DNA of 64,000 bases from a bacterium (GTDB taxonomy: Bacteria > Patescibacteriota > Minisyncoccia > UBA6257 > UBA9933). The notes under the pieces are model-generated. The model was not told where the DNA came from. It did no database searches and saw only the letters and a program-made list of their open reading frames with translations. Position numbers and translations under genes: made by a program. This document shows positions 1-64,000 of this stretch, one piece after another (position 1 is the stretch's first letter; every line of letters begins with the position of its first letter). The stretch is taken from assembly GCA_030693235.1 (NCBI GenBank), contig JAUYBE010000006.1, positions 139,601 through 203,600 of the forward strand, read 5' to 3'.

Positions 1-576
1 GGGGCAACTGCCGTAGCATTGTCTGGTCACTCTCTGGTTATTATTGGCGGTGAAGCTGAGATACGATGTTTAAATCAAATACCTAAGGAATATTGTGCAG
101 TATTGTTATATCCCAAAAATATGAAATCTATTAGCGGAGTCACAGATATACGTCTTTATAGAAAAGGATTTCCTCTATTCAAAAATATGAGTACGGAGTG
201 GGGAGATATTAAAGAAAATATGTTAAAAACAAAGATCATACCAGCGGTTAAGAAAAACGATTATTCGGTTTTATTTAAGGCAATTAATATGTATACGATC
301 GGCGCTTATGGTGATATACCACAATATTTTAAATATCGCTGGGCATCTCATAATATTTTCTTTGACTCGTTTATATATAGCATTTTTTCAAAGCTTTTTG
401 GATCATTAAAAATCGATGAAAATTGTTTTTTTGTTTCTTCCGGGGGTCCACTTATTGTTATTATTACTAAACATTATAAAAAGGCGGTATACTTATTAGG
501 ATATCTAAAGAAAGATTTTATCATTAATAAAGTATCGCTTTATAAAAGGTCAAGCAATTTCCAATTATTAAGATAA
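1..576 (+). CDS. Hypothetical protein, 5'-truncated by window edge; possibly GHMP-kinase fold (beta-RFAP synthase-like C-terminus)
   Basis: Frame is open from base 1. C-terminal FVSSGGP resembles the GHMP SSxGP motif. Very AT-rich. Confidence 0.35.
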   Translation, partial: GATAVALSGHSLVIIGGEAEIRCLNQIPKEYCAVLLYPKNMKSISGVTDIRLYRKGFPLFKNMSTEWGDIKENMLKTKIIPAVKKNDYSVLFKAINMYTIGAYGDIPQYFKYRWASHNIFFDSFIYSIFSKLFGSLKIDENCFFVSSGGPLIVIITKHYKKAVYLLGYLKKDFIINKVSLYKRSSNFQLLR

Positions 577-888
577 TCTGTAGTTATTTTTTATTATCTC
601 CGTTTTCTTTTGAATAAAAAACAATCAATAATCTAATTAAATCGCCGAAGGCGCAAAAAAAGAAACGGTGGAGGCGAGGGCGGGCAAAAATTCCTTCCCC
701 CCCCCAACCCCCTTCCTTTTTGCCCGCCCAAGCGAAAATTTATCAAAAGTCGTCGGCGGGATTTTCTTGAAAATGAGTTCTAACTTTGCAAAGCTTGGAA
801 TGTGCCAAAGGCACATGAGCCGATGTATAATGAGATTACAAATTGCCGGTGTAATGCAAAACCTTTTATCAATTTAATTCCCGAAGCT

Positions 889-1014
889 ATGATCAAATAT
901 TTTATATATTGTAGAAAATCAAGTAAGGATTTGCTTTGCCCCGTCCGCATTGGGTTTGACGTTCCCCTCACTTCTGCTTTGCAGAAGCACCACGCTTTGC
1001 GTGGTGGCGCGTAG
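889..1014 (+). pseudogene. Relic of a serine recombinase N-terminus
   Basis: MIKYFIYCRKSS matches the Y-x-R-x-S catalytic motif of resolvase/large serine recombinases, then runs into palindromic DNA and stops. Confidence 0.5.
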
Positions 1015-1087
1015 CGCGCGGGGGACGCTAGTCAGTGTCATTGGGATTTTGCTGGAAATAAGTCCGAACTTTTTGGTATAATGACCA

Positions 1088-1123
1088 CAAAAAAATTCCG
1101 AACAATTGTTCGGAATTTTTTTG
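1088..1123. terminator. Perfect palindrome, likely bidirectional terminator downstream of tRNA-Pro
   Basis: CAAAAAAATTCCGAACAATTGTTCGGAATTTTTTTG. Confidence 0.65.
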
Positions 1124-1136
1124 TTGCCTAAGTTTT

Positions 1137-1206
1137 CGGGCCGCCGGGATTCGAACCCGGAATAAATCCACCCCATGGACTCGTGCTGCCATTACACTAC
1201 AGCCCG
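1137..1206 (-). tRNA. tRNA-Pro(GGG)
   Basis: Reverse complement CGGGCTG...AGTCC-ATGGGGT-GGATT...CCGGG-TTCGAAT-CCCGG-CGGCCCG folds as a cloverleaf; no encoded CCA. Confidence 0.92.
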
Positions 1207-1208
1207 TA

Positions 1209-1318
1209 AATAGTTTTTAGTTATTAGTTTGCGGTTAATAGTTTCTAAGTTTTTAATTTTAGTTTTTAAACTATAACTAATAACTAATTGACTAAAACCA
1301 ATGACCAAAAACTATAAA
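1209..1318. repeat. Degenerate heptamer inverted-repeat element (TAGTTTT/AACTAAT units)
   Basis: TAGTTTTTAGTTATTAGTTT...AACTATAACTAATAACTAATTGACTAAAACCAATGACCAAAAACTA fills the rpmB to tRNA spacer. Confidence 0.6.
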
Positions 1319-1323
1319 TCGAC

Positions 1324-1506
1324 TTACGCCTTAGTAAGGCGTTTGATGCATTTCGCGCAAGCTATGACCCGTTTGCCCGAAGACGATTTGGTTTTCTGCA
1401 AATTCGGGTATTTTCTTTTTTTCGGCGTCGGGTTATAATTACCGCGAAGCTTTTTTCTAGCGGCTCTCATAATAGAACCTTTGCCGCAAATTTCACATTG
1501 TTTCAT
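1324..1506 (-). CDS. rpmB: 50S ribosomal protein L28
   Basis: CEICGK...KYPNLQ...CAKCIK. Confidence 0.9.
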   Translation of the reverse strand: MKQCEICGKGSIMRAARKKLRGNYNPTPKKRKYPNLQKTKSSSGKRVIACAKCIKRLTKA

Positions 1507-1509
1507 AGA

Positions 1510-1542
1510 TTAGTATTTAGTATTTAGTATTTAGTATTTAGT
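1510..1542. repeat. Tandem heptamer (TAGTATT)~4.5
   Basis: TTAGTATTTAGTATTTAGTATTTAGTATTTAGT. Confidence 0.95.
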
Positions 1543-1549
1543 GTCAAGT

Positions 1550-2155
1550 ATGGAACCGATTTATCTAAAATTATTTTTATACGTGGTCATCGTCCTTTCG
1601 GCGACTTTTCACGAATACGCTCATGGCTTTATCGCTTACAAACTCGGCGATTCAACCGCCAAAGACGCGGGCCGTCTGACTTTAAATCCTTTGGCGCATT
1701 TGGATTTAATGGGAACGGTTGTTATTCCGTTATTTTTATTATTTTACGGCGGAATATTTATCGGCTGGGCAAAACCAGTGCCTTATAATCCTTATAATTT
1801 AAGAGACCAAAAATACGGCTCGCTTAAAGTCGGCATTGCCGGACCGTCGGCGAATTTTTTAATCGCTTTAATTTTGGGGATGTTTATGCGGTTCGCTCCG
1901 ATCTCGCCGCCGTTTTTAATGGCGTTGTCCATTATCGTTTATATTAATATTTTTTTGGGTCTTTTTAATTTGCTTCCGTTCCCGCCGCTTGACGGTTCAA
2001 AGGTTTTTATGGACTTGTTCCCAAGAGCCCGTCATATCATAGAACAGATTGGTTTTTTTGGAATTTTCTTTGCTTTGCTTCTGGCTCTTTTTATTTTGCC
2101 GATTTTGGCGAAAAATCTTTTCTGGCTGATTACCGGCCAAGGATTCGGGATTTAA
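1550..2155 (+). CDS. Site-2 protease (peptidase M50)
   Basis: HEYAH and FNLLPFPPLDG motifs; ATG at 1550 preferred. Confidence 0.92.
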   Translation: MEPIYLKLFLYVVIVLSATFHEYAHGFIAYKLGDSTAKDAGRLTLNPLAHLDLMGTVVIPLFLLFYGGIFIGWAKPVPYNPYNLRDQKYGSLKVGIAGPSANFLIALILGMFMRFAPISPPFLMALSIIVYINIFLGLFNLLPFPPLDGSKVFMDLFPRARHIIEQIGFFGIFFALLLALFILPILAKNLFWLITGQGFGI

Positions 2156-2179
2156 CGCCTGTCCCGAATTTGCCAAAGA

Positions 2180-2209
2180 TTGACAACCATTTTCTTATTT
2201 TGTTATTAT
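2180..2209 (+). promoter_or_regulatory. Sigma70 promoter of str operon
   Basis: TTGACA at 2180 and TG-n-TATTAT at 2201-2209. Confidence 0.65.
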
Positions 2210-2242
2210 ACATTGGACTGTCGTTCAGTTATTTTTTATTTT

Positions 2243-2653
2243 ATGCCCACAATCAGCCAATTAATTAAAAAGAGAAGAAAAAATACCAAGAAAAAAACCA
2301 AAGCGCCGGCAATGGGTTTGTATTTTAACACGCAGGACAATAAGCCGGTTTATTCAAATTCGCCTTTCAAGCGCGGCGTTTGTTTAAAAGTTTTTACGAC
2401 TACGCCGAAAAAGCCGAATTCGGCCATGCGAAAAGTCGCCCGGGTGCGTTTAACCAACGGCATGGAAGTGACGGCTTATATTCCCGGCGTTGGACACAGT
2501 CTTCAAGAGCATTCGATAGTTATGATAAGGGGCGGCAGAGTCAAGGATTTGCCGGGCGTTAAATATCACATTGTCCGGGGAGTGTTGGACGCCGGCGGCG
2601 TTGAAGGCAGAAAACAGGAAAGAAGCAAGTATGGGGCGAAGAAACCGAAGTAG
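2243..2653 (+). CDS. rpsL: 30S ribosomal protein S12
   Basis: [25 protein letters not shown]; true start at 2243. Confidence 0.98.
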
Positions 2654-2732
2654 CTTTTAGGTTTTAGTTTTTAGGTTTTAGATAATAAATTTCTAACACC
2701 TAACACCTAACACTTAACACCTAATACCTAAC
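2654..2732 (+). repeat. Family A heptamer hairpin, copy 1
   Basis: (TTTTAG[G/T])4-loop-(CTAACAC)~6, ends at the TTG of rpsG. Confidence 0.95.
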
Positions 2733-3200
2733 TTGAGAAGAAAACGTAAATATAAAAAAATTCATCAACCCGACGTTCAATATAATAATATCGCTGTTTC
2801 GCGGTTTATTAACTATTTAATGAAAGGCGGTAAAAAATCCGTTGCCGAGAAATTATTTTACAAATCTTTTGCTAATATTCAAAAGGAAACTAAAACAGAG
2901 CCGCTTTCGATTTTCGAAAAAGCCCTTGAAAACGCCACGCCGCTTCTGGAAGTCGTGTCCAAGCGCGTTGGCGGCGCCAATTATCAGGTGCCTAGAGAAG
3001 TCAGGCCGGAAAGGAAATTTTTATTGGCTTGCCGTTGGATTATTGAAGCAGCTGCGTCAAAAAAAGGTAAACCAATGGCTCAAAAATTGGCCGAAGAATT
3101 AATCGCGGCGTCAAAGAACGAAGGCGCGGCTATAAAGAAAAAACAGAATGTTCATAGAATGGCGGAAGCAAACAGAGCCTTCGCGCATTTCGCCAGATAG
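2733..3200 (+). CDS. rpsG: 30S ribosomal protein S7
   Basis: RVGGANYQVP, HRMAEANRAFAHF; TTG start. Confidence 0.98.
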   Translation: MRRKRKYKKIHQPDVQYNNIAVSRFINYLMKGGKKSVAEKLFYKSFANIQKETKTEPLSIFEKALENATPLLEVVSKRVGGANYQVPREVRPERKFLLACRWIIEAAASKKGKPMAQKLAEELIAASKNEGAAIKKKQNVHRMAEANRAFAHFAR

Positions 3201-3203
3201 ATT

Positions 3204-3277
3204 AGTTTTTAGGTTTTAGTTTTTAGGTTTTAGATAAAAAAATCTAACACCTAACACCTAACACCTAACACCTAAAA
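3204..3277 (+). repeat. Family A heptamer hairpin, copy 2
   Basis: 74 nt identical to 10719-10792. Confidence 0.95.
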
Positions 3278-5428
3278 TTGCGTCAATATCCCTTAGAAAA
3301 ATATAGAAATATAGGAATAATAGCCCATATCGATGCCGGCAAAACAACCGTTTCCGAACGGGTTCTTTTTTATACCGGTGTTTCTCATAAAATCGGCGAG
3401 GTCCATGAGGGAGAGGCGATTATGGATTGGATGGAACAGGAAAAAGAAAGGGGAATCACCATCACCGCGGCGGCCACTACTTGTTTTTGGATGCCGACGT
3501 ATCGTCGGCCGCAGAATTACGCGGACTTGACGCGGACCGACGCGGAAGAAATCAAAAAAAAATATGAACATAGGATTAACATTATTGATACGCCCGGCCA
3601 TATCGATTTCACGGTTGAAGTTCAACGTTCATTAAGGGTGCTTGACGCTGCGGTTGTTATTTTTGACGGCGTGGCCGGCGTTGAACCGCAGTCCGAAACC
3701 GTCTGGCATCAGGCGGATAAATTTAAAGTGCCGCGAATTTGTTTTATCAATAAATTGGACCGGATAGGCGCTAATTTTGAGAAATCGTTTCTTTCAATCC
3801 AGGAAAGATTGAATCCCAACGCGATTGTCGTTCAAATACCGATAGGTCTGGAAGCAAATTTTGAAGGCATTATTGATTTGCTGGCAATGAAGGCTTTTTA
3901 TTTTGAAGGCGATCGCGGCGAAAAAATTATTGAAAAAGAAATACCAAACGAGTTAAAAGTTCAAAGTGAAAAGTTAAAAGTTCTATTAATTGAAAAAATC
4001 TCTGAAACCGACGAAAAATTGACGCAAAAATATCTTGAAGGAAAAGAAATCAGTTTTGAAGAACTTAAACAGGCGATGAGAAAAGCCACAATCAACAGTC
4101 AATTGGTTCCGGTTTTTTGCGGTTCGGCGTTGAAAAACAAAGGCGTTCAGTTGATGCTCGACGCCGTTTTGGATTATTTGCCTTCGCCGCTTGATTTGAA
4201 AGAAATCAAGCCGATTGAAGGAGCGCATCCGAAAACCGAAGAAAAAATTAATCGTCAACCGGCGGATAATGAACCGCTGGCGGCTTTGGCTTTTAAAATC
4301 GCCACAGACCCTTATGTCGGCAGCCTCACCTTCGTCAGAGTTTACAGCGGCGTTCTTAAGAGGGGATCTTACGTTCTGAATTCATCAAAGGGCAATCAGG
4401 AAAGAATCGGCCGGATTGTCCGAATGCACGCCAATCAACGGGAAGAAGTCGAGGAAATGTATGCCGGCGATTTGGGCGCGGCCGTAGGATTGAAAGGAAC
4501 TTCCACGGGCGATACTTTGTGCGATCCGGGCAATCCGATTGTTTTGGAAAAGATTATTTTCCCGGAGCCGGTGATTTCCGTCAGAATCGAGCCGAAAACG
4601 AAAGCCGATCAGGAAAAATTGGGTTTTGCCCTTCATAGATTATCAGAAGAAGATCCGACTTTCCGCATTAGCGGCGACCCCGATACCGGCGAGACGATTA
4701 TTTCCGGTATGGGCGAACTTCATTTGGAAATTATTATTGACCGGGCGAAAAGGGAATTTGGAGTTGAAGCGGATATCGGCAGGCCTCAGGTCGCTTATAA
4801 AGAAACTGTCAACGCCGAGTCCGAAGCTGAGGGTAGATATATCAAGCAATCCGGCGGTCGAGGTCAGTACGGCCATGTTTGGTTAAACGTTAAGTCATTG
4901 GAAAGGGGGAAAGGATTCGTCTTTGTCAATAAAATAAAAGGCGGTATTATTCCCCAGGAATTTATTCCGGCGGTTGAAAAAGGCGTTAAAGAAGCGTTAA
5001 GTAAGGGAATTTTAGCCGGTTATCCGATTGTTGATATTGAGGTGAAACTTTATGACGGTTCTTTTCATGAAGTTGACTCGTCGGAAATCGCTTTTAAAAT
5101 CGCCGGCGCGATGGCTTTTTTGGAAGCGGCAAAAAGAGCCAAGCCGGTGATTTTGGAACCGGTGATGAAAATTCAGGTAATCGCGCCTTTGGAATTTTTA
5201 GGCGACGTTACCGGCGATCTCAATGCCAAGCGCGGAAGGATTGAAAATATTTCAGATAGGGTTAATATTAAAGTGATAGATGTTAAAGTGTCCCTGGCTG
5301 AAATGTTCGGTTACGCGACCAAGTTGCGGTCAATGACTCAGGGCAGAGGAACCTTTACGATGGAATTCGACCATTATGAAGAAGTGCCATCAAATATTGC
5401 CCAGTTGATTATTGAAGGGAAGAAATGA
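3278..5428 (+). CDS. fusA: Elongation factor G
   Basis: [29 protein letters not shown]; TTG start. Confidence 0.99.
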
Positions 5429-5439
5429 TAATAATTATG

Positions 5440-5506
5440 TGTCATTGCGAACGAAGTGAAGCAATCTATATGTGAGATTGCCGCGGGCTTCGCCCTCGCA
5501 ATGACA
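5440..5506. repeat. REP/RPE-like palindromic element (family C), copy 1
   Basis: TGTCATTGCGA...GCAATC...GATTGC...TCGCAATGACA. Confidence 0.85.
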
Positions 5507-5514
5507 GTTATTCA

Positions 5515-5856
5515 ATGCAATACACCATCGATGCCACAAATAAAAAATTGGGAAGATTGGCTTCTGAAATAGCCGTAATTTTGCAAGGCAAAAAAAGTCC
5601 GAAATACGAACCGCGACTGGAAGGCGAGGATAAAGTGTTTATCAAAAATATCAATAATCTGGAAGTTAGCGGCAAGAAAATGAAACAAAAAATTTATTAT
5701 CGCCATACGACTCAGGTCGGCCACTTAAAAGAACAAACTTTGGAGATGCTTTGGCAAAAAAAGGGTCCGGCGGAAGTTTTGCGCCGAGCTGTGCTTCATA
5801 TGTTGCCGAAGAATAGATTAAAAATTAAGAGGATAAAAAGGCTAATAATAGAATGA
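5515..5856 (+). CDS. rplM: 50S ribosomal protein L13 (short form)
   Basis: IDATNKKLGRLAS, GD.V, MLPKNRL. Confidence 0.95.
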   Translation: MQYTIDATNKKLGRLASEIAVILQGKKSPKYEPRLEGEDKVFIKNINNLEVSGKKMKQKIYYRHTTQVGHLKEQTLEMLWQKKGPAEVLRRAVLHMLPKNRLKIKRIKRLIIE

Positions 5857-6284
5857 CTAAACCAATTGAAAAAATCGAAAAAATGTCTGAAAAAAAAGAG
5901 CGTTATTTTGAAGCGGTTGGCAGGCGAAAAACAGCCGTGGCGCGAGTAAGGCTTTTTACAAAAAAAATCGGCATTGAGATTAACGATAAAAATCTCAGCG
6001 ATTATTTTCCGATTCTGCGTCTTCGAAAAACAGTTGAGGCTCCTTTGGAAAAAATGAAAATTGCCGATAAATTGGGAGCGGTTGTTAAAGTTAAGGGCGG
6101 CGGGATTATGGCCCAAGCCGAGGCTATTCAGCTTGGCATTGCTCGGGCTTTGATTAAATTCAATGCTGAATTTAGAAAACGGCTTCGTCGCGTTGATATG
6201 CTCACTCGCGATTCGCGAATGGTTGAGCGAAAAAAATATGGTTTGAAAAAAGCAAGGCGGGCGCCGCAGTGGAAGAAGAGATAA
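5853..6284 (+). CDS. rpsI: 30S ribosomal protein S9
   Basis: GRRKTAVARV, ERKKYGLKKARRAPQW.KR. Confidence 0.98.
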   Translation: MTKPIEKIEKMSEKKERYFEAVGRRKTAVARVRLFTKKIGIEINDKNLSDYFPILRLRKTVEAPLEKMKIADKLGAVVKVKGGGIMAQAEAIQLGIARALIKFNAEFRKRLRRVDMLTRDSRMVERKKYGLKKARRAPQWKKR

Positions 6285-6290
6285 CAATAA

Positions 6291-6361
6291 AATTAACCTA
6301 ATTATTCTAATTTCTAATTTCTAAATTAGGTCAATTAGAAATTAGGTCAATTAGAAATTTA
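6291..6361. repeat. Heptamer inverted-repeat element (TTCTAAT/ATTAGAA)
   Basis: CCTAATTATTCTAATTTCTAATTTCTAAATTAGGTCAATTAGAAATTAGGTCAATTAGAAATT. Confidence 0.8.
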
Positions 6362-6367
6362 AAGGCG

Positions 6368-6910
6368 ATGCTTTCTCTAAAATTTATAATAGGTCTTTTA
6401 ATCCTAATTCTTTCCTTCCATATATTAACTACTATCAATCATTGGTATTGGACTTATCCCTGGCTTGATATACCAATGCATTTTCTTGGCGGTTTTTGGG
6501 TGGCGATGGTGTTCTTGTATTTTTGGCGCTCTGCCCATATTTCTATCGGCGCCGGGCGTTTGTCGACTCCAGCGGTCGACACCGCCCTACGCTCTCGGTT
6601 TGCCGACTCCAACTTTGTCGGAGACCAAGCTCGGCGAACCTCCGAGAGTTGCCGTACGAAACACGGGAAGATCGCTAATTCGTTTATTTTGTTGATTTTA
6701 GTGTTGAGTTTTGTGGCTCTAATCGGCGTTTTCTGGGAATTTTATGAATTTCTTTACGATGTTTTAATTTCCAGCCGCGGTTATTCGGGGTTTGCGCGAT
6801 TGGGCGCCGCCGACATGATAGGAGATTTATTTTTTGACCTTTTAGGCGGCTTGACGTTTTTGATAATTTGCCGCATAATGAATTTAAATAATAATAAAAC
6901 AATACAATAA
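6368..6910 (+). CDS. Membrane protein (VanZ-like) carrying a palindrome-derived insertion
   Basis: Transmembrane segments with WLDIPMHFLGG, WEFYEF and D.IGDL..DLLG motifs; hydrophilic ~45-aa insert. Confidence 0.6.
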   Translation: MLSLKFIIGLLILILSFHILTTINHWYWTYPWLDIPMHFLGGFWVAMVFLYFWRSAHISIGAGRLSTPAVDTALRSRFADSNFVGDQARRTSESCRTKHGKIANSFILLILVLSFVALIGVFWEFYEFLYDVLISSRGYSGFARLGAADMIGDLFFDLLGGLTFLIICRIMNLNNNKTIQ

Positions 6911-6915
6911 ACAAT

Positions 6916-8154
6916 ATGAAACAATCTAAACTTTTTATCAAAACCAAACGCGAGGCGCCGAAAGACGAAGAGGCGATTAACGCTAGATTACTGATACGGG
7001 CGGGTTTTATCGATAAATTAATGGCGGGAGTTTACACTTTTTTGCCGTTAGGATTAAGAACGCTTAAAAAAATTGAAAATATTATTCGCGAAGAAATGAA
7101 CAAAGCCGGCGGACAGGAAGTTTTAATGCCCGGTCTTCAGCCGAAAGAAAATTGGGTAAAAACCGGAAGATGGGATTCTATGGATGATCTTTATAAAATT
7201 AAGGACGCAAGCGGAAGAGAGTTTGCTTTGGGTCCGACGCACGAAGAAGTGGTTTTCCCCTTACTTAAAAATGTCATTTTTTCTTATAAAGACCTGCCTC
7301 TTTATGTTTATCAAATTCAAAATAAATTCAGGATGGAATTAAGGGCAAAATCCGGCCTTTTGCGCGGAAGAGAATTTTTAATGAAAGATTTTTATTCTTT
7401 CCATACCGACGAAAAAGACAGAGATGATTATTATGATTTTATGGCGAAAGTTTATAAAAATATTTTTGACATACTAGGTATAGGAGATAAAACACACTAT
7501 ACGCTTGCCTCCGGCGGAACATTTTCCAAATATTCCCATGAATTTCAAACTGTCACCGATGCGGGCGAAGATACAATACATATTTGCTGTAAATGCGAAA
7601 TGGCCATAAATGACGATATTATAAAAGAAAATAAATCCTGTCCAAAATGCGGCGAATCAAGTTTTAGCCCAAAAAAGGCCATAGAAGTTGGGAATATTTT
7701 TAAATTAAAAGAAAAATTCGCCGATGATTTCGGATTGAAATTTAAAGATAAAGATGGAATGGAGAAAACGGTTATAACCGGCTGTTATGGAATCGGTCTT
7801 GGTCGGTTGATGGGAGCCGTTGTAGAGTCAAGCTATGATGAAAAAGGAATGATTTGGCCGGAATCAATCGCGCCGTTTCAAGTTCATTTAATCAGACTAA
7901 CGACAAACGACAAACGACAAACGATTTTTGCGGATAAAATTTATAATGCTTTACAAAAATCCGGCGTTGAAGTATTATACGACGACCGCGAAGATATTGG
8001 CGCCGGCGAGAAATTCGCCGATGCGGATTTAATCGGAATTCCATGGCGGGCCGTTGTCAGTGAAAGAACAGGAAATAAGATTGAGATTAAAAAAAGAAAT
8101 GAGAAGAAAACAAGACTGGTGAGCGAGAAAGAATTTATTAAGACACTAAAATGA
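6916..8154 (+). CDS. proS: Prolyl-tRNA synthetase
   Basis: LGPTHEE, FR.E.R...GLLRGREF, IEVGNIFKL, GCYGIG. Confidence 0.95.
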   Translation: MKQSKLFIKTKREAPKDEEAINARLLIRAGFIDKLMAGVYTFLPLGLRTLKKIENIIREEMNKAGGQEVLMPGLQPKENWVKTGRWDSMDDLYKIKDASGREFALGPTHEEVVFPLLKNVIFSYKDLPLYVYQIQNKFRMELRAKSGLLRGREFLMKDFYSFHTDEKDRDDYYDFMAKVYKNIFDILGIGDKTHYTLASGGTFSKYSHEFQTVTDAGEDTIHICCKCEMAINDDIIKENKSCPKCGESSFSPKKAIEVGNIFKLKEKFADDFGLKFKDKDGMEKTVITGCYGIGLGRLMGAVVESSYDEKGMIWPESIAPFQVHLIRLTTNDKRQTIFADKIYNALQKSGVEVLYDDREDIGAGEKFADADLIGIPWRAVVSERTGNKIEIKKRNEKKTRLVSEKEFIKTLK

Positions 8155-9191
8155 TTTTCGATTATTTCAAAAAAGACATCGGCATAGATTTGGGAACCGC
8201 CAATTCTTTGGTTTATGTCAAAGATCGGGGAATTGTTGTCAGCGAGCCTTCGGTGGTGGCGGTGAACAATAAAACCGGCCAGGTATTGGCGATAGGCGAA
8301 GAAGCCAAGAAAATGATCGGCAGGACGCCGGCGCATATTTCGGTAATTCGGCCGTTGGTAAACGGAGTTGTTTCCGATTTTGAAATTACCCAGGAAATTC
8401 TCCGTCATTTTTTGAAAAAAATAAATAATAATCGGATTTTTAATTATTGTCGGGTAGTTATCGGCGTTCCCACCAATCTTACCGAAGTGGAAAGAAAATC
8501 CGTGGAAGACGCGGCAATTTCCGCCGGCGCCGCCAAGGTTTATCTTATTGAAGAGCCGATTGCGGCGATTTTGGGCGCCCGTTTGCCGATTAATGAGCCG
8601 ATTTCCAGTATGATTGTGGATATCGGAGGCGGCACTGTTGATATCGCCGTTATTTCCATGGGCGGAATCGTGACGGCCAGAAGTTTGAAAATCGCCGGCG
8701 ATAAATTAAACGACGATATCATTAAATTCGTTCGCGATGAATTTAAATTGATAATCGGCGAGCCGACGGCCGAAGAACTGAAAATCACCATTGGTTCGGC
8801 GGTTCCCATCGAAGAAAAAATGGAATTGGCGGTTCGCGGTCGGGATATAGCTACCGGATTGCCCCGAGAAATTATCGTTAAGGGAAATCATGTTCGAACG
8901 GCGATAAATCGTTCTTTGGGGTCAATGATAAGCGCGATAAAAGAAATAATTGAAAAAACCCCGCCGGAATTGGTTGGTGATATTTTAAAAACAGGCATTT
9001 ATCTTTGCGGCGGCGGAAGTTTGCTGAAAGGAATCGATCAGTTGATTGAAAAAGAAATTTCAGTTAAAGCTTCGATGATTGAGGACCCTTTGACTTGCGT
9101 TGCCAGGGGAACGGGGATTGCGTCGGAAAATATTCAATATTATTCAAAATATTTTGTTGACAATTTAAAACCGATGGAGATAAATATATAA
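8151..9191 (+). CDS. mreB: Rod shape-determining actin MreB
   Basis: IGIDLGTAN, DIGGGT, LCGGGSLL. Confidence 0.95.
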   Translation: MIFDYFKKDIGIDLGTANSLVYVKDRGIVVSEPSVVAVNNKTGQVLAIGEEAKKMIGRTPAHISVIRPLVNGVVSDFEITQEILRHFLKKINNNRIFNYCRVVIGVPTNLTEVERKSVEDAAISAGAAKVYLIEEPIAAILGARLPINEPISSMIVDIGGGTVDIAVISMGGIVTARSLKIAGDKLNDDIIKFVRDEFKLIIGEPTAEELKITIGSAVPIEEKMELAVRGRDIATGLPREIIVKGNHVRTAINRSLGSMISAIKEIIEKTPPELVGDILKTGIYLCGGGSLLKGIDQLIEKEISVKASMIEDPLTCVARGTGIASENIQYYSKYFVDNLKPMEINI

Positions 9192-9192
9192 C

Positions 9193-9387
9193 ATGGGTGG
9201 AGTACCGGTAAAACATCATACTAAATCAAAAGTTGGAAGGCGGCGGTCTCATCTTGCTTTGAAGCCGGCCCGGATTTTTGTTTGTCAGAATTGCAGTCAT
9301 CCGATTTTACCGCATCGACTTTGCGGCAATTGCGGAAATTATAAAGGGAAAATAATAAAAAAACCGAAATTGAAAATTAAGAAATAA
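9193..9387 (+). CDS. rpmF: 50S ribosomal protein L32
   Basis: VP.K..KS...RRRSH, CQNC...PHRLCGNCG.Y. Confidence 0.95.
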   Translation: MGGVPVKHHTKSKVGRRRSHLALKPARIFVCQNCSHPILPHRLCGNCGNYKGKIIKKPKLKIKK

Positions 9388-9470
9388 CATAGCCTGTCAT
9401 TTAGCTCGTTCCATAGTTTTACAATAAATTTCGCGGCAATTGCGGAACATATGAGGGGAAATAAAAAATA

Positions 9471-9887
9471 ATGGCAACCAGACATTTAGCTCGTTCCATA
9501 GTTTTACAATCGTTGTATGAATGGGATTTTTATAATCGCCAGGTTGATTTAACAAAAATAATTGAACGCAATTTAAAAGAATTCGGTCAGGGGATAGACG
9601 AACCGGAATTTGTTTGGCGGATTGTCAAAGGGGTAATTGAAAATTTTGAAAATTTAAATAAAATTATTGAGAAAGCGGCGCCGGAATGGCCGATTAACCA
9701 AATTTCCATCACCGACCGAAATATTTTACGGATTGGATTATATGAGTTATTATTTGCCGATCATAATGAAGTGCCGCCTAAGGTGGCGATTAACGAAGCG
9801 ATTGAATTGGCCAAAAACTATGGCGGTCCCAATTCAGGAAGATTTATTAATGGAGTTTTAGGAACAGTGTACAAAGAGCTTTCTTAA
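9471..9887 (+). CDS. nusB: Transcription antitermination factor NusB
   Basis: [24 protein letters not shown]...S..FINGVL. Confidence 0.97.
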
Positions 9888-10102
9888 AATTTTCAAGCCG
9901 ATAGGCGCTGAAAATTTTACTAGAAAGCCTTTACCCCTCACCTTCTCTATTGATAATTGTTTAATAATTATATAAGGTAGACGCAAGTCGGCTTCGCCTT
10001 ATAGACGTGGTAGGTGTAAATTTATTGGTGGAAAAGGTGGGGGGTGCTCAATGTGATAGTAAAATTTACTTCGCATTGGGCTCGTAAATTTTAATCACAT
10101 TG
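9885..10102 (+). promoter_or_regulatory. Structured region (three hairpins) upstream of rpsD
   Basis: Stems at 9885-9919, 9933-9956/10022-10045 and 10049-10102. Confidence 0.5.
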
Positions 10103-10104
10103 GC

Positions 10105-10719
10105 ATGAAAAGATCTAAAGAAAAACTGGAACGTTCGTTGGGGATGAAGCTTTTTTTGAAAGCGGATCGTTGTAATTCGCCAAAATGCGCGATGGTCAGG
10201 CATCCTCAGCGTCCGGGTATGCATGGCGGAAAACGCCGGAGGGCGAAAACAGAATATGGCGATCAATTATTGGAAAAACAAAGAATAAGAGCAAGCTACG
10301 GGCTTCGGGAAAAACAACTGGCCCGCATTGTCGAAGAGTCTATGAAAAAAACGGGTTCAGTGGGCGAAGCGATTATCAGCTCTTTGGAGCGTCAGTTTTT
10401 CAATGTGATTTTTCGTCTGGGAATAGCGCCTTCACGGGTTGTTTCAAGACAATTTATCAGCCATGGTCATTTTTTGGTTAACGGTAAAAAAGTTACCATT
10501 CCTTCTTATTCGACTAAAATAGGAGACATAGTTTCCATTAAACCTTCTTCTCGCGAGCTCTTGATTTTTAAAGATTTGCCTGATAAGCTTAAAAAATACG
10601 AAACGCTGGAATGGCTTGATTTGGATAAAGAAAAACTGGAAGGCAAAGTAAAGTCCTTGCCGCGCGATATTGAAATTCCGTTTGATATAAATTTAGTGGT
10701 GGATTATTATTCTAAATGA
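10105..10719 (+). CDS. rpsD: 30S ribosomal protein S4
   Basis: PG.HG, EYG.QL.EKQ, RQ.ISHGH..VNG, VVDYYSK. Confidence 0.97.
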   Translation: MKRSKEKLERSLGMKLFLKADRCNSPKCAMVRHPQRPGMHGGKRRRAKTEYGDQLLEKQRIRASYGLREKQLARIVEESMKKTGSVGEAIISSLERQFFNVIFRLGIAPSRVVSRQFISHGHFLVNGKKVTIPSYSTKIGDIVSIKPSSRELLIFKDLPDKLKKYETLEWLDLDKEKLEGKVKSLPRDIEIPFDINLVVDYYSK

Positions 10720-10792
10720 GTTTTTAGGTTTTAGTTTTTAGGTTTTAGATAAAAAAATCTAACACCTAACACCTAACACCTAACACCTAAAA
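10719..10792 (+). repeat. Family A heptamer hairpin, copy 3
   Basis: Identical to 3204-3277; precedes the GTG of rpoA. Confidence 0.95.
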
Positions 10793-10794
10793 AA

Positions 10795-11544
10795 GTGGAA
10801 TACACAAAACTTAGCGATGCCGTAAAAATTAAAAAAGTTTCTGAAACCGAACGCGAGGGCGTTTTTGAAATTGAAGGGCTTTATGCCGGTTATGGATTGA
10901 CTTTAGGCAATTCTTTGCGCCGCGTCCTTCTTTCTTCATTGCCGGGAGCCGCCATTACCCAAATAAAAATTAAAGGCGTGGAACACGAATTTTCAACAAT
11001 TCCCGGAGTATTGGAAGACGTTCTCGAGATAACCTCAAATCTTAAAAAAGTGCGCTTTCATTTTTACGCCGCCGAGCCCCAGATTTTAACTTTGAAAATC
11101 AAAGGAGAGAAAAAAGTCCTGGCCAAAGACATTAAAACAAACGCTCAAGTGGAAGTGGTTAATCCGGACGCTCATATTGCCACTCTTACAAGCAAGAATG
11201 CCGAAATTGATATGGAGATTATTGTGGAAAAGGGGCTTGGTTATGTTCCTGTGGAAGCCAGAAAAATCGAGAAATTGCCCGTTAAAACAATCGCTCTTGA
11301 CGCTATTTTTACGCCAGTGGTTAAAGTTAATTTTAACGTTGAAAATATGCGGGTTGGCGAACGCACCGACTACAACAGATTAAGACTTTTTATTGAAACC
11401 GACGGCAGTATTACGCCTTCAAGCGTTCTTCATAAATCTTGCAGTATTTTAAAAGACCACTTTGAAAAAATTTCGGCGCTCGAAATTAAAGGAATAGAAT
11501 CGAAAGCGGAACCGGCGGAGAAAAAAACGAAAAAGAAAAAGTAA
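10795..11544 (+). CDS. rpoA: RNA polymerase alpha subunit, lacking an evident alpha-CTD
   Basis: GYGLTLGNSLRRVLLSSLPG, HEFSTIPGV.ED; only 249 aa. Confidence 0.96.
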   Translation: MEYTKLSDAVKIKKVSETEREGVFEIEGLYAGYGLTLGNSLRRVLLSSLPGAAITQIKIKGVEHEFSTIPGVLEDVLEITSNLKKVRFHFYAAEPQILTLKIKGEKKVLAKDIKTNAQVEVVNPDAHIATLTSKNAEIDMEIIVEKGLGYVPVEARKIEKLPVKTIALDAIFTPVVKVNFNVENMRVGERTDYNRLRLFIETDGSITPSSVLHKSCSILKDHFEKISALEIKGIESKAEPAEKKTKKKK

Positions 11545-11545
11545 T

Positions 11546-11642
11546 TAGACGCGATGCGAAACAACAAATACATTCGAATGCCGCGAAAAATTAATTCGTA
11601 GCATTCGCATCTATTCGTAGTTTAGCATCGGGTAGCGAAGCG
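11546..11642 (+). repeat. Family B-related CGAA/TTCG inverted-repeat element
   Basis: GATGCGAA..TTCGAA..CGCGAA / TTCGTAGCATTCGCATCTATTCGTAG. Confidence 0.6.
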
Positions 11643-11993
11643 ATGAGACATTTAGTAAAAGGCCGAAAATTTCACAGAGGGAAAGGGCAACGAAACGCTC
11701 TTTTTAAAAGTTTAATCAATAATTTTATTTTAAAAGAAAAGATAGAAACAACCGAAGCCAAAGCTAAAGAAATTCGGCCTAAAATGGAAAAATTAATAAC
11801 TGCCGGAAAAAAGCGGAATTTAAGCGTTTTAAGGATATTGACAGAACAACTTCCCAAGAAAGCCGCTTTGAAAATCTATTACGAATTAAGTCCCCGCTAT
11901 CAAGAACGAAAAGGCGGTTATACCAGAATAACCAAAAGCGCTAAAACCAGAAAGAACGATGGAGCGAAGATGGCGGTGATAGAGTTTGTGTGA
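11643..11993 (+). CDS. rplQ: 50S ribosomal protein L17
   Basis: MRH, I.TT.AKAKE, R.GGYTRI, DGA.MA.IE. Confidence 0.97.
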   Translation: MRHLVKGRKFHRGKGQRNALFKSLINNFILKEKIETTEAKAKEIRPKMEKLITAGKKRNLSVLRILTEQLPKKAALKIYYELSPRYQERKGGYTRITKSAKTRKNDGAKMAVIEFV

Positions 11994-11997
11994 GGGG

Positions 11998-12041
11998 TTG
12001 ACAATTTTGTTGTTGACAATTAATATTAGATAATATAAATT
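11998..12041 (+). promoter_or_regulatory. Probable (tandem) promoter for tuf-rpsJ
   Basis: TTGACA at 11998 and 12013, with AT-rich -10 candidates 17 nt downstream (TAATAT, TAAATT). Confidence 0.5.
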
Positions 12042-12064
12042 TAAAAAGTCGCAATAATTAAATT

Positions 12065-12153
12065 CATACGAAAATACGAAAACATACGAAATTACGAAAA
12101 CTAACTTTCGTACATTCGTACAATTTCGCACTTTCGTAAGAAAATTTCGTATG
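12065..12153 (+). repeat. Family B (TACGAA/TTCGTA) hairpin, copy 1, includes tuf ATG
   Basis: CATACGAAAATACGAAAACATACGAAATTACGAAA...TTCGTACATTCGTACAATTTCGCACTTTCGTAAGAAAATTTCGTATG. Confidence 0.92.
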
Positions 12154-13350
12154 GCAGAAAAAGCAAAATTTGAAAGAGTTAAGCCGCACATTAATGTTGG
12201 AACTATCGGTCATGTCGATCACGGCAAAACAACTTTAACCGCGGCCATCACTCATGTTCTTAAATTAAAAGGTCTTATCGCGAAAGAGGAGTCGGTTGAT
12301 CAAATCGATAACGCGCCGGAAGAGAAAGCCCGGGGCATTACTATCGCTTTGCATCACTCGGAATATGAATCCGAGAAACGGCATTACGCTCATATCGACG
12401 CTCCGGGACACGCCGATTACATTAAAAATATGATTACCGGCGCGGCTCAAATGGATGGCGCGGTTTTGGTAGTGGCGGCGACTGACGGTCCTATGCCTCA
12501 AACGCGCGAACACATTCTTTTGGCCCGTCAGGTTGGCGTGCCGTCTCTCGTTGTTTTTTTAAACAAAGTTGATATGGTTGATGACCCGGAATTGGTTAGC
12601 TTGGTGGAAGCCGAGGTAAGGGAACTTTTGAAGAAATATAATTTCCCGGGAGATGAAACTCCGATTATAAAAGGATCGGCTCTTAAGGCGCTGGAGGCGC
12701 AATCAGTCGATGACGAAGCGATTAAACCGATTTTGGAATTAATAAAAGCATTGGACGAATACATTCCCGAACCGACGCGAGAAATTGATAAGCCGTTTTT
12801 GATGCCGGTTGAAGATATTTTCTCGATTGAGGGTCGGGGAACCGTGGTAACCGGTCGGATTGAAAGGGGAATGGTTAAAATTAACGAGGAAATAGAAATT
12901 ATCGGTTTGAAACCCACTCAAAAAACGGTTGTAACGGGCATTGAAATGTTTAATAAGCTTCTTGACGAAGGCCGGGCCGGCGACAATGTCGGCATTTTAC
13001 TCCGCGGTCTTAAAAAGGAAGATGTTGAACGGGGTCAGGTTTTGGCGAAGCCGGGGAGCGTGACTCCTCACACAGAATTCGAAGCGGAAGTTTACGTACT
13101 TTCAAAAGAGGAAGGCGGCAGGCATACGCCATTCTTCAAAGGATATAAACCGCAACTTTATATTCGAACCACCGACGTTACCGGAGAAGTGATTTTACCG
13201 GAAGGCATTGAAATGGTAATGCCGGGCGATACAATTAATCTAAAAGTTAATTTAATCGCGCCGGTGGCTTTGGAAGAAAAACAGCGTTTTGCCATTCGTG
13301 AAGGAGGCAAGACTGTCGGCGCCGGAGCGGTAACGAAGATATTGAAGTAG
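12151..13350 (+). CDS. tuf: Elongation factor Tu
   Basis: [27 protein letters not shown]. Confidence 0.99.
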
Positions 13351-13359
13351 TCCCTTGTC

Positions 13360-13698
13360 ATGACAAAGAAAAAAGAAAAGGAAATTGAACATCAAACAAA
13401 GTTGCGTTTAAGAATAAAATCTTACGATCATAAATTGATTGATAGTTCTTCGCGGCAGATTATTGATATTGCGGTAAGACAGAACGCCGAAGTGATCGGA
13501 CCGGTTCTGTTACCGACGGATTTCAAGCGTTATACGGTTAATCGCTCAACTTTCGTCCATAAAGATTCAAGGGAACAGTTTGAATTGCGGGTTCATAAAC
13601 GCTTGATTGATATTTTAAATCCAAACCCAAAAATTATTGAAGCTTTGTCCAATCTCAATCTGCCGGCAGGCATTGACATTGAAATTAAAATGATATAA
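13360..13698 (+). CDS. rpsJ: 30S ribosomal protein S10
   Basis: [24 protein letters not shown]. Confidence 0.98.
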
Positions 13699-13792
13699 AA
13701 TTTTGCTTGGTGAGTGATGAGTTTTCCTTATCTTCAACTCTCCGATCTTGGTCGGAGAAGCGAAGAAATCTAAGGAAAGCCCTTCTAATTTT

Positions 13793-13823
13793 CCCCTCCG
13801 ACCTTGCGTCGGAGGGGTTTTTT
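13793..13823 (+). terminator. Intrinsic terminator after rpsJ
   Basis: CCCCTCCGAC-CTTGC-GTCGGAGGGG-TTTTTT. Confidence 0.75.
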
Positions 13824-13886
13824 GATTTTAGCAACTCATACGCGATCGCGCAAAAAGTTGATAATACAATCTATTGGCATATACAC

Positions 13887-14020
13887 TTGTAAATTTTCGC
13901 GCATTCTTTCATAATTAAATTGGCCGTTGATTGGAGGCGTTTCAGCGGGCGGTAAAGAAGCGCACTCACTAAATAAAAAAAATTGGAGGTCACCATTTGC
14001 CGCTCGCTGAAACGCCTGCC
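13887..14020 (+). ncRNA. Candidate small RNA with its own promoter
   Basis: TTGTAA-17-CATAAT followed by a 22-bp stem (13935-13956/13996-14017, 2 G.U) with a 39-nt loop. Confidence 0.35.
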
Positions 14021-14024
14021 CCGA

Positions 14025-14053
14025 TTGACATAAATTTTATTATTTGTTATTCT
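14025..14053 (+). promoter_or_regulatory. Sigma70 promoter of rplC operon
   Basis: TTGACA-17-TATTCT with extended TG. Confidence 0.75.
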
Positions 14054-14067
14054 TAACTCACTAAAAA

Positions 14068-14115
14068 GATTTAGCTTAAAAAATGAGGGGCTAAATCCCT
14101 CATTTTTATATTTTT
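14068..14115 (+). promoter_or_regulatory. rplC leader: overlapping stems (attenuator or pseudoknot)
   Basis: GATTTAGC/GCTAAATC and AAAAATGAGGG/CCCTCATTTTT followed by a T-rich tract. Confidence 0.5.
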
Positions 14116-14129
14116 ATTAAAATAAAATT

Positions 14130-14759
14130 ATGGCATTCATTTTAGGCAAAAAATTAAAAATGTCGCAGATTTGGAAAGATGATGAAGTGATTCCGGTAAC
14201 GTTGATTCAAGCGGGACCGATAACGATAACGCAAATCAGGACAAAGGAAAAAGACGGTTATGAAGCGGTTCAGGTTGGATTCGGAACGAAAAAATTAAAG
14301 AACATCAAAAAACCGCAGCAAGGCCAATTTAAAAATTTGGGCAATTTTCAGCATGTCCGCGAATTTCGGATTAAACAATTACCAATTACCAGTTACCAGT
14401 TACCAAAAGTAGGCGATGTTTTGGATGTCAGTCAATTTGAAGACGGTGGCAAAGTAAAAATCAGCGGCTTAAATAAAGGTAAGGGATTTCAAGGAGTCGT
14501 TAAGCGCCACGGTTTTCATGGCGGACCGAAAACTCACGGCCAAAAAAATCGCCATCGAGCGCCCGGTTCAATTGGCGCCACGGCGCCGCAACGGGTAATG
14601 CCCGGGAAAAAAATGGCCGGTCGAATGGGACAGGAACGAATAACGGTTAAAAATTTAAAAATTGCCGGCGTGGATAAAGAAAACAATATTTTGATGATTA
14701 AAGGCGCGGTGCCGGGAATGAGGGGAACACTGTTGGAAATTAATCAGTATGACAGTTAA
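14130..14759 (+). CDS. rplC: 50S ribosomal protein L3
   Basis: KDGYEAVQ, KGKGFQGVVKRHGF, GKKMAGRMG. Confidence 0.98.
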   Translation: MAFILGKKLKMSQIWKDDEVIPVTLIQAGPITITQIRTKEKDGYEAVQVGFGTKKLKNIKKPQQGQFKNLGNFQHVREFRIKQLPITSYQLPKVGDVLDVSQFEDGGKVKISGLNKGKGFQGVVKRHGFHGGPKTHGQKNRHRAPGSIGATAPQRVMPGKKMAGRMGQERITVKNLKIAGVDKENNILMIKGAVPGMRGTLLEINQYDS

Positions 14760-15375
14760 TTTATATAATCAAAAAAATGAAAAAGCAGGTGCGATAGATT
14801 TGCCAGATAGGATATTCGCGGTAAAATGGAATCCCGATTTGGTTCATCAGGCTTTGATGACTCAATTGGGAAATCGTCGCCAGCCGTTAGCTCACGCTAA
14901 GGGCAGAGGCGAGGTGTCCGGCGGCGGCAAAAAGCCTTGGAAACAAAAGGGCACCGGCCGAGCGAGGCACGGTTCTATTCGTTCGCCCATTTGGAAAGGC
15001 GGAGGCGTTACGCATGGTCCAAACAAAGAAAGGGTTTTCACCAAAAAAATAAATAAAAAAATGAACAGGTTGGCTATTTTTAGCGTTCTTTCCAGAAAAT
15101 TTAAGGACGGCGAGGTAAAAATAATTGAACAATTTGACAGAGACGCCCAAAAAACCGGAAAGTGGAAAGAAATTTTAAAAAATATCAGCGATTTAAGATC
15201 GCGAACGCTTCTTGTTTCCGCTTCCATTAACGGAAGCGTTCATCGAGCGGTTAGAAATATTGAAAAAGTTGACGCCATCGGTTCATTTTCTTTAAATGTT
15301 TACGACTTATTGAAAGCGAAAAATATTATTTTGGAAAAAGAATCAATAAAGGAAATGGAAAAACACTATAAATAA
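14749..15375 (+). CDS. rplD: 50S ribosomal protein L4
   Basis: KPWKQKGTGRARHGS.RSP. Confidence 0.98.
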   Translation: MTVNLYNQKNEKAGAIDLPDRIFAVKWNPDLVHQALMTQLGNRRQPLAHAKGRGEVSGGGKKPWKQKGTGRARHGSIRSPIWKGGGVTHGPNKERVFTKKINKKMNRLAIFSVLSRKFKDGEVKIIEQFDRDAQKTGKWKEILKNISDLRSRTLLVSASINGSVHRAVRNIEKVDAIGSFSLNVYDLLKAKNIILEKESIKEMEKHYK

Positions 15376-15376
15376 T

Positions 15377-15664
15377 ATGAATACCAAACCATCATCATTG
15401 ATAAAGCAAGCGTGGATTACCGAAAAAGCCGGGGATTTATCGGGTTTTAACAAGTATATTTTTATCGTCGATAAAAAAGCCAATAAGTCGGAAACCAAAA
15501 AAGCGATTGAATCAATTTATGGAGTAAAAGTGAACGATGTCAATATTATAAATACCAAAGGCAAATCAAAAAGATTGGGCCGCAGTTTGGGAAAAACGTC
15601 GACTTATAAAAAAGCGATTGTAACATTGAAAGAAGGCCATAAAATTGATATTATGCCCGCGTAA
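15377..15664 (+). CDS. rplW: 50S ribosomal protein L23
   Basis: ITEKA, YKKAIVTL; position in operon. Confidence 0.95.
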   Translation: MNTKPSSLIKQAWITEKAGDLSGFNKYIFIVDKKANKSETKKAIESIYGVKVNDVNIINTKGKSKRLGRSLGKTSTYKKAIVTLKEGHKIDIMPA

Positions 15665-15670
15665 AAATTT

Positions 15671-16492
15671 ATGAAAACTTATAAACCGACAACTCCATCA
15701 AGAAGGCAGATGACCACCGTTGATTACGGCGTTTTAAGCGCGGTTGAGCCGTTCAAGAGTTTAACTAAAAAACTGCAAAAACATTCGGGCAGAAACAACC
15801 AAGGCAGAATTACCATGAGGCATCAGGGCGGCGGCAATAAAAAACTTTACAGAATTATTGATTTCAAGCAAGATAAACTGGATGTTCCGGCAAAAATTGA
15901 AACGCTGGAATATGACCCTTATCGAACGGCTTTCATCGCCCTTTTGCTTTACCGCGACGGAGAGCGGCGCTATATTTTATGTTCAAAAAACATTAAAGTC
16001 GGCGATGAAATTATTGCTTCGGAAAACGCGGCTCTTAAAGAAGGGAACAGGTTGTTGTTGAAAAATATTCCGGTCGGTTATTTGGTTTACAATGTGGAAT
16101 TGAGCAAAGGCAAGGGCGGACAGTTGGCGAGAAGCGCTGGTTCTTACGCTGAAGTTTTGGCTCAAGAAAACGGTTTTACCAATTTAAAACTTTCTTCGGG
16201 AGAAATCCGGAAAATTCATTGGAATAATTTTGCTTCATTGGGACAGGTTTCAAATCCCGACCATAATTTGGTTACGATCGGCAAAGCCGGCCGTTCACGG
16301 CATTTGGGTATTCGACCGACGGTTCGGGGTTCGGCGATGAATCCTTGCGATCATCCTTACGGAGGCGGCGAGGGAAGAACGCAGCGCGGTACTCGGAAGC
16401 CGAAAACAAAATGGGGTAAAATTACGGGAGGCAGAAAAACGCGGAAGAAAAAGAAATTAAGCGGTAAATATATTATTAAGAAAAGGAAATAA
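15671..16492 (+). CDS. rplB: 50S ribosomal protein L2
   Basis: [29 protein letters not shown]. Confidence 0.99.
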
Positions 16493-16494
16493 TT

Positions 16495-16794
16495 ATGAGC
16501 AGAAGTTCTAAAAAGGGTCCGTATGTTGATCCAAAATTATTAAAGAAAATAGCTAATCTGAAGCCGGGCGATAAGTCCGCTATTAAAACTTGGTCGCGTG
16601 ATTCGGAAATTTCACCGGAAATGGTCGGTTTTGTTTTTGCGGTTCATAATGGAAAAGATTTTATTACAGTGAGAATTGTCGAAGAAATGATTGGTCATCG
16701 GCTTGGAGAATTCTCGCCGACCAGAAAATTTACCAGGCACGGCGGTAAGATGCAGAAAGAATTGGAAAAGAAAACAACAGAAACAAAAAAATGA
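16495..16794 (+). CDS. rpsS: 30S ribosomal protein S19
   Basis: [22 protein letters not shown]. Confidence 0.98.
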
Positions 16795-16798
16795 TATT

Positions 16799-17314
16799 AT
16801 GAAGACTCAAACAGCCAGATTAAAATATTTACATATCGCTCCGCGGAAAGCGCGGTTGGTCGCCAGTTCCTTGAAAGGCTTATCTGTCAATGAGGCCGAG
16901 GCTCAGCTTTTAATAAGTCCGAAAAGAGCAGGCGAACCGATTATCAAGCTTCTTCGGTCAGCGGTCGCTAATGCCAAGCACAACAGCCAATTGAACGCAG
17001 ATAATCTTTTTATCAAGGAAATCAGAGTAGACCAAGGACCGATGTTGAAAAGATTTTTGCCGAGGGCTATGGGTCGGGCAACGCCGCTTCAGAAGAAGAG
17101 CAGCCACATTACTTTGGTCTTGGCTGAATCGGAAAAATTAAAAGCGCCGCGTTTTAAAATCGTAAAACCCGAAAAAATTTCAAAGAAAGAAAAAATTGAA
17201 AAAATAAAAAAAGAAACAGATATTGAAAAGCCCAAAATAACGGAAAGAGATAAAATAAAACCAATTGAAAAACCCGGTTTTATGAAAAAGATGTTTAGAA
17301 GAAAAAGCATATAA
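16799..17314 (+). CDS. rplV: 50S ribosomal protein L22 with Lys/Glu-rich C-terminal extension
   Basis: APRKARLV, SAVANA, PRAMGRA; start at 16799. Confidence 0.96.
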   Translation: MKTQTARLKYLHIAPRKARLVASSLKGLSVNEAEAQLLISPKRAGEPIIKLLRSAVANAKHNSQLNADNLFIKEIRVDQGPMLKRFLPRAMGRATPLQKKSSHITLVLAESEKLKAPRFKIVKPEKISKKEKIEKIKKETDIEKPKITERDKIKPIEKPGFMKKMFRRKSI

Positions 17315-17320
17315 ATAATT

Positions 17321-18007
17321 ATGGGACAAAAAATTAGACCAGATTCATTTAGAACGGGAATTACCAGAGGATGGTTGGCAAATTGGTTTCCCAAAAGATT
17401 GGATTTTAAAAATTCGCTGGAAGAAGACGTTCTAATCAGGGAAATTATTAAAGAAAAAATCAATGCCGCCGGCATCGATAAAATTTTAATAGAAAAAACG
17501 GGCAATAATAATTATCGAATTTTTATAAAAGCCAGCCGTCCGGGACTGATTATCGGCCGAGGAGGAAAAGGAATTGAGGAATTGACCAAATTATTGGAAA
17601 ACAAACTGATAAAATTAAGAGAAAAAAAAGGCGTTTCAAGTCCGATATCTTTAAGTTTAAATATTGAAGAATTGAAGCGTTCGGAAATTTCAGCCAATGT
17701 TATTGCTCAAAATATCGCTTGGGATTTGGAAAAACGGTTGCCTTTTCGGCGGATTATGAAAAAAACTTTAGAGCAAATTCTTCAGAATAAAGAAGTCCAA
17801 GGAGCAAAAATCAGACTTTCGGGACGATTGGGTGGAGCTGAAATCGCCAGAGACGAACATCTGGAAAAGGGGAAGTTGCCTCTTCAGACGCTTCGGGCGA
17901 ATATCGATTACGGCGAAGTAACCGCTTTTACGACTTTTGGAACCATAGGCGTAAAGGTTTGGATATATAAGGGCTTGGTCTGGAATTATAAGGCGGAGCC
18001 GCAATAA
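17321..18007 (+). CDS. rpsC: 30S ribosomal protein S3
   Basis: MGQK..P, RPGLIIGRGG, GRLGGAEIAR, PLQTLRANIDY. Confidence 0.98.
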   Translation: MGQKIRPDSFRTGITRGWLANWFPKRLDFKNSLEEDVLIREIIKEKINAAGIDKILIEKTGNNNYRIFIKASRPGLIIGRGGKGIEELTKLLENKLIKLREKKGVSSPISLSLNIEELKRSEISANVIAQNIAWDLEKRLPFRRIMKKTLEQILQNKEVQGAKIRLSGRLGGAEIARDEHLEKGKLPLQTLRANIDYGEVTAFTTFGTIGVKVWIYKGLVWNYKAEPQ

Positions 18008-18145
18008 TTACAGTAACCAAACCTTACCCCGCACATATTTTGCGAAACTAATTTTGAATTAATAAATTAAAAAACCAATGATTAAATTTAAAAATAATAT
18101 AGATAAATTTTTATCGCTCCGCTCTAAAATTTATATAAAAATCGC

Positions 18146-18556
18146 ATGTTAATACCAAAAAAAGTTAAACATCGAAAATGGCAGAAAGGAAGATCGCTGA
18201 ACAGAAAAATTGAAACAAGAGGCACCACCTTGTCTTTTGGGAGTTTTGGGCTTCAGGCGTTGGAAAGCGACTGGATTAATTCGAGACAAATTGAAGCTTC
18301 CAGAAAAGCCATAACTCATTTTACCAAGAAAGGCGGCAAAATGTGGATAAGAATTTTTCCTGACAAGCCGATAACCAAGAAACCGCCGGAAGTTACCATG
18401 GGCGGCGGCAAAGGAGCGGTTGAGTATTATGTTTTTCCGGTAAAATCCGGAAGGATTTTATTTGAAATTGACGGAATCAATAAAGAATTAGCCGAAGAGG
18501 CTTTAAGAAGAGCCGGCCATAAATTACCCGTGAAAACAAGAATAATTTCAAAATGA
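18146..18556 (+). CDS. rplP: 50S ribosomal protein L16
   Basis: [19 protein letters not shown]. Confidence 0.98.
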
Positions 18557-18744
18557 AAAAACAAGAATTTCAACAATTTCAAAATAAGCCATTGATCGAG
18601 CTTCAAAAAGAATTATTGGACTATCGCGAGAAATTAAGAAAATTGAAGTTTGATTTGGCGCAGGGTAAAGTTAAAAATATTAAAGAAATAAACGGGACAA
18701 AGAAAATAATAGCGCGAATAATGACAATCATTAATATAAAGTAA
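18553..18744 (+). CDS. rpmC: 50S ribosomal protein L29
   Basis: Position in operon; K.IARI.T. Confidence 0.9.
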
Positions 18745-18812
18745 TTGATAATTGCAAAATTGCTAATTGAAAGATTAATTTTTCAATCTTTAAATCAGCA
18801 ATCTTTCAATCA
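18743..18812 (+). repeat. Octamer inverted-repeat element (AATTGAAA/AATCTTTC), copy 1
   Basis: AATTGATAATTGCAAAATTGCTAATTGAAAGATT...TTCAATCTTTAAATCAGCAATCTTTCAATC. Confidence 0.75.
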
Positions 18813-18818
18813 TATTTT

Positions 18819-19049
18819 ATGAAAAGAACACTACAAGGAACAATAGTTTCCGATAAAATGAATAAAACCAGAGTTGTGGCTGTAACGCGTCTTAAAAAAC
18901 ATCCGATATATCATAAATATTATAAAGTAACGCGGAAATTTAAGGCGCATGACGAAAAAAACGAATATAAGGCCGGAGAAAAAGTAATCATTGAAGAAAC
19001 AAGGCCGATCAGCAAAGATAAAAGATGGAGAATTATTGGGAAACAATAA
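18819..19049 (+). CDS. rpsQ: 30S ribosomal protein S17
   Basis: [27 protein letters not shown]. Confidence 0.98.
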
Positions 19050-19117
19050 GTTTTTAGGTTTTAGTTTTTAGGTTTTAGAGAATTTCTAACACCTAACACC
19101 TAACACCTAACACCTAA
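19049..19117 (+). repeat. Family A heptamer hairpin, copy 4
   Basis: AGTTTTTAGGTTTTAGTTTTTAGGTTTTAGA-GAATT-TCTAACACCTAACACCTAACACCTAACACCTAA. Confidence 0.95.
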
Positions 19118-19122
19118 ATAAA

Positions 19123-19491
19123 ATGATTCAAGAACGTTCAATATTAAAAGTAGCCGATAATTCCGGAGCGAAAATAATCCGTTGTTTCAGGGTTTTGGGA
19201 GGAACGAGGCGCCGATACGCCGAAATCGGCGATATTATCGTTGCTTCGGTGCAAAAAGCCGAGCCCCGAAAACCGATTAAGAAAAAAGAAATAGTTAAGG
19301 CGGTAATTGTCAGGCAGAAAAAAACTTTTTGCCGTCGGGACGGTTCGTGCGTCAGATTCGATGAGAATGCCGCGGTTTTAATCGACGCTAAAAAAGAACC
19401 GCGAGCCACCAGAATTTTCGGACCGATTCCTCGGGAAATTAAAGAAAAAGGTTTCGAAAAAATAGCAACAATGGCGGAAGAAATAATATAA
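19123..19491 (+). CDS. rplN: 50S ribosomal protein L14
   Basis: MIQ..S.L.VADNSGAK, FDENAAV, TRIFGP. Confidence 0.98.
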   Translation: MIQERSILKVADNSGAKIIRCFRVLGGTRRRYAEIGDIIVASVQKAEPRKPIKKKEIVKAVIVRQKKTFCRRDGSCVRFDENAAVLIDAKKEPRATRIFGPIPREIKEKGFEKIATMAEEII

Positions 19492-19526
19492 ATCACCGAA
19501 TAACGAATTTATACGAATATACGAAT

Positions 19527-19832
19527 ATGCGAATAAAAAAAGGAGACACAGTTAAAATAATTGCCGGTAAAGATAAAGGAAAATCAGCAAAGGTCTTAAA
19601 GGTTTTTCCGGTTAAAAACAAAATTTTGATTGACGGTTTGAATGTTTATAAAAAACACGTTAAACCGAAAAAGCAAGGAGAAAAAGGCCAAACGGTTTTG
19701 GTGCCACGGCCGATTTATGTTTCCAATGCGATGTTGGTTTGTTCGGGTTGCGGCAATTCCGTAAAAACCGGCTATCGTTTGGGTAATGAAAAAAAAGAGA
19801 GAATATGTAAGAAATGCGGAGCGGTAATATAA
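19527..19832 (+). CDS. rplX: 50S ribosomal protein L24
   Basis: IKKGDTV.IIAGKDKGK. Confidence 0.97.
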   Translation: MRIKKGDTVKIIAGKDKGKSAKVLKVFPVKNKILIDGLNVYKKHVKPKKQGEKGQTVLVPRPIYVSNAMLVCSGCGNSVKTGYRLGNEKKERICKKCGAVI

Positions 19833-20380
19833 TGAAATTTTTTATGGATAAATCAATAATTAAAAAAATAAAAGAAGAGTTGGGTTATAAAAATAATCTG
19901 GAAGCTCCGGTAATAGAAAAAATCGTTGTCGGTGTTGGCGTAGGAAGATTGTCGCAGCAACCTAATTTTGAAGAGAAAATTTTGCCGGAACTGATAAAAG
20001 ATCTTTCTTTGATTACCGGTCAGAAACCGGCCGTCTGCAAGGCAAAAAAATCAATTGCCGGTTTTAAGATTCGAATGGGGCAGATTGTCGGTTTAAAAAC
20101 CGTTCTTCGCCGCGGAAGAATGTATGATTTTCTTGAAAAATTGATTAAAATGGTTTTTCCGCGAGTTAGGGATTTTCAAGGGATTGATCTTAAAAACATG
20201 GATGCTCAAGGGAATTTGTCAGTCGGCTTGAAAGAGCATACTGTTTTTCCGGAAATCAATCCTGAAAATTCCAAAGTTGACTTTGGACTGGAAATTAGTA
20301 TTGTAATTAAGGCTAAAACAAAAGAAGAAGCGATAAAATTATACAGATTGTTGGGAATACCGTTAAAAAAACATGGCTAA
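19832..20380 (+). CDS. rplE: 50S ribosomal protein L5
   Basis: ITGQKP...[18 protein letters not shown]; start uncertain (19832 or 19844). Confidence 0.96.
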
Positions 20381-20558
20381 AAAATCAGTAATCGCCAGAG
20401 CGAAAAAAACACCAAAGTATTCAACGCGAATTGTTAATCGTTGTTTTAAGTGCGGTCGAAAGCGCGGTTATCTTCGCGATTTCGGATTGTGCAGAATTTG
20501 TTTCAGAGAAATGGCATCAAAGGGCGAGATACCCGGGGTGAAGAAGGCATCATGGTAA
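20373..20558 (+). CDS. rpsN: 30S ribosomal protein S14 type Z
   Basis: [26 protein letters not shown]. Confidence 0.97.
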
Positions 20559-20560
20559 AG

Positions 20561-20706
20561 AATAATTCGAGAATAAATTCTCGATTATTCTAATTAAGAA
20601 TTAAGAATGCAGAATTAAGAATTAAAATGAATAATTTAAAAAATATTAAAACGCTAATTCTGAATTTATAATTCTAAATTCTTAATTAGCGAAATGAAAT
20701 TTCGCT
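20561..20706 (+). repeat. Heptamer inverted-repeat element (AATTAAG/AATTCTT) flanked by small palindromes
   Basis: AATTAAGAATTAAGAATGCAGAATTAAGAATT...AATTCTGAATTTATAATTCTAAATTCTTAATT; AGCGAAAT-GAA-ATTTCGCT abuts ATG. Confidence 0.75.
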
Positions 20707-21087
20707 ATGTATACAGATTTATTAATAAAACTTAAAAACGCCCAGGCGGTAAAAAAAGAAAGCGTTAAAATCCATTATTCAAAAATGGATGAGCGGATTC
20801 TTGAAGTTTTAAAAGAAAATAATTATATAAAAGATTTTGATAAAAAAGGAAAAGGAACGAAGCGAGTGATGGAGATTGAATTAAAATATTACAACGAAGG
20901 AAAAGCGATAAGCGGAATTAAATTTATCAGTAAACCGTCGCGCCGAATTTATATCGGTTACAAAGATATCAGAGCCACAAAGCACGGTTATGGTTTGTCG
21001 GTTGTTTCAACGCCGAAAGGAATTATAACCGGCAAAGAGGCGAGGAAAATAAAAGTCGGCGGAGAGATGTTGTTTGAGATATGGTAA
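20707..21087 (+). CDS. rpsH: 30S ribosomal protein S8
   Basis: ISKPSRRIY, VSTPKG, VGGE. Confidence 0.97.
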   Translation: MYTDLLIKLKNAQAVKKESVKIHYSKMDERILEVLKENNYIKDFDKKGKGTKRVMEIELKYYNEGKAISGIKFISKPSRRIYIGYKDIRATKHGYGLSVVSTPKGIITGKEARKIKVGGEMLFEIW

Positions 21088-21090
21088 GAG

Positions 21091-21180
21091 CATACGAAAA
21101 TACGAAAACATACGAAAAATACGAAAACTAACTTTCGTACATTCGTACAATTTCGTACTTTCGTAAGAAAACTTCGTATG
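21091..21180 (+). repeat. Family B hairpin, copy 2, includes rplF ATG
   Basis: Near-identical to 12065-12153. Confidence 0.92.
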
Positions 21181-21723
21181 AGTAAAATCGGCAAAAAACC
21201 AATAATTATTCCCGATAACGTCGAGTTTAAAATAAACGGCGGTTTTTTGGAATTAAAAGGCGCCAGCGGCGTTCTTAGTTTAAAAATTCTTCCTTATATA
21301 AAAGTTAAATCGGAAGACAAAACTATTTCATTTGCTCCGGAAAATGATTCAAAACAGGCCAGAGCCAATTGGGGAACTATAAGAGCGTTAACTTTTAATG
21401 CCGTTATCGGTGTTGCTCAGGGATTTAATAAAATTCTGGAAATTGAAGGCGTCGGTTTTAAAGCGAATATGGAAGGCGATATTTTAGTGTTGAATATAGG
21501 TTATTCTCATCCGGTAAAATTTGTCTCTCCGGAAGGCGTTAAAATTTCCGTTGAAAAAAATACCATTAAAGTTTCAGGAATCGATAAATCTCTAGTCGGC
21601 GAGACGGCGGCTAAAATAAGAGCTTTAAAGAAACCGGAACCGTATAAAGGGAAGGGTATTAAATATCAAGGTGAAGTAATCCGTCGAAAAGCCGGAAAGA
21701 AGGTGGCCGGAGCGGCTAAATAA
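21178..21723 (+). CDS. rplF: 50S ribosomal protein L6
   Basis: MSKIGKKP, GYSHP, PEPYKGKGI. Confidence 0.98.
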   Translation: MSKIGKKPIIIPDNVEFKINGGFLELKGASGVLSLKILPYIKVKSEDKTISFAPENDSKQARANWGTIRALTFNAVIGVAQGFNKILEIEGVGFKANMEGDILVLNIGYSHPVKFVSPEGVKISVEKNTIKVSGIDKSLVGETAAKIRALKKPEPYKGKGIKYQGEVIRRKAGKKVAGAAK

Positions 21724-21750
21724 ATGTAAAAATCAAATTAAATTTTATTC

Positions 21751-22119
21751 ATGACTAAAACCAAGGTATTAAATAAAATAAGAGAGCGAAGAAAGAAACG
21801 GACACGAGCAAAAATCCATGGAACCGCCGAAAAGCCGCGGCTTTCGGTTTTCCGGTCTAATCGTTATACTTATGTACAATTGATTGATGACGAAAAGGGA
21901 AAGACTTTGGTTGGCGCCTCCAGCAGAGAAATTAAAAAGTCAAAGATTAAAAGTCAAGAGTCAAAGGTTGCTTTGGCTGGGCAGTTAGGGGAATTGATTG
22001 CGAAAAAAGCCGTCGAAAAAGGCATTGGAAAAGCGGTTTTTAATCGGGGAAATTATAAATATCACGGTCGAGTCAAAGCCGTGGCGGAAGGGGCAAGAAA
22101 AGAAGGACTGCAATTATAA
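21751..22119 (+). CDS. rplR: 50S ribosomal protein L18
   Basis: [22 protein letters not shown]. Confidence 0.98.
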
Positions 22120-22129
22120 GTATTTTACT

Positions 22130-22603
22130 ATGCGAGAATTTAAAAAGAAAAGCGAATATAAGGAAAAAGTATTGGATATGCGTCGGGTTACGCGTGTGGT
22201 TGCCGGCGGCAAGCGATTTCGTTTTCGAGCGACCGTTATTATCGGCGATGAAAAAGGAAGAGTTGGCGTGGGGATAGCTAAGGGATTGGATGTCGCGCAA
22301 GCCATTGATAAAGCCAAAACAGACGCCAGAAAACATCTAATAACGGTTTTTTTGGAAAAACGAACTATTCCTTACGAATCTGAAGCGAAATTCAGCGCCG
22401 CGAAAGTTATTATTAAGCCCGCCAAGGCGGGTCATGGACTTAAAGCCGGCGGAGCGGTAAGACAAGTTTTGCTTTTAGCCGGGGTAAGAGACGCGACAGC
22501 AAAGTGTTTGGGCGGAACGAAAAATAAACTAACTAATGCGATGGCGACGATAGAAGCCCTGAAAAAATTAAAAAATTGCAAGATTGAAAAATTGAAAAAT
22601 TAA
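22130..22603 (+). CDS. rpsE: 30S ribosomal protein S5
   Basis: RVTRVVAGGKRFRF, PA..G.GL.AGG; start at 22130. Confidence 0.97.
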   Translation: MREFKKKSEYKEKVLDMRRVTRVVAGGKRFRFRATVIIGDEKGRVGVGIAKGLDVAQAIDKAKTDARKHLITVFLEKRTIPYESEAKFSAAKVIIKPAKAGHGLKAGGAVRQVLLLAGVRDATAKCLGGTKNKLTNAMATIEALKKLKNCKIEKLKN

Positions 22604-22636
22604 TCTTTAAATCTTTCAATTAGCAATCTTTCAATA
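22562..22636 (+). repeat. Octamer inverted-repeat element, copy 2; left arm forms the rpsE C-terminus
   Basis: AAAATTAAAAAATTGCAAGATTGAAAAATTGAAAAATT-AATCTTTAAATCTTTCAATTAGCAATCTTTCAAT. Confidence 0.75.
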
Positions 22637-22643
22637 GTTTTAT

Positions 22644-23060
22644 ATGCAACTTCATCAACTTAAGCCAACAACTAAATCAAAAAACAAAAAGCGTATTGGA
22701 CGCGGCGGTAAGCGCGGCACTTATTCTGGTCGAGGGCAAAAAGGCCAGAAATCGCGCGCTGGTCATGTCATTCGTCCCGCCGAGCGGGATTTAATTCAAC
22801 GGTTGCCGAAGCTTCGAGGGCATAAGTTTAAGTCGCTGAAAATAAAACCGATTGTTTTGAATTTGGGCAATTTAGAAAAAATGAAAGGCGACGTAATTAA
22901 TATGAAAACCATCCTGGAAGCGGGCTTGATTAGAAAGTCCGACAAAGAGGTTAAAATTTTAGGCAAAGGCGCGATTAAAAAGCCAATTAAAATTGAAGGA
23001 TTAAAAATTTCAAAAAGCGCCAAGAAAAAAATAGAATCCGCCGGCGGCAGTGTTTCGTGA
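22644..23060 (+). CDS. rplO: 50S ribosomal protein L15
   Basis: R.GRG..RG..SGRG.KGQKSR, RLPK, KILG.G. Confidence 0.97.
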   Translation: MQLHQLKPTTKSKNKKRIGRGGKRGTYSGRGQKGQKSRAGHVIRPAERDLIQRLPKLRGHKFKSLKIKPIVLNLGNLEKMKGDVINMKTILEAGLIRKSDKEVKILGKGAIKKPIKIEGLKISKSAKKKIESAGGSVS

Positions 23061-23098
23061 ATTATGAATTATGAATAATGAATTAAGTTTTAAATTTC

Positions 23099-24367
23099 AT
23101 GAATAAGTTTCTTCAAATCTTCAAAATCAAAGAATTGCGCAATAAAATTTTAGTGGTGGCTTTTTTGTTGCTGTCTTTCCGCGCTTTGGCGGTAATTCCC
23201 GTTCCCGGCGTTGATATTTTGCGCTTAAAGGAGTTTTTCGCCTCCAATCAATTATTCGGTTTTTTGAATCTTTTTTCCGGCGGCGCTTTGGCTAATTTAT
23301 CAATTGTTATGTTGGGGGTGGCTCCTTACATTACAGCCACCATTATTATGCAGCTTTTGACAATGATTTTCCCGAAATTGAAAGCGATGTATCACGAAGA
23401 AGGCGCTGTCGGCAAAGCGAAATTTAATCGTTATTCTCGCTACTTGACCGTTCCTTTGGCAGGTCTTCAATCGTACGGTTTTTTAAATCTTTTGATTTCT
23501 CAAGGAGCGTTGCCGGTTTTAGGGTTATTTGATTTAATAAGAAATGTCGTTATTATTTCCGCTGGTTCCATAATTTTGGTTTGGCTCGGGGAATTAATAA
23601 CCGAACAAAAAATTGGCAATGGTATTTCTTTGATTATTTTTGCCGGCATTGTCAGCGGTTTGCCAACAACTGTTTGGCAGGCAATTACCGCCTATGATCC
23701 GGCGATTTTGCCGACTTATATTGTTTTTATTATTGTGGCGATTTTAGTAATTGCCGGTGTGGTTTTTATTAACGAAGGGGAGAGAAAAATTCCGATTGCT
23801 TACGCCAAGCGCGTCAGGGGAATGAAAATGTACGGCGGCTCCTCGAGTTATTTGCCGCTCAAAGTCAATCAAGCCGGCGTGATTCCCATAATTTTTGCCA
23901 TTTCTATTTTGCTTTTTCCGCAATTTTTCGCGCAGGCAGTGTCGATTTTTTCCAAAGATTTATCTCTTAAGCTTATTGATTTGGTTAATAATGTTTTTAA
24001 TAATCTATATCTTTACAGTTTGTTTTATTTCGGATTGGTGGTTATTTTTACTTATTTTTACACGGCCGTCACTTTTGATCCGAAAGAAATTTCAAAAAAT
24101 CTCCAACGCGCCGGCGGTTTTATTTCGGGTATCAGGCCGGGCGATTCAACTTCAGGTTTTCTTTCTAAAATCATTAGCCGCTTGACTCTTTCTGGAGCGA
24201 TATTTTTAGGATTGGTGGCAATTTTGCCGAATTTAACGCAGATGGTTACCGGTATTACTATTTTAACCATCGGCGGCACGGCGCTGTTGATTGTTGTTTC
24301 GGTGGCTTTGGAAACAATTAGGCAGATTAATTCGCAATTAGTGATGAGGGAGTATGAGGAAATATAG
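23099..24367 (+). CDS. secY: Preprotein translocase SecY
   Basis: LGVAPYITA.II.QLL, GNGISLIIFAGI, GIRPG, GGT.LLIVV.V. Confidence 0.99.
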   Translation: MNKFLQIFKIKELRNKILVVAFLLLSFRALAVIPVPGVDILRLKEFFASNQLFGFLNLFSGGALANLSIVMLGVAPYITATIIMQLLTMIFPKLKAMYHEEGAVGKAKFNRYSRYLTVPLAGLQSYGFLNLLISQGALPVLGLFDLIRNVVIISAGSIILVWLGELITEQKIGNGISLIIFAGIVSGLPTTVWQAITAYDPAILPTYIVFIIVAILVIAGVVFINEGERKIPIAYAKRVRGMKMYGGSSSYLPLKVNQAGVIPIIFAISILLFPQFFAQAVSIFSKDLSLKLIDLVNNVFNNLYLYSLFYFGLVVIFTYFYTAVTFDPKEISKNLQRAGGFISGIRPGDSTSGFLSKIISRLTLSGAIFLGLVAILPNLTQMVTGITILTIGGTALLIVVSVALETIRQINSQLVMREYEEI

Positions 24368-24457
24368 TAAAAGTTAAAAGTTCATAAAGTTCATAAAGTT
24401 TATAAAGTCGCGGATTAAAACACTTTATAACATTATAACTTTCAACTTTATAAACTA
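24368..24457 (+). repeat. Nonamer inverted-repeat element (TAAAGTTCA/ACTTTATAA)
   Basis: TAAAAGTTAAAAGTTCATAAAGTTCATAAAGTTTATAAAGT...ACTTTATAACATTATAACTTTCAACTTTATAAAC. Confidence 0.75.
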
Positions 24458-24460
24458 ATA

Positions 24461-25198
24461 ATGATAGCAATCATAATGTATGGTCCTCCGGGCTCCGGTA
24501 AAGGAACTCAGGCTAAGCTTTTAGCCGATAAATTCGGGTTGATTCATTTTGACACAGGGAAATACATTGAACGAGTTGTTCACAATTCAAAAAATAAAAA
24601 AAATAAAATAATTCAAAAACAGCGCGAATTATTTGATTCCGGAATTTTATGCGATCCTTCTTGGGTTTTTAAAATTGTAAGCGAAAAAACTCGCCAGTTG
24701 GTTAAAATTGGTTTTGGTATTGTCTTTAGCGGCTCCCCCCGGACGTTTTACGAAACCTTTGGCATAAAACACGAAACAGACGCGAAAATTAAAAAAAACA
24801 CGAAACAGACGCGAAAATTAACAAGGGGTTTAATTGATATTTTAGAAAAATATTACGGCAAGAAAAATGTTTTTGTTTTTAATATTGATATTTCCGATAA
24901 AAATTCAATCAAAAGAAACGGCAATCGTTTAATGTGCTCGGTTTGCGGGACTCAGATATTAAATAAAGTTTTAAAGTTTAAAAGTTTAAAAGTTTCAAAG
25001 TGTCCGTTTTGCGGCGGAAAACTTTATCGCCGGACATTAGACAAACCGGAAATCATTAAAGTAAGATTAAAAGAATATCGGGAAAGAACATTGCCGATTC
25101 AAAAAGAATTGAAAAAACGCGGTTATAAAATTATTGATATTAATGGCGAGTCCTTGCCGGAAAAAGTTCATAAAAAAATATCTTCTTATTTAACTTAG
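24461..25198 (+). CDS. adk: Adenylate kinase
   Basis: GPPGSGKGTQA, G.PR, CxxC/CxxC zinc lid; position after secY. Confidence 0.9.
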   Translation: MIAIIMYGPPGSGKGTQAKLLADKFGLIHFDTGKYIERVVHNSKNKKNKIIQKQRELFDSGILCDPSWVFKIVSEKTRQLVKIGFGIVFSGSPRTFYETFGIKHETDAKIKKNTKQTRKLTRGLIDILEKYYGKKNVFVFNIDISDKNSIKRNGNRLMCSVCGTQILNKVLKFKSLKVSKCPFCGGKLYRRTLDKPEIIKVRLKEYRERTLPIQKELKKRGYKIIDINGESLPEKVHKKISSYLT

Positions 25199-25199
25199 A

Positions 25200-25964
25200 A
25201 TGGTCAATACTTATTCTTTTTCTGAAATTAAAAAAATCGTCTTAGCCGGCAAAATTTTGGCGAAAATTTTGGAAACCGTTAAAAAAGAAGTAAAAGTCGG
25301 AGTTAGTTTAAGACATTTAGATAGATTAGCTTTTCAGCTTGCTAAAAAATACAAAGCCAGACCTGCTTTTTTGGGTTATCAACCGGATAACGCCTCAAAA
25401 CCGTTTGGCGGCTCAATTTGCGCTTCGATTAACGACGTAATTGTTCACGGTTTGCCTTCGGATTATAAACTTCAAAACGGCGATGTTTTGAAAATTGATT
25501 TTGGAATTGAGTACCAAAGTTTTTTTGCTGACGCCGCGATTACTATTGGTATTGACGAGATTTCCAAAGAAACAAAACATTTAATTGAAACAACCGAATC
25601 GGCTTTAAAAAAAGCGATTAAAATGGCGAAGCCGGGAAGAACTTTGGGCGATATCGGCTGGATTATTGAAAAAACCGCGGAGGATAACGGATTAAAAGTA
25701 ATAAAAGATTTAACCGGCCATGGTATCGGTAGAGAACTTCACGAAGACCCCGTGATTTATAATTTTGGCAAAAAGGCAAGCGGGATTAAATTGGAACCAG
25801 GAATGGTTTTGGCAATTGAACCGATGTTCTCCATTGGTTCCGGAAAAATTATCCAACGTCCGGACGAAAGTTGGGCGACAGAAGACGGCTCTTTATCGGC
25901 TCATTTTGAGCATACAATCGCGATTACCGAAAAGGGATCACAGATATTAACCATTAACAATTGA
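25200..25964 (+). CDS. map: Methionine aminopeptidase type I
   Basis: S.ND.IVHG.P, GHGIG..LHEDP, AIEPM, SAHFEHT. Confidence 0.97.
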   Translation: MVNTYSFSEIKKIVLAGKILAKILETVKKEVKVGVSLRHLDRLAFQLAKKYKARPAFLGYQPDNASKPFGGSICASINDVIVHGLPSDYKLQNGDVLKIDFGIEYQSFFADAAITIGIDEISKETKHLIETTESALKKAIKMAKPGRTLGDIGWIIEKTAEDNGLKVIKDLTGHGIGRELHEDPVIYNFGKKASGIKLEPGMVLAIEPMFSIGSGKIIQRPDESWATEDGSLSAHFEHTIAITEKGSQILTINN

Positions 25965-26001
25965 CTATTAACCATTGACCGCATAGAATATTCTTATTAA
26001 A

Positions 26002-26751
26002 ATGAAACCTTATCTTTCCGTCATCATTCCTGCTTATAACGAGGCCAAGCGTTTGCCGCTGACTTTAATTGATATTGACAAGCATCTTAAAAGCGCGGAT
26101 TTTTCTTATGAAATTATTGTTGTTGATAATAATTCCACCGATGCCACGCCGGCAGTCGTTGAAAGATTTTCGCATTTGATTGAAAATTTAAAATTAATAG
26201 AATGTCATATTCCGGGCAAAGGAGCGGCGGTAAAAAAGGGGATGCTTGAAGCAAAGGGTGAAATCCGGATTTTCACGGATGCGGATAATTCCACTTCAAT
26301 CGACCAATTCAATAAAATGATTCCTTATTTTTGTAGAAGCGGAACTACGCGGAATAAAATAGGATATGATATCGTAATCGGTTCCCGAGACATTGAAGGC
26401 GCTAAATTAATTCCATCTCAACCATGGTATAAAAGGCTGGCGGGCAATCTTGGCAATTTATTTATTCAATTTATGCTTTTGCCCGGAATTTGGGATACCC
26501 AGTGCGGTTTTAAAGCGTTTACCGAAGAAGCGGCCGAGAAAATTTTTCCCTTAATAAAAATCAGCCGTTGGGGGTTTGACGTTGAAATTTTGGCTTTGGC
26601 GAAAAAATTCGGCTATAAAATTAAAGAAATTCCCGTTGTCTGGGTGAATAATCCGTTTTCGTATGTCAAAGCATCGGCGTATATTCAGGTTTTGTTGGAA
26701 GTGGTGAAAATAAAATGGTGGATAATAACAAATAAATATAAAATAAAATAA
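26002..26751 (+). CDS. GT2 glycosyltransferase (dolichyl-phosphate glucosyl/mannosyltransferase-like)
   Basis: SVIIPAYNE, DAD, DTQCGFK, WGFDVE. Confidence 0.9.
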   Translation: MKPYLSVIIPAYNEAKRLPLTLIDIDKHLKSADFSYEIIVVDNNSTDATPAVVERFSHLIENLKLIECHIPGKGAAVKKGMLEAKGEIRIFTDADNSTSIDQFNKMIPYFCRSGTTRNKIGYDIVIGSRDIEGAKLIPSQPWYKRLAGNLGNLFIQFMLLPGIWDTQCGFKAFTEEAAEKIFPLIKISRWGFDVEILALAKKFGYKIKEIPVVWVNNPFSYVKASAYIQVLLEVVKIKWWIITNKYKIK

Positions 26752-26753
26752 TT

Positions 26754-27209
26754 ATGCAACATCATCTTACCAAAGAAGGTTTAGAGGAATTAAAAAAGGA
26801 ATTGGAGTCTTTTAAAAAAGAAGGCCGTCAGGAAATTGCCGAACGATTAAAACGCGCCAAAGAATACGGCGACCTTTCGGAGAATTCGGAATACGCTGAT
26901 GCCAAAGAATCCCAAACCAAACTTGAAAGCCGGATTTTTGAATTGGAAAAAATAATCAGAAACGCGGTTTTGATTAAAAAGAGCGTCTATAAAGACAAGG
27001 TAAATATTGGCTCAACTATTGAAGTTCAAAAAGGAAGTAAGATGTTTAAATACACGATTGTCGGTTCAAAAGAAGCGCGGCCGGAAGCGAATTTAATTTC
27101 CAACGAGTCGCCGTTGGGCAAAGCGTTTTTGGGCGGAAAAATCGGAGACAAAGTTGAGATTAATACGCCTAATGGAGAAGTTGATTATAAAATAATAAAA
27201 ATAGAGTAG
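26754..27209 (+). CDS. greA: Transcription elongation factor GreA
   Basis: GDLSENSEY, ISNESPLGKA. Confidence 0.97.
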   Translation: MQHHLTKEGLEELKKELESFKKEGRQEIAERLKRAKEYGDLSENSEYADAKESQTKLESRIFELEKIIRNAVLIKKSVYKDKVNIGSTIEVQKGSKMFKYTIVGSKEARPEANLISNESPLGKAFLGGKIGDKVEINTPNGEVDYKIIKIE

Positions 27210-27210
27210 C

Positions 27211-28569
27211 ATGCTCGAAGACATTATTAAAGAAAGACAGTGTAAGTTGGAAAACCTTATTCAGGCGGGCATTGACCCTTATCCGTCAAAAATTAGGCGA
27301 ACGCTTTCCGTCGCCGAAGCTCTTAAAAAATTCAATCAATTATCGGCCGCTAAAAAATCGATTTTTCTCGTCGGCAGGATAATCGGTTTGCGTGACCAGG
27401 GCAACCTGATTTTTATTGATATAAAAGATGGGAGCGGATCGGCCTCAAAGGGGAATGAAGGCAAAATTCAAGCCGTTCTTAAAAAAAATAATCTTGCGAA
27501 TTTTAAAGTTCTGAAGCAAAATTTGGATATCGGCGATTTTTTGGAAATCGGCGGTCCGCTTTTTAAAACTTTAAAAGGCGAAAAAAGCGTTGATGTAAAA
27601 AAAGCCGAAATTATTGTTAAAAGCTTGCGGCCATTGCCGAGTCAGTGGCACGGACTTAAAGACGTTGAAGAACGATATCGTAAGCGGTATTTGGATATCA
27701 TCTTAAATCCGCAAATAAAAGAAAGCATACAGAAGCGCTCGGAAATCGTTCAAAAAATAAGAACCGATTTGTCAAAAGACGGTTTTTTGGAGGTGGAAAC
27801 GCCAATTTTACAATCTTTGGCCGGCGGCGCTTTGGCGCGGCCCTTTATCACCCATCACAACGCTTTAAACTGCGATTTTTATTTGAGAATCGCGCCCGAG
27901 CTTTATTTAAAAAGACTATTGGTTGCCGGTTTTGAAAAAATTTTTGAAATCGGACGGGTTTTTAGAAACGAGGGCATTGATCGGGAACACAACCCTGAAT
28001 TTACCATGCTGGAACTTTACTGGGCTTATCAGAATTGGGAAGGATTAATGAAATTTACAGAAAAACTTCTTAAAAAATTTATTCCCGGAAAATGGGAGAA
28101 AATCACTTACGGACAAGTTATTAAAAAATATACCAAACGCGACCTTAAAGATTTAAAGCCGGAAGAGATTGACGAAATTTTTAAAAAAGAAGCACGGCCG
28201 AAAATCATTAAACCGACCTTTGTCACTCATTACCCGAAATCAATTTCGCTTTTGGCGAAGTCTTGTTCGGATAATCCTGAATTGACTGAAAGATTTCAGT
28301 TGATAGTGGATGGTATGGAAATCGTTAATGGTTTTTCCGAATTAAACGACCCGATAGATCAGCGCGAGCGAATGAAGGAGCAAGAAAAAAAATATCATAA
28401 GGGCGACAAGGAAGCTTCGCGGCTGGACGAAGATTTTTTGGAGGCGATTGAATATGGTATGCCGCCGGCGGCCGGTCTCGGCATCGGCATAGATCGCACG
28501 GTCTCTTTAATTACCAAAAACCGCAACATCAAAGAAGTAATCATATTTCCGACATTAAAGCCAAAATAA
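27211..28569 (+). CDS. lysS: Lysyl-tRNA synthetase (class II)
   Basis: YLRIAPEL.LKRL, FRNEG...HNPEFT, GMPP.AG.G.G.DR. Confidence 0.97.
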   Translation: MLEDIIKERQCKLENLIQAGIDPYPSKIRRTLSVAEALKKFNQLSAAKKSIFLVGRIIGLRDQGNLIFIDIKDGSGSASKGNEGKIQAVLKKNNLANFKVLKQNLDIGDFLEIGGPLFKTLKGEKSVDVKKAEIIVKSLRPLPSQWHGLKDVEERYRKRYLDIILNPQIKESIQKRSEIVQKIRTDLSKDGFLEVETPILQSLAGGALARPFITHHNALNCDFYLRIAPELYLKRLLVAGFEKIFEIGRVFRNEGIDREHNPEFTMLELYWAYQNWEGLMKFTEKLLKKFIPGKWEKITYGQVIKKYTKRDLKDLKPEEIDEIFKKEARPKIIKPTFVTHYPKSISLLAKSCSDNPELTERFQLIVDGMEIVNGFSELNDPIDQRERMKEQEKKYHKGDKEASRLDEDFLEAIEYGMPPAAGLGIGIDRTVSLITKNRNIKEVIIFPTLKPK

Positions 28570-28570
28570 T

Positions 28571-29833
28571 ATGTTAGATATTAATTTTATCCGTCAAAAT
28601 TCGGAAGAAGTCAAAAAAGGCGTTGCCGCCAAAAATGTAAATCCTCAATTAGTGGATGATTTTTTGGTTTTGGATAATGAATGGCGAGAGTTGGTCAAAG
28701 AAACCGATGATTTGCGGGCAGAACAGAAGAAGCTTTCCGAAGAGCGTAAAATCAATGAAGCAAAAGAATTAAAAAATAAAATTCAAAATCTGGAAGAAAG
28801 ATTGAAGCAAGTTGAAACCGAACGTCAGAAAATTTTATACCAATTGCCGAATTTGCCGTTAGAAGACGTACCGGTAGGCAAAAATGAAAGCGAAGATATT
28901 GTTTTACGCGAAGTGGGTGAAAAGTTAAGCTTTGACTTTGAACCGAAAGATTATTTGGAGCTCGCCGAAAAATTGGATTTAATTGACATTAAACGCGCTT
29001 CAAAAGTTTCAGGAAGCCGCTTCGGTTATTTAAAAAATCAAGCGGCGCTTTTGGAATTCGCTTTGATTAAATTAGCATTAGACACAGCGGCCAAACATGG
29101 ATTTACGCCGATTATTCCGCCGGTGATGATTAAAGAAGAAATGATGAAAGGAATGGGATATATTCAAAGTTCAATGTTAGACGAGGAAGTTTATTTTTTA
29201 AGAGACGATGATTTGGTTTTGGTTGGAACTTCCGAGCAGTCTCTCGGCCCGATGCATAGCGATGAGATTTTTGAAGAAAAAGATTTGCCCAAAAGATATG
29301 TGGCTTTTTCAACCTGTTTTCGCCGCGAAGCTGGTTCTTATGGAAAAGACACCAAAGGCATTTTAAGGGTTCATCAATTTGATAAAATAGAAATGTTTAT
29401 ATTTTCACTTCCAGAAAATTCATTAAAAGAACATCTGTTAATGCTGAAAATTGAGGAAGAATTAATGCGGGAATTAGGAATCCCTTATCGGGTTGTTCAG
29501 CTTTGCACGGGCGATATAGCTCAGCCGTCGGCTTCCACTTATGATATTGAGGCGTGGCTACCGGGCCAAAACAACGGCAAGGGCCAGTATCGTGAAACTC
29601 ACTCCACTTCCAATTGCACCGATTTCCAAGCCCGAAGATTAAATATCCGTTATAAACCCCTAAAACCTAAAACCCAAAACCTAAAACCTAATTACGTTCA
29701 CACCCTAAACGGCACCGCTTTCGCAATTGGCAGAATGCTTATCGCCATCATTGAAAATTACCAACAAAAAGACGGTTCGGTTTTAATGCCGAAAGTTTTG
29801 CAAAAGTACTTAGGATTCAAGAAAATTGAATAA
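28571..29833 (+). CDS. serS: Seryl-tRNA synthetase
   Basis: GTSE, FRREAG, R.HQF.K.E, SNCTDFQARR, HTLNGT. Confidence 0.98.
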   Translation: MLDINFIRQNSEEVKKGVAAKNVNPQLVDDFLVLDNEWRELVKETDDLRAEQKKLSEERKINEAKELKNKIQNLEERLKQVETERQKILYQLPNLPLEDVPVGKNESEDIVLREVGEKLSFDFEPKDYLELAEKLDLIDIKRASKVSGSRFGYLKNQAALLEFALIKLALDTAAKHGFTPIIPPVMIKEEMMKGMGYIQSSMLDEEVYFLRDDDLVLVGTSEQSLGPMHSDEIFEEKDLPKRYVAFSTCFRREAGSYGKDTKGILRVHQFDKIEMFIFSLPENSLKEHLLMLKIEEELMRELGIPYRVVQLCTGDIAQPSASTYDIEAWLPGQNNGKGQYRETHSTSNCTDFQARRLNIRYKPLKPKTQNLKPNYVHTLNGTAFAIGRMLIAIIENYQQKDGSVLMPKVLQKYLGFKKIE

Positions 29834-29894
29834 TCCACGCGACTCGAAGGAGATTTTGGAAATTATCCAACAAGAAAATTAGACGAATAAATTT

Positions 29895-30593
29895 ATGAAA
29901 ATTGATTACTGGCAAATTTTAAAAGCGACGTGGCCAATAGTAAAAGAGCTGTGGCCACTTTTGGTTATTCTTCTCGCCATTCTGATTATCAGATTATTTT
30001 TTTACTGGCTCGATTTAGAAATAAATAATTGGCGCATTAGACAAAAATTTGCAAAAGGCGAAAAATGGCGATCCGATCAAGATTTAATTCGATGGTTACG
30101 CGGTATGAAACCATCAGAATTTGAAGAATATATCGCTGATCTATTTCGGAGGCTTGGTTATAAAACGGAAGCAACTGGCGGATCGCATGATGGAGGAGTG
30201 GATGTAATAGCTGAAAGGGATGGTAAGAAACACTATATTCAATGCAAAAAGTATTTCTCGGAACATCAGGTAGGTTCTCCGGAGGTGCGGGAATTTTATG
30301 GAGCGATTGCTGATCATTTGGTAAATGGCGAGGCTTGGTATATTACAACTAATAAATTCACGCCCGAGGCAGAAAATTTCGCGAAAGATAAGCCAATTAT
30401 TCTTATTAACTCATTTGATTTAATTAAATATATTCATCAAGCAGAAAATAAAGGATTTGATAGTAAGCCCCAAAATGAAACAAGTTTAAAATGTCCCGAA
30501 TGCGGCGGCGTTCTTGTAGAACGAGATGGAAAATTTGGTAAATTTTTAGGTTGCTCAAATTATCCTAAGTGCGCGTATACGCAAAAGATTTAG
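29895..30593 (+). CDS. Membrane-anchored Mrr-like endonuclease with topoisomerase C4 zinc finger
   Basis: N-terminal TM, FEE...DGGVD...IQCKK, C-terminal CPECGG...GKF.GCSNYPKC. Confidence 0.85.
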   Translation: MKIDYWQILKATWPIVKELWPLLVILLAILIIRLFFYWLDLEINNWRIRQKFAKGEKWRSDQDLIRWLRGMKPSEFEEYIADLFRRLGYKTEATGGSHDGGVDVIAERDGKKHYIQCKKYFSEHQVGSPEVREFYGAIADHLVNGEAWYITTNKFTPEAENFAKDKPIILINSFDLIKYIHQAENKGFDSKPQNETSLKCPECGGVLVERDGKFGKFLGCSNYPKCAYTQKI

Positions 30594-30762
30594 TTTTAAA
30601 AATTTCGCGGCCAATCAATATTTTCGAGAATGTCGAAATGTTTAGTAGTTTATTCCTTATGGTCTAATTCGCGCGAATAAGAGAATAGTTTCCCGCTTGT
30701 TTTAGGCGCTTTATAATTATAAAATTAAATCCATGATCCAAAATGACATATATTTTAAAAAG

Positions 30763-31485
30763 ATGAAAATAGTAATAAAAATAGGAAGCGCTGTTCTAAC
30801 TGATAGAAATTCGAAAATCAAAAAAGATGTTATTTTAAATATTACAAACCAAGTTTGTAAACTTATGAAAATAGGGCACAGCGTTTTGATTATTACGTCA
30901 GGAGCGATAGCGAGCTGTGGCAATAAAGCTTATCCGGAAAATCTAAAAGCAAGTATCGGTCAGCCAAAATTAATGAGTATTTATTCTAAGTTTTTTGGTG
31001 TTTTTAAGCAGGAAATAGCGCAATTTCTTTATACTCATCAAGATTTTAAGGACAAGAGGCGTGAATATGTGGGTAAAACCCTGAAAGAAGCCCTAAAAAG
31101 AGGTATTGTGCCAATAATCAATGCTAATGATGCGGTAACAAGCGAGGAAATCGACGCTTTGAAAGAATTTTCCGACAATGATATTTTGGCGCGCGATATC
31201 GCGTCGCTTGTTGATGCAGATATTCTTTTTATTCTCATTAAAGAGAAAGGCCTTATGAATTATAAAACAAAAAAGGTGATTTCAGAGATTAGTTTTAATC
31301 AGGCCAACCAATATATCAAAGATAATATTTTTTCCGGAAAAAGAGGGGGTATGAGAAGTAAGGTAAGAATAGCAAAACAACTGTGGCGTTCCGGCGTAAA
31401 AGTAAAACTTCTTCCCGGTTCTAAAAAAGATATTATTCTGAGATCCTTTGAAAACAAAAGAATTGGAACAATATTCAAACCTTAA
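30763..31485 (+). CDS. proB: Glutamate 5-kinase-like (no PUA domain)
   Basis: IVIKIGS, TSGAIA, GQ..L, PIIN.ND.V, DND.LA, GGM.SK. Confidence 0.75.
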   Translation: MKIVIKIGSAVLTDRNSKIKKDVILNITNQVCKLMKIGHSVLIITSGAIASCGNKAYPENLKASIGQPKLMSIYSKFFGVFKQEIAQFLYTHQDFKDKRREYVGKTLKEALKRGIVPIINANDAVTSEEIDALKEFSDNDILARDIASLVDADILFILIKEKGLMNYKTKKVISEISFNQANQYIKDNIFSGKRGGMRSKVRIAKQLWRSGVKVKLLPGSKKDIILRSFENKRIGTIFKP

Positions 31486-31494
31486 AATTCAATT

Positions 31495-32361
31495 ATGAAA
31501 AGCAGCATATATTTTGACGAAAAATCGGAGCGGAGAAGAAAGCGGATGTTAAAAATCAAGATTTACGCGGGATTAGCGGCTTTTTTTGTTTTGCTCATCG
31601 GCGCGGGGTATTTGATCGTTTATTCTCCGCTATTTCAAATTAAAAACATTTCAATATTTCGGTCGTCCGACGACCGAAATTTGACATCGGACGTTCAGAA
31701 ATTAAAAGAAAATCTTAAAAATTTCTTTACCAACCAATCAAAAATTGCCGAATTTTTGGGCCCTGAAAATATTTTGATTTGGAAATCGGAAAAATCCGCT
31801 GAGTTTATAAAAAATTATCATCAAATCGCGGAATTGAAAATCGAAAAGCATTATTTGGGACGGGAAATAAAAATCAGCGTTTCGGAAAGAGAGCGATTTG
31901 GCATTTGGTGCTTCATAACGCGGAACTACGCGGAAGATAACGCGGAACTACGCGGAAATAGTCTGCGTGAGTCAGCATGCTGGTGGTTTGATAAAAAGGG
32001 TGTTATTTTTTCGGAAGCGTTGAAGGCGGAAGGGCAATTGATAAATAAAGTAGATGATTTTTCCGGCCGTTCCTTAAATCTCGGCGAACCGGTTCTTGAA
32101 GAAAAATTTCTTTCTAATTTGTTTAAAATTTTTGAAATTCTTGAAAAATCGGATTTGAAAATAAAATCGCTGAAATTGGAAAATCTTAAACTTCAAGAAG
32201 TTGTTACCGATTCGCCGTTAATGCCGAAAATCCATTTCAGCTTAAGAATTAATTCGGAATTCGCCTTAGCCGCTTTGGATTCCATCAAAAAAATCGGATT
32301 TAGTAAAATAGAGTATATCGATTTAAGAGTGGAGAATAGAGCATATTACAAACTTAAGTAA
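31495..32361 (+). CDS. FtsQ/DivIB-like cell division protein
   Basis: Single TM, SPLFQIKNI, I.V.ER, D..G..F, EYIDLR...R.Y. Confidence 0.7.
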   Translation: MKSSIYFDEKSERRRKRMLKIKIYAGLAAFFVLLIGAGYLIVYSPLFQIKNISIFRSSDDRNLTSDVQKLKENLKNFFTNQSKIAEFLGPENILIWKSEKSAEFIKNYHQIAELKIEKHYLGREIKISVSERERFGIWCFITRNYAEDNAELRGNSLRESACWWFDKKGVIFSEALKAEGQLINKVDDFSGRSLNLGEPVLEEKFLSNLFKIFEILEKSDLKIKSLKLENLKLQEVVTDSPLMPKIHFSLRINSEFALAALDSIKKIGFSKIEYIDLRVENRAYYKLK

Positions 32362-32365
32362 AATT

Positions 32366-34207
32366 TTATAGTTTGTAAATAAATATTGATTTACCCGCTT
32401 TAAAATCCGGCTGATACGGATTTTTTATTTCTTTCAGCCATTGGTATTCGTTTTCCGGACTTCTTGATTGGCCCGGATGAAGTTCGCCAAAAGCGTTTTG
32501 AAGAGTATTAATTGAAATCGCCAACCATCCAATATTTTCGTATTTCGGATTATTTTTCGATGATTGCCAATATTCAGCTTTATCTCCCAAATAATATTTC
32601 GGGTTGCCGCCGCCGAAATAATCAATGGCGATCTTTTTTATGTCATTGTTATAGTCATTGTCATTGTTTCTATCATTCACCCATTTAGCTAGTCGTTTCA
32701 AATCCTGACCCCAGTCGTAGTTAGAATCCACGGCGTAACGATAACCGTTATTTGTTCCGCCGGCGAATTGGTTGAAATAAGAAAGAAAATGAGGATAAAC
32801 CAACAAGGTTTCGGCAAAATACCAAACCATTAAAACGGCGATTAAAATTTTTTTAGTTTTTGCTTTTTTGCCATTAATCCATTTTTTAATCGCGCCGGCA
32901 GTTAAGATATAAATAAACGGCATTGTCGGCAGAATATGCCGAATACCGATATTCAACGGACTTTTAATACTGTAAAGCCAATAGAAAATCACAAATGAAA
33001 TCATTGCGAATTCGGCGAAATGAAGACCGAGATAGTCCATTAAACGACATTTGACATTTGACACTTGACATTTGACATTTTTAACAATTCTCCAAGAAGC
33101 AAAAATAAAAGCAAGAAGAATTAATATCAGCGACGGAATAGATTCTTTTAAAATAAAAAGTACTGGAAAATAATACCACCAACCAACTGCCGAAACTTCG
33201 CCCAAGAAATAACCGGTATTACCGCCGGATGAACGTTGCATCACCATTAAAACGCCGAGCATATATTCTCCAAGCGGCCTTAAAATTTTATTATTGGCCA
33301 TCCAAATATTAATTTCCGCCAAACATCGTAAATTCAGTTTACAGCTTTCCCAATTTGCGTCCGGGCCGCCGGCAAAAGAAGCTAAAGTGAATTTTGTGTC
33401 GGCAAACTGTTTTTCAATCGGATAATTAATCGTAAACAAGAAATAAACCGCGTAGACCAAGGCGTAGCCGATAATAAAAATCAATAAAAGCGCTTTAATA
33501 TAATGAAAAGCTTTATTTTGCTGTTTGTCGTAATAAATTTTCCAGATATAAAAAATAACGATTAAAAATATAAAAAACGGAATTAAAAGCACGGCAGAAA
33601 ATTTCATCAATTGGGCGACGCCGAAAGCCAAGCCGGCGAAAATTAAATATTTTTGCGACGGCCCAAGGAGAAATTTTACAAAATAATAAGTGGCGATGAA
33701 TATTCCCAGAGCCGCGCCGAGGTCAGTAGTAACATAATGGCCGTGAGCAAGTACGGTCGGAGAAAGGGAAAAGAGAAAAGCGGGAAACAGCGCCCACCAG
33801 CGGCCCATAAGTTCTTTTCCCCAAATATAAATAAAAATTATTAAGAGGAGAGTTAAAAGCATCGGGCCCAAACGCGACCACTGGATAATTTTATCGGCGT
33901 CGTTTCCGGATTCATATAAAAATTGGTTGCCGGCTTCCCATTGGCCGTTAATGTCATTTTGCCAAGCGGATTTGTCAGTCGGAAAATTCAACTTGTGAAA
34001 TAATAACGGCAAAGCGGCTAAAGTTTTTACCAAAGGCGGATGTTCGGGATTTAAACGATAATCCAGATATTTGACGTAGCCGTAGCCGGCCGGAATGTGC
34101 GCCAGTTCATCCATTGTGGCCGATTCCTGGAGAGAGGCGTTGAGCATCAAAAAAAATGACGCTGAAACAATCGCGGCCAACAAAAGCCAATTAATGTATT
34201 TATTCAT
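32366..34207 (-). CDS. GT39/ArnT-PMT family membrane glycosyltransferase
   Basis: T.DE.AH, EHPPL.K, multi-TM, DSN.DWGQD. Confidence 0.85.
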   Translation of the reverse strand: MNKYINWLLLAAIVSASFFLMLNASLQESATMDELAHIPAGYGYVKYLDYRLNPEHPPLVKTLAALPLLFHKLNFPTDKSAWQNDINGQWEAGNQFLYESGNDADKIIQWSRLGPMLLTLLLIIFIYIWGKELMGRWWALFPAFLFSLSPTVLAHGHYVTTDLGAALGIFIATYYFVKFLLGPSQKYLIFAGLAFGVAQLMKFSAVLLIPFFIFLIVIFYIWKIYYDKQQNKAFHYIKALLLIFIIGYALVYAVYFLFTINYPIEKQFADTKFTLASFAGGPDANWESCKLNLRCLAEINIWMANNKILRPLGEYMLGVLMVMQRSSGGNTGYFLGEVSAVGWWYYFPVLFILKESIPSLILILLAFIFASWRIVKNVKCQVSNVKCRLMDYLGLHFAEFAMISFVIFYWLYSIKSPLNIGIRHILPTMPFIYILTAGAIKKWINGKKAKTKKILIAVLMVWYFAETLLVYPHFLSYFNQFAGGTNNGYRYAVDSNYDWGQDLKRLAKWVNDRNNDNDYNNDIKKIAIDYFGGGNPKYYLGDKAEYWQSSKNNPKYENIGWLAISINTLQNAFGELHPGQSRSPENEYQWLKEIKNPYQPDFKAGKSIFIYKL

Positions 34208-34212
34208 ACTAA

Positions 34213-34228
34213 TGTTATAATTATAACA
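34213..34228. promoter_or_regulatory. Palindromic bidirectional extended -10 promoter
   Basis: TGTTATAATTATAACA reads TGnTATAAT on both strands, in a 21-nt divergent spacer. Confidence 0.7.
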
Positions 34229-34552
34229 ATGATTTTAAAATTCGCAAAAGAAATTTCGTGGACGAAACACGCTCAAGCAAAGATGAGATTTTACGGATTA
34301 TCCGAGCAAAGGGTGCGTCGAGTTTTAAATTCGCCGAAAAGAACAGAGGAGGGGATTGCGCCGAATACCGTAGCGATGATGCAGCCCGCTTTAATTAAAA
34401 CTAAAGATGGCAAACAAACCTGGAGCCAGGAAATTTGGGTAATGGTTCAAAAGTTGAAAATTATAAGCGTTTGGAGATATCCGGGACGGACAAAACCCGG
34501 CGAGCCGCTGCCGGTCGATATTTTATCGGAAATAAAAGAATCGTTATTTTAA
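34229..34552 (+). CDS. Hypothetical protein (DUF4258/RelE-like fold possible)
   Basis: WT.HA..KM..YGLSE..V..V...P and KIIS.W. Confidence 0.55.
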   Translation: MILKFAKEISWTKHAQAKMRFYGLSEQRVRRVLNSPKRTEEGIAPNTVAMMQPALIKTKDGKQTWSQEIWVMVQKLKIISVWRYPGRTKPGEPLPVDILSEIKESLF

Positions 34553-34735
34553 GTCTCTCCAGCGCGAAGGGTCGTTTAATTTTTTCCTTCTTTCTTCTTC
34601 AAATTCTTTTTTGGCGCGCACCACTCCGGTTGAATGATCAGATTCCGGAGCAAATTCTACTTTCTTTTTTGTTTCTATGGTTTCCTCGGGATCTTTTATT
34701 TCTTGAGGGTTTTTAAATTTTTCTTTTTCAAACAT
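34544..34735 (-). CDS. Small charged hypothetical protein
   Basis: 63-aa ORF MFEKEKFKNPQE... with native-looking composition. Confidence 0.5.
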   Translation of the reverse strand: MFEKEKFKNPQEIKDPEETIETKKKVEFAPESDHSTGVVRAKKEFEEERRKKLNDPSRWRDLK

Positions 34736-34822
34736 ATTATAAAATACTTGAACGACCTTTATTATTTTTATATAATAACGCAAAAAGCGATTAACGTCAA
34801 CAAATATGGTATAATTATAATT

Positions 34823-35833
34823 ATGAAACTATCCATCGGTATTGTTGGTTTGCCGAATGTCGGCAAGTCAACGCTTTTTAAAATTTTAACCAAACAGGAA
34901 GTTAATATCGCCAATTATCCTTTTGCCACGATTGACCCGAATGTCGGGGTGGTGACAGTGCCGGACGAACGGCTGAAAAAATTAGCGAAATTAAGCAACT
35001 CTAAAAAAATCGTTCCGGCTATCGTAGAATTTTATGATATTGCCGGCCTGGTTAAAGGCGCGAACAAAGGCGAGGGTTTAGGCAATCAATTTTTAAGCCA
35101 TATCCGAGAAACAAACGCTATTATTCACATTGTTCGTTGTTTTAAAGCTTCAGAAATTATTCATGTTGAAAATGAAGTCAATCCTTTAAAGGATTTGAAA
35201 ATTATCAACACAGAATTGATTTTGAAAGATTTGGAAACCGTTGAAAAAAGATTTATCAGTCTTGAAAAAGAAATCAGAACCGGCGATAAACAGAAAATCA
35301 AAGATTTGGAAATCTTGAAAACAGTCAAAGAAAATTTAAATAAAAATATTTTGCCGATTAATTCGGGAGAAATCGCCGCCGAGCCGGCTGTAAAAGAATT
35401 GAATTTATTAACAGCCAAACCGCAGATTTATCTGTTGAACGGTGGCGAAGAAGATGTTGATTCGGAACTTAAAGAAAAAATTAAATCTTTAGGCGCCGAT
35501 TATTTAATCATTAATCTATCGACGTCCGACGTCGATAATATTGATAAGTTGATTAAAAAAGCTTATGAAATTTTAGGTTTAATCAGTTTCTTAACTACCG
35601 GCGAAGACGAGACGCGGGCTTGGACAATTAAAAAAGGCATCAAAGCGCCGCAGGCCGCCGGCGAAATTCATACGGATTTCGAAAAAAAATTCATTAAAGC
35701 AGAGGTGATTGAATGGAGCCGATTATTGGAAGTCGGAAGTTGGCAGCAGGCCAAGCAAAAGGGCCTTATTCGTTTGGAAGGCAAAGAATATATTATTCAA
35801 GATGGCGATGTCGTGGTGATAAAACATGGTTAG
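34823..35833 (+). CDS. ychF: Ribosome-binding ATPase YchF
   Basis: GIVGLPNVGKST, ANYPFATI.PN, DIAGLV, GEGLGN; start at 34823. Confidence 0.97.
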   Translation: MKLSIGIVGLPNVGKSTLFKILTKQEVNIANYPFATIDPNVGVVTVPDERLKKLAKLSNSKKIVPAIVEFYDIAGLVKGANKGEGLGNQFLSHIRETNAIIHIVRCFKASEIIHVENEVNPLKDLKIINTELILKDLETVEKRFISLEKEIRTGDKQKIKDLEILKTVKENLNKNILPINSGEIAAEPAVKELNLLTAKPQIYLLNGGEEDVDSELKEKIKSLGADYLIINLSTSDVDNIDKLIKKAYEILGLISFLTTGEDETRAWTIKKGIKAPQAAGEIHTDFEKKFIKAEVIEWSRLLEVGSWQQAKQKGLIRLEGKEYIIQDGDVVVIKHG

Positions 35834-35860
35834 AATCACAAAATATAACACTTTTTAATA

Positions 35861-35900
35861 ATTACTATGATATCAAACGATCGTGTGATATCATAGTAAT
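35861..35900. terminator. Hairpin between convergent genes
   Basis: ATTACTATGATATCA...TGATATCATAGTAAT. Confidence 0.55.
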
Positions 35901-35911
35901 GCGTTTTTATT

Positions 35912-37480
35912 TTAATTTAAAATAACCACATACCCATTCTCCAGGATTTGATTTTTTTGTTCGGGTAAAATATAGAAGAGATTTTTCTCTTTTTGTTTTT
36001 CCGGAGTGAAAGTGTCGGTAATGAACATTACGGTTTGCGCCGGCATTGGGATACCGCGGACGTCAACACCGCCGGCTTCAACGATAACGTATTTTGGCGT
36101 TTCTTTCGGCAGAGAATTTAATTCGCGGCCGATTTGAACGTAATCGGCGGAAAAAGCTCCTTGAACATTGTAATTTTGTCCCCATTTAATGAAATAAGTA
36201 TTGTAGGCCTCAAACACAAGAATAGAAAGCAGAAAGTAAAAAGTAGAAAGTAAAAAAATTTTTATTCGTATATTCGTAAATATTCGTAATTTCGTAAATT
36301 GTTCGTAAAGCCAAACACCGCCAAAACCGGCTAAAATAAAAATTGGCGGAATCATTATAATCGCGCGGAGAGCGTGCGGCATACCTTCGTTGGAAACAAC
36401 AACTGGAAGAGCGGCGATAATTAGCCAAGCGAATAAAATTAAGAATGGTAATTTTGGGAAGTCCGACTTCCTTAATATTGATTTGGTTCCCAAAATAGTT
36501 CCTATTATAAATAAAATTCCGACCGGCCAAAAAAGTTCCGGTTTGCCCGCGTAATTATGGCGCCAATTATAATCGCCGCTGAAATTAAACATTCCGGCGG
36601 TCTTTAAAATATTAACTGTTAAATCTTTAATCGGGGCAGGAGAATTGAAAACAGAAATTTGGGTTGTTCGCCCGAAGAAATCCTGAGGGTTTTGCAGAAA
36701 ATATAATCCCAATGGCGCGGCAACAATAATAGCTATTAGAATATAGCCACTAGCCACTAGTAGTATTTTTTTACGAATTTGCCAATTTTTATTTCCGAAC
36801 CAGTAGTAAAATAAAATTGTTAAAATTAAAAGCGGCGTGGCGCGATAGGCGATATAAGTGTGAAAACCAAAACCATAGAAAATTCCACCAAACAAAGAAA
36901 AAAGTATAGCTCGCCCCTGTCCAGTCAACTGGACAAGGGATTGATTATTTTGATTATTTGGAGCGGTAGATTTTAACTTATTAAGAGACGCTAAAAGAAA
37001 ATATATTCCCCAGACAAGAAAGAATGGCGCCATTATCGCGCGAAAACCGATACGGGAAAAAAGAATATGCCAAAAGCTCACGGCGAGAAGAAAAGATGAA
37101 AGTAGGGCGATAAACTCCGCCTGCCTGTCTGGCGGGCGGAGTTTAAACAACTCTCTTGTTAAAAAATACGTTCCCAATACCGTTAAAATTCCGAACACCG
37201 CTGCTACGCTTCTCGGTACCCACGGTTCGTGGCCAAATTTAACAATAAAAAATCCGATGATATTCGGCCAAAGCCCTTCGCGGCCGTTATTTTCCGGATA
37301 AAAAACTTTTAAATTTCCGGTTTCCCACGCCTCTACGCCATTATTGGCGTAAATTGCTTCGTCGGGATAAAGTCCGGGCGGCAGTTCGACGATATTGTAT
37401 AAACGCAGAAAAGAGGCTATAATTAGAATAACAAAAACTATTAACCATTGACTTTTGACTATTGACGATAATTTGCTCAT
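35912..37480 (-). CDS. GT39/ArnT-like membrane glycosyltransferase
   Basis: LRLY...PPG...DEA, WH...SR, multi-TM. Confidence 0.85.
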   Translation of the reverse strand: MSKLSSIVKSQWLIVFVILIIASFLRLYNIVELPPGLYPDEAIYANNGVEAWETGNLKVFYPENNGREGLWPNIIGFFIVKFGHEPWVPRSVAAVFGILTVLGTYFLTRELFKLRPPDRQAEFIALLSSFLLAVSFWHILFSRIGFRAIMAPFFLVWGIYFLLASLNKLKSTAPNNQNNQSLVQLTGQGRAILFSLFGGIFYGFGFHTYIAYRATPLLILTILFYYWFGNKNWQIRKKILLVASGYILIAIIVAAPLGLYFLQNPQDFFGRTTQISVFNSPAPIKDLTVNILKTAGMFNFSGDYNWRHNYAGKPELFWPVGILFIIGTILGTKSILRKSDFPKLPFLILFAWLIIAALPVVVSNEGMPHALRAIIMIPPIFILAGFGGVWLYEQFTKLRIFTNIRIKIFLLSTFYFLLSILVFEAYNTYFIKWGQNYNVQGAFSADYVQIGRELNSLPKETPKYVIVEAGGVDVRGIPMPAQTVMFITDTFTPEKQKEKNLFYILPEQKNQILENGYVVILN

Positions 37481-37497
37481 AAATTTATTTTAACATT

Positions 37498-37908
37498 ATG
37501 GAAACAAATCAGCAAAATTTTGAACATAGTATTTTGGAAGCGGATATTGAGAGATTAAGCAAGGAAATCGCCGAAAAGCGAAATTTATTGGAGCATAAAA
37601 ATTTATCGGAACGAGAATTGATAAAAAAATCGCTTGAGCCGATGATTAGGCAAATACCCGTTAATAACCTGCAACCGACGACCGACGACCAACAACAAAT
37701 CAGTAATCAAGTTTTGCCAAACTATCTCAAAGATTCGCCATTAGAAATCAAGCTTCAGGTGGAAAAATTGATTTATTTAGCTTTTCATCATGGAATTATT
37801 AAAGTTGCCAAAGAAGCTCAAAAAAACGGCGGTTTTGTTTTAGACGCTTTTCACGACGCTTTGACGGATAAACTTCACGAGGAATTAAAAAAGAGAAAGT
37901 TGATATAA
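37498..37908 (+). CDS. Hypothetical protein
   Basis: 136 aa with C-terminal LDAFHDAL...L.K, upstream of the VirD4-like ATPase. Confidence 0.65.
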   Translation: METNQQNFEHSILEADIERLSKEIAEKRNLLEHKNLSERELIKKSLEPMIRQIPVNNLQPTTDDQQQISNQVLPNYLKDSPLEIKLQVEKLIYLAFHHGIIKVAKEAQKNGGFVLDAFHDALTDKLHEELKKRKLI

Positions 37909-37934
37909 TCGCGAATATTTACGAATTTGGAAGT

Positions 37935-37998
37935 GTCATTGCGAGGGCGAAGCCCGTGGCAATCTCATTAGATTGCTTCGCCTGCGGCTCGCAATGAC
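37935..37998. repeat. REP/RPE-like element (family C), copy 2, inverted relative to copy 1
   Basis: GTCATTGCGAGGGCGAAGCCCGTGGCAATC...GATTGCTTCG...CTCGCAATGAC. Confidence 0.85.
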
Positions 37999-38007
37999 GA
38001 TATTATT

Positions 38008-40341
38008 ATGAATATTTATTTAATTTTAGGAATAGCCGCCGCCTTTTTTATTGTTTTTGTTTTATTTTTGATATTCAAAAATCTTCGCCAAAAACGGTTG
38101 GCGCAAGCTCTTAATTTAAAACTTCTTTTAATTCGTTTATCGCAAAAACAACTTAAAGATTTTTCCTCCGAAGGCAAATCGGGTTCGGATTGGAAGGACG
38201 AAATTAATCTTTCAGCCCAGCTTTTCGGAATTTTAGCCGGATTAAAATCGCCGTTTGTTTTTGAGACAGCGGTTCATCATATCGGCGAGGAAATTCATTT
38301 TTACTGCGCGGTGCCGAGAGAATCAATCGAATTTGTCAGCCGGCAAATCGAAGGTTTGTGGGAAGAAGCGTCTATTGAGCCGATCGACGATTATAATATT
38401 TTTAATTCCGCCGCCGGCGCCGCCACTTCCGGAGTTTATCTCAAACAAAAACTGTTTTACGCTTTGCCGATTCGCGCTTATGTTGAAGCCAATATTGACA
38501 CCTTCAGTCCTCTTTTAAGCGGACTTTCAAAAATCAATGAAATAGGCGAAGGCGCGGCAATTCAGTTATTAATCAGGCCTGCGCCATTATCGGCAAAAAA
38601 ATCGATTTTACAGATGATTGATAATCTTAAAAAGGGAGCAAAAATAGACGATATTCTTAAAGCCAACTCGCTCAAATTTAAAGACATTAAAAAAGCCGTT
38701 AATCCTGAAAAAGAAAAATTGGAAAGAGTGATCGACGATGAATCGATTAAGGCTCTGGAACTAAAAATTTCCAAGCCGCTTTTGTCGGTTAATTTAAGGG
38801 TTCTGGTTTCTAGCGCCAGTCAATACCAAACGGACGCTATTTTGGAAAGCATTGTCGGCGGTTTTTCGCAGTTCAGCGCGCCGCGCCGGAATGAATTAAA
38901 AATTATTAAGCCTCGAAATCCCAAAAACCTGATTTATCAATTCTCTTTCCGCGAATTCGACGACAGCCAATCAATGATTTTAAATACGGAAGAATTGGCC
39001 AGTTTATTCCATTTGCCGTCTTCAAGCACGGAAATTCCAAAAATTAAATGGCTTAAATCCAAAGAAGCCGTAAGCCCGCTGAATTTGCCGAAATCCGGAA
39101 TTTTAATCGGAGAAACGTCTTTCCGCGGCGAACGCAAGCCTGTTTATCTTACCGAAGACGACCGTAGACGGCATATTTATATCATCGGCCAGACCGGCAC
39201 CGGAAAATCAACTTTAATGACCAATATGGTCGTCGATGACATTAAAAACGGCAAAGGAGTCGCCATTATCGACCCGCACGGCGATTTGATTGAAAAAATT
39301 TTGGGCGTGATTCCCGAGGAGCGAGGCGACGACGTAATTATTTTCGACCCTTCGGATATTCGGCGGCCGCTGGGGATGAATATGTTGGAATATGATTTCA
39401 ACAAGCCGGAAGAAAAAACCTTTATCGTCAACGAAATGTTTAATATTCTGGACAAACTTTACGATATGAAAACCGTCGGCGGACCGATGTTTGAACAGTA
39501 TACTAAAAACGCGATTTTATTGTTGATGGAAGACGCAATTAACGAGCTCGCCACCTTAATGGATATTCCGCGAGTTTTTACGGATGTTGATTTTCGAAAT
39601 GAAAAATTATCGCGCATTAAAAATCCGGTAGTCATTGATTTTTGGGAAAAAGAAGCGGCTAAGGCAACCGGCGAGCATTCTTTGGCGAATATGGCGCCCT
39701 ATATTACTTCCAAATTCAACAATTTTATCGCCAACGATTACGTCAGGCCGATTATTAGCCAAACAAAATCAGCTTTTGATTTTAGAAAAGTGATGGACGA
39801 AGGAAAAATTTTATTGGTTAATTTGTCAAAAGGCAAAATAGGGGATATCAATGCCAATTTATTGGGAATGATTATTACTGGAAAAATTTTAATGGCGGCT
39901 TTAAGTCGGGTTGATACGCCGGAGGACCAACGCCGAGATTTTAATCTTTATATTGACGAGTTTCAGAATTTTACCACCGATTCAATCTCCACGATTTTAT
40001 CCGAAGCTCGAAAATACCGGCTTAGTTTGATAATGGCTCATCAGTTTATCGCTCAATTGACGGAAAAAATCCGCGACGCGGTTTTCGGCAATGTAGGTTC
40101 TATTATCAGTTTTCGGGTTGGGCCGACGGACGCGGAATTTTTAGTCAAACAATTCGCGCCGGTTTTTAACGAAAATGATTTGGTCAATATTGACAATTTC
40201 AACGCTTACGCCAAAATTCTCATTAACGGTCAGACTTCCAAGCCGTTTAATATTAAAACTTTACTGCCGGAAAAAGGCAATAAAGAAATAGGCGATAAAA
40301 TCAAAGAATTGTCTCGCCTGAAATACGGTAGCAAAATATGA
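38008..40341 (+). CDS. VirD4/TraG/HerA-like P-loop ATPase (DUF87)
   Basis: N-terminal TM, RH.YIIGQTGTGKS, IDPHGD, LYIDEFQNF, SEARKYRL.L..AHQ. Confidence 0.88.
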   Translation: MNIYLILGIAAAFFIVFVLFLIFKNLRQKRLAQALNLKLLLIRLSQKQLKDFSSEGKSGSDWKDEINLSAQLFGILAGLKSPFVFETAVHHIGEEIHFYCAVPRESIEFVSRQIEGLWEEASIEPIDDYNIFNSAAGAATSGVYLKQKLFYALPIRAYVEANIDTFSPLLSGLSKINEIGEGAAIQLLIRPAPLSAKKSILQMIDNLKKGAKIDDILKANSLKFKDIKKAVNPEKEKLERVIDDESIKALELKISKPLLSVNLRVLVSSASQYQTDAILESIVGGFSQFSAPRRNELKIIKPRNPKNLIYQFSFREFDDSQSMILNTEELASLFHLPSSSTEIPKIKWLKSKEAVSPLNLPKSGILIGETSFRGERKPVYLTEDDRRRHIYIIGQTGTGKSTLMTNMVVDDIKNGKGVAIIDPHGDLIEKILGVIPEERGDDVIIFDPSDIRRPLGMNMLEYDFNKPEEKTFIVNEMFNILDKLYDMKTVGGPMFEQYTKNAILLLMEDAINELATLMDIPRVFTDVDFRNEKLSRIKNPVVIDFWEKEAAKATGEHSLANMAPYITSKFNNFIANDYVRPIISQTKSAFDFRKVMDEGKILLVNLSKGKIGDINANLLGMIITGKILMAALSRVDTPEDQRRDFNLYIDEFQNFTTDSISTILSEARKYRLSLIMAHQFIAQLTEKIRDAVFGNVGSIISFRVGPTDAEFLVKQFAPVFNENDLVNIDNFNAYAKILINGQTSKPFNIKTLLPEKGNKEIGDKIKELSRLKYGSKI

Positions 40342-40345
40342 CTAC

Positions 40346-40418
40346 GCCGGAGTAGCTCAGTTGGTAGAGCAATGCTTTCGTAAAGCAGAGGTCGCGAGTT
40401 CGAATCTCGCCTCCGGCT
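40346..40418 (+). tRNA. tRNA-Thr(CGU)
   Basis: GCCGGAG-TAGCTCAGTTGGTAGAGC...TTCGTAA loop...GCGAG-TTCGAAT-CTCGC-CTCCGGC. Confidence 0.93.
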
Positions 40419-40419
40419 C

Positions 40420-41280
40420 ATGATTAAAAAAGCCATTATTCCGGTTGCCGGGTTAGGAACAAGATTTTTGCCGGCGACAAAAGCTCAGCCAAAAGAAATG
40501 TTGCCGATTATAGATAAGCCGGTGATTCAGTATTTGGTTGAAGAAGCGGTTAAATCGGGGATTATCGATATTATTTTTGTTACCGGACGAGGCAAGCGGG
40601 CGATTGAAGACCATTTTGATTACGCGCCGGAACTGGAATCCCGCCTGCTTCAAAAAAATAAAGAAGATGTTTTTAAAAAAGTGAGAGCGATTTCCGAGTT
40701 GGCGAATTTTGCTTATGTCAGGCAAAAATCGCCTAAGGGCGATGGCGATGCTTTGCTTTGCGCCGATCATTTAATTAACGATGAGCCGGTGGCCGTTCTT
40801 TTTGGAGACGATGTTGTTGACGGCAAAATGCCTTGTCTTTCGCAAATGATTAAAGTTTTTGAGAAATATAAAGATTGCGTAGTCGCTCTTGAAGAAGTGC
40901 CGAGACAGGAAGTTAAGCATTACGGCGTCGTTAAGGCGGTTAAAATTTCCGAACAAATTTTTGAAATTCAAGACATTATTGAAAAACCGAATCCCAAAGA
41001 AGCGCCGTCTAATTTAACCATTGTCGGCAAATATATTCTTATTCCCGAAGTTTTTGAGGAATTAAAAAAGATTAAGCAGATAGAAAAAGGGGAACTTAAA
41101 CTGGCTGACGCTTTAAAATCTTTATTAAAAAAACGTCCGATTTACGGATATAAATTTGAAGGCAAGAGATATGATTGCGGAAGCAAAATCGGTTTTTTGA
41201 AAGCAACAGTTGATTTTGCTTTAAAACACCCGGAAGTAAAAAAAGATTTTAAAAAATATTTAAAGAGTTTAAAAATATAA
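40420..41280 (+). CDS. galU: UTP-glucose-1-phosphate uridylyltransferase
   Basis: KAIIPVAGLGTRFLPATKA.PKEMLP, IEDHFD, EKP. Confidence 0.96.
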   Translation: MIKKAIIPVAGLGTRFLPATKAQPKEMLPIIDKPVIQYLVEEAVKSGIIDIIFVTGRGKRAIEDHFDYAPELESRLLQKNKEDVFKKVRAISELANFAYVRQKSPKGDGDALLCADHLINDEPVAVLFGDDVVDGKMPCLSQMIKVFEKYKDCVVALEEVPRQEVKHYGVVKAVKISEQIFEIQDIIEKPNPKEAPSNLTIVGKYILIPEVFEELKKIKQIEKGELKLADALKSLLKKRPIYGYKFEGKRYDCGSKIGFLKATVDFALKHPEVKKDFKKYLKSLKI

Positions 41281-41323
41281 AATTATTGATTTTTCAATAA
41301 ATCTGTGTTAATATTTGATTCAT

Positions 41324-42386
41324 ATGAACGAAAATCCATTACAACGACTCGAAGAATTGAAAGAGCTTGCCCGGCGCTTAGCCGGGCGGCTTTGACGTTG
41401 AGACAAAGAGAAATCGCGTTAAAGAGATTGAATACGAATTTTCCGACCCTGATTTTTGGAAGAACAGGGAAATTGCCGACGCTAAAATAAAGGAAGTCGG
41501 CGAGTTAAATGAATTAGTAAAAAAATTTGATGAAATTGAAAAAAAATTGGCGGTTCCGTTAGATAGGCAGGCGGAAATATTACTTAAAGAAATTCAATCC
41601 AAACTTCGCAAGCTGGAAATTGAAAATTTATTTACCGGAAAATACGACAAGGGCCCGGCGATTGTTTCAGTTTTTGCCGGCGCCGGAGGACAGGATGCCG
41701 AAGATTGGGCCGGAATGCTTTATGAGATGTATGTGAAATTCAGCGAACAACGCGGCTGGAAAACAAAAATTATTCACGAAAGTTTTGGCGATTTTCAGTC
41801 AAGAACCGGCCGTCATCTGATTAAAGATATTGCTTTGGAAATTAAAGGCGATTACGCTTACGGTTATTTGAAAAAAGAAGCCGGCGTTCATCGCTTGGTA
41901 AGAATTTCGCCTTTTTCAGCGGAAAAGAAAAGGCATACTTCTTTCGCGTTGGTTGAAATTTTGCCGGAATTGAGCGAAATAAAAGAAGACGAATTCAAGA
42001 TTCCCGAAGAAGATTTGAAAATTGAATTTTTCCGTTCCAGCGGTCCGGGCGGCCAGAACGTCAATAAAGTTGAAACTGCCGTAAGAATAGTCCATACTCC
42101 GACCGGTTTATCGGCGAGCTCCCAAGTCGAACGCTCCCAATCCCAGAACCGCGAACGGGTTATGAATTTGCTTAAAGCCAAATTGATAAAACTAATGGAA
42201 GAAAGCCGGATAAAAGAATTAGGCCAGTTGCGAACCAAAGTAAAGCCGGAATGGGGGAATCAAATCCGTTCTTACGTGCTTCATCCGTATAAAATGGTAA
42301 AAGACCACAGAACAGGCGTTGAAACAAGCCGGGCAGAGGAAGTTTTAGAAGGAGATATTGATATGTTTGTGGAAAGTGAGGTATAA
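41324..42386 (+). CDS. prfB: Peptide chain release factor 2 with programmed +1 frameshift
   Basis: ATG 41324, 23 codons to CTT-TGA-C (41390-41396); +1 frame continues into SPF and GGQ motifs. Confidence 0.95.
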
Positions 42387-42395
42387 TATAAAAGC

Positions 42396-43088
42396 ATGAT
42401 TATCTTCCAAAACGTTTCCAAATTCTATAATAATAACAGCCATCAAACAACGGCTTTGGAGGACGCCAGTTTTACCATTAATTCCAAAGAGTTTGTTTCT
42501 CTTGTCGGAAAATCCGGAGCCGGCAAATCAACAATCGTTAAATTATTGATTGCCGAAGAAAAACCGACTAATGGCCGAGTTATTTTCGGCTCTTACGACG
42601 TTAATAAAATAAAGCAGCATGAATTGCCGCAACTTAGGCGCCGTATCGGCGTTATTTTTCAAGATTTTCGGCTTTTACCTAATAAAACGTCTTTTGAAAA
42701 CGTCGCTTTCGCCTTGGAAGCCGCGGGACGGCTTCAATCGGATATTGAAGAATTTGTTCCTCAAGCTCTGGAAATGGTCGGTTTGAAAGACAAAATGTTT
42801 AATTTTCCCAAAGAACTTTCCGGCGGCGAAAAACAAAGAGTGGCAATCGCCCGGGCGATGATTAATCATCCGGATATGATTATCGCGGATGAACCGACCG
42901 GCAATCTTGACCCGATAAACGCTTGGGAAATTATTAAATTATTGATTAAAATTAATGAATTGGGAACAACCGTGCTTTTAGCCACTCATAACAAAGAGAT
43001 CATCAATTATCTTGAAAGAAGAGTTATTAATTTGGAAAACGGCCGGATTACAAGAGATGAAGAGAAGGGGAAATACATATTAGTATAA
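42396..43088 (+). CDS. ftsE: Cell division ATPase FtsE
   Basis: GKSGAGKS, LRRRIGVIFQDFRLL, LSGGEKQR, ADEPTGNLD. Confidence 0.95.
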   Translation: MIIFQNVSKFYNNNSHQTTALEDASFTINSKEFVSLVGKSGAGKSTIVKLLIAEEKPTNGRVIFGSYDVNKIKQHELPQLRRRIGVIFQDFRLLPNKTSFENVAFALEAAGRLQSDIEEFVPQALEMVGLKDKMFNFPKELSGGEKQRVAIARAMINHPDMIIADEPTGNLDPINAWEIIKLLIKINELGTTVLLATHNKEIINYLERRVINLENGRITRDEEKGKYILV

Positions 43089-43094
43089 AATTAA

Positions 43095-44003
43095 ATGTTA
43101 ACAACGTTATTTCGCATAATTAAAAACGGTTTTCTCAGTTTTTGGCGGAACGGCTGGCTTTCAATGGCAACGCTTTCCATTATTATTCTGGCTTTGTTGG
43201 TTTTTGAAGGAATAATAATTTTTAATATTTTAACCAAAACCGCTTTAACCGCTCTTCAGGATAAAATAGATATCAGTATTTATTTTAAAACCAACACTCC
43301 GGAAGACGAGATATTGAAAACGAAAAAATCTCTGGAAACATTGGCCGAGGTTAAAAATATAGAATACATTCCCCGCGACAAAGCTCTGGAAATTTTTAAA
43401 GAGCGGCACAAAAACGATTCTGCTATTTCTCAATCGCTTGAAGAGCTTCAAGATAATCCGCTTTTGGCTTCGTTAAACATCAAGGCTCATAATCCGAAAG
43501 AATACGTTATAATCTCCGGTCATCTTGACGAGGCGAGTTTTAAAGGCTGGTTTGAAAAAGTCACTTACGCCCAGAACGCGGTGGTGATTGAAAGATTGGG
43601 ACGCATTATTGATACGGCTCAAAAAGGCGGTTTGATTCTGATTATTTTTATCGCTCTTATCGCGGTGCTTGTGACTTTTAACACCATTAGATTGGCGATT
43701 TATTCCAATCGGGAAGAAATCGGAATAATGCGCTTAGTGGGCGCTTCCAATTCTTTTATCAGAGGCCCTTATGTGGTGGAAGGAATAATTTACGGTACGA
43801 TAGCCGGAATTATAAGCATTGCCATTGCCGGCCCTGTTATTTATTTCGCTTCGCCTTATATTAAAATTTTCATCCCGGAAATAAATCTTTGGTCTTATTT
43901 CGCTTCGCATTTATTCACTTTTCTGGGTTATCAATTGCTTTTCGGAATCGGTTTGGGAATTATTTCTTCAAGCATCGCGATAAGCAAATATCTCAGAATT
44001 TAA
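43095..44003 (+). CDS. ftsX: Cell division permease FtsX
   Basis: NTIRLAI..R.EI.IMRLVGA...FIRGP...EG. Confidence 0.95.
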   Translation: MLTTLFRIIKNGFLSFWRNGWLSMATLSIIILALLVFEGIIIFNILTKTALTALQDKIDISIYFKTNTPEDEILKTKKSLETLAEVKNIEYIPRDKALEIFKERHKNDSAISQSLEELQDNPLLASLNIKAHNPKEYVIISGHLDEASFKGWFEKVTYAQNAVVIERLGRIIDTAQKGGLILIIFIALIAVLVTFNTIRLAIYSNREEIGIMRLVGASNSFIRGPYVVEGIIYGTIAGIISIAIAGPVIYFASPYIKIFIPEINLWSYFASHLFTFLGYQLLFGIGLGIISSSIAISKYLRI

Positions 44004-45682
44004 ATCTTGTGGTTTATCCTTGCCATCATTTCCAAGTCTTTATTTTTTAATTGTTCCAAGATTTGCAAAGTCGGATCAATGGCAATGCTTCTTCCTAAAT
44101 ATTGACCCGAAGTGAAATGGGGAAGCAGCGCGTAATCAACTCCTTGCTCGTAAAGAATTTCCGCTTCTTTTTCGTCTTGGGCTCTTATAATCACTTTTAT
44201 TTTATTCCGATTTTTTAATGAGTTGAGTTCGGAAAGCAGCGTTAAGTTGTCTTCAAAATCAGGGCTTGTCGAAATAATCAAACGGGCTTCGTTAAAATTG
44301 GCTCTTTCAAAAATTTCCGCGTCACCGATGTCGCCGAAGACATAATCAAAGCCGTGTTTTCTTAATTGGCTGATTATTTCGGGGTCAAAATCAATAATTA
44401 AAAGATCGTCTTTGGGAAGATGAAAAGCGATGCTTTGCCCCAAGCGATGAAAGCCGATTAAAATTACCGGTTTCTTGAATTGTTTAATCAGGGAGTCGTT
44501 TTCTTTTATATTTTTTCTTTCAAATAAAGAAAGAAAGCCGCTTAATCGTTTGAAAATTTTGTTTGCATGAATAATCATATAAGTTGAAAGAATAATGGTA
44601 ATAATGCCGACGGCCGTAATTAAAGAAACCACTTTTTCGTTTAAATGTCCGAGTTTAAATCCGAGAGCCGCCAGAATCAAACTGAATTCTGAAATTTGGG
44701 CCACTGTCAATCCGCACATAAAACTTGTTCTTTTGCGATAACCCATAATTCCCATAATGATTAAAACAATCAAAGGATTGCCGATTAGAACAAAAAGCGA
44801 AAACACTATAATTTGAACGGTTATGCCGGAAAGATTGGAAAAAATAAGCGAGGAACCCAAAATAACGAAGAAAATTAAAATAAAGAAATCTCTTAATGAT
44901 TTTATTTTGGCGGAAATCTGGAAATGTTCGGAAGAATTGGCTAACGCCAAACCGGCCAGAAATCCGCCGATTTCAATGGAAAAACCAAACTTTGTCGTAA
45001 GCGTGGCTATGCCAAAGCACCAAGCAAGACTTGTCAAAAAAAGAAGTTCCTGGGAGCTGGCGATTTTGTTAAAAATCAGAGGAAGAATTTTTCTTCCCAA
45101 ATAAAGCATAGCGACAAAAAGCGCGACTCCTTTCATAATTGTAAAAACGGCGCCGCTTAAAACGATTTTTTCTCCGCCGATTCCCGCTAAGAAAATCAAA
45201 AGCAAGATTGCCGCAAAATCCTGAACCAAAAGAAATCCGATGCTGATTTTTCCATAAAGACTGTTGATGTCTTTTTTCTCGGAAAGCAATTTAACAATGA
45301 TGATGGTGCTGGAAAAAGTCAGGGCAATGGCGATATAGGCCGATTGAATATAATTAAAGTTAAAAAATGTCGCGATAAAAAAACCGATAAGAGCCGTAAA
45401 AATAATCTGGCCGATACCGGCTATAAGCGAAATTTTTCCGACTAATCTCAAAGAAGAATAATTGATTTCCAGACCGACTAAAAAAAGCAAAAACATTATG
45501 CCCAATTCGGAAAAAGTCTTAAAAAGCTCTTTATTGTCCAAATGGAAAAAACCAAAGATGCCAATAATGATACCGGTAAAAATATAAGCCAGAATAATCG
45601 GCTGTTTTAGCTGCCGGCTTATAATCCCCAAGCCGGCGGCGATGAGAATGACAATCGCTAATTCAAAAAATCCCGTGGACAT
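44000..45682 (-). CDS. CPA2 (Kef-type) cation/proton antiporter with TrkA-N domain
   Basis: LLF.VGLE, FSST.I, LRDFF..IFF, QISEFS, C-terminal RCK; start at 45682. Confidence 0.9.
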   Translation of the reverse strand: MSTGFFELAIVILIAAGLGIISRQLKQPIILAYIFTGIIIGIFGFFHLDNKELFKTFSELGIMFLLFLVGLEINYSSLRLVGKISLIAGIGQIIFTALIGFFIATFFNFNYIQSAYIAIALTFSSTIIIVKLLSEKKDINSLYGKISIGFLLVQDFAAILLLIFLAGIGGEKIVLSGAVFTIMKGVALFVAMLYLGRKILPLIFNKIASSQELLFLTSLAWCFGIATLTTKFGFSIEIGGFLAGLALANSSEHFQISAKIKSLRDFFILIFFVILGSSLIFSNLSGITVQIIVFSLFVLIGNPLIVLIIMGIMGYRKRTSFMCGLTVAQISEFSLILAALGFKLGHLNEKVVSLITAVGIITIILSTYMIIHANKIFKRLSGFLSLFERKNIKENDSLIKQFKKPVILIGFHRLGQSIAFHLPKDDLLIIDFDPEIISQLRKHGFDYVFGDIGDAEIFERANFNEARLIISTSPDFEDNLTLLSELNSLKNRNKIKVIIRAQDEKEAEILYEQGVDYALLPHFTSGQYLGRSIAIDPTLQILEQLKNKDLEMMARINHKI

Positions 45683-45685
45683 AAA

Positions 45686-45727
45686 ATAATTATAGCAGAT
45701 TGACAATCGAGCCGCAAATCTTATAAT
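45686..45727. promoter_or_regulatory. Divergent promoters (antiporter / ABC-F)
   Basis: Plus strand TTGACA-16-TATAAT (45700-45727); minus strand TGcTATAAT 6 nt before the ATG at 45682. Confidence 0.65.
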
Positions 45728-45770
45728 TAATAATCTAGATGAATAAATGCCCCCTCAGGGGAGTTTTTTT

Positions 45771-47243
45771 ATGACAGAACACCTTAATGAGAAAAAAACA
45801 ACCGGAAACGTTATTTTGCGATTTGATAATGTTTCTTTTAATCACGGCATTAAACCGATTTTTAATGAGGTCAGTTTTGGCGTTCGCGAAGGAGCGAAAA
45901 TAACAGTGATGGGCCAAAACGGCGCCGGCAAAAGCACTTTATTCGGCCTTATAATGTCCGTTCATAATCCGGAAGAGGGCAATATCCATATTCAAAAAGG
46001 ATTGACTATCAGCCAAGCAACGCAGGTGATGCCTCGCGAAAAACTTGATTTTTCAGTCCGAGAATTTTTTCAAAGCGCCTTTGCTGAAAAGGTATACAAT
46101 ATTGATCCGCGAATAAAAGAAGTCTTGGAAGTTGTTCGTCTGGTTGCTCCATTTGAGAAAAAAATCAGCGATTTTTCCGGAGGACAACAAGCTCGCTTGT
46201 TATTGGCGTACGCGCTTATTCAAAAGCCGGATATTTTATTGCTTGACGAGCCGACCAATAATTTAGACAAGCAGGGGATAGAGTATTTAACGAAATTTTT
46301 GATTGAATACGCGAAAACTTGTTTGGTTATTTCGCACGACGCTAAATTTTTAAATTCTTTCACGCACGGCGTTTTATATATTGATTCCCGTACGCGTAAA
46401 ATAGAATACTATGTCGGCGATTATTTTGATGTGGTTGCCGAGATAACGGCCAGAATAGAGCGCGATCGCATGAAAAATGTCCGCTTGGAGCGGGATATTT
46501 CCAATCGCAAAGAGCAAGCTAATTTTTTCGCCCAAAAAGGAGGACATATGCGCGATGTCGCCAAAAAAATGAATAAAAAAATAAAAGAGTTGGAAGGGCA
46601 GTTGGTTGAAACTCGCAAGGATGACAAGACGATTCGCGATTTTATTATTCCGGCGACAATTTTTTCCGAACCGGTGGCAACCATTAATTCAGTTTCAATA
46701 ATACATAATCATAAGCCGACGGCTAAAAAAGTCGGCGTTGTTTTAAAAAAAAGAGAGCGGCTATTGATAAGCGGCCCGAATGGCATTGGCAAAACTTTCT
46801 TTTTGGAGAGTATGGTGAACGGCTCGGCAAAAGGCGTTTCTCTGCTCAAGGAAGCGGTTATCGGTTATTATCGACAGGATTTTTCCGGCCTTGATATGAA
46901 TGCTTCGGTGTACGAAACGCTGTCCGACGTTATGAAAACCGGCTCTGACGAACAGCTTCGTTCAGTGGCGGCGCAGTTTTTATTAACAAGCGAGATTCTG
47001 AATAATAAAGTTAAATCGCTTTCCGAGGGGCAAAAGGGTCTGCTTTGTTTCGCGCAATTCGCGCTTCAACATCCGGCGCTTTTAATACTTGACGAACCGA
47101 CCAATCATATCAATTTTCGCCACTTGCCGGTTATAGCGCGGGCGCTTAATAAATACGAAGGCGCCATGATTCTCATTTCCCATATGAGCGAATTTATTGA
47201 TGAAGTGAAAGTCACGCAAACTCTTGATCTCGGGGCGCTGTGA
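45771..47243 (+). CDS. ABC-F family ATPase
   Basis: Two ABC domains (GQNGAGKS/SGGQ/LLDEPTNNLD; GPNGIGKT/LSEGQK/LDEPTNH), no TM. Confidence 0.92.
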   Translation: MTEHLNEKKTTGNVILRFDNVSFNHGIKPIFNEVSFGVREGAKITVMGQNGAGKSTLFGLIMSVHNPEEGNIHIQKGLTISQATQVMPREKLDFSVREFFQSAFAEKVYNIDPRIKEVLEVVRLVAPFEKKISDFSGGQQARLLLAYALIQKPDILLLDEPTNNLDKQGIEYLTKFLIEYAKTCLVISHDAKFLNSFTHGVLYIDSRTRKIEYYVGDYFDVVAEITARIERDRMKNVRLERDISNRKEQANFFAQKGGHMRDVAKKMNKKIKELEGQLVETRKDDKTIRDFIIPATIFSEPVATINSVSIIHNHKPTAKKVGVVLKKRERLLISGPNGIGKTFFLESMVNGSAKGVSLLKEAVIGYYRQDFSGLDMNASVYETLSDVMKTGSDEQLRSVAAQFLLTSEILNNKVKSLSEGQKGLLCFAQFALQHPALLILDEPTNHINFRHLPVIARALNKYEGAMILISHMSEFIDEVKVTQTLDLGAL

Positions 47244-47245
47244 TT

Positions 47246-48208
47246 TTATTTTTCCGATTTTATTTTATTTAAAATCTTTTTTACTTTTTCCAAACTATTT
47301 TCGTCAAGGATAGAAATGGGAAAGGTGCTCTTGTTTATTTTTTTCAGCTCTTTTAATTTTTCCGCGAGCGATTTTTCGTTAATCATATCGCTCTTGCTTA
47401 GAAACACATATTCCGGTTTTTTTATAAGTTCTTTGCTATGCGTTTCAAGTTCTTTTTTTATTATCGCGTAATCTTTCGCCGGATTTTCCGATTCCGCGGA
47501 AATTAAATGAAAAAGAATTTTCGTGCGTTCAATATGGCGGAGGAATTTTATGCCCAAGCCCTTGCCAACGGACGCGCCTTCAATGAGCCCGGGAACATCC
47601 GCGATAATAAGTTCGTAATACGCTCCCAAATTCGGTTCTAAAGTCGTGAAAGGATAGTTCGCGACTTTGCTTTTCGCTTTCGTAAGTTCGTTTAACAAGC
47701 TGGATTTTCCGGCATTCGGCAAACCGATAAGTCCGACATCTGCGATAAGTTTGAGTTCTAATCTGACGGTAGAATATTCGCCCGACAGGCCTTCTTGAAA
47801 TTGCTTTGGACTGGTGTTGGTCGAAGAGCGAAAATGAAAATTTCCTTTTCCGCCGAAACCGCCTTTTACGACAAGAATTCTCTCGCCGATTTTTAACACT
47901 TCCGCAGTCTCATTCATTTCTATTTTATGAATTACCGTTCCGACCGGAACTTTTAAAACAACGTCGCTTCCATCGGAACCGTCGTTAAATTGCGCCCTTC
48001 CGTCCGCGCCGTCTTTCGCTTTAATATCTTTTTTATTCCTGAATTGGCCGAGAGCGTTTAAATCCGGAACGCCCTCAAAAAAAACACTGCCGCCTTTGCC
48101 GCCGCTTCCGCCTGTCGGACCCAGGCTCATCATATTTTTATTAAAAGCCACTGCGCCTCTCCCGCCATTGCCAGCGCTGACTTTGATTGTTACGTCGTCG
48201 ATTAGCAT
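47246..48208 (-). CDS. obgE: GTPase ObgE
   Basis: Gly-rich Obg domain, LKLIADVGLIGLPNAGKS, YPFTTL.PNLG. Confidence 0.97.
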   Translation of the reverse strand: MLIDDVTIKVSAGNGGRGAVAFNKNMMSLGPTGGSGGKGGSVFFEGVPDLNALGQFRNKKDIKAKDGADGRAQFNDGSDGSDVVLKVPVGTVIHKIEMNETAEVLKIGERILVVKGGFGGKGNFHFRSSTNTSPKQFQEGLSGEYSTVRLELKLIADVGLIGLPNAGKSSLLNELTKAKSKVANYPFTTLEPNLGAYYELIIADVPGLIEGASVGKGLGIKFLRHIERTKILFHLISAESENPAKDYAIIKKELETHSKELIKKPEYVFLSKSDMINEKSLAEKLKELKKINKSTFPISILDENSLEKVKKILNKIKSEK

Positions 48209-48260
48209 ATAAAAATTTACTTAGACATTATAAATTTTTTTGAGGATTTAGAATAGGGGG

Positions 48261-48896
48261 CTAAGCGAATAACTCATCCAATGAATGAATTATTGCGGTG
48301 GCGTATTCTTTTAAATCGAATTTGTGTTCTTTTCTATTAAGATAAATAAAATCAACTCCTGTGTTTTTGGCATAATAAGCGTCTTCACTGCTGTTTCCCA
48401 CGTATACGGTTTCCTCCGGTTTTAAACAAAGTTGCTCGAGCGTGTGATGAAAACTTGACGGATCGGGCTTTTCGCTAAATTCGCTGTCCGCGATGGAAAA
48501 ATAAAAATCATGCGGAGCGCCGTTTAATTTTTTTATTTCTATTTGCGCTATTTTACGGGGAGCTCCCGTGATAATAGAGATTGTTTTACCCAAATCTTTT
48601 AATTTTCTGAATGTCGGTTCCGCGTCTTCATACGCTTGCGTATGAGCTGAACGCTGTTCCGGCGTATCTATAATATGAAAAAGTTCCCAAAATTTATCGG
48701 GGTTTAAATTAAAATGATTTTTTATGATTTCGCTTCTTCCTGATTCAAACCAAAATCTATCAATAACAAATTCATCCGCTATATTCCCGCCAAGCTGTTT
48801 TATTACCACAGGCACGACTCTGTGCCTGTATTCAGGCATTGTATGTATTAACGTGCCGTCTAAATCAAAAGAAATGTGTTTATATTTATTAATCAT
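48261..48896 (-). CDS. HAD-family hydrolase
   Basis: FDLDGTL, KPDP, YVGNS.ED. Confidence 0.88.
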   Translation of the reverse strand: MINKYKHISFDLDGTLIHTMPEYRHRVVPVVIKQLGGNIADEFVIDRFWFESGRSEIIKNHFNLNPDKFWELFHIIDTPEQRSAHTQAYEDAEPTFRKLKDLGKTISIITGAPRKIAQIEIKKLNGAPHDFYFSIADSEFSEKPDPSSFHHTLEQLCLKPEETVYVGNSSEDAYYAKNTGVDFIYLNRKEHKFDLKEYATAIIHSLDELFA

Positions 48897-48927
48897 AATA
48901 ACCGATCTTGAATAAATTTACGAATTT

Positions 48928-49599
48928 TCATTTTTTGATCACTAAAGATAAAGTTTTATCAAAATCTCTATTTTTTTTCCAAGATTTTTCAATTAATCGT
49001 CTTAATTTATTATGCGGAGCGCGGCCATAATCCGGGAAAAATAAAAATTTATCAAATTCTAAATTGAGTAAAACCGTGAATGCTTCTTTTATGTCCCAAA
49101 TTTTATTTTCTGAAAGTCCGCTATTTTCACATTTTTCCCAATAATATTTATGGAACATAAAATGCATTAGCTCGTGCATGGCTGTGTCAATTGCTATGTA
49201 TTTATTGCTAAACATTTTGACCGCAAACCATTCTTCTTTTATTTTATAACCAAACTTATCGGCAGAAGATAATACTCCTTTAACTGATTTATGGGGAAAT
49301 CGGTGTTTATGTACTTGTTCCAGTTTTTTAATAAAATCCTTTTCAATTTTTAACCACTCTTTGTTTATATCTTGAGCAAGAGATTTTAATTGCCTTTCTT
49401 TTTTATAAAGATATTCAATATTTTTTCTTATAACATTTTTTCTCTTTATTAGGGGTAATTTTAATAAATTTTCATTTGCTGGGATTATTTGTTGCGGAAA
49501 CCCCCGATCTATATTTCTTTTATATGCATTTAAAGCAATTAGATGATTTTCAATGTCTAAATTTTTATCAATAACAAATTTAATTATTTGTTTTTTCAT
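48928..49599 (-). CDS. Hypothetical HExxH protein (putative zinc metallopeptidase)
   Basis: MHELMH...KE; AT-rich. Confidence 0.55.
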   Translation of the reverse strand: MKKQIIKFVIDKNLDIENHLIALNAYKRNIDRGFPQQIIPANENLLKLPLIKRKNVIRKNIEYLYKKERQLKSLAQDINKEWLKIEKDFIKKLEQVHKHRFPHKSVKGVLSSADKFGYKIKEEWFAVKMFSNKYIAIDTAMHELMHFMFHKYYWEKCENSGLSENKIWDIKEAFTVLLNLEFDKFLFFPDYGRAPHNKLRRLIEKSWKKNRDFDKTLSLVIKK

Positions 49600-49604
49600 A
49601 AAGT

Positions 49605-49678
49605 TGGCTGCGGGGCTAGGAATCGGACCTAGATTTAGAGATTCAAAGTCTCTCGTGCTACCATTACACTACCCCGCA
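49605..49678 (-). tRNA. tRNA-Gln(UUG)
   Basis: Reverse complement TGCGGGG...AGAGA-CTTTGAA-TCTCT...CTAGG-TCCGATT-CCTAG-CCCCGCA-G-CCA. Confidence 0.93.
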
Positions 49679-50353
49679 ATTTCCCAAAATACCTTCTATC
49701 CAACCGCTAATTTTTCTGTTTAAATTAGTACTTTTGTTCACTAATATCCTTACTAATCCATAATAATTCTCATTCGTATTTTTTCTTTTCGTATTAACTT
49801 TGTTTCTTTTAAAATATACATATTTAAATTTATTTTGTGAAGCTTTAGTGATTTTTGACCAGTACTGGATGGAATCAACTACTTTATTTTTAGAATTTTC
49901 GTGTATGTAAATTTCATACTTTATATCATTTTCCGGTATTTTTAATATTTTACGCAACCATTCCATAAAAACTTTTATCATCATTGGATCGGAATTGCTA
50001 AAAGTTACTCCTTGACTAATATTATGCGGTTTTGATTTACTGCCTTCAGCCCAATATAAAGAAACTCCTATTAGCCATAATTCTCTATTTGAAATGTTTT
50101 TTATTTCCGAAATAGCTTTATTTTTAATGAGCCGGACTATTTCAATCCTTTTATTTCTTTTGGCGATAGCCCCGCGTTGCATACTAGCCAATTTCTTTTC
50201 TGTCAATCTTTGTTTTTGTTTTTTAGACAAACCAACCGATCTTAGCCATAAAGAAAGCGTTGATTTAGCAACCGGAATTTGTTTTAAAATTTCAGAATAA
50301 GAAAAACCCAACTTTCTTAAATTTATTGCCTTTTCTTTTGCTGTGGCTTTCAT
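49664..50353 (-). CDS. HTH + LAGLIDADG-like protein overlapping tRNA-Gln
   Basis: LRKLGFSYSEI...VAKSTLSLWL (HTH); GVSLYWAEGSK...FSNSDP (LAGLIDADG-like). Confidence 0.65.
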   Translation of the reverse strand: MKATAKEKAINLRKLGFSYSEILKQIPVAKSTLSLWLRSVGLSKKQKQRLTEKKLASMQRGAIAKRNKRIEIVRLIKNKAISEIKNISNRELWLIGVSLYWAEGSKSKPHNISQGVTFSNSDPMMIKVFMEWLRKILKIPENDIKYEIYIHENSKNKVVDSIQYWSKITKASQNKFKYVYFKRNKVNTKRKNTNENYYGLVRILVNKSTNLNRKISGWIEGILGNCGVV

Positions 50354-50408
50354 ATGAACAACGATGATATATGTAAATTATATTATATCGTTGTTCGAAA
50401 ATCAATCA

Positions 50409-51515
50409 TTATTTCAAATTTTCTATAATTGCCACTTCCAGCGGCACGATTGCGAACGGACTATAACGCATTTCAGTGTAAGCTTCAATCAGCGATTTAA
50501 TCAATCTAACGGTTTTTTCCGCGTCAATCGCTTGGCTGTGTTTTTTAATGGTTTTCATTTCTTGGTCGGTCAGTTCGCGGGAAAAATGATTTTCCAGTTC
50601 CGGAGAAAATTTTAAAGCCAAAACTCGGCGGAAATAATGGATTAAATCTTTATTGAGCTGGGTAAGATTATAACCGCCTTCGTTAATCTTGGAAAGATAT
50701 TCCAATCCGGCCGCCAAATCGCGATTTATCAGCAATTCCGCCAGTTTGGATGTTTTTGAAAAAGAAACGGAGCCGATAATTTCTTCAACATCGTTAATGT
50801 CTATTTGTTTTCCGGATTTTAGCGAAGCAATCTGATCTAAAAGCGATTCGGCGTCGCGCATGCTTCCGCCGCCCGCTTCGGCGATTAATTCAACGGCTTC
50901 ATCGCTGATTTTAATGCTTTCCGTTTCGGAGATGCTTTTCAGTTTTTCGGCTATTGTCTTAAGCGCCAGTCTTTTGAAATGAAATCTTTGAGTTCGGGAA
51001 ATAATCGTCGCCGGCATTTTTTCGGCTTCGGTGGTTACCAAAATTAAAATCGCGTGAGCCGGCGGTTCTTCTAAAGTTTTCAAAAGAGCGTTAAAAGCGT
51101 CTTTGGTCAATTGGTGGGCTTCGTCAATAATATAAACTTTATAATGATACGCGGCAGGGGAGACGCGAATGCTTTCTTTGATGTCGCGGATTTCATCAAT
51201 GCCTCGATTGGAAGCGGCGTCAATTTCAATAACGTCCATTGCAGAACCCTTGTCAATTTCCAAACAAGCTTGGCATTCATTGCACGGTTCGCCGAGTTTT
51301 TTAAAAGCCGCGTCGCTAAATCGCTTTTGGCAATTGGCGATTTTGGCGATAATTCTGGCGGTGGTGGTTTTACCCGAACCTTTCGGTCCGTAAAACAAAT
51401 AAGCGTGAGCCAAACGGTCAAGCCGTCCCGCGTTTTTTAAAAGTTCCGAGACTGCTTCTTGTCCCAGAAGATCGGATAAGATTTTGGGCCGATATTTGCG
51501 ATAAATAGCCAGCAT
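50409..51515 (-). CDS. dnaX: DNA polymerase III gamma/tau
   Basis: YRKYRP, GSGKTT, EIDAASNRGID, IIDEAH, NALLKTLEEPP. Confidence 0.97.
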   Translation of the reverse strand: MLAIYRKYRPKILSDLLGQEAVSELLKNAGRLDRLAHAYLFYGPKGSGKTTTARIIAKIANCQKRFSDAAFKKLGEPCNECQACLEIDKGSAMDVIEIDAASNRGIDEIRDIKESIRVSPAAYHYKVYIIDEAHQLTKDAFNALLKTLEEPPAHAILILVTTEAEKMPATIISRTQRFHFKRLALKTIAEKLKSISETESIKISDEAVELIAEAGGGSMRDAESLLDQIASLKSGKQIDINDVEEIIGSVSFSKTSKLAELLINRDLAAGLEYLSKINEGGYNLTQLNKDLIHYFRRVLALKFSPELENHFSRELTDQEMKTIKKHSQAIDAEKTVRLIKSLIEAYTEMRYSPFAIVPLEVAIIENLK

Positions 51516-51590
51516 TTGTTTAGGTGTTAGGTGTTTAGGTGTTAGGTGTTAGTTAATTTCTAAAACCTAAAAGCTAAAACCTAAAAGCTT
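51516..51590 (-). repeat. Family A heptamer hairpin, copy 5 (minus strand, upstream of dnaX)
   Basis: Reverse complement AGCTTTTAGGTTTTAGCTTTTAGGTTTTAG-AAATTAA-CTAACACCTAACACCTAAACACCTAACACCTAAACAA-ATG. Confidence 0.93.
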
Positions 51591-51620
51591 AAATTACATT
51601 TTACATTAAAACATCCACCC

Positions 51621-51648
51621 TTGACAAGTTTTGGCAGTCTGCTATCCT
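51621..51648 (+). promoter_or_regulatory. Sigma70 promoter, probably leaderless
   Basis: TTGACA-16-TATCCT with extended TG, 8 nt before ATG. Confidence 0.55.
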
Positions 51649-51656
51649 CTTAATAT

Positions 51657-52124
51657 ATGAGTAGATACGCAGTCTTGGTACTGCCTTTTTTTATAGTAAG
51701 CGTTATATCAATCGAACCGCTTATTACCAATAGTTCCGGAGGCTCCATAGCAGAAAATTTCAGCCAAGAACCCACTGCCGAGTTTTTAGCCCAGAATTAT
51801 CCGGTTTTGAAAGATACTCAAAACGAAGCTAAAAAAACCGAAATTGTCAAAACATTAATCACGGCTTATTCAAGTACGGTTGATCAAACAGACGATACTC
51901 CTTTTATTACCGCTTCCGGCAGTTATGTCAGACCGGGAATCGTGGCGGCTAATTTTTTGCCTTTCGGCGCCACAATCCGGATACCGGGAATTTTCGGCAA
52001 TCAAATTTTTGTCGTCGAAGACCGGCTCCATAAAAAAAACAACGACCGAATAGACATTTGGATGCCGACAGAAAAAGAAGCTTTGGAATTCGGCGTTAAA
52101 ATCAGCGAAATAGAAATTCTCTAA
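51657..52124 (+). CDS. 3D-domain protein (peptidoglycan-related)
   Basis: ITAYSS...TD..PFITASG, VAAN.LPFG, VEDR, IDIW. Confidence 0.85.
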   Translation: MSRYAVLVLPFFIVSVISIEPLITNSSGGSIAENFSQEPTAEFLAQNYPVLKDTQNEAKKTEIVKTLITAYSSTVDQTDDTPFITASGSYVRPGIVAANFLPFGATIRIPGIFGNQIFVVEDRLHKKNNDRIDIWMPTEKEALEFGVKISEIEIL

Positions 52125-52127
52125 ACA

Positions 52128-52853
52128 TTGTACCAATTACAACTTGAAAAATTTTCCGGACCGATTGAAAAACTTCTGGAACTGATCGAGAGGAAAAAAT
52201 TGGAAATCACCGAATTAAATTTAGCCGACGCAACGGCTGATTTTTTAAATTACGTTAAAAGGATTGAAAATATAGAACCGCGTCTTTTGGCGGATTTCGT
52301 GGTAATAGCCGCCAAACTTTTACTTATCAAATCAAAAGCGCTTCTGCCGAATCTTCAATTAACCGAAGAGGAAGAAAAAGACATAAAAGATTTGGAAAAC
52401 CGCCTCAAAATTTACCGGCAATTCAAGCCGGCGATTGACCATCTTAAAGAATTGTCGGAACGGAACGGAGTCTCGATTTCCCAGCCGCTCTTCAGCCGCC
52501 GACCGATAATTTTTTATCCGTCGGAAAATATTAAAATCGGCGAATTGCATAAAGCCATCAAAGGAATTTTTGACAACTTTAAACAATTTCAAAACGAGAC
52601 CAAAATAATCAAATCTTCGCTTATTACTTTGGAGGAAAAAATCGAGGAGATTATAAATCGGCTGAACGCGGACTCACGCAGACTTGACGCGGACTCGCGC
52701 GGAAAAATTGGTTTTGATGAATTAATAAGGGGAAAACCGCGTTCGGAAATTATTGTTTTGTTTTTAGCCTTACTTCATCTATTGGCAAAGCAATCGATAA
52801 GGGTTGAGCAAAAAGAAAAATTTTCTGATATAATTATTACTAAACAACCATGA
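52128..52853 (+). CDS. scpA: Segregation and condensation protein A
   Basis: F.GP...LL.LI, A.LL.IKSK.LLP, FLALLHL. Confidence 0.92.
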   Translation: MYQLQLEKFSGPIEKLLELIERKKLEITELNLADATADFLNYVKRIENIEPRLLADFVVIAAKLLLIKSKALLPNLQLTEEEEKDIKDLENRLKIYRQFKPAIDHLKELSERNGVSISQPLFSRRPIIFYPSENIKIGELHKAIKGIFDNFKQFQNETKIIKSSLITLEEKIEEIINRLNADSRRLDADSRGKIGFDELIRGKPRSEIIVLFLALLHLLAKQSIRVEQKEKFSDIIITKQP

Positions 52854-53377
52854 CTATGACCAATGACAAAATTACGGCCGCTATTGAAGCGATTCTTTTC
52901 GTCTACGGCGAGCCGATGGAAATAAAACGAATAGCCGATATTTTGAAAGTTGAAGAAAACACCGTAGATGAAGCATTGAAAGAGCTTGAGAGCGGATATT
53001 TGGCGGAAAACAGGGGATTAAAGCTGATTTTTAACAGTCGGCAGGTCCAATTGGCGACCAAGCCCGATTTCGCCGATTTTCTAGAAAATTTTATCAAAGA
53101 AGAATTTAAGGAGAATTTAACTCCCGCTTCTTTGGAAACGCTTTCGCTTATCGCTTATTTGGGACCGCTTTCCCGCGTTCAAATAGAGTATCATCGCGGA
53201 GTTAATTCCAGTTTTATTTTAAGAAATTTATTAATCCGCGGTTTGATTGAGCGTTTTCCTAATCCTCAAAAAGGCAATGTTTATCTTTACCAACCGAGCT
53301 TTGATTTGTTAAAATATTTGGGAATATCAAAAATCGAAAAACTGCCGGAGTATGAGAAGTTTAAGACTATAATATAA
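52850..53377 (+). CDS. scpB: Segregation and condensation protein B
   Basis: IEAILF..GEP, LETL..IAY, RGVNS. Confidence 0.93.
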   Translation: MTMTNDKITAAIEAILFVYGEPMEIKRIADILKVEENTVDEALKELESGYLAENRGLKLIFNSRQVQLATKPDFADFLENFIKEEFKENLTPASLETLSLIAYLGPLSRVQIEYHRGVNSSFILRNLLIRGLIERFPNPQKGNVYLYQPSFDLLKYLGISKIEKLPEYEKFKTII

Positions 53378-53447
53378 GTTTTTAGGTTTTAGTTTTTAGG
53401 TTTTAGTGAATTATCTAACACCTAACACCTAATACCTAACACCTAAA
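53377..53447 (+). repeat. Family A heptamer hairpin, copy 6
   Basis: AGTTTTTAGGTTTTAGTTTTTAGGTTTTAG-TGAATTAT-CTAACACCTAACACCTAATACCTAACACCTAA. Confidence 0.95.
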
Positions 53448-53450
53448 TAA

Positions 53451-54617
53451 ATGCGCTTCCAAGCCTTAATTCTTTCATTAATTATTTTGATTTCGTTTTT
53501 AATAACCGGCGTTAATGGTTCGGCTTCGCTCACCATTTTAGCCGAAGAAAATCCGGCGCCTGAACCAATAGACACTTCGCCGTCTCTTTTCGCAAAAGAT
53601 TTTTATTCCGCTTTTAAAGAAAAAACAATTATTCTTGGAGAAAAAACTGCTCTGGCGAACCGTGATTTAGCGGAAAAAATAAATCAAAACATGGATTTTT
53701 TAAATCAAGCCGCGTCCGTCAATTTCGATAATTTTATTTTGAAATTAAATTCTCAGCCAGAGGCTGATCCGCCTCGGGCGGAAAAAAATAATTCCAAAGA
53801 CTACGCTTTAATCTCAGAAACGGGGATTGATTTGTCACCGTTAATTTGCGATTCGGAAATTCCTCAACTCGCGGTTAAAGCGGCTTTGGTAAAATATTTG
53901 AGTCCCTCGATGGATTCGGAACAGGTTATTTTTGAACTCAATCCCGGGAGCCGTTGGCCGATCGCTTCTTTGACAAAATTAATGACAAGCGTTATCGCCG
54001 CCGAGAAAATTGATTCGGACATTGATTCGGACAAGGAAATAACGATGAGCGCGAAAGCGGTTGCCACCGAAGGCGCAGCCGGAGGTTTTGGGGTTGGAGA
54101 AATTTATAAAACAGGCGATTTGATCAAGGCGATGCTTGTTTCTTCGAGCAATGACGCGGCGGCAGGCGTTATTGAAAATTTCGGCGAAAAAGAATTTATT
54201 GACGAGATGCAAAAAAAGGCGGCCGAGCTTAAAATGTTTCAAACCAGCTATCTGGAACCGACCGGTTTGTCTTTTATCAATCAATCAACAGCCAATGATT
54301 TGGCCAAATTAGTGAATTATGTGCGCCAAAATCATCCGGAATTGCTTGAAATTTCCCGCCAAAAAGAAGTGGAAATTTTTGAACTAAAATCAAAGAAAGC
54401 GAGAAAATTATTATCGGTGAATAGATTCGCCGGACAAACGGATTTTATCGGCGGGAAAACCGGCTATATTGAAGAATCAGGCCGCAATTTAGTCGCCCTT
54501 TTTGACATTAACGGCAAAATAATTTTAAGCATTGTGCTGGGCGCCGACGATTCTTTTAAAGAAACGGAGAAAATAAAAAGTTTTATTCAAAAATGTATCT
54601 CACCCACGCTTTTCTAA
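53451..54617 (+). CDS. D-alanyl-D-alanine carboxypeptidase (peptidase S11)
   Basis: PIASLTKLMT (SxxK), SSN, GGKTG. Confidence 0.88.
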   Translation: MRFQALILSLIILISFLITGVNGSASLTILAEENPAPEPIDTSPSLFAKDFYSAFKEKTIILGEKTALANRDLAEKINQNMDFLNQAASVNFDNFILKLNSQPEADPPRAEKNNSKDYALISETGIDLSPLICDSEIPQLAVKAALVKYLSPSMDSEQVIFELNPGSRWPIASLTKLMTSVIAAEKIDSDIDSDKEITMSAKAVATEGAAGGFGVGEIYKTGDLIKAMLVSSSNDAAAGVIENFGEKEFIDEMQKKAAELKMFQTSYLEPTGLSFINQSTANDLAKLVNYVRQNHPELLEISRQKEVEIFELKSKKARKLLSVNRFAGQTDFIGGKTGYIEESGRNLVALFDINGKIILSIVLGADDSFKETEKIKSFIQKCISPTLF

Positions 54618-55666
54618 TCGTAAAAATTTTAAGCTATTTTATTTTATCTTTCGCCGTTACTTTGGCTTTGGCGCCGATTTTGATTCGTTTTTTATACAAA
54701 TATCAATGCTGGAAAAAAAAACCCAGAGAACAAACTTTCGGCGGTGAAAAAACTCCGATTTTCACCAAACTTCATAGCGTTAAGGAAATAACGGTTCCGC
54801 GGATGGGCGGCATTTTAATTTGGGGAACGGTTTTGATTATCAGCGTCGGCGTTTTTATAGCTTCTCAAATTTTACCCGAAGACTCGGCTTTTAAAATAAA
54901 TTTTCTTTCCCGCTCGCAAACCTGGTTGCCTTTGTTCGTTTTGATTTCAGCTTCGCTCTTGGGATTGGTTGACGACATTCTGGTTATTAAAAACAAAGGT
55001 AAATACATCGGCGGCGGCATTAGATTTAAAGTCAGACTGGCGCTTATTTCTTTAATCGCTCTGGCCGGCGCCTGGTGGTTTTATTACAAACTTGAATGGT
55101 CAAGCATTTATATCCCTTTTTACGGCAATCTGGAAATCAATGGTTTGTATATTTTACTTTTCATATTAGTTGTTTTGGCCACTTTTTCCGGCGGGATTGT
55201 TGACGGCTTAGATGGTTTGGCAGCCGGCAGTCTTTTGCCGATTTTTTCCGCGTTCGGAGTAATTGCCTATACCAAAGGAATGTACGATTTGACAGTTTTA
55301 ATTACGATAATTTTAGGCGCTTTAGCGACCTATTTGTGGTTCAATATCCATCCGGCGAAATTTTATATGGGCGAGACCGGTATTATGGGATTAACCGTAA
55401 CTCTGGCGGTAATCGCTTTGCTCACCAACAGCGTTTTATTTCTGCCAATCATCGCTTTTGTTTTGGTCGTTGAATCCGGTTCGGTGATTTTACAATTGCT
55501 TTCCAAAAAAATCAGAGGCAAAAAAATATTTTTATCCGCGCCCATTCATCATCATTTTGAAGCGCTTGGTTGGCCGGAAACGCAAATAGTGATGAGATTC
55601 TGGATTGTTTCGGCGGTAATGAGCGGTTTGGGACTCGTATTGTTCTTTTTGAGCAAATTCCTTTAA
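54593..55666 (+). CDS. mraY: Phospho-N-acetylmuramoyl-pentapeptide transferase
   Basis: P.MGG, DGLDGL, FN..PA.FYMGETG, APIHHHFE. Confidence 0.95.
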   Translation: MYLTHAFLIVKILSYFILSFAVTLALAPILIRFLYKYQCWKKKPREQTFGGEKTPIFTKLHSVKEITVPRMGGILIWGTVLIISVGVFIASQILPEDSAFKINFLSRSQTWLPLFVLISASLLGLVDDILVIKNKGKYIGGGIRFKVRLALISLIALAGAWWFYYKLEWSSIYIPFYGNLEINGLYILLFILVVLATFSGGIVDGLDGLAAGSLLPIFSAFGVIAYTKGMYDLTVLITIILGALATYLWFNIHPAKFYMGETGIMGLTVTLAVIALLTNSVLFLPIIAFVLVVESGSVILQLLSKKIRGKKIFLSAPIHHHFEALGWPETQIVMRFWIVSAVMSGLGLVLFFLSKFL

Positions 55667-55669
55667 TAT

Positions 55670-55764
55670 CATACGAAAGTGCGAAAATATACGAAATTAC
55701 GAAACATAAAAACAACTTCGTACATTCGTAAAATTTCGTATTTTCGTAAGAGATTTTTGTAATG
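55670..55764 (+). repeat. Family B hairpin, copy 3
   Basis: CATACGAAAGTGCGAAAATATACGAAATTACGAAA...TTCGTACATTCGTAAAATTTCGTATTTTCGTAAG. Confidence 0.88.
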
Positions 55765-57198
55765 ACTATTCTTATCAAAAACATTCAGTTAATCGACGGC
55801 AGCGGCCGACCGGCGTTTAAAGCCGATGTTTTGGTAAAAAAAGAAAAAATTCACGCCATTGGAAATTTTCCGCGTTATCGGGCAAACGAGATTATTGACG
55901 GAATGGGCGCTTATCTTAGCCCGGGATTTATAGATATTAACACCGAATCAGACCATAATTTGACTCTTTTTTCCAATCCAGCTCAGCAGGACTTTTTACT
56001 TCAGGGAATAACAACTATTATCGGCGGTCAAGGAGGCGCTTCTTTGGCGCCGCTTATTTACGGCTCTTTGGAATCAATCAAGGAATGGGCGAACACAAGG
56101 AAAATTAATATCGATTGGCACACGGCCGCCGAATTTTTTAAAGTTATGGAGCGCCGGCGATTAGGCATAAATTTCGGCACTTTAGTCGGCCATCGCACCG
56201 TCAGGCAAGCTTTAATAGGCGATCCAAGAAAAGATTTGTCGCGCAATGAATCAAGAATTTTAAATTCAATTCTGGAAAAATCTTTAAAGGAAGGAGCTTT
56301 CGGATTTTCCAGCGGTTTGGATTACCCCCATAGCCGTCAAATTTCCTATAATGAAATTAAATCTTTGGCGGAAACAACGGCGAAACATAAGGGTGTTTAC
56401 GCGGCTCGTCTTCGCGATGAAAAAAGGGGACTGCTTTCTTCGGTTAAAGAAATTATTGAAATCGCCAAAGAAACCGGCGTTAAAGTTTTAATCAATAATT
56501 TAAAACCTTTAATCGGTTACAGGAAAGATTATGAAGCTGCTTTGGAATTAATCAGTAAAAACACCGATAAAGCCGATGTTTATTTTGACGCTTGTCTATC
56601 AGATACAAACGCAGTTTTAATTTATGAATTTTTGCCCGGCTGGGTTCGGAAAGCCGATTGTGAAACGATGTTAAAAGATATTCAAACTCCGGGATTAAAA
56701 GAGAAAATTTTAAAAGAAATGCCGCGAATCAAGGGAGAAGAAATTATTCTCAACGCTCCGGCTAATAAATATTTAGTCGGAAAATCATTGAAGGAATTCG
56801 CTCAAAATCGAAATTTAACCATTGGCGAAAGCTTGCTGGAATTGATGAAAATAACCGATTTTCGGGCGGTTGTTTCTTATAAAAATATTAGTTTTAAAAA
56901 AACCGTCCAATCTTTAACTCACGAACGGGCGATTGTGGCTTCAAAAAGCGCCGGCAAATTTTTGAAATTGGTTGAAAAAGAAAAAATTATGCCGATTGAA
57001 AAAGCGATTTATAAAATTACCGGCTTGCCAACCGCAAAATTGAAATTAAAAAACAGGGGATTGGTCAGAGAAGGTTATTCCGCCGATTTGGTTCTTTTTA
57101 GGGACGCGGAAATCAGGGAAGTGATTCTAAACGGAAAAAGAGTGGTGAAAGACGGAGAATTTCAAAATATTTTGGCGGGAAAGATTTTGAGACATTAA
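55762..57198 (+). CDS. N-acyl-D-amino acid deacylase-like amidohydrolase, apparently degenerate
   Basis: IDGSG, PGFID, QGITT, GAFGFSSGL.Y, RG...EG..ADLV; metal-ligand His residues replaced. Confidence 0.75.
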   Translation: MTILIKNIQLIDGSGRPAFKADVLVKKEKIHAIGNFPRYRANEIIDGMGAYLSPGFIDINTESDHNLTLFSNPAQQDFLLQGITTIIGGQGGASLAPLIYGSLESIKEWANTRKINIDWHTAAEFFKVMERRRLGINFGTLVGHRTVRQALIGDPRKDLSRNESRILNSILEKSLKEGAFGFSSGLDYPHSRQISYNEIKSLAETTAKHKGVYAARLRDEKRGLLSSVKEIIEIAKETGVKVLINNLKPLIGYRKDYEAALELISKNTDKADVYFDACLSDTNAVLIYEFLPGWVRKADCETMLKDIQTPGLKEKILKEMPRIKGEEIILNAPANKYLVGKSLKEFAQNRNLTIGESLLELMKITDFRAVVSYKNISFKKTVQSLTHERAIVASKSAGKFLKLVEKEKIMPIEKAIYKITGLPTAKLKLKNRGLVREGYSADLVLFRDAEIREVILNGKRVVKDGEFQNILAGKILRH

Positions 57199-57200
57199 TC

Positions 57201-57264
57201 AGGTTTTAGGTTGTAGGTTTTAGGTTTTAGAACCTAACACCTAACACCTAACACCTAACACCTA
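57201..57264 (+). repeat. Family A heptamer hairpin, copy 7
   Basis: AGGTTTTAGGTTGTAGGTTTTAGGTTTTAG-AA-(CCTAACA)4-CCTA, then ATG. Confidence 0.95.
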
Positions 57265-58383
57265 ATGAAAAAAGCAGGTCATCATCCGGATTATGTTTTT
57301 ATTTCTTTTATTGTTTTATTGGCGGTTTTCGGTTTGGTAATGCTTTCTTCGGCTTCTTCGGATCTCGGTAAAATTAAATTCAACGACACCTATTATTATC
57401 TTAAACATCAATTGCTTTACGGATTAAGTTTCGGGCTGGCGGGTTTTTTGATAGCCAGTTTGATTCATTACCGTTTCTGGCAGAAATTGGCGGTGCCGCT
57501 TCTTCTTATAAGCGTTTTTGCTTTGGTTTTGGTTTTTACGCCATTGGGATTTACCCATTCCAGCGCCAATCGTTGGCTCAATCTCGGTCCCTTTTCGGTT
57601 CAACCGGCCGAGCTTTTGAAATTTTCTTTTATTATTTATTTAAGTGCCTGGTTAAGTTCGAAAAAAGAAAGTTCGGGCAGGCGGAAAAGTTTTTCAACCG
57701 GTTATTTGCCGTTTTTGATTATTTCCGGATTGGTGGCTTTTTTGATTATTATGCAACCGGCCACTACCACGGTCGCCATTATTATGGCCGCCGGTCTTAT
57801 TGTGTATTTCGTAAGCGGCGCCCGATTGTCTTTTGTTTTCGGAACGATATTCTTGGGATTATTGGGCTTGACTTTAGTTATAACGACTTCTCCTTATCGC
57901 TTGGAACGGGCGGAAACTTATATCAAAACTTTATTTAGTTCCGAAACAATTGACACCCGAAAAGAAGGTTATCATCTTGATAAAGCTTTGACGCTAATCG
58001 GTTCTGGAGGACTGACAGGCGTCGGTTTCGGCAAATCAATTGCTAAATTTAAAAATCTTCCCGAACCTATCGGCGATTCGATTTTCGCGGTCATCGCAGA
58101 AGAGCTCGGTTTCATCGGAGCCCTGATTTTAATCGCGACTTTTATCGCGTTTTTCATAAGAGGAATTATGATTGCCAAAAAATCGCGCGACCAATTCGCC
58201 GTTCTGACGGTCGTCGGATTTATTTCTATTATTATTATTCAAACTTTTATTCATATCGCCGCCAATTCGGGGTTATTGCCGTTGACCGGCGTTACTCTGC
58301 CTTTCATCAGCTACGGCGGCACTTCTTTGGCGATTTTTTTGACGATGACAGGGGTTGTTGTTAATATATCAAAGTATACATGA
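57265..58383 (+). CDS. ftsW: Peptidoglycan glycosyltransferase FtsW
   Basis: GLVML.SAS, RW..., QPAEL.K, LPEP..D.IFAVI.EE.G, TG..LPFISYGG. Confidence 0.93.
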   Translation: MKKAGHHPDYVFISFIVLLAVFGLVMLSSASSDLGKIKFNDTYYYLKHQLLYGLSFGLAGFLIASLIHYRFWQKLAVPLLLISVFALVLVFTPLGFTHSSANRWLNLGPFSVQPAELLKFSFIIYLSAWLSSKKESSGRRKSFSTGYLPFLIISGLVAFLIIMQPATTTVAIIMAAGLIVYFVSGARLSFVFGTIFLGLLGLTLVITTSPYRLERAETYIKTLFSSETIDTRKEGYHLDKALTLIGSGGLTGVGFGKSIAKFKNLPEPIGDSIFAVIAEELGFIGALILIATFIAFFIRGIMIAKKSRDQFAVLTVVGFISIIIIQTFIHIAANSGLLPLTGVTLPFISYGGTSLAIFLTMTGVVVNISKYT

Positions 58384-59531
58384 TTCGCATTCTATTCACC
58401 GGCGGCGGGACCGGCGGACATATTTATCCGATCTTGGCCGTTGCCGAAGAGTTAAAACTTAAATTTATCGAAGGTTCGGAAATTGACCTGCGCTATCTCG
58501 GTTCTCCGGAATCTTTTCGCGGACTGTTGGAAAACAACGGCATCAAAGTTTCCAAAATTATCTCGGCGAAATTAAGGCGTTATTTCGATTTGCGAAATTT
58601 TATTGAAATTCCGTTTTTATTCCCTTTAAGCGTTATCCAGGCTGTTTGGAAAGTTTTTTGGATTATGCCCGATGTTTTGTTTTCCAAGGGCGGTCCGGGT
58701 TCATTGCCGGTTGTTTTGGCTTGCAAGTTTTATCGCGTTCCGATTATCATTCACGATTCCGACACCGTGCCGGGATTGGCCAATAAATTGGCGGCTCGGT
58801 TCGCCAATCGCATCGCTGTTTCTTTTGCTTCGGCAGCTGATATTTTTATCGCGAAAAATCCCAAACTGGAAAATAAAATCGCTTTAATCGGCAATCCGAT
58901 AAGAAATTCGCTGATAAGCGGCGAAATTCTGGATAAAGAAACCGCCAAGAAAATTTTCGGTTTTAATCCGAAAAAGCCGGTCATTTTGATAATTTGCGGT
59001 TCTCAAGGCGCGGCAAAAATCAACGATTTTATGATAGAAACAGCCGGAGAATTAATTAAAGATTTCCAAATCCTCCATCAAACGGGAATAAAAAATTTTA
59101 AAAACGTTAAACAAGAATTGGATAGTATTCTAAAAAATTATCCCGCGGAAGAAAAAGCCAATTACAAAACATTTCCTTATTTTGAAAAAGATTTGAAAGA
59201 CGCCTATACGGCCGCTGATTTGGTTATTTCCCGCGCTTCCGGCGGTTCAATTTTTGAAATCGCCGCGTTCGCTAAGCCATCGATTTTAATTCCTTTGCCT
59301 TCCGAAGTGGTCGGCGCTCATCAGATTAAAAACGCTTATGAATACGCGAAAAACGGCGCCGCCGTTATTATCGAGCAGGAAAATCTCAAACCCGATATTT
59401 TTTTATTCCAGCTTAAAAAATTGTTTTCCGAACCGGAAAAATTAAATAGAATGTCTCAAGCCGCGAAAAGTTTTTCCAAACCCGAAGCGGCGAGAATTAT
59501 CGCCGAAGAAATAATAAGATTAACGAGCTAA
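58380..59531 (+). CDS. murG: MurG glycosyltransferase
   Basis: TGGGTGGHIYP, GNPIR, GSQGA, HQ.KNA. Confidence 0.95.
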   Translation: MIRILFTGGGTGGHIYPILAVAEELKLKFIEGSEIDLRYLGSPESFRGLLENNGIKVSKIISAKLRRYFDLRNFIEIPFLFPLSVIQAVWKVFWIMPDVLFSKGGPGSLPVVLACKFYRVPIIIHDSDTVPGLANKLAARFANRIAVSFASAADIFIAKNPKLENKIALIGNPIRNSLISGEILDKETAKKIFGFNPKKPVILIICGSQGAAKINDFMIETAGELIKDFQILHQTGIKNFKNVKQELDSILKNYPAEEKANYKTFPYFEKDLKDAYTAADLVISRASGGSIFEIAAFAKPSILIPLPSEVVGAHQIKNAYEYAKNGAAVIIEQENLKPDIFLFQLKKLFSEPEKLNRMSQAAKSFSKPEAARIIAEEIIRLTS

Positions 59532-61301
59532 TGGTTGCTTTCTAAGGCGGACGTTTTGCGGAGTGATTTCCAAATATTCGTCATCCGCCATAACTTCAAG
59601 GCCGCGTTCAATCGTAAGCGTGAAAGGCGGCGTAAGTTCTATGGCTTCGTCATTGCGCGAAGAACGCGTATTTGTAAGTTGTTTGCCTTTTATCGGATTC
59701 ACTTTCATTTCTTCTCCTTTGGAAGTGTTGCCGATAACCATTCCTTCGTACACTTCGGCGCCGGGACCGATATAAAGCGCGCCGCGTTCTTGCAAATTCC
59801 AAAGCGCGTAGCCCAAAGCTTTGCCGGCCGACATTGAAATCATTGAACCGGTCGGTTTTTTGTTAATATCTCCGGCATAAGACCTAAATTCGATGAAGCG
59901 GGACGAAAGAATCCCTTCACCTTTAGTGTCTATGACAAATTGGTTCCGATACCCGAGAAGTCCCCGCGTCGGACCTTCGAACGAAAGTCGCATAGTCGCG
60001 TCGCGTTGAAACATATTTTTTAAAACAAAGCCGCGGTTGCTAAGACGCTCAATCACCACGCCTTGATATTCTTTCGGAATGTCCGCGAGCGCTTCTTCAA
60101 ACGGTTCGTGTTTTGCTCCGTCTATTTCGCGAATAATGACTTGCGGCTGGGAAACCTGAAGTTCATATCCCGCCCGCCGCATATTTTCAAGCAAAATAGC
60201 GATATGAAGTTCGCCGCGTCCGGAAACGCGGAAATTGTCCGGTGATGAAAAATCAACTTTTAACCCGACATTTACTTCAAGTTCGCGTTCAAGATATTCG
60301 CGCAATTGTCTTGAAGTCACGTATTTCCCCTCGCGTCCGGCGAACGGAGAATTATTCACCAAAAAATTAAGGCAAATTGTCGCTTCGTCAATCGCGATCG
60401 CCGGCAACGATTCAGCATTGGAATCAGTTGTCACGGTTTCACCGATATCGATATTGGGAAGACCGGCAATAAGAATAATATCGCCAGCCACCGCTTCACT
60501 CGCTTCTATTCTTTCCAAGCCGTTAAAAGTGAAAATCTTCGCGATTTTACCTGAACGAATTTCTTTATTTTGTTTTTTTATAAAAACATTCGCGCCTGCC
60601 GTCGCGACGCCTTCATATACGCGTCCTATCGCGAGACGCCCCATAAAATTATCGTATGCTAAATTAAACGGTTGAAATCGTAAAGGTTTTTGCGAAAGCG
60701 CTTCGGAAGACGAAGACGGTATGTGATTAAGAATCGTATCAAGAAGGGGAGTGAGGTCTTTTGATTCATCGGTAAGTTTGAGTTTCGCGATGCCTTCGCG
60801 ACCTATTGAATAAACAACGGGGAAATTCGCCTGCTCGTCGCCCGCGCCAAGTTCAAGAAAAAGTTCAAGCGTTTGTTCTTCCGTCAACGCCGGATCGGCG
60901 GCCGGCTTGTCGATTTTATTGATTACCACAATCGGCTTAAGGCCGAGTTCGAGAGATTTTTTTAACACGAAACGGGTTTGCGGCATCGGACCTTCTTGAC
61001 TGTCCACCACCAAAAGCACAGAATCGATGGAGCGCAAAACGCGTTCCACTTCCGAACCGAAATCGGCGTGGCCCGGCGTGTCCACGATGTTAATTTTAGT
61101 CACGGCTCGTCCCGAATCAGCCGAAGGATAAAAAACAGCCGCGTTTTTTGAATAAATCGTAATACCGCGCTCAAGTTCAAGCGCGTTGGAATCCATAGAA
61201 ACGCCCTCCTTAGCAACGCCCGTCTGGCGCAAAAGCGCGTCGGTCAAAGCAGTTTTGCCATGGTCAACGTGAGCGATTATAGCGATATTTCTGATTTCCA
61301 T
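59520..61301 (-). CDS. typA: Translational GTPase TypA/BipA
   Basis: RNIAIIAHVDHGKT, DTPGHADF..EVER, GRGELH, RGLLG.R, EITP. Confidence 0.97.
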   Translation of the reverse strand: MEIRNIAIIAHVDHGKTALTDALLRQTGVAKEGVSMDSNALELERGITIYSKNAAVFYPSADSGRAVTKINIVDTPGHADFGSEVERVLRSIDSVLLVVDSQEGPMPQTRFVLKKSLELGLKPIVVINKIDKPAADPALTEEQTLELFLELGAGDEQANFPVVYSIGREGIAKLKLTDESKDLTPLLDTILNHIPSSSSEALSQKPLRFQPFNLAYDNFMGRLAIGRVYEGVATAGANVFIKKQNKEIRSGKIAKIFTFNGLERIEASEAVAGDIILIAGLPNIDIGETVTTDSNAESLPAIAIDEATICLNFLVNNSPFAGREGKYVTSRQLREYLERELEVNVGLKVDFSSPDNFRVSGRGELHIAILLENMRRAGYELQVSQPQVIIREIDGAKHEPFEEALADIPKEYQGVVIERLSNRGFVLKNMFQRDATMRLSFEGPTRGLLGYRNQFVIDTKGEGILSSRFIEFRSYAGDINKKPTGSMISMSAGKALGYALWNLQERGALYIGPGAEVYEGMVIGNTSKGEEMKVNPIKGKQLTNTRSSRNDEAIELTPPFTLTIERGLEVMADDEYLEITPQNVRLRKQPLAR

Positions 61302-61317
61302 ATGATTTTATAATTTT

Positions 61318-61343
61318 GTCATTGCGAGCGAAGCGAAGCAATC
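61318..61343. repeat. Half REP/RPE-like element (family C)
   Basis: GTCATTGCGAGCGAAGCGAAGCAATC. Confidence 0.75.
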
Positions 61344-61417
61344 CCTATAAAAAATAGGCCTGCTTGGCCAAGAAACTTAAAATAAAAGTTTATAATATTA
61401 AAGGTTTTTAGTCAATA

Positions 61418-61537
61418 TTAGTGGCCGTAGAATCCGCGGCCTTTTTTGTCTGGAATTGTATAAAGGGTTATGCCGTTATTTTGGCAAAATTCAACCACTT
61501 CTATTTCGCAATCTTCAAGGTCGTCATGCTTTGTTCT
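61418..61537 (-). pseudogene. Probable C-terminal relic of PurH (AICAR transformylase/IMP cyclohydrolase)
   Basis: Stop-to-stop frame with no ATG: ...EVVEFCQNNGITLYTIPDKKGRGFYGH*, resembling the PurH C-terminus; directly after purM. Confidence 0.5.
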
Positions 61538-61545
61538 TTAATCTA

Positions 61546-62652
61546 CTATCGTACGCCGAGCGAGAAACCCTCAAATACAATATTTTTCGGTTTTATAATA
61601 ACCTTTTTGTCGTTCGATGATTTTGTAATATTTCCAGCTATCCAAGCTTTAAGATTATTATTTTTGGCTATCAACACAACTTTTTCCGCATCTTTTTCCG
61701 GAACATAGATCGCAAAACCGGCACCCATATTAAAATTACCATACATCTCTTTATCATCAGCTTGGCTATGTTGTTGTATGAACTCAAAAACCGGATGAGA
61801 CACTAGTATATTTTCTATAGTATAAATAAATGGTTTTGTGGCTCGCATAAGTTTTCTCCAACCATGCCCGGTGATATTTACCGTGTAATGGATATTAATT
61901 TCATTATTTAAGCAATCTTCAATTAATGGCACGTAAATAATAGTCTGATCAAGAAGCGTTTCTCCGTAAGTCCGGCCATCCTCAAGCTTTGTTAAATAGC
62001 CATCCGGAAGATTTTCCGCAATTTTTCTCGCAAGAGTTAAGCCATTAGCATGAATGCCAGAACTTTCAATCAAAACAATAACATCTCCATCTTGAATATC
62101 AGCAGTAATAATTCTTTCTTTTGGTTGGATTATACCAACCGCCGATCCGCTTATAACCGCAGTTTCAGGATAAACTATATCTTTTAAGGTCGGTGTTTCG
62201 CCGCCGCCCCATACGCATTTAGATAAATTACAGGCGTGCTCCCATCCATCTATTAAATCTTTTGATAATTTTTCATTATTGAACCAATTTGAATTTCCCA
62301 CGGCAAGATGCATAGCCACTGATATTGGCAACGCGCCCAAAGTAATAAGATCATTAACAATCGCAGCAACTGCATCCTGTGCGATGTTTTTATAAAAAGA
62401 TTTTCCGGTAAGCTTATACATTTTGTCGGCAACAATATTTTTTGTTCCCAATCCTTCTTCCACGTGAGCAATATAACTATTTGGCGTTTCAATAAGATAA
62501 ACGCTTTCTCCTCGGCTCATCGGCAATTCTTTAAAATTAAAACGTTCTATATTTTTAGAGGTATTTTGAGCTGCTTTTTGAGCAAATCTTTTAAACGGAT
62601 CCATTGAGTTGTAATCAACGCCCGAACCGGAATAAGTCAACTTGTTATCCAT
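61546..62652 (-). CDS. purM: Phosphoribosylaminoimidazole synthetase
   Basis: LTY..SGVD, GLGTK, GGET, SSG.HANG.TLAR, NITGHG, FNMG.G; start at 62652. Confidence 0.92.
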   Translation of the reverse strand: MDNKLTYSGSGVDYNSMDPFKRFAQKAAQNTSKNIERFNFKELPMSRGESVYLIETPNSYIAHVEEGLGTKNIVADKMYKLTGKSFYKNIAQDAVAAIVNDLITLGALPISVAMHLAVGNSNWFNNEKLSKDLIDGWEHACNLSKCVWGGGETPTLKDIVYPETAVISGSAVGIIQPKERIITADIQDGDVIVLIESSGIHANGLTLARKIAENLPDGYLTKLEDGRTYGETLLDQTIIYVPLIEDCLNNEINIHYTVNITGHGWRKLMRATKPFIYTIENILVSHPVFEFIQQHSQADDKEMYGNFNMGAGFAIYVPEKDAEKVVLIAKNNNLKAWIAGNITKSSNDKKVIIKPKNIVFEGFSLGVR

Positions 62653-62679
62653 ATAACGATAATATAACATATATAATAT

Positions 62680-64000
62680 ATGGCGCAAAGAATTGACATA
62701 GCGTATAAAATCGACGATGCGAGGGGCAATGCTAAGAAGGGAAATTTTGAGGCACTTGGTATTTCGGGAAATATAAAGGACGTAAGAATAGTCGATTCTT
62801 ATACTATTAATGAAAGTTTTTCTAAACAGCAGCTTTGCAAAATAGCCGGCGCGCTTTCTAATCCGCTTATTGAAGAATTTTCCATTAATAAGTCTTGGGC
62901 TCCCAAACATTTTGATTGGGTTGTTGAAACTGGGTATTTGCCCGGCGTCACCGACAATGTCGGCGCGACGGCTCGTGAAACGATAAAAGATTTATTAAAG
63001 AAAAAATTCGGCAAAAATACAGGAGTCTATTTTTCCCAATCTTTATTTATTTCCGGGAAAATTTCTCAAAAAGACATTGAAATTATTGCCAATAGTCTTT
63101 ACAACCCGCTTATTCAAAGAGCGCAAATAAAAAATTTTGCCCGGTTTAAAAAAGATCGCGGTATGACCGTAATGGTGCCAAAAGTAAAATTACAACAAAA
63201 GCCATCTGTCGATTATGTGAACGTAAACGTTAGCGATGAAGAGTTAAAAACAATCGGAGAAAAAGGGATTAAAAATTCCGACGGAACGCGAAGGGGGCCG
63301 CTTGCCATGGATCTTGAATACATGAAAGTTATTCAAGCTTATTTTAATAAATTGGGCCGTCAGCCGACAGACGTTGAATTAGAATCTATAGCTCAGACAT
63401 GGTCGGAACATTGTAAGCACACGATTTTCGCCAATCCAATTGATGATATTCCGGACGGATTATTTAATTATTACATTAAAAGGGCAACTGATTTAATTCG
63501 TAAAAGAAGGGGCAAAAAGGACATTTGCGTATCTGTTTTTAAAGACAATTCCGGCGCCATAAATTTTGACGATGATTATTTAATTACCCACAAAGTTGAA
63601 ACACATAATAGTCCCTCTGCCCTTGATCCGTTCGGAGGGGCAATAACCGGCATTGTAGGAGTAAATAGAGATGCCATCGGATTTGGTATGGGCGCTAAAC
63701 CAATAATCAATACATACGGATTTTGCTTCGGCGAACTAAATGATAAAAGGCCTCTTTATAGAGACGCTGCTAAGACTAATAAAATGCTATTGCCAAAGCG
63801 GATTATGGAAGGGGTTATTTCCGGTGTTAACGTGGGTGGAAATTGTTCCGGCATACCAACTTCTCTTGGTTTTTTATTTTTTGACCAGACGTATCGCGGG
63901 AAGCCGCTTGTTTTTGTAGGCACTGCCGGCCTTATTCCTAAAAAATCGCATAATAAGTCTCTGTATGAAAAACGTGCTTTGCCTGGCGATCTTATAGTTA
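62680..64000 (+). CDS. purL: Phosphoribosylformylglycinamidine synthase PurL (partial, runs off window)
   Basis: ATG 62680; LPGVTDNVG, PTDVELE.IAQTWSEHCKH, KVETHNSPSALDPFGGA. Confidence 0.93.
   Translation, partial: MAQRIDIAYKIDDARGNAKKGNFEALGISGNIKDVRIVDSYTINESFSKQQLCKIAGALSNPLIEEFSINKSWAPKHFDWVVETGYLPGVTDNVGATARETIKDLLKKKFGKNTGVYFSQSLFISGKISQKDIEIIANSLYNPLIQRAQIKNFARFKKDRGMTVMVPKVKLQQKPSVDYVNVNVSDEELKTIGEKGIKNSDGTRRGPLAMDLEYMKVIQAYFNKLGRQPTDVELESIAQTWSEHCKHTIFANPIDDIPDGLFNYYIKRATDLIRKRRGKKDICVSVFKDNSGAINFDDDYLITHKVETHNSPSALDPFGGAITGIVGVNRDAIGFGMGAKPIINTYGFCFGELNDKRPLYRDAAKTNKMLLPKRIMEGVISGVNVGGNCSGIPTSLGFLFFDQTYRGKPLVFVGTAGLIPKKSHNKSLYEKRALPGDLIV

Follow-up and report, generated by a model that had tools for sequence, protein, structure and literature searches.

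A cassette between dnaX and tRNA-Gln(TTG)

The stretch of DNA analysed here (64,000 nucleotides, hereafter the window) belongs to a 611 kb assembly, and named homologs are labelled Ca. Wolfebacteria or Patescibacteria. On its minus strand, an ORF of 229 aa that joins a helix-turn-helix (HTH), a long helix and a LAGLIDADG-like domain (49664..50353) lies between dnaX (50409..51515), a host gene that forms the conserved upstream flank, and tRNA-Gln(TTG) (49605..49678), called by ARAGORN as the only Gln tRNA with a TTG anticodon in the assembly. The ATG is 55 nt from the end of dnaX (50409). Promoter, operator and gene form a cassette of 730 bp (49679..50408, minus strand), running from the dnaX stop to the tRNA, and in kin a spacer of 2–69 nt or unrelated cargo is found instead. 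The protein ends in GNCGVV, and its final four codons with the TAA stop (49664..49678, minus strand) are bases 1–15 of the tRNA. Two features first noted from the sequence were thus confirmed, namely the stop inside the tRNA, at base 15, and the A+T richness of the ORF, the GC content of which is 29.6%, versus 39.0% across the window and 39.1% genome-wide. In the contigs of four runs, no joint skipping the gene was found.

Directly behind the tRNA is another AT-rich ORF, of 223 aa (48928–49599, minus strand), with a HELMH (HExxH-like) motif. As it had no Pfam match and no homolog among the other loci checked, it is probably separate cargo.

A family tied to the 5' ends of tRNA genes

The family profile gave 5,823 clusters at 50% identity, and 2,131 of 2,474 candidates scored at E ≤ 0.001. 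Among 108 genome loci (112 less 4 duplicates), the stop falls inside a tRNA in 55, at most 20 nt upstream in 40 and further away in 5. At the other 8, no tRNA was called; three of these are at contig ends, one reads through the tRNA, and one is a weak HTH-only match. In metagenomes, 64 of 67 distinct proteins (from 80 loci, repeats dropped) precede tRNA-Gln(TTG), 43 of them stopping inside it. A search unbiased to Gln found the family in 35 of 151 genomes of the phylum, and all 29 phylum-wide loci other than that of the window have a same-strand tRNA within 130 nt. Twelve amino-acid types are represented, and the clades of the protein correspond to the type of tRNA. For some members, the only tRNA is upstream. 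For comparison, 12 of the 46 tRNAs of the genome have an ORF of at least 100 codons ending in the interval from −20 to +25 nt relative to the tRNA start, 5 of them inside. Because 95 of 108 and 29 of 29 family loci compare with this background of 12 in 46, the link to tRNA 5' ends, which the original prediction had proposed, is real and strong.

The overlap itself is less peculiar. Two housekeeping genes here also use tRNA stops: tRNA-Pro(CGG) supplies, at base 10, the stop of a racemase (PF01177; L469 118–951, minus strand), and tRNA-Glu(TTC), at base 15, that of a class V aminotransferase (PF00266; L470 170–1579, minus strand). Stop triplets occur in tRNAs at positions 8–10, 13–15 and 19–21, and packing is tight, so the overlap is a by-product and not special. 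It had been supposed that the D-arm stop was borrowed by design. Collecting the homologs bore out that about half do stop in the tRNA, and not the design, as 40 of 108 end just upstream and the Streptomyces relatives stop before the tRNA. RNase P RNA, SmpB and tmRNA are all encoded in the genome, so a non-stop mRNA after RNase P cleavage may arise here, and for about half of the family; a non-stop message generated by tRNA processing was already proposed for T4 segB (PMC2330249).

A pattern scan gave 120 loci, mostly in Actinomycetota, of which 39 were too short and 1 had no match. Of the remaining 80, 67 precede tRNA-Gln(TTG), with two HTHs and with glmU behind, and in nearly all of these 67 the stop is 1–35 nt before the tRNA. 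Seventeen viral loci were found, mostly in tRNA arrays of large phage contigs; annotated phages gave no match to the family. The genome of the window has a paralog outside it (G000:C17:133229–133911, plus strand; 31% identity) that ends at base 10 of tRNA-Ala(GGC). This Ala-type paralog (L111, L471) is divergent from tRNA-Arg(CCT), and Ala-type copies recur in several kin. Five proteins of 504–576 aa (P0134, P0138, P0156, P0157, P0168) have two or three matched stretches and are tandem-HTH or fused forms. A phage ORF behind a tRNA cluster (L156 3001–3735) has a similar N-terminal HTH, with an HNH-like C-terminus recognised by eye.

Several tRNAs beside members carry anticodon-loop introns (L088, L105, L106, L299, L291, L285, L286), and in L285, L286 and L299 Rfam identifies these as group I; such an intron would split the target proposed below. 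At Phe-type loci, ARAGORN called a tRNA intron in 4 of 5, one of them a group I intron confirmed by Rfam. We did not retain introns as a form of immunity, there being no baseline intron frequency with which to compare these 4 of 5 loci.

No description of the family was found in the open-access literature searched; in the accessible part of PMC7143001, only an rRNA-intron LAGLIDADG is mentioned. The family is large and, within that coverage, without earlier description, as an HTH-LAGLIDADG architecture in front of tRNAs.

Intact, decayed and empty alleles

We found dnaX in 44 of 51 family genomes. With G031, G057b and loci where no tRNA was called left aside, 39 family loci have a tRNA-Gln in reach. 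Of these, 6 have an intact gene, 5 a remnant, and 28 no gene, with a short spacer or unrelated cargo between dnaX and the tRNA. Carriers are scattered on the dnaX tree. In the remnant of G054, the upstream operator arm is fused to the final 24 codons. The comparison with gene-less dnaX-tRNA-Gln loci, proposed as a check, thus reveals the patchy and decaying spread expected of a homing-endonuclease-like gene. In three unsaturated pairs, dN/dS was 0.15–0.22. Over a wider set of 39 loci, the correlation of gene and dnaX distances was 0.39, and among 11 splits with support of at least 95, 3 were shared and 3 conflicting.

The dnaX-tRNA-Gln spacer (L161–L199) is an insertion hot spot, with 0.4–1.7 kb of varied cargo. 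Its tRNA is of the CTG type in four kin genomes (a fifth, G016, being cut by the contig end), and is inverted in G066.

In Streptomyces, 45 of 61 genomes had a match to the gene, 41 of them near full length. Ten of the 16 negatives were examined, and all keep the final codons before the tRNA, as a 3' remnant. Gene and glmU distances correlate at only 0.16. At L438–L461, each decayed copy examined retains the last 15–25 codons before the tRNA; these may hold the tRNA promoter, which would favour their retention.

An HTH joined to a LAGLIDADG-like domain

Residues 1–48 (50210..50353; this and the following features on the minus strand) form an N-terminal HTH of the resolvase/transposase type (Z 5.5–6.1), and HTH_23 (Pfam) was found in 44 of 119 homologs. 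A long linker helix follows (residues 52–83, 50105..50200), the C-terminal half of which is predicted to lie against the last helix of a partner, and then a single alpha/beta LAGLIDADG-like domain (residues 86–225, 49679..50098), with a domain model pLDDT of 92.6. When the fold was compared with 48,161 chains using VIA-align, the top five matches were all LAGLIDADG proteins, WhiA, the TliVMA intein nuclease, I-DmoI, E-DreI and I-Tsp061I (Z 6.0–6.7, rmsd 2.8–4.2, 85–93 aligned), as were 7 of the best 8 (Z 5.5–6.7); all these Z-scores are below 8, in the range where the tool warns of common arrangements, and are moderate. The HTH and LAGLIDADG-like motif recognised in the original prediction thus find moderate structural support.

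PDB sequences gave 7 matches, all to I-DmoI (best E 0.073), and LAGLIDADG_3 (Pfam) was matched weakly by 1 of 119 members (E 0.003) and by 1 of 100 (E 0.01). No match was obtained by Foldseek on both models at E ≤ 0.001, by the A1 profile against PDB sequences, or by a Pfam search with the window protein, and NCBIfam and PHROGs scans of 32 members matched no LAGLIDADG family. We consider, with moderate confidence, that the protein has a LAGLIDADG fold lying below the cut-offs of curated profiles.

Candidate catalytic-site residues are E103 (50045–50047), K106 (50036–50038) and N120 (49994–49996), which in the I-DmoI sequence match (E 0.073) align with E117, K120 and N129. E103 is invariant in alignments of 100 and 32 rows, and K106 and N120 are kept in at least 90% of the 100-row set. 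According to the part of PMC3384342 available, E117 and K120 are catalytic in I-DmoI, and both are lost in WhiA.

Prediction of a homodimer gave a score of 0.80, versus 0.01 for the best control, with a pLDDT of at least 82 and agreement between runs on at least 90% of contacts. The mark for this score is one that 20 of 30 solved homodimers, but also 1 of 23 monomers, reach, and the pass may reflect likeness to solved LAGLIDADG dimers. In the predicted interface, helix 91–103 packs on itself and helix 69–87 on helix 213–228 of the partner. The protein is therefore predicted to dimerise via its LAGLIDADG helices, its two HTHs projecting far outwards.

A conserved operator-like repeat over the promoter

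Upstream of the gene is a symmetric, operator-like site of 41 bp, GAAC-N33-GTTC (50356..50396), which ends 2 nt before the ATG. Its arms, GAACAACGAT (50356–50365) and ATCGTTGTTC (50387–50396), are exact and at the positions first given for them. A sigma-70-type promoter, TTGATT-17-TATAAT (50377..50405, minus strand), overlaps the upstream arm. A promoter-pattern scan returned 11 such sites, versus 10.5 in shuffles, so the support for this promoter is conservation and not the scan. Neither is a perfect 10-bp inverted repeat rare by itself in the window, where 40 overlapping matches at about 14 places were found (block-shuffle mean 3); it is conservation that sets 50356–50396 apart. Other long perfect inverted repeats are at 679–728, 1087–1124, 6307–6358 and 35861–35900, one of them beside tRNA-Pro(GGG).

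Four GAAC-N33-GTTC sites exist in the genome, and pairing at all six further positions is found only at 50356–50396. Among 140 Gln-type relatives, 96 have the motif. Its GAAC and GTTC hardly vary, and its span is 41 bp at 52 of 74 loci and, in a larger set, at 80 of 100. At the 96 sites, picked by their GAAC/GTTC anchors alone, 422 of 576 inner cells pair, versus 312 ± 8 in shuffles that ignore kinship. We also considered an RNA hairpin. The repeat does fold (−13.5 kcal/mol), but its span and GAAC core are fixed, and G.U mismatches are no commoner than A.C (34 versus 37 of the 576 inner cells; 21 versus 23 in an earlier, smaller set). The repeat thus appears, from its pattern of conservation, to behave as a duplex-DNA operator rather than as an RNA stem, and the operator reading of the original prediction is supported. 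A hairpin may play a role on the side, in dnaX read-through transcripts.

The half-site resembles the variable-loop/T-arm region of tRNAs, the best of the genome's 45 tRNAs being Gln(CTG), Arg(CCT) and Gln(TTG), a likeness that may partly reflect A+T content. Compared at individual loci, operator and own tRNA showed no covariation (375 versus 386 in shuffles), nor did operator span and variable-loop length, and operator bases gave no clear signal with protein columns. In Streptomyces the repeat is GAAC-N15/16-GTTC with an inner GAAC, so that the half-site is common to both groups and the 41-bp span is not. No GAAC/GTTC repeat was found at the Ala-type paralog of the same genome.

SOS boxes bound by LexA have the spacing GAAC-N4-GTTC. 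A LexA operator was rejected here, as the spacing is N33 and no LexA DNA-binding domain was found in the assembly. In three loci from high-GC MAGs (L330, L331 and L343, the last labelled Actinomycetes), the members stand beside tRNA-Glu(TTC), mostly divergently, with GAAC-N4-GTTC, an SOS-box-like spacing, at the gene start. LexA may act there, or the site may consist of the half-sites of the family at a short spacing.

The tRNA gene body as the inferred target

The anticodon arm of the tRNA is a natural 17-bp inverted repeat (49637..49653, minus strand), with pair 31:39 at 49649/49641, and 20 bp from the anticodon centre is the T-loop GTCC (49625..49628, minus strand), GTTC in most alleles, which we propose as the HTH contact. 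The half-span of the operator is 20 bp in 80 of 100 loci, and C56 lies equally far from the anticodon centre (20 bp at 107 of 140 loci, 21 at 32). This equality suggests, as a matter of sequence geometry, that the dimer could be centred on the anticodon.

Residues and tRNA bases were compared over 140 Gln loci. After three pairs caused by the overlap, the top pair was T117 (50003–50005, minus strand), a candidate specificity residue, with bases 31 and 39. K at residue 117 goes with G31 in 17 of 31 cases, and Q with C31 in 14 of 24. In tree simulations, p was 0.0025 for this column, and 0.14–0.21 family-wise over columns. The set of beta-sheet columns, led by T117, I148 and S105, gave p 0.004 at position 31, the best of 21 positions (about 0.08 after correction). 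By independent pairs, which were too few, residue 117 and 31:39 gave no significant result, and nearest pairs gave a Fisher p of 0.12. When the same pre-chosen pair was taken to Streptomyces, p was 0.02, with Q or E accompanying C31 in 9 of 10 cases versus 11 of 56; the beta-sheet set failed there (p 0.23), and the pattern was not seen across non-Gln subfamilies. The apparent covariation of residue 117 with pair 31:39 is thus weak both in CPR and in Streptomyces, a lead and not a proof.

T117, three residues before N120, occupies what we take to be the place of Q44 in I-CreI. In I-CreI, residue 44 reads position ±4 (PMC1635285, available part), and bases 31 and 39 are each four bases from 35. 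If K and Q at this residue avoid the protein's own allele, 6 of 55 cases are exceptions, versus 24 of 55 if they match it. Because exceptions are fewer under avoidance, and because an active nuclease must spare its host, the own allele may be avoided rather than matched.

The original prediction had the element inserting at tRNA 5' ends. Its tight 5' link stands; as to the target, the evidence points to the body of the tRNA gene, anticodon arm plus T-loop, with exchange of alleles, and not to an empty 5' junction.

Discordant and variable tRNA alleles

The tRNA-Gln allele of the window is 90–97% identical to those of G017, G054, G045 and G005, whose dnaX is 56–65% identical, and only 65–73% to those of G006, G066 and G024, the nearest full dnaX matches (74–76%). 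It is thus closer to the alleles of other carriers than to those of its nearest kin by dnaX. In three pairs with close genes (76–85% identity) the tRNAs are 97% identical, whereas pairs with dnaX at 80–83% have tRNAs at 76–78%. In partial Mantel tests over all pairs, the tRNA tracked neither the gene nor the host marker (p 0.45 in CPR, 0.22 in Streptomyces). At L017 (near the gene end) and L067, a tRNA 5' stump is followed by a full, different tRNA-Gln, with the appearance of a replacement scar.

In Streptomyces, tRNA identity is 80% for nearest-gene pairs versus 71% for nearest-glmU pairs (36 versus 23 of 61). Relative to the reference allele of G217, tRNA-Gln(TTG) is 54–94% identical there (median 68%, 27 genomes), and the two tRNAs used as controls, Lys(TTT) and Glu(TTC), are 86–100% and 93–100% identical (59 of 61 genomes each). 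Sixty-seven carriers among Streptomyces-like hosts have 27 anticodon stems of tRNA-Gln(TTG). The tRNA-Gln(TTG) beside the gene is thus hypervariable in Streptomyces relative to two control tRNAs. This does not extend to CPR, where Thr(CGT) and Pro(GGG) vary as much.

Two other readings of the alleles were rejected: the T-loop GTCC as an immunity mark, since it also occurs in empty alleles, and a D-arm type that stays constant within a protein lineage, since 14 changes are counted on the tree. D-arm type B is found in 7 of 11 carrier or remnant loci versus 7 of 28 empties, with few independent pairs.

Discussion

We favour, with somewhat better than even confidence, a self-repressing, free-standing homing endonuclease that would cut foreign tRNA alleles at the anticodon arm and spread with its own tRNA. 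The predicted homodimer would be centred on the anticodon of the tRNA gene, its beta-sheet reading the anticodon-stem palindrome, with residue 117 near pair 31:39, and an HTH contacting the T-loop GTTC. A foreign allele would be broken in the anticodon arm, the own allele being likely resistant, and repair templated by the carrier would copy both cassette and tRNA. The same protein would repress its own promoter at GAAC-N33-GTTC, a copy of the target geometry. The flush position at the tRNA would keep the gene within the conversion tract, the stop inside the tRNA being a by-product of this position, and processing by RNase P may leave a non-stop message for tmRNA. Once fixed, the gene would decay.

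The picture first drawn of this locus was classical insertion homing, in which an empty tRNA 5' junction is cut, a site that the insertion then abolishes. In its favour, genes always end near tRNA base 1, with a fixed register in 37 Gln loci, simple empty alleles exist, and L017 keeps a tRNA 5' stump 42 nt before its full, different tRNA. We nevertheless hold this unlikely: the empty spacers, of 2–69 nt or filled with cargo, have no common sequence; no remnant-free site was found among 28 Streptomyces loci showing the tRNA with glmU; and discordant or hypervariable tRNA bodies, the GTTC half-site and the 31:39 signal are left unexplained. That the protein might not cut at all, being a domesticated, WhiA-like DNA-binding regulator of the tRNA that follows it, was suggested by WhiA tying for the best fold match (Z 6.7), by purifying selection (dN/dS 0.15–0.22), by its frequency in Streptomyces (45 of 61) and by the tRNA being directly behind the cassette promoter. 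Against this, the catalytic Glu and Lys, absent from WhiA, are kept, loss and decay are frequent, GC is low, copies stand in phage tRNA arrays, and regulation gives no reason for allele turnover, so that we give it only a slight chance.

Other activities could also be imagined for a protein of this kind. A defence nuclease against tRNA genes of incoming phages or integrating elements, with a resistant own allele and homing as a secondary matter, would follow the same target logic as the favoured reading, and large phages do carry both tRNA arrays and family members (17 viral loci). Homing, unlike defence, requires the strict placement beside the cognate tRNA, however, and the remnants suggest little benefit to the host; such a function seems improbable to us. 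Least credible, and in our judgement very improbable, is a protein acting on RNA, which might cleave anticodons, the neighbouring tRNA serving as antidote, or else help tRNAs to mature. The covarying pair is the one closing the anticodon loop, there are RNA maturases among LAGLIDADG proteins (PMC3384342, available part), and several adjacent tRNAs carry introns, but most are intron-free, the symmetric predicted dimer, two HTHs and symmetric DNA operator fit duplex DNA, and remnants keep the tRNA after gene loss without visible cost.

Beyond this locus, it is possible, although we would not call it probable, that the whole HTH-LAGLIDADG family has the tRNA gene as built-in target, one tRNA per subfamily. 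The dimer core would find its palindrome in the anticodon stem, an HTH would be anchored by the universal GTTC of the T-loop, and competing cassettes would drive an arms race at the level of alleles, making Streptomyces Gln-UUG hypervariable. If our homing reading holds, a selfish nuclease rewrites a core gene of translation, in a family with members in 35 of the 151 genomes sampled from the phylum and in 45 of the 61 sampled from Streptomyces. There would then be a cause for tRNA allele turnover, with at least 27 anticodon stems in Streptomyces-like hosts while two control tRNAs barely vary, and a new LAGLIDADG architecture with many natural specificities. Homologs in the culturable genus Streptomyces permit a direct test, not possible with CPR bacteria alone. 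New here are the operator test, the half-span geometry, the 117/31:39 covariation, the dimer model and the Streptomyces control; SegB-type intronless homing, T-loop recognition by SegB, and an I-TevI operator mimicking the homing site were already known.

Comparison with known systems

Like domain 2 of I-DmoI and homodimers of the I-CreI type, the protein has an alpha-beta core and a LAGLIDADG helix with the catalytic acid and a Lys three residues on, and is predicted to dimerise helix to helix. It differs from them by its N-terminal HTH on a 30-residue helix, a short beta1-beta2 hairpin and a beta3-beta4 insertion, by its place outside introns and inteins, and by lying below every Pfam cut-off. 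With WhiA/DUF199 it shares the LAGLIDADG fold, an HTH and autoregulation (PMC3384342, available part; predicted in the present family). WhiA, as described there, is a conserved core gene with two domains per chain, a C-terminal HTH and no catalytic residues, whereas the window family keeps the Glu and Lys, has its HTH at the N-terminus and is patchily distributed; on these three differences we do not place it in WhiA/DUF199.

The available part of PMC2988022 describes the operator of I-TevI as overlapping its own promoter and mimicking the homing site. In the present family, too, the operator-like site lies across the gene's own promoter, and it resembles the proposed homing site. I-TevI is, unlike it, a GIY-YIG monomer encoded in an intron; the family has a symmetric 41-bp site and a predicted dimer.

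The closest parallel in way of life is SegB of T4, a free-standing GIY-YIG homing endonuclease in a tRNA cluster, which recognises the T-loop motif GGTTCRANTCC and spreads itself with neighbouring tRNA genes (PMC2330249). Control of segB was proposed to involve a 5' hairpin, and cleavage of the message ahead of its stop codon during tRNA processing (PMC2330249). SegB has another fold and is found in phage only; its cuts fall at the 3' ends of tRNAs and are loosely specific, with even T4's own sites being cut, and the accessible part of that paper describes neither subfamilies per tRNA nor a symmetric operator. Common to both is a free-standing gene among tRNA genes; recognition of the T-loop and spread together with tRNA genes would, in the present family, be further parallels. 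As in SegB-type homing, the gene is optional at a fixed locus, with alleles that lack it (28 of 39 family loci). In its proposed working the family resembles SegB-type intronless homing, and it is no relative of SegB.
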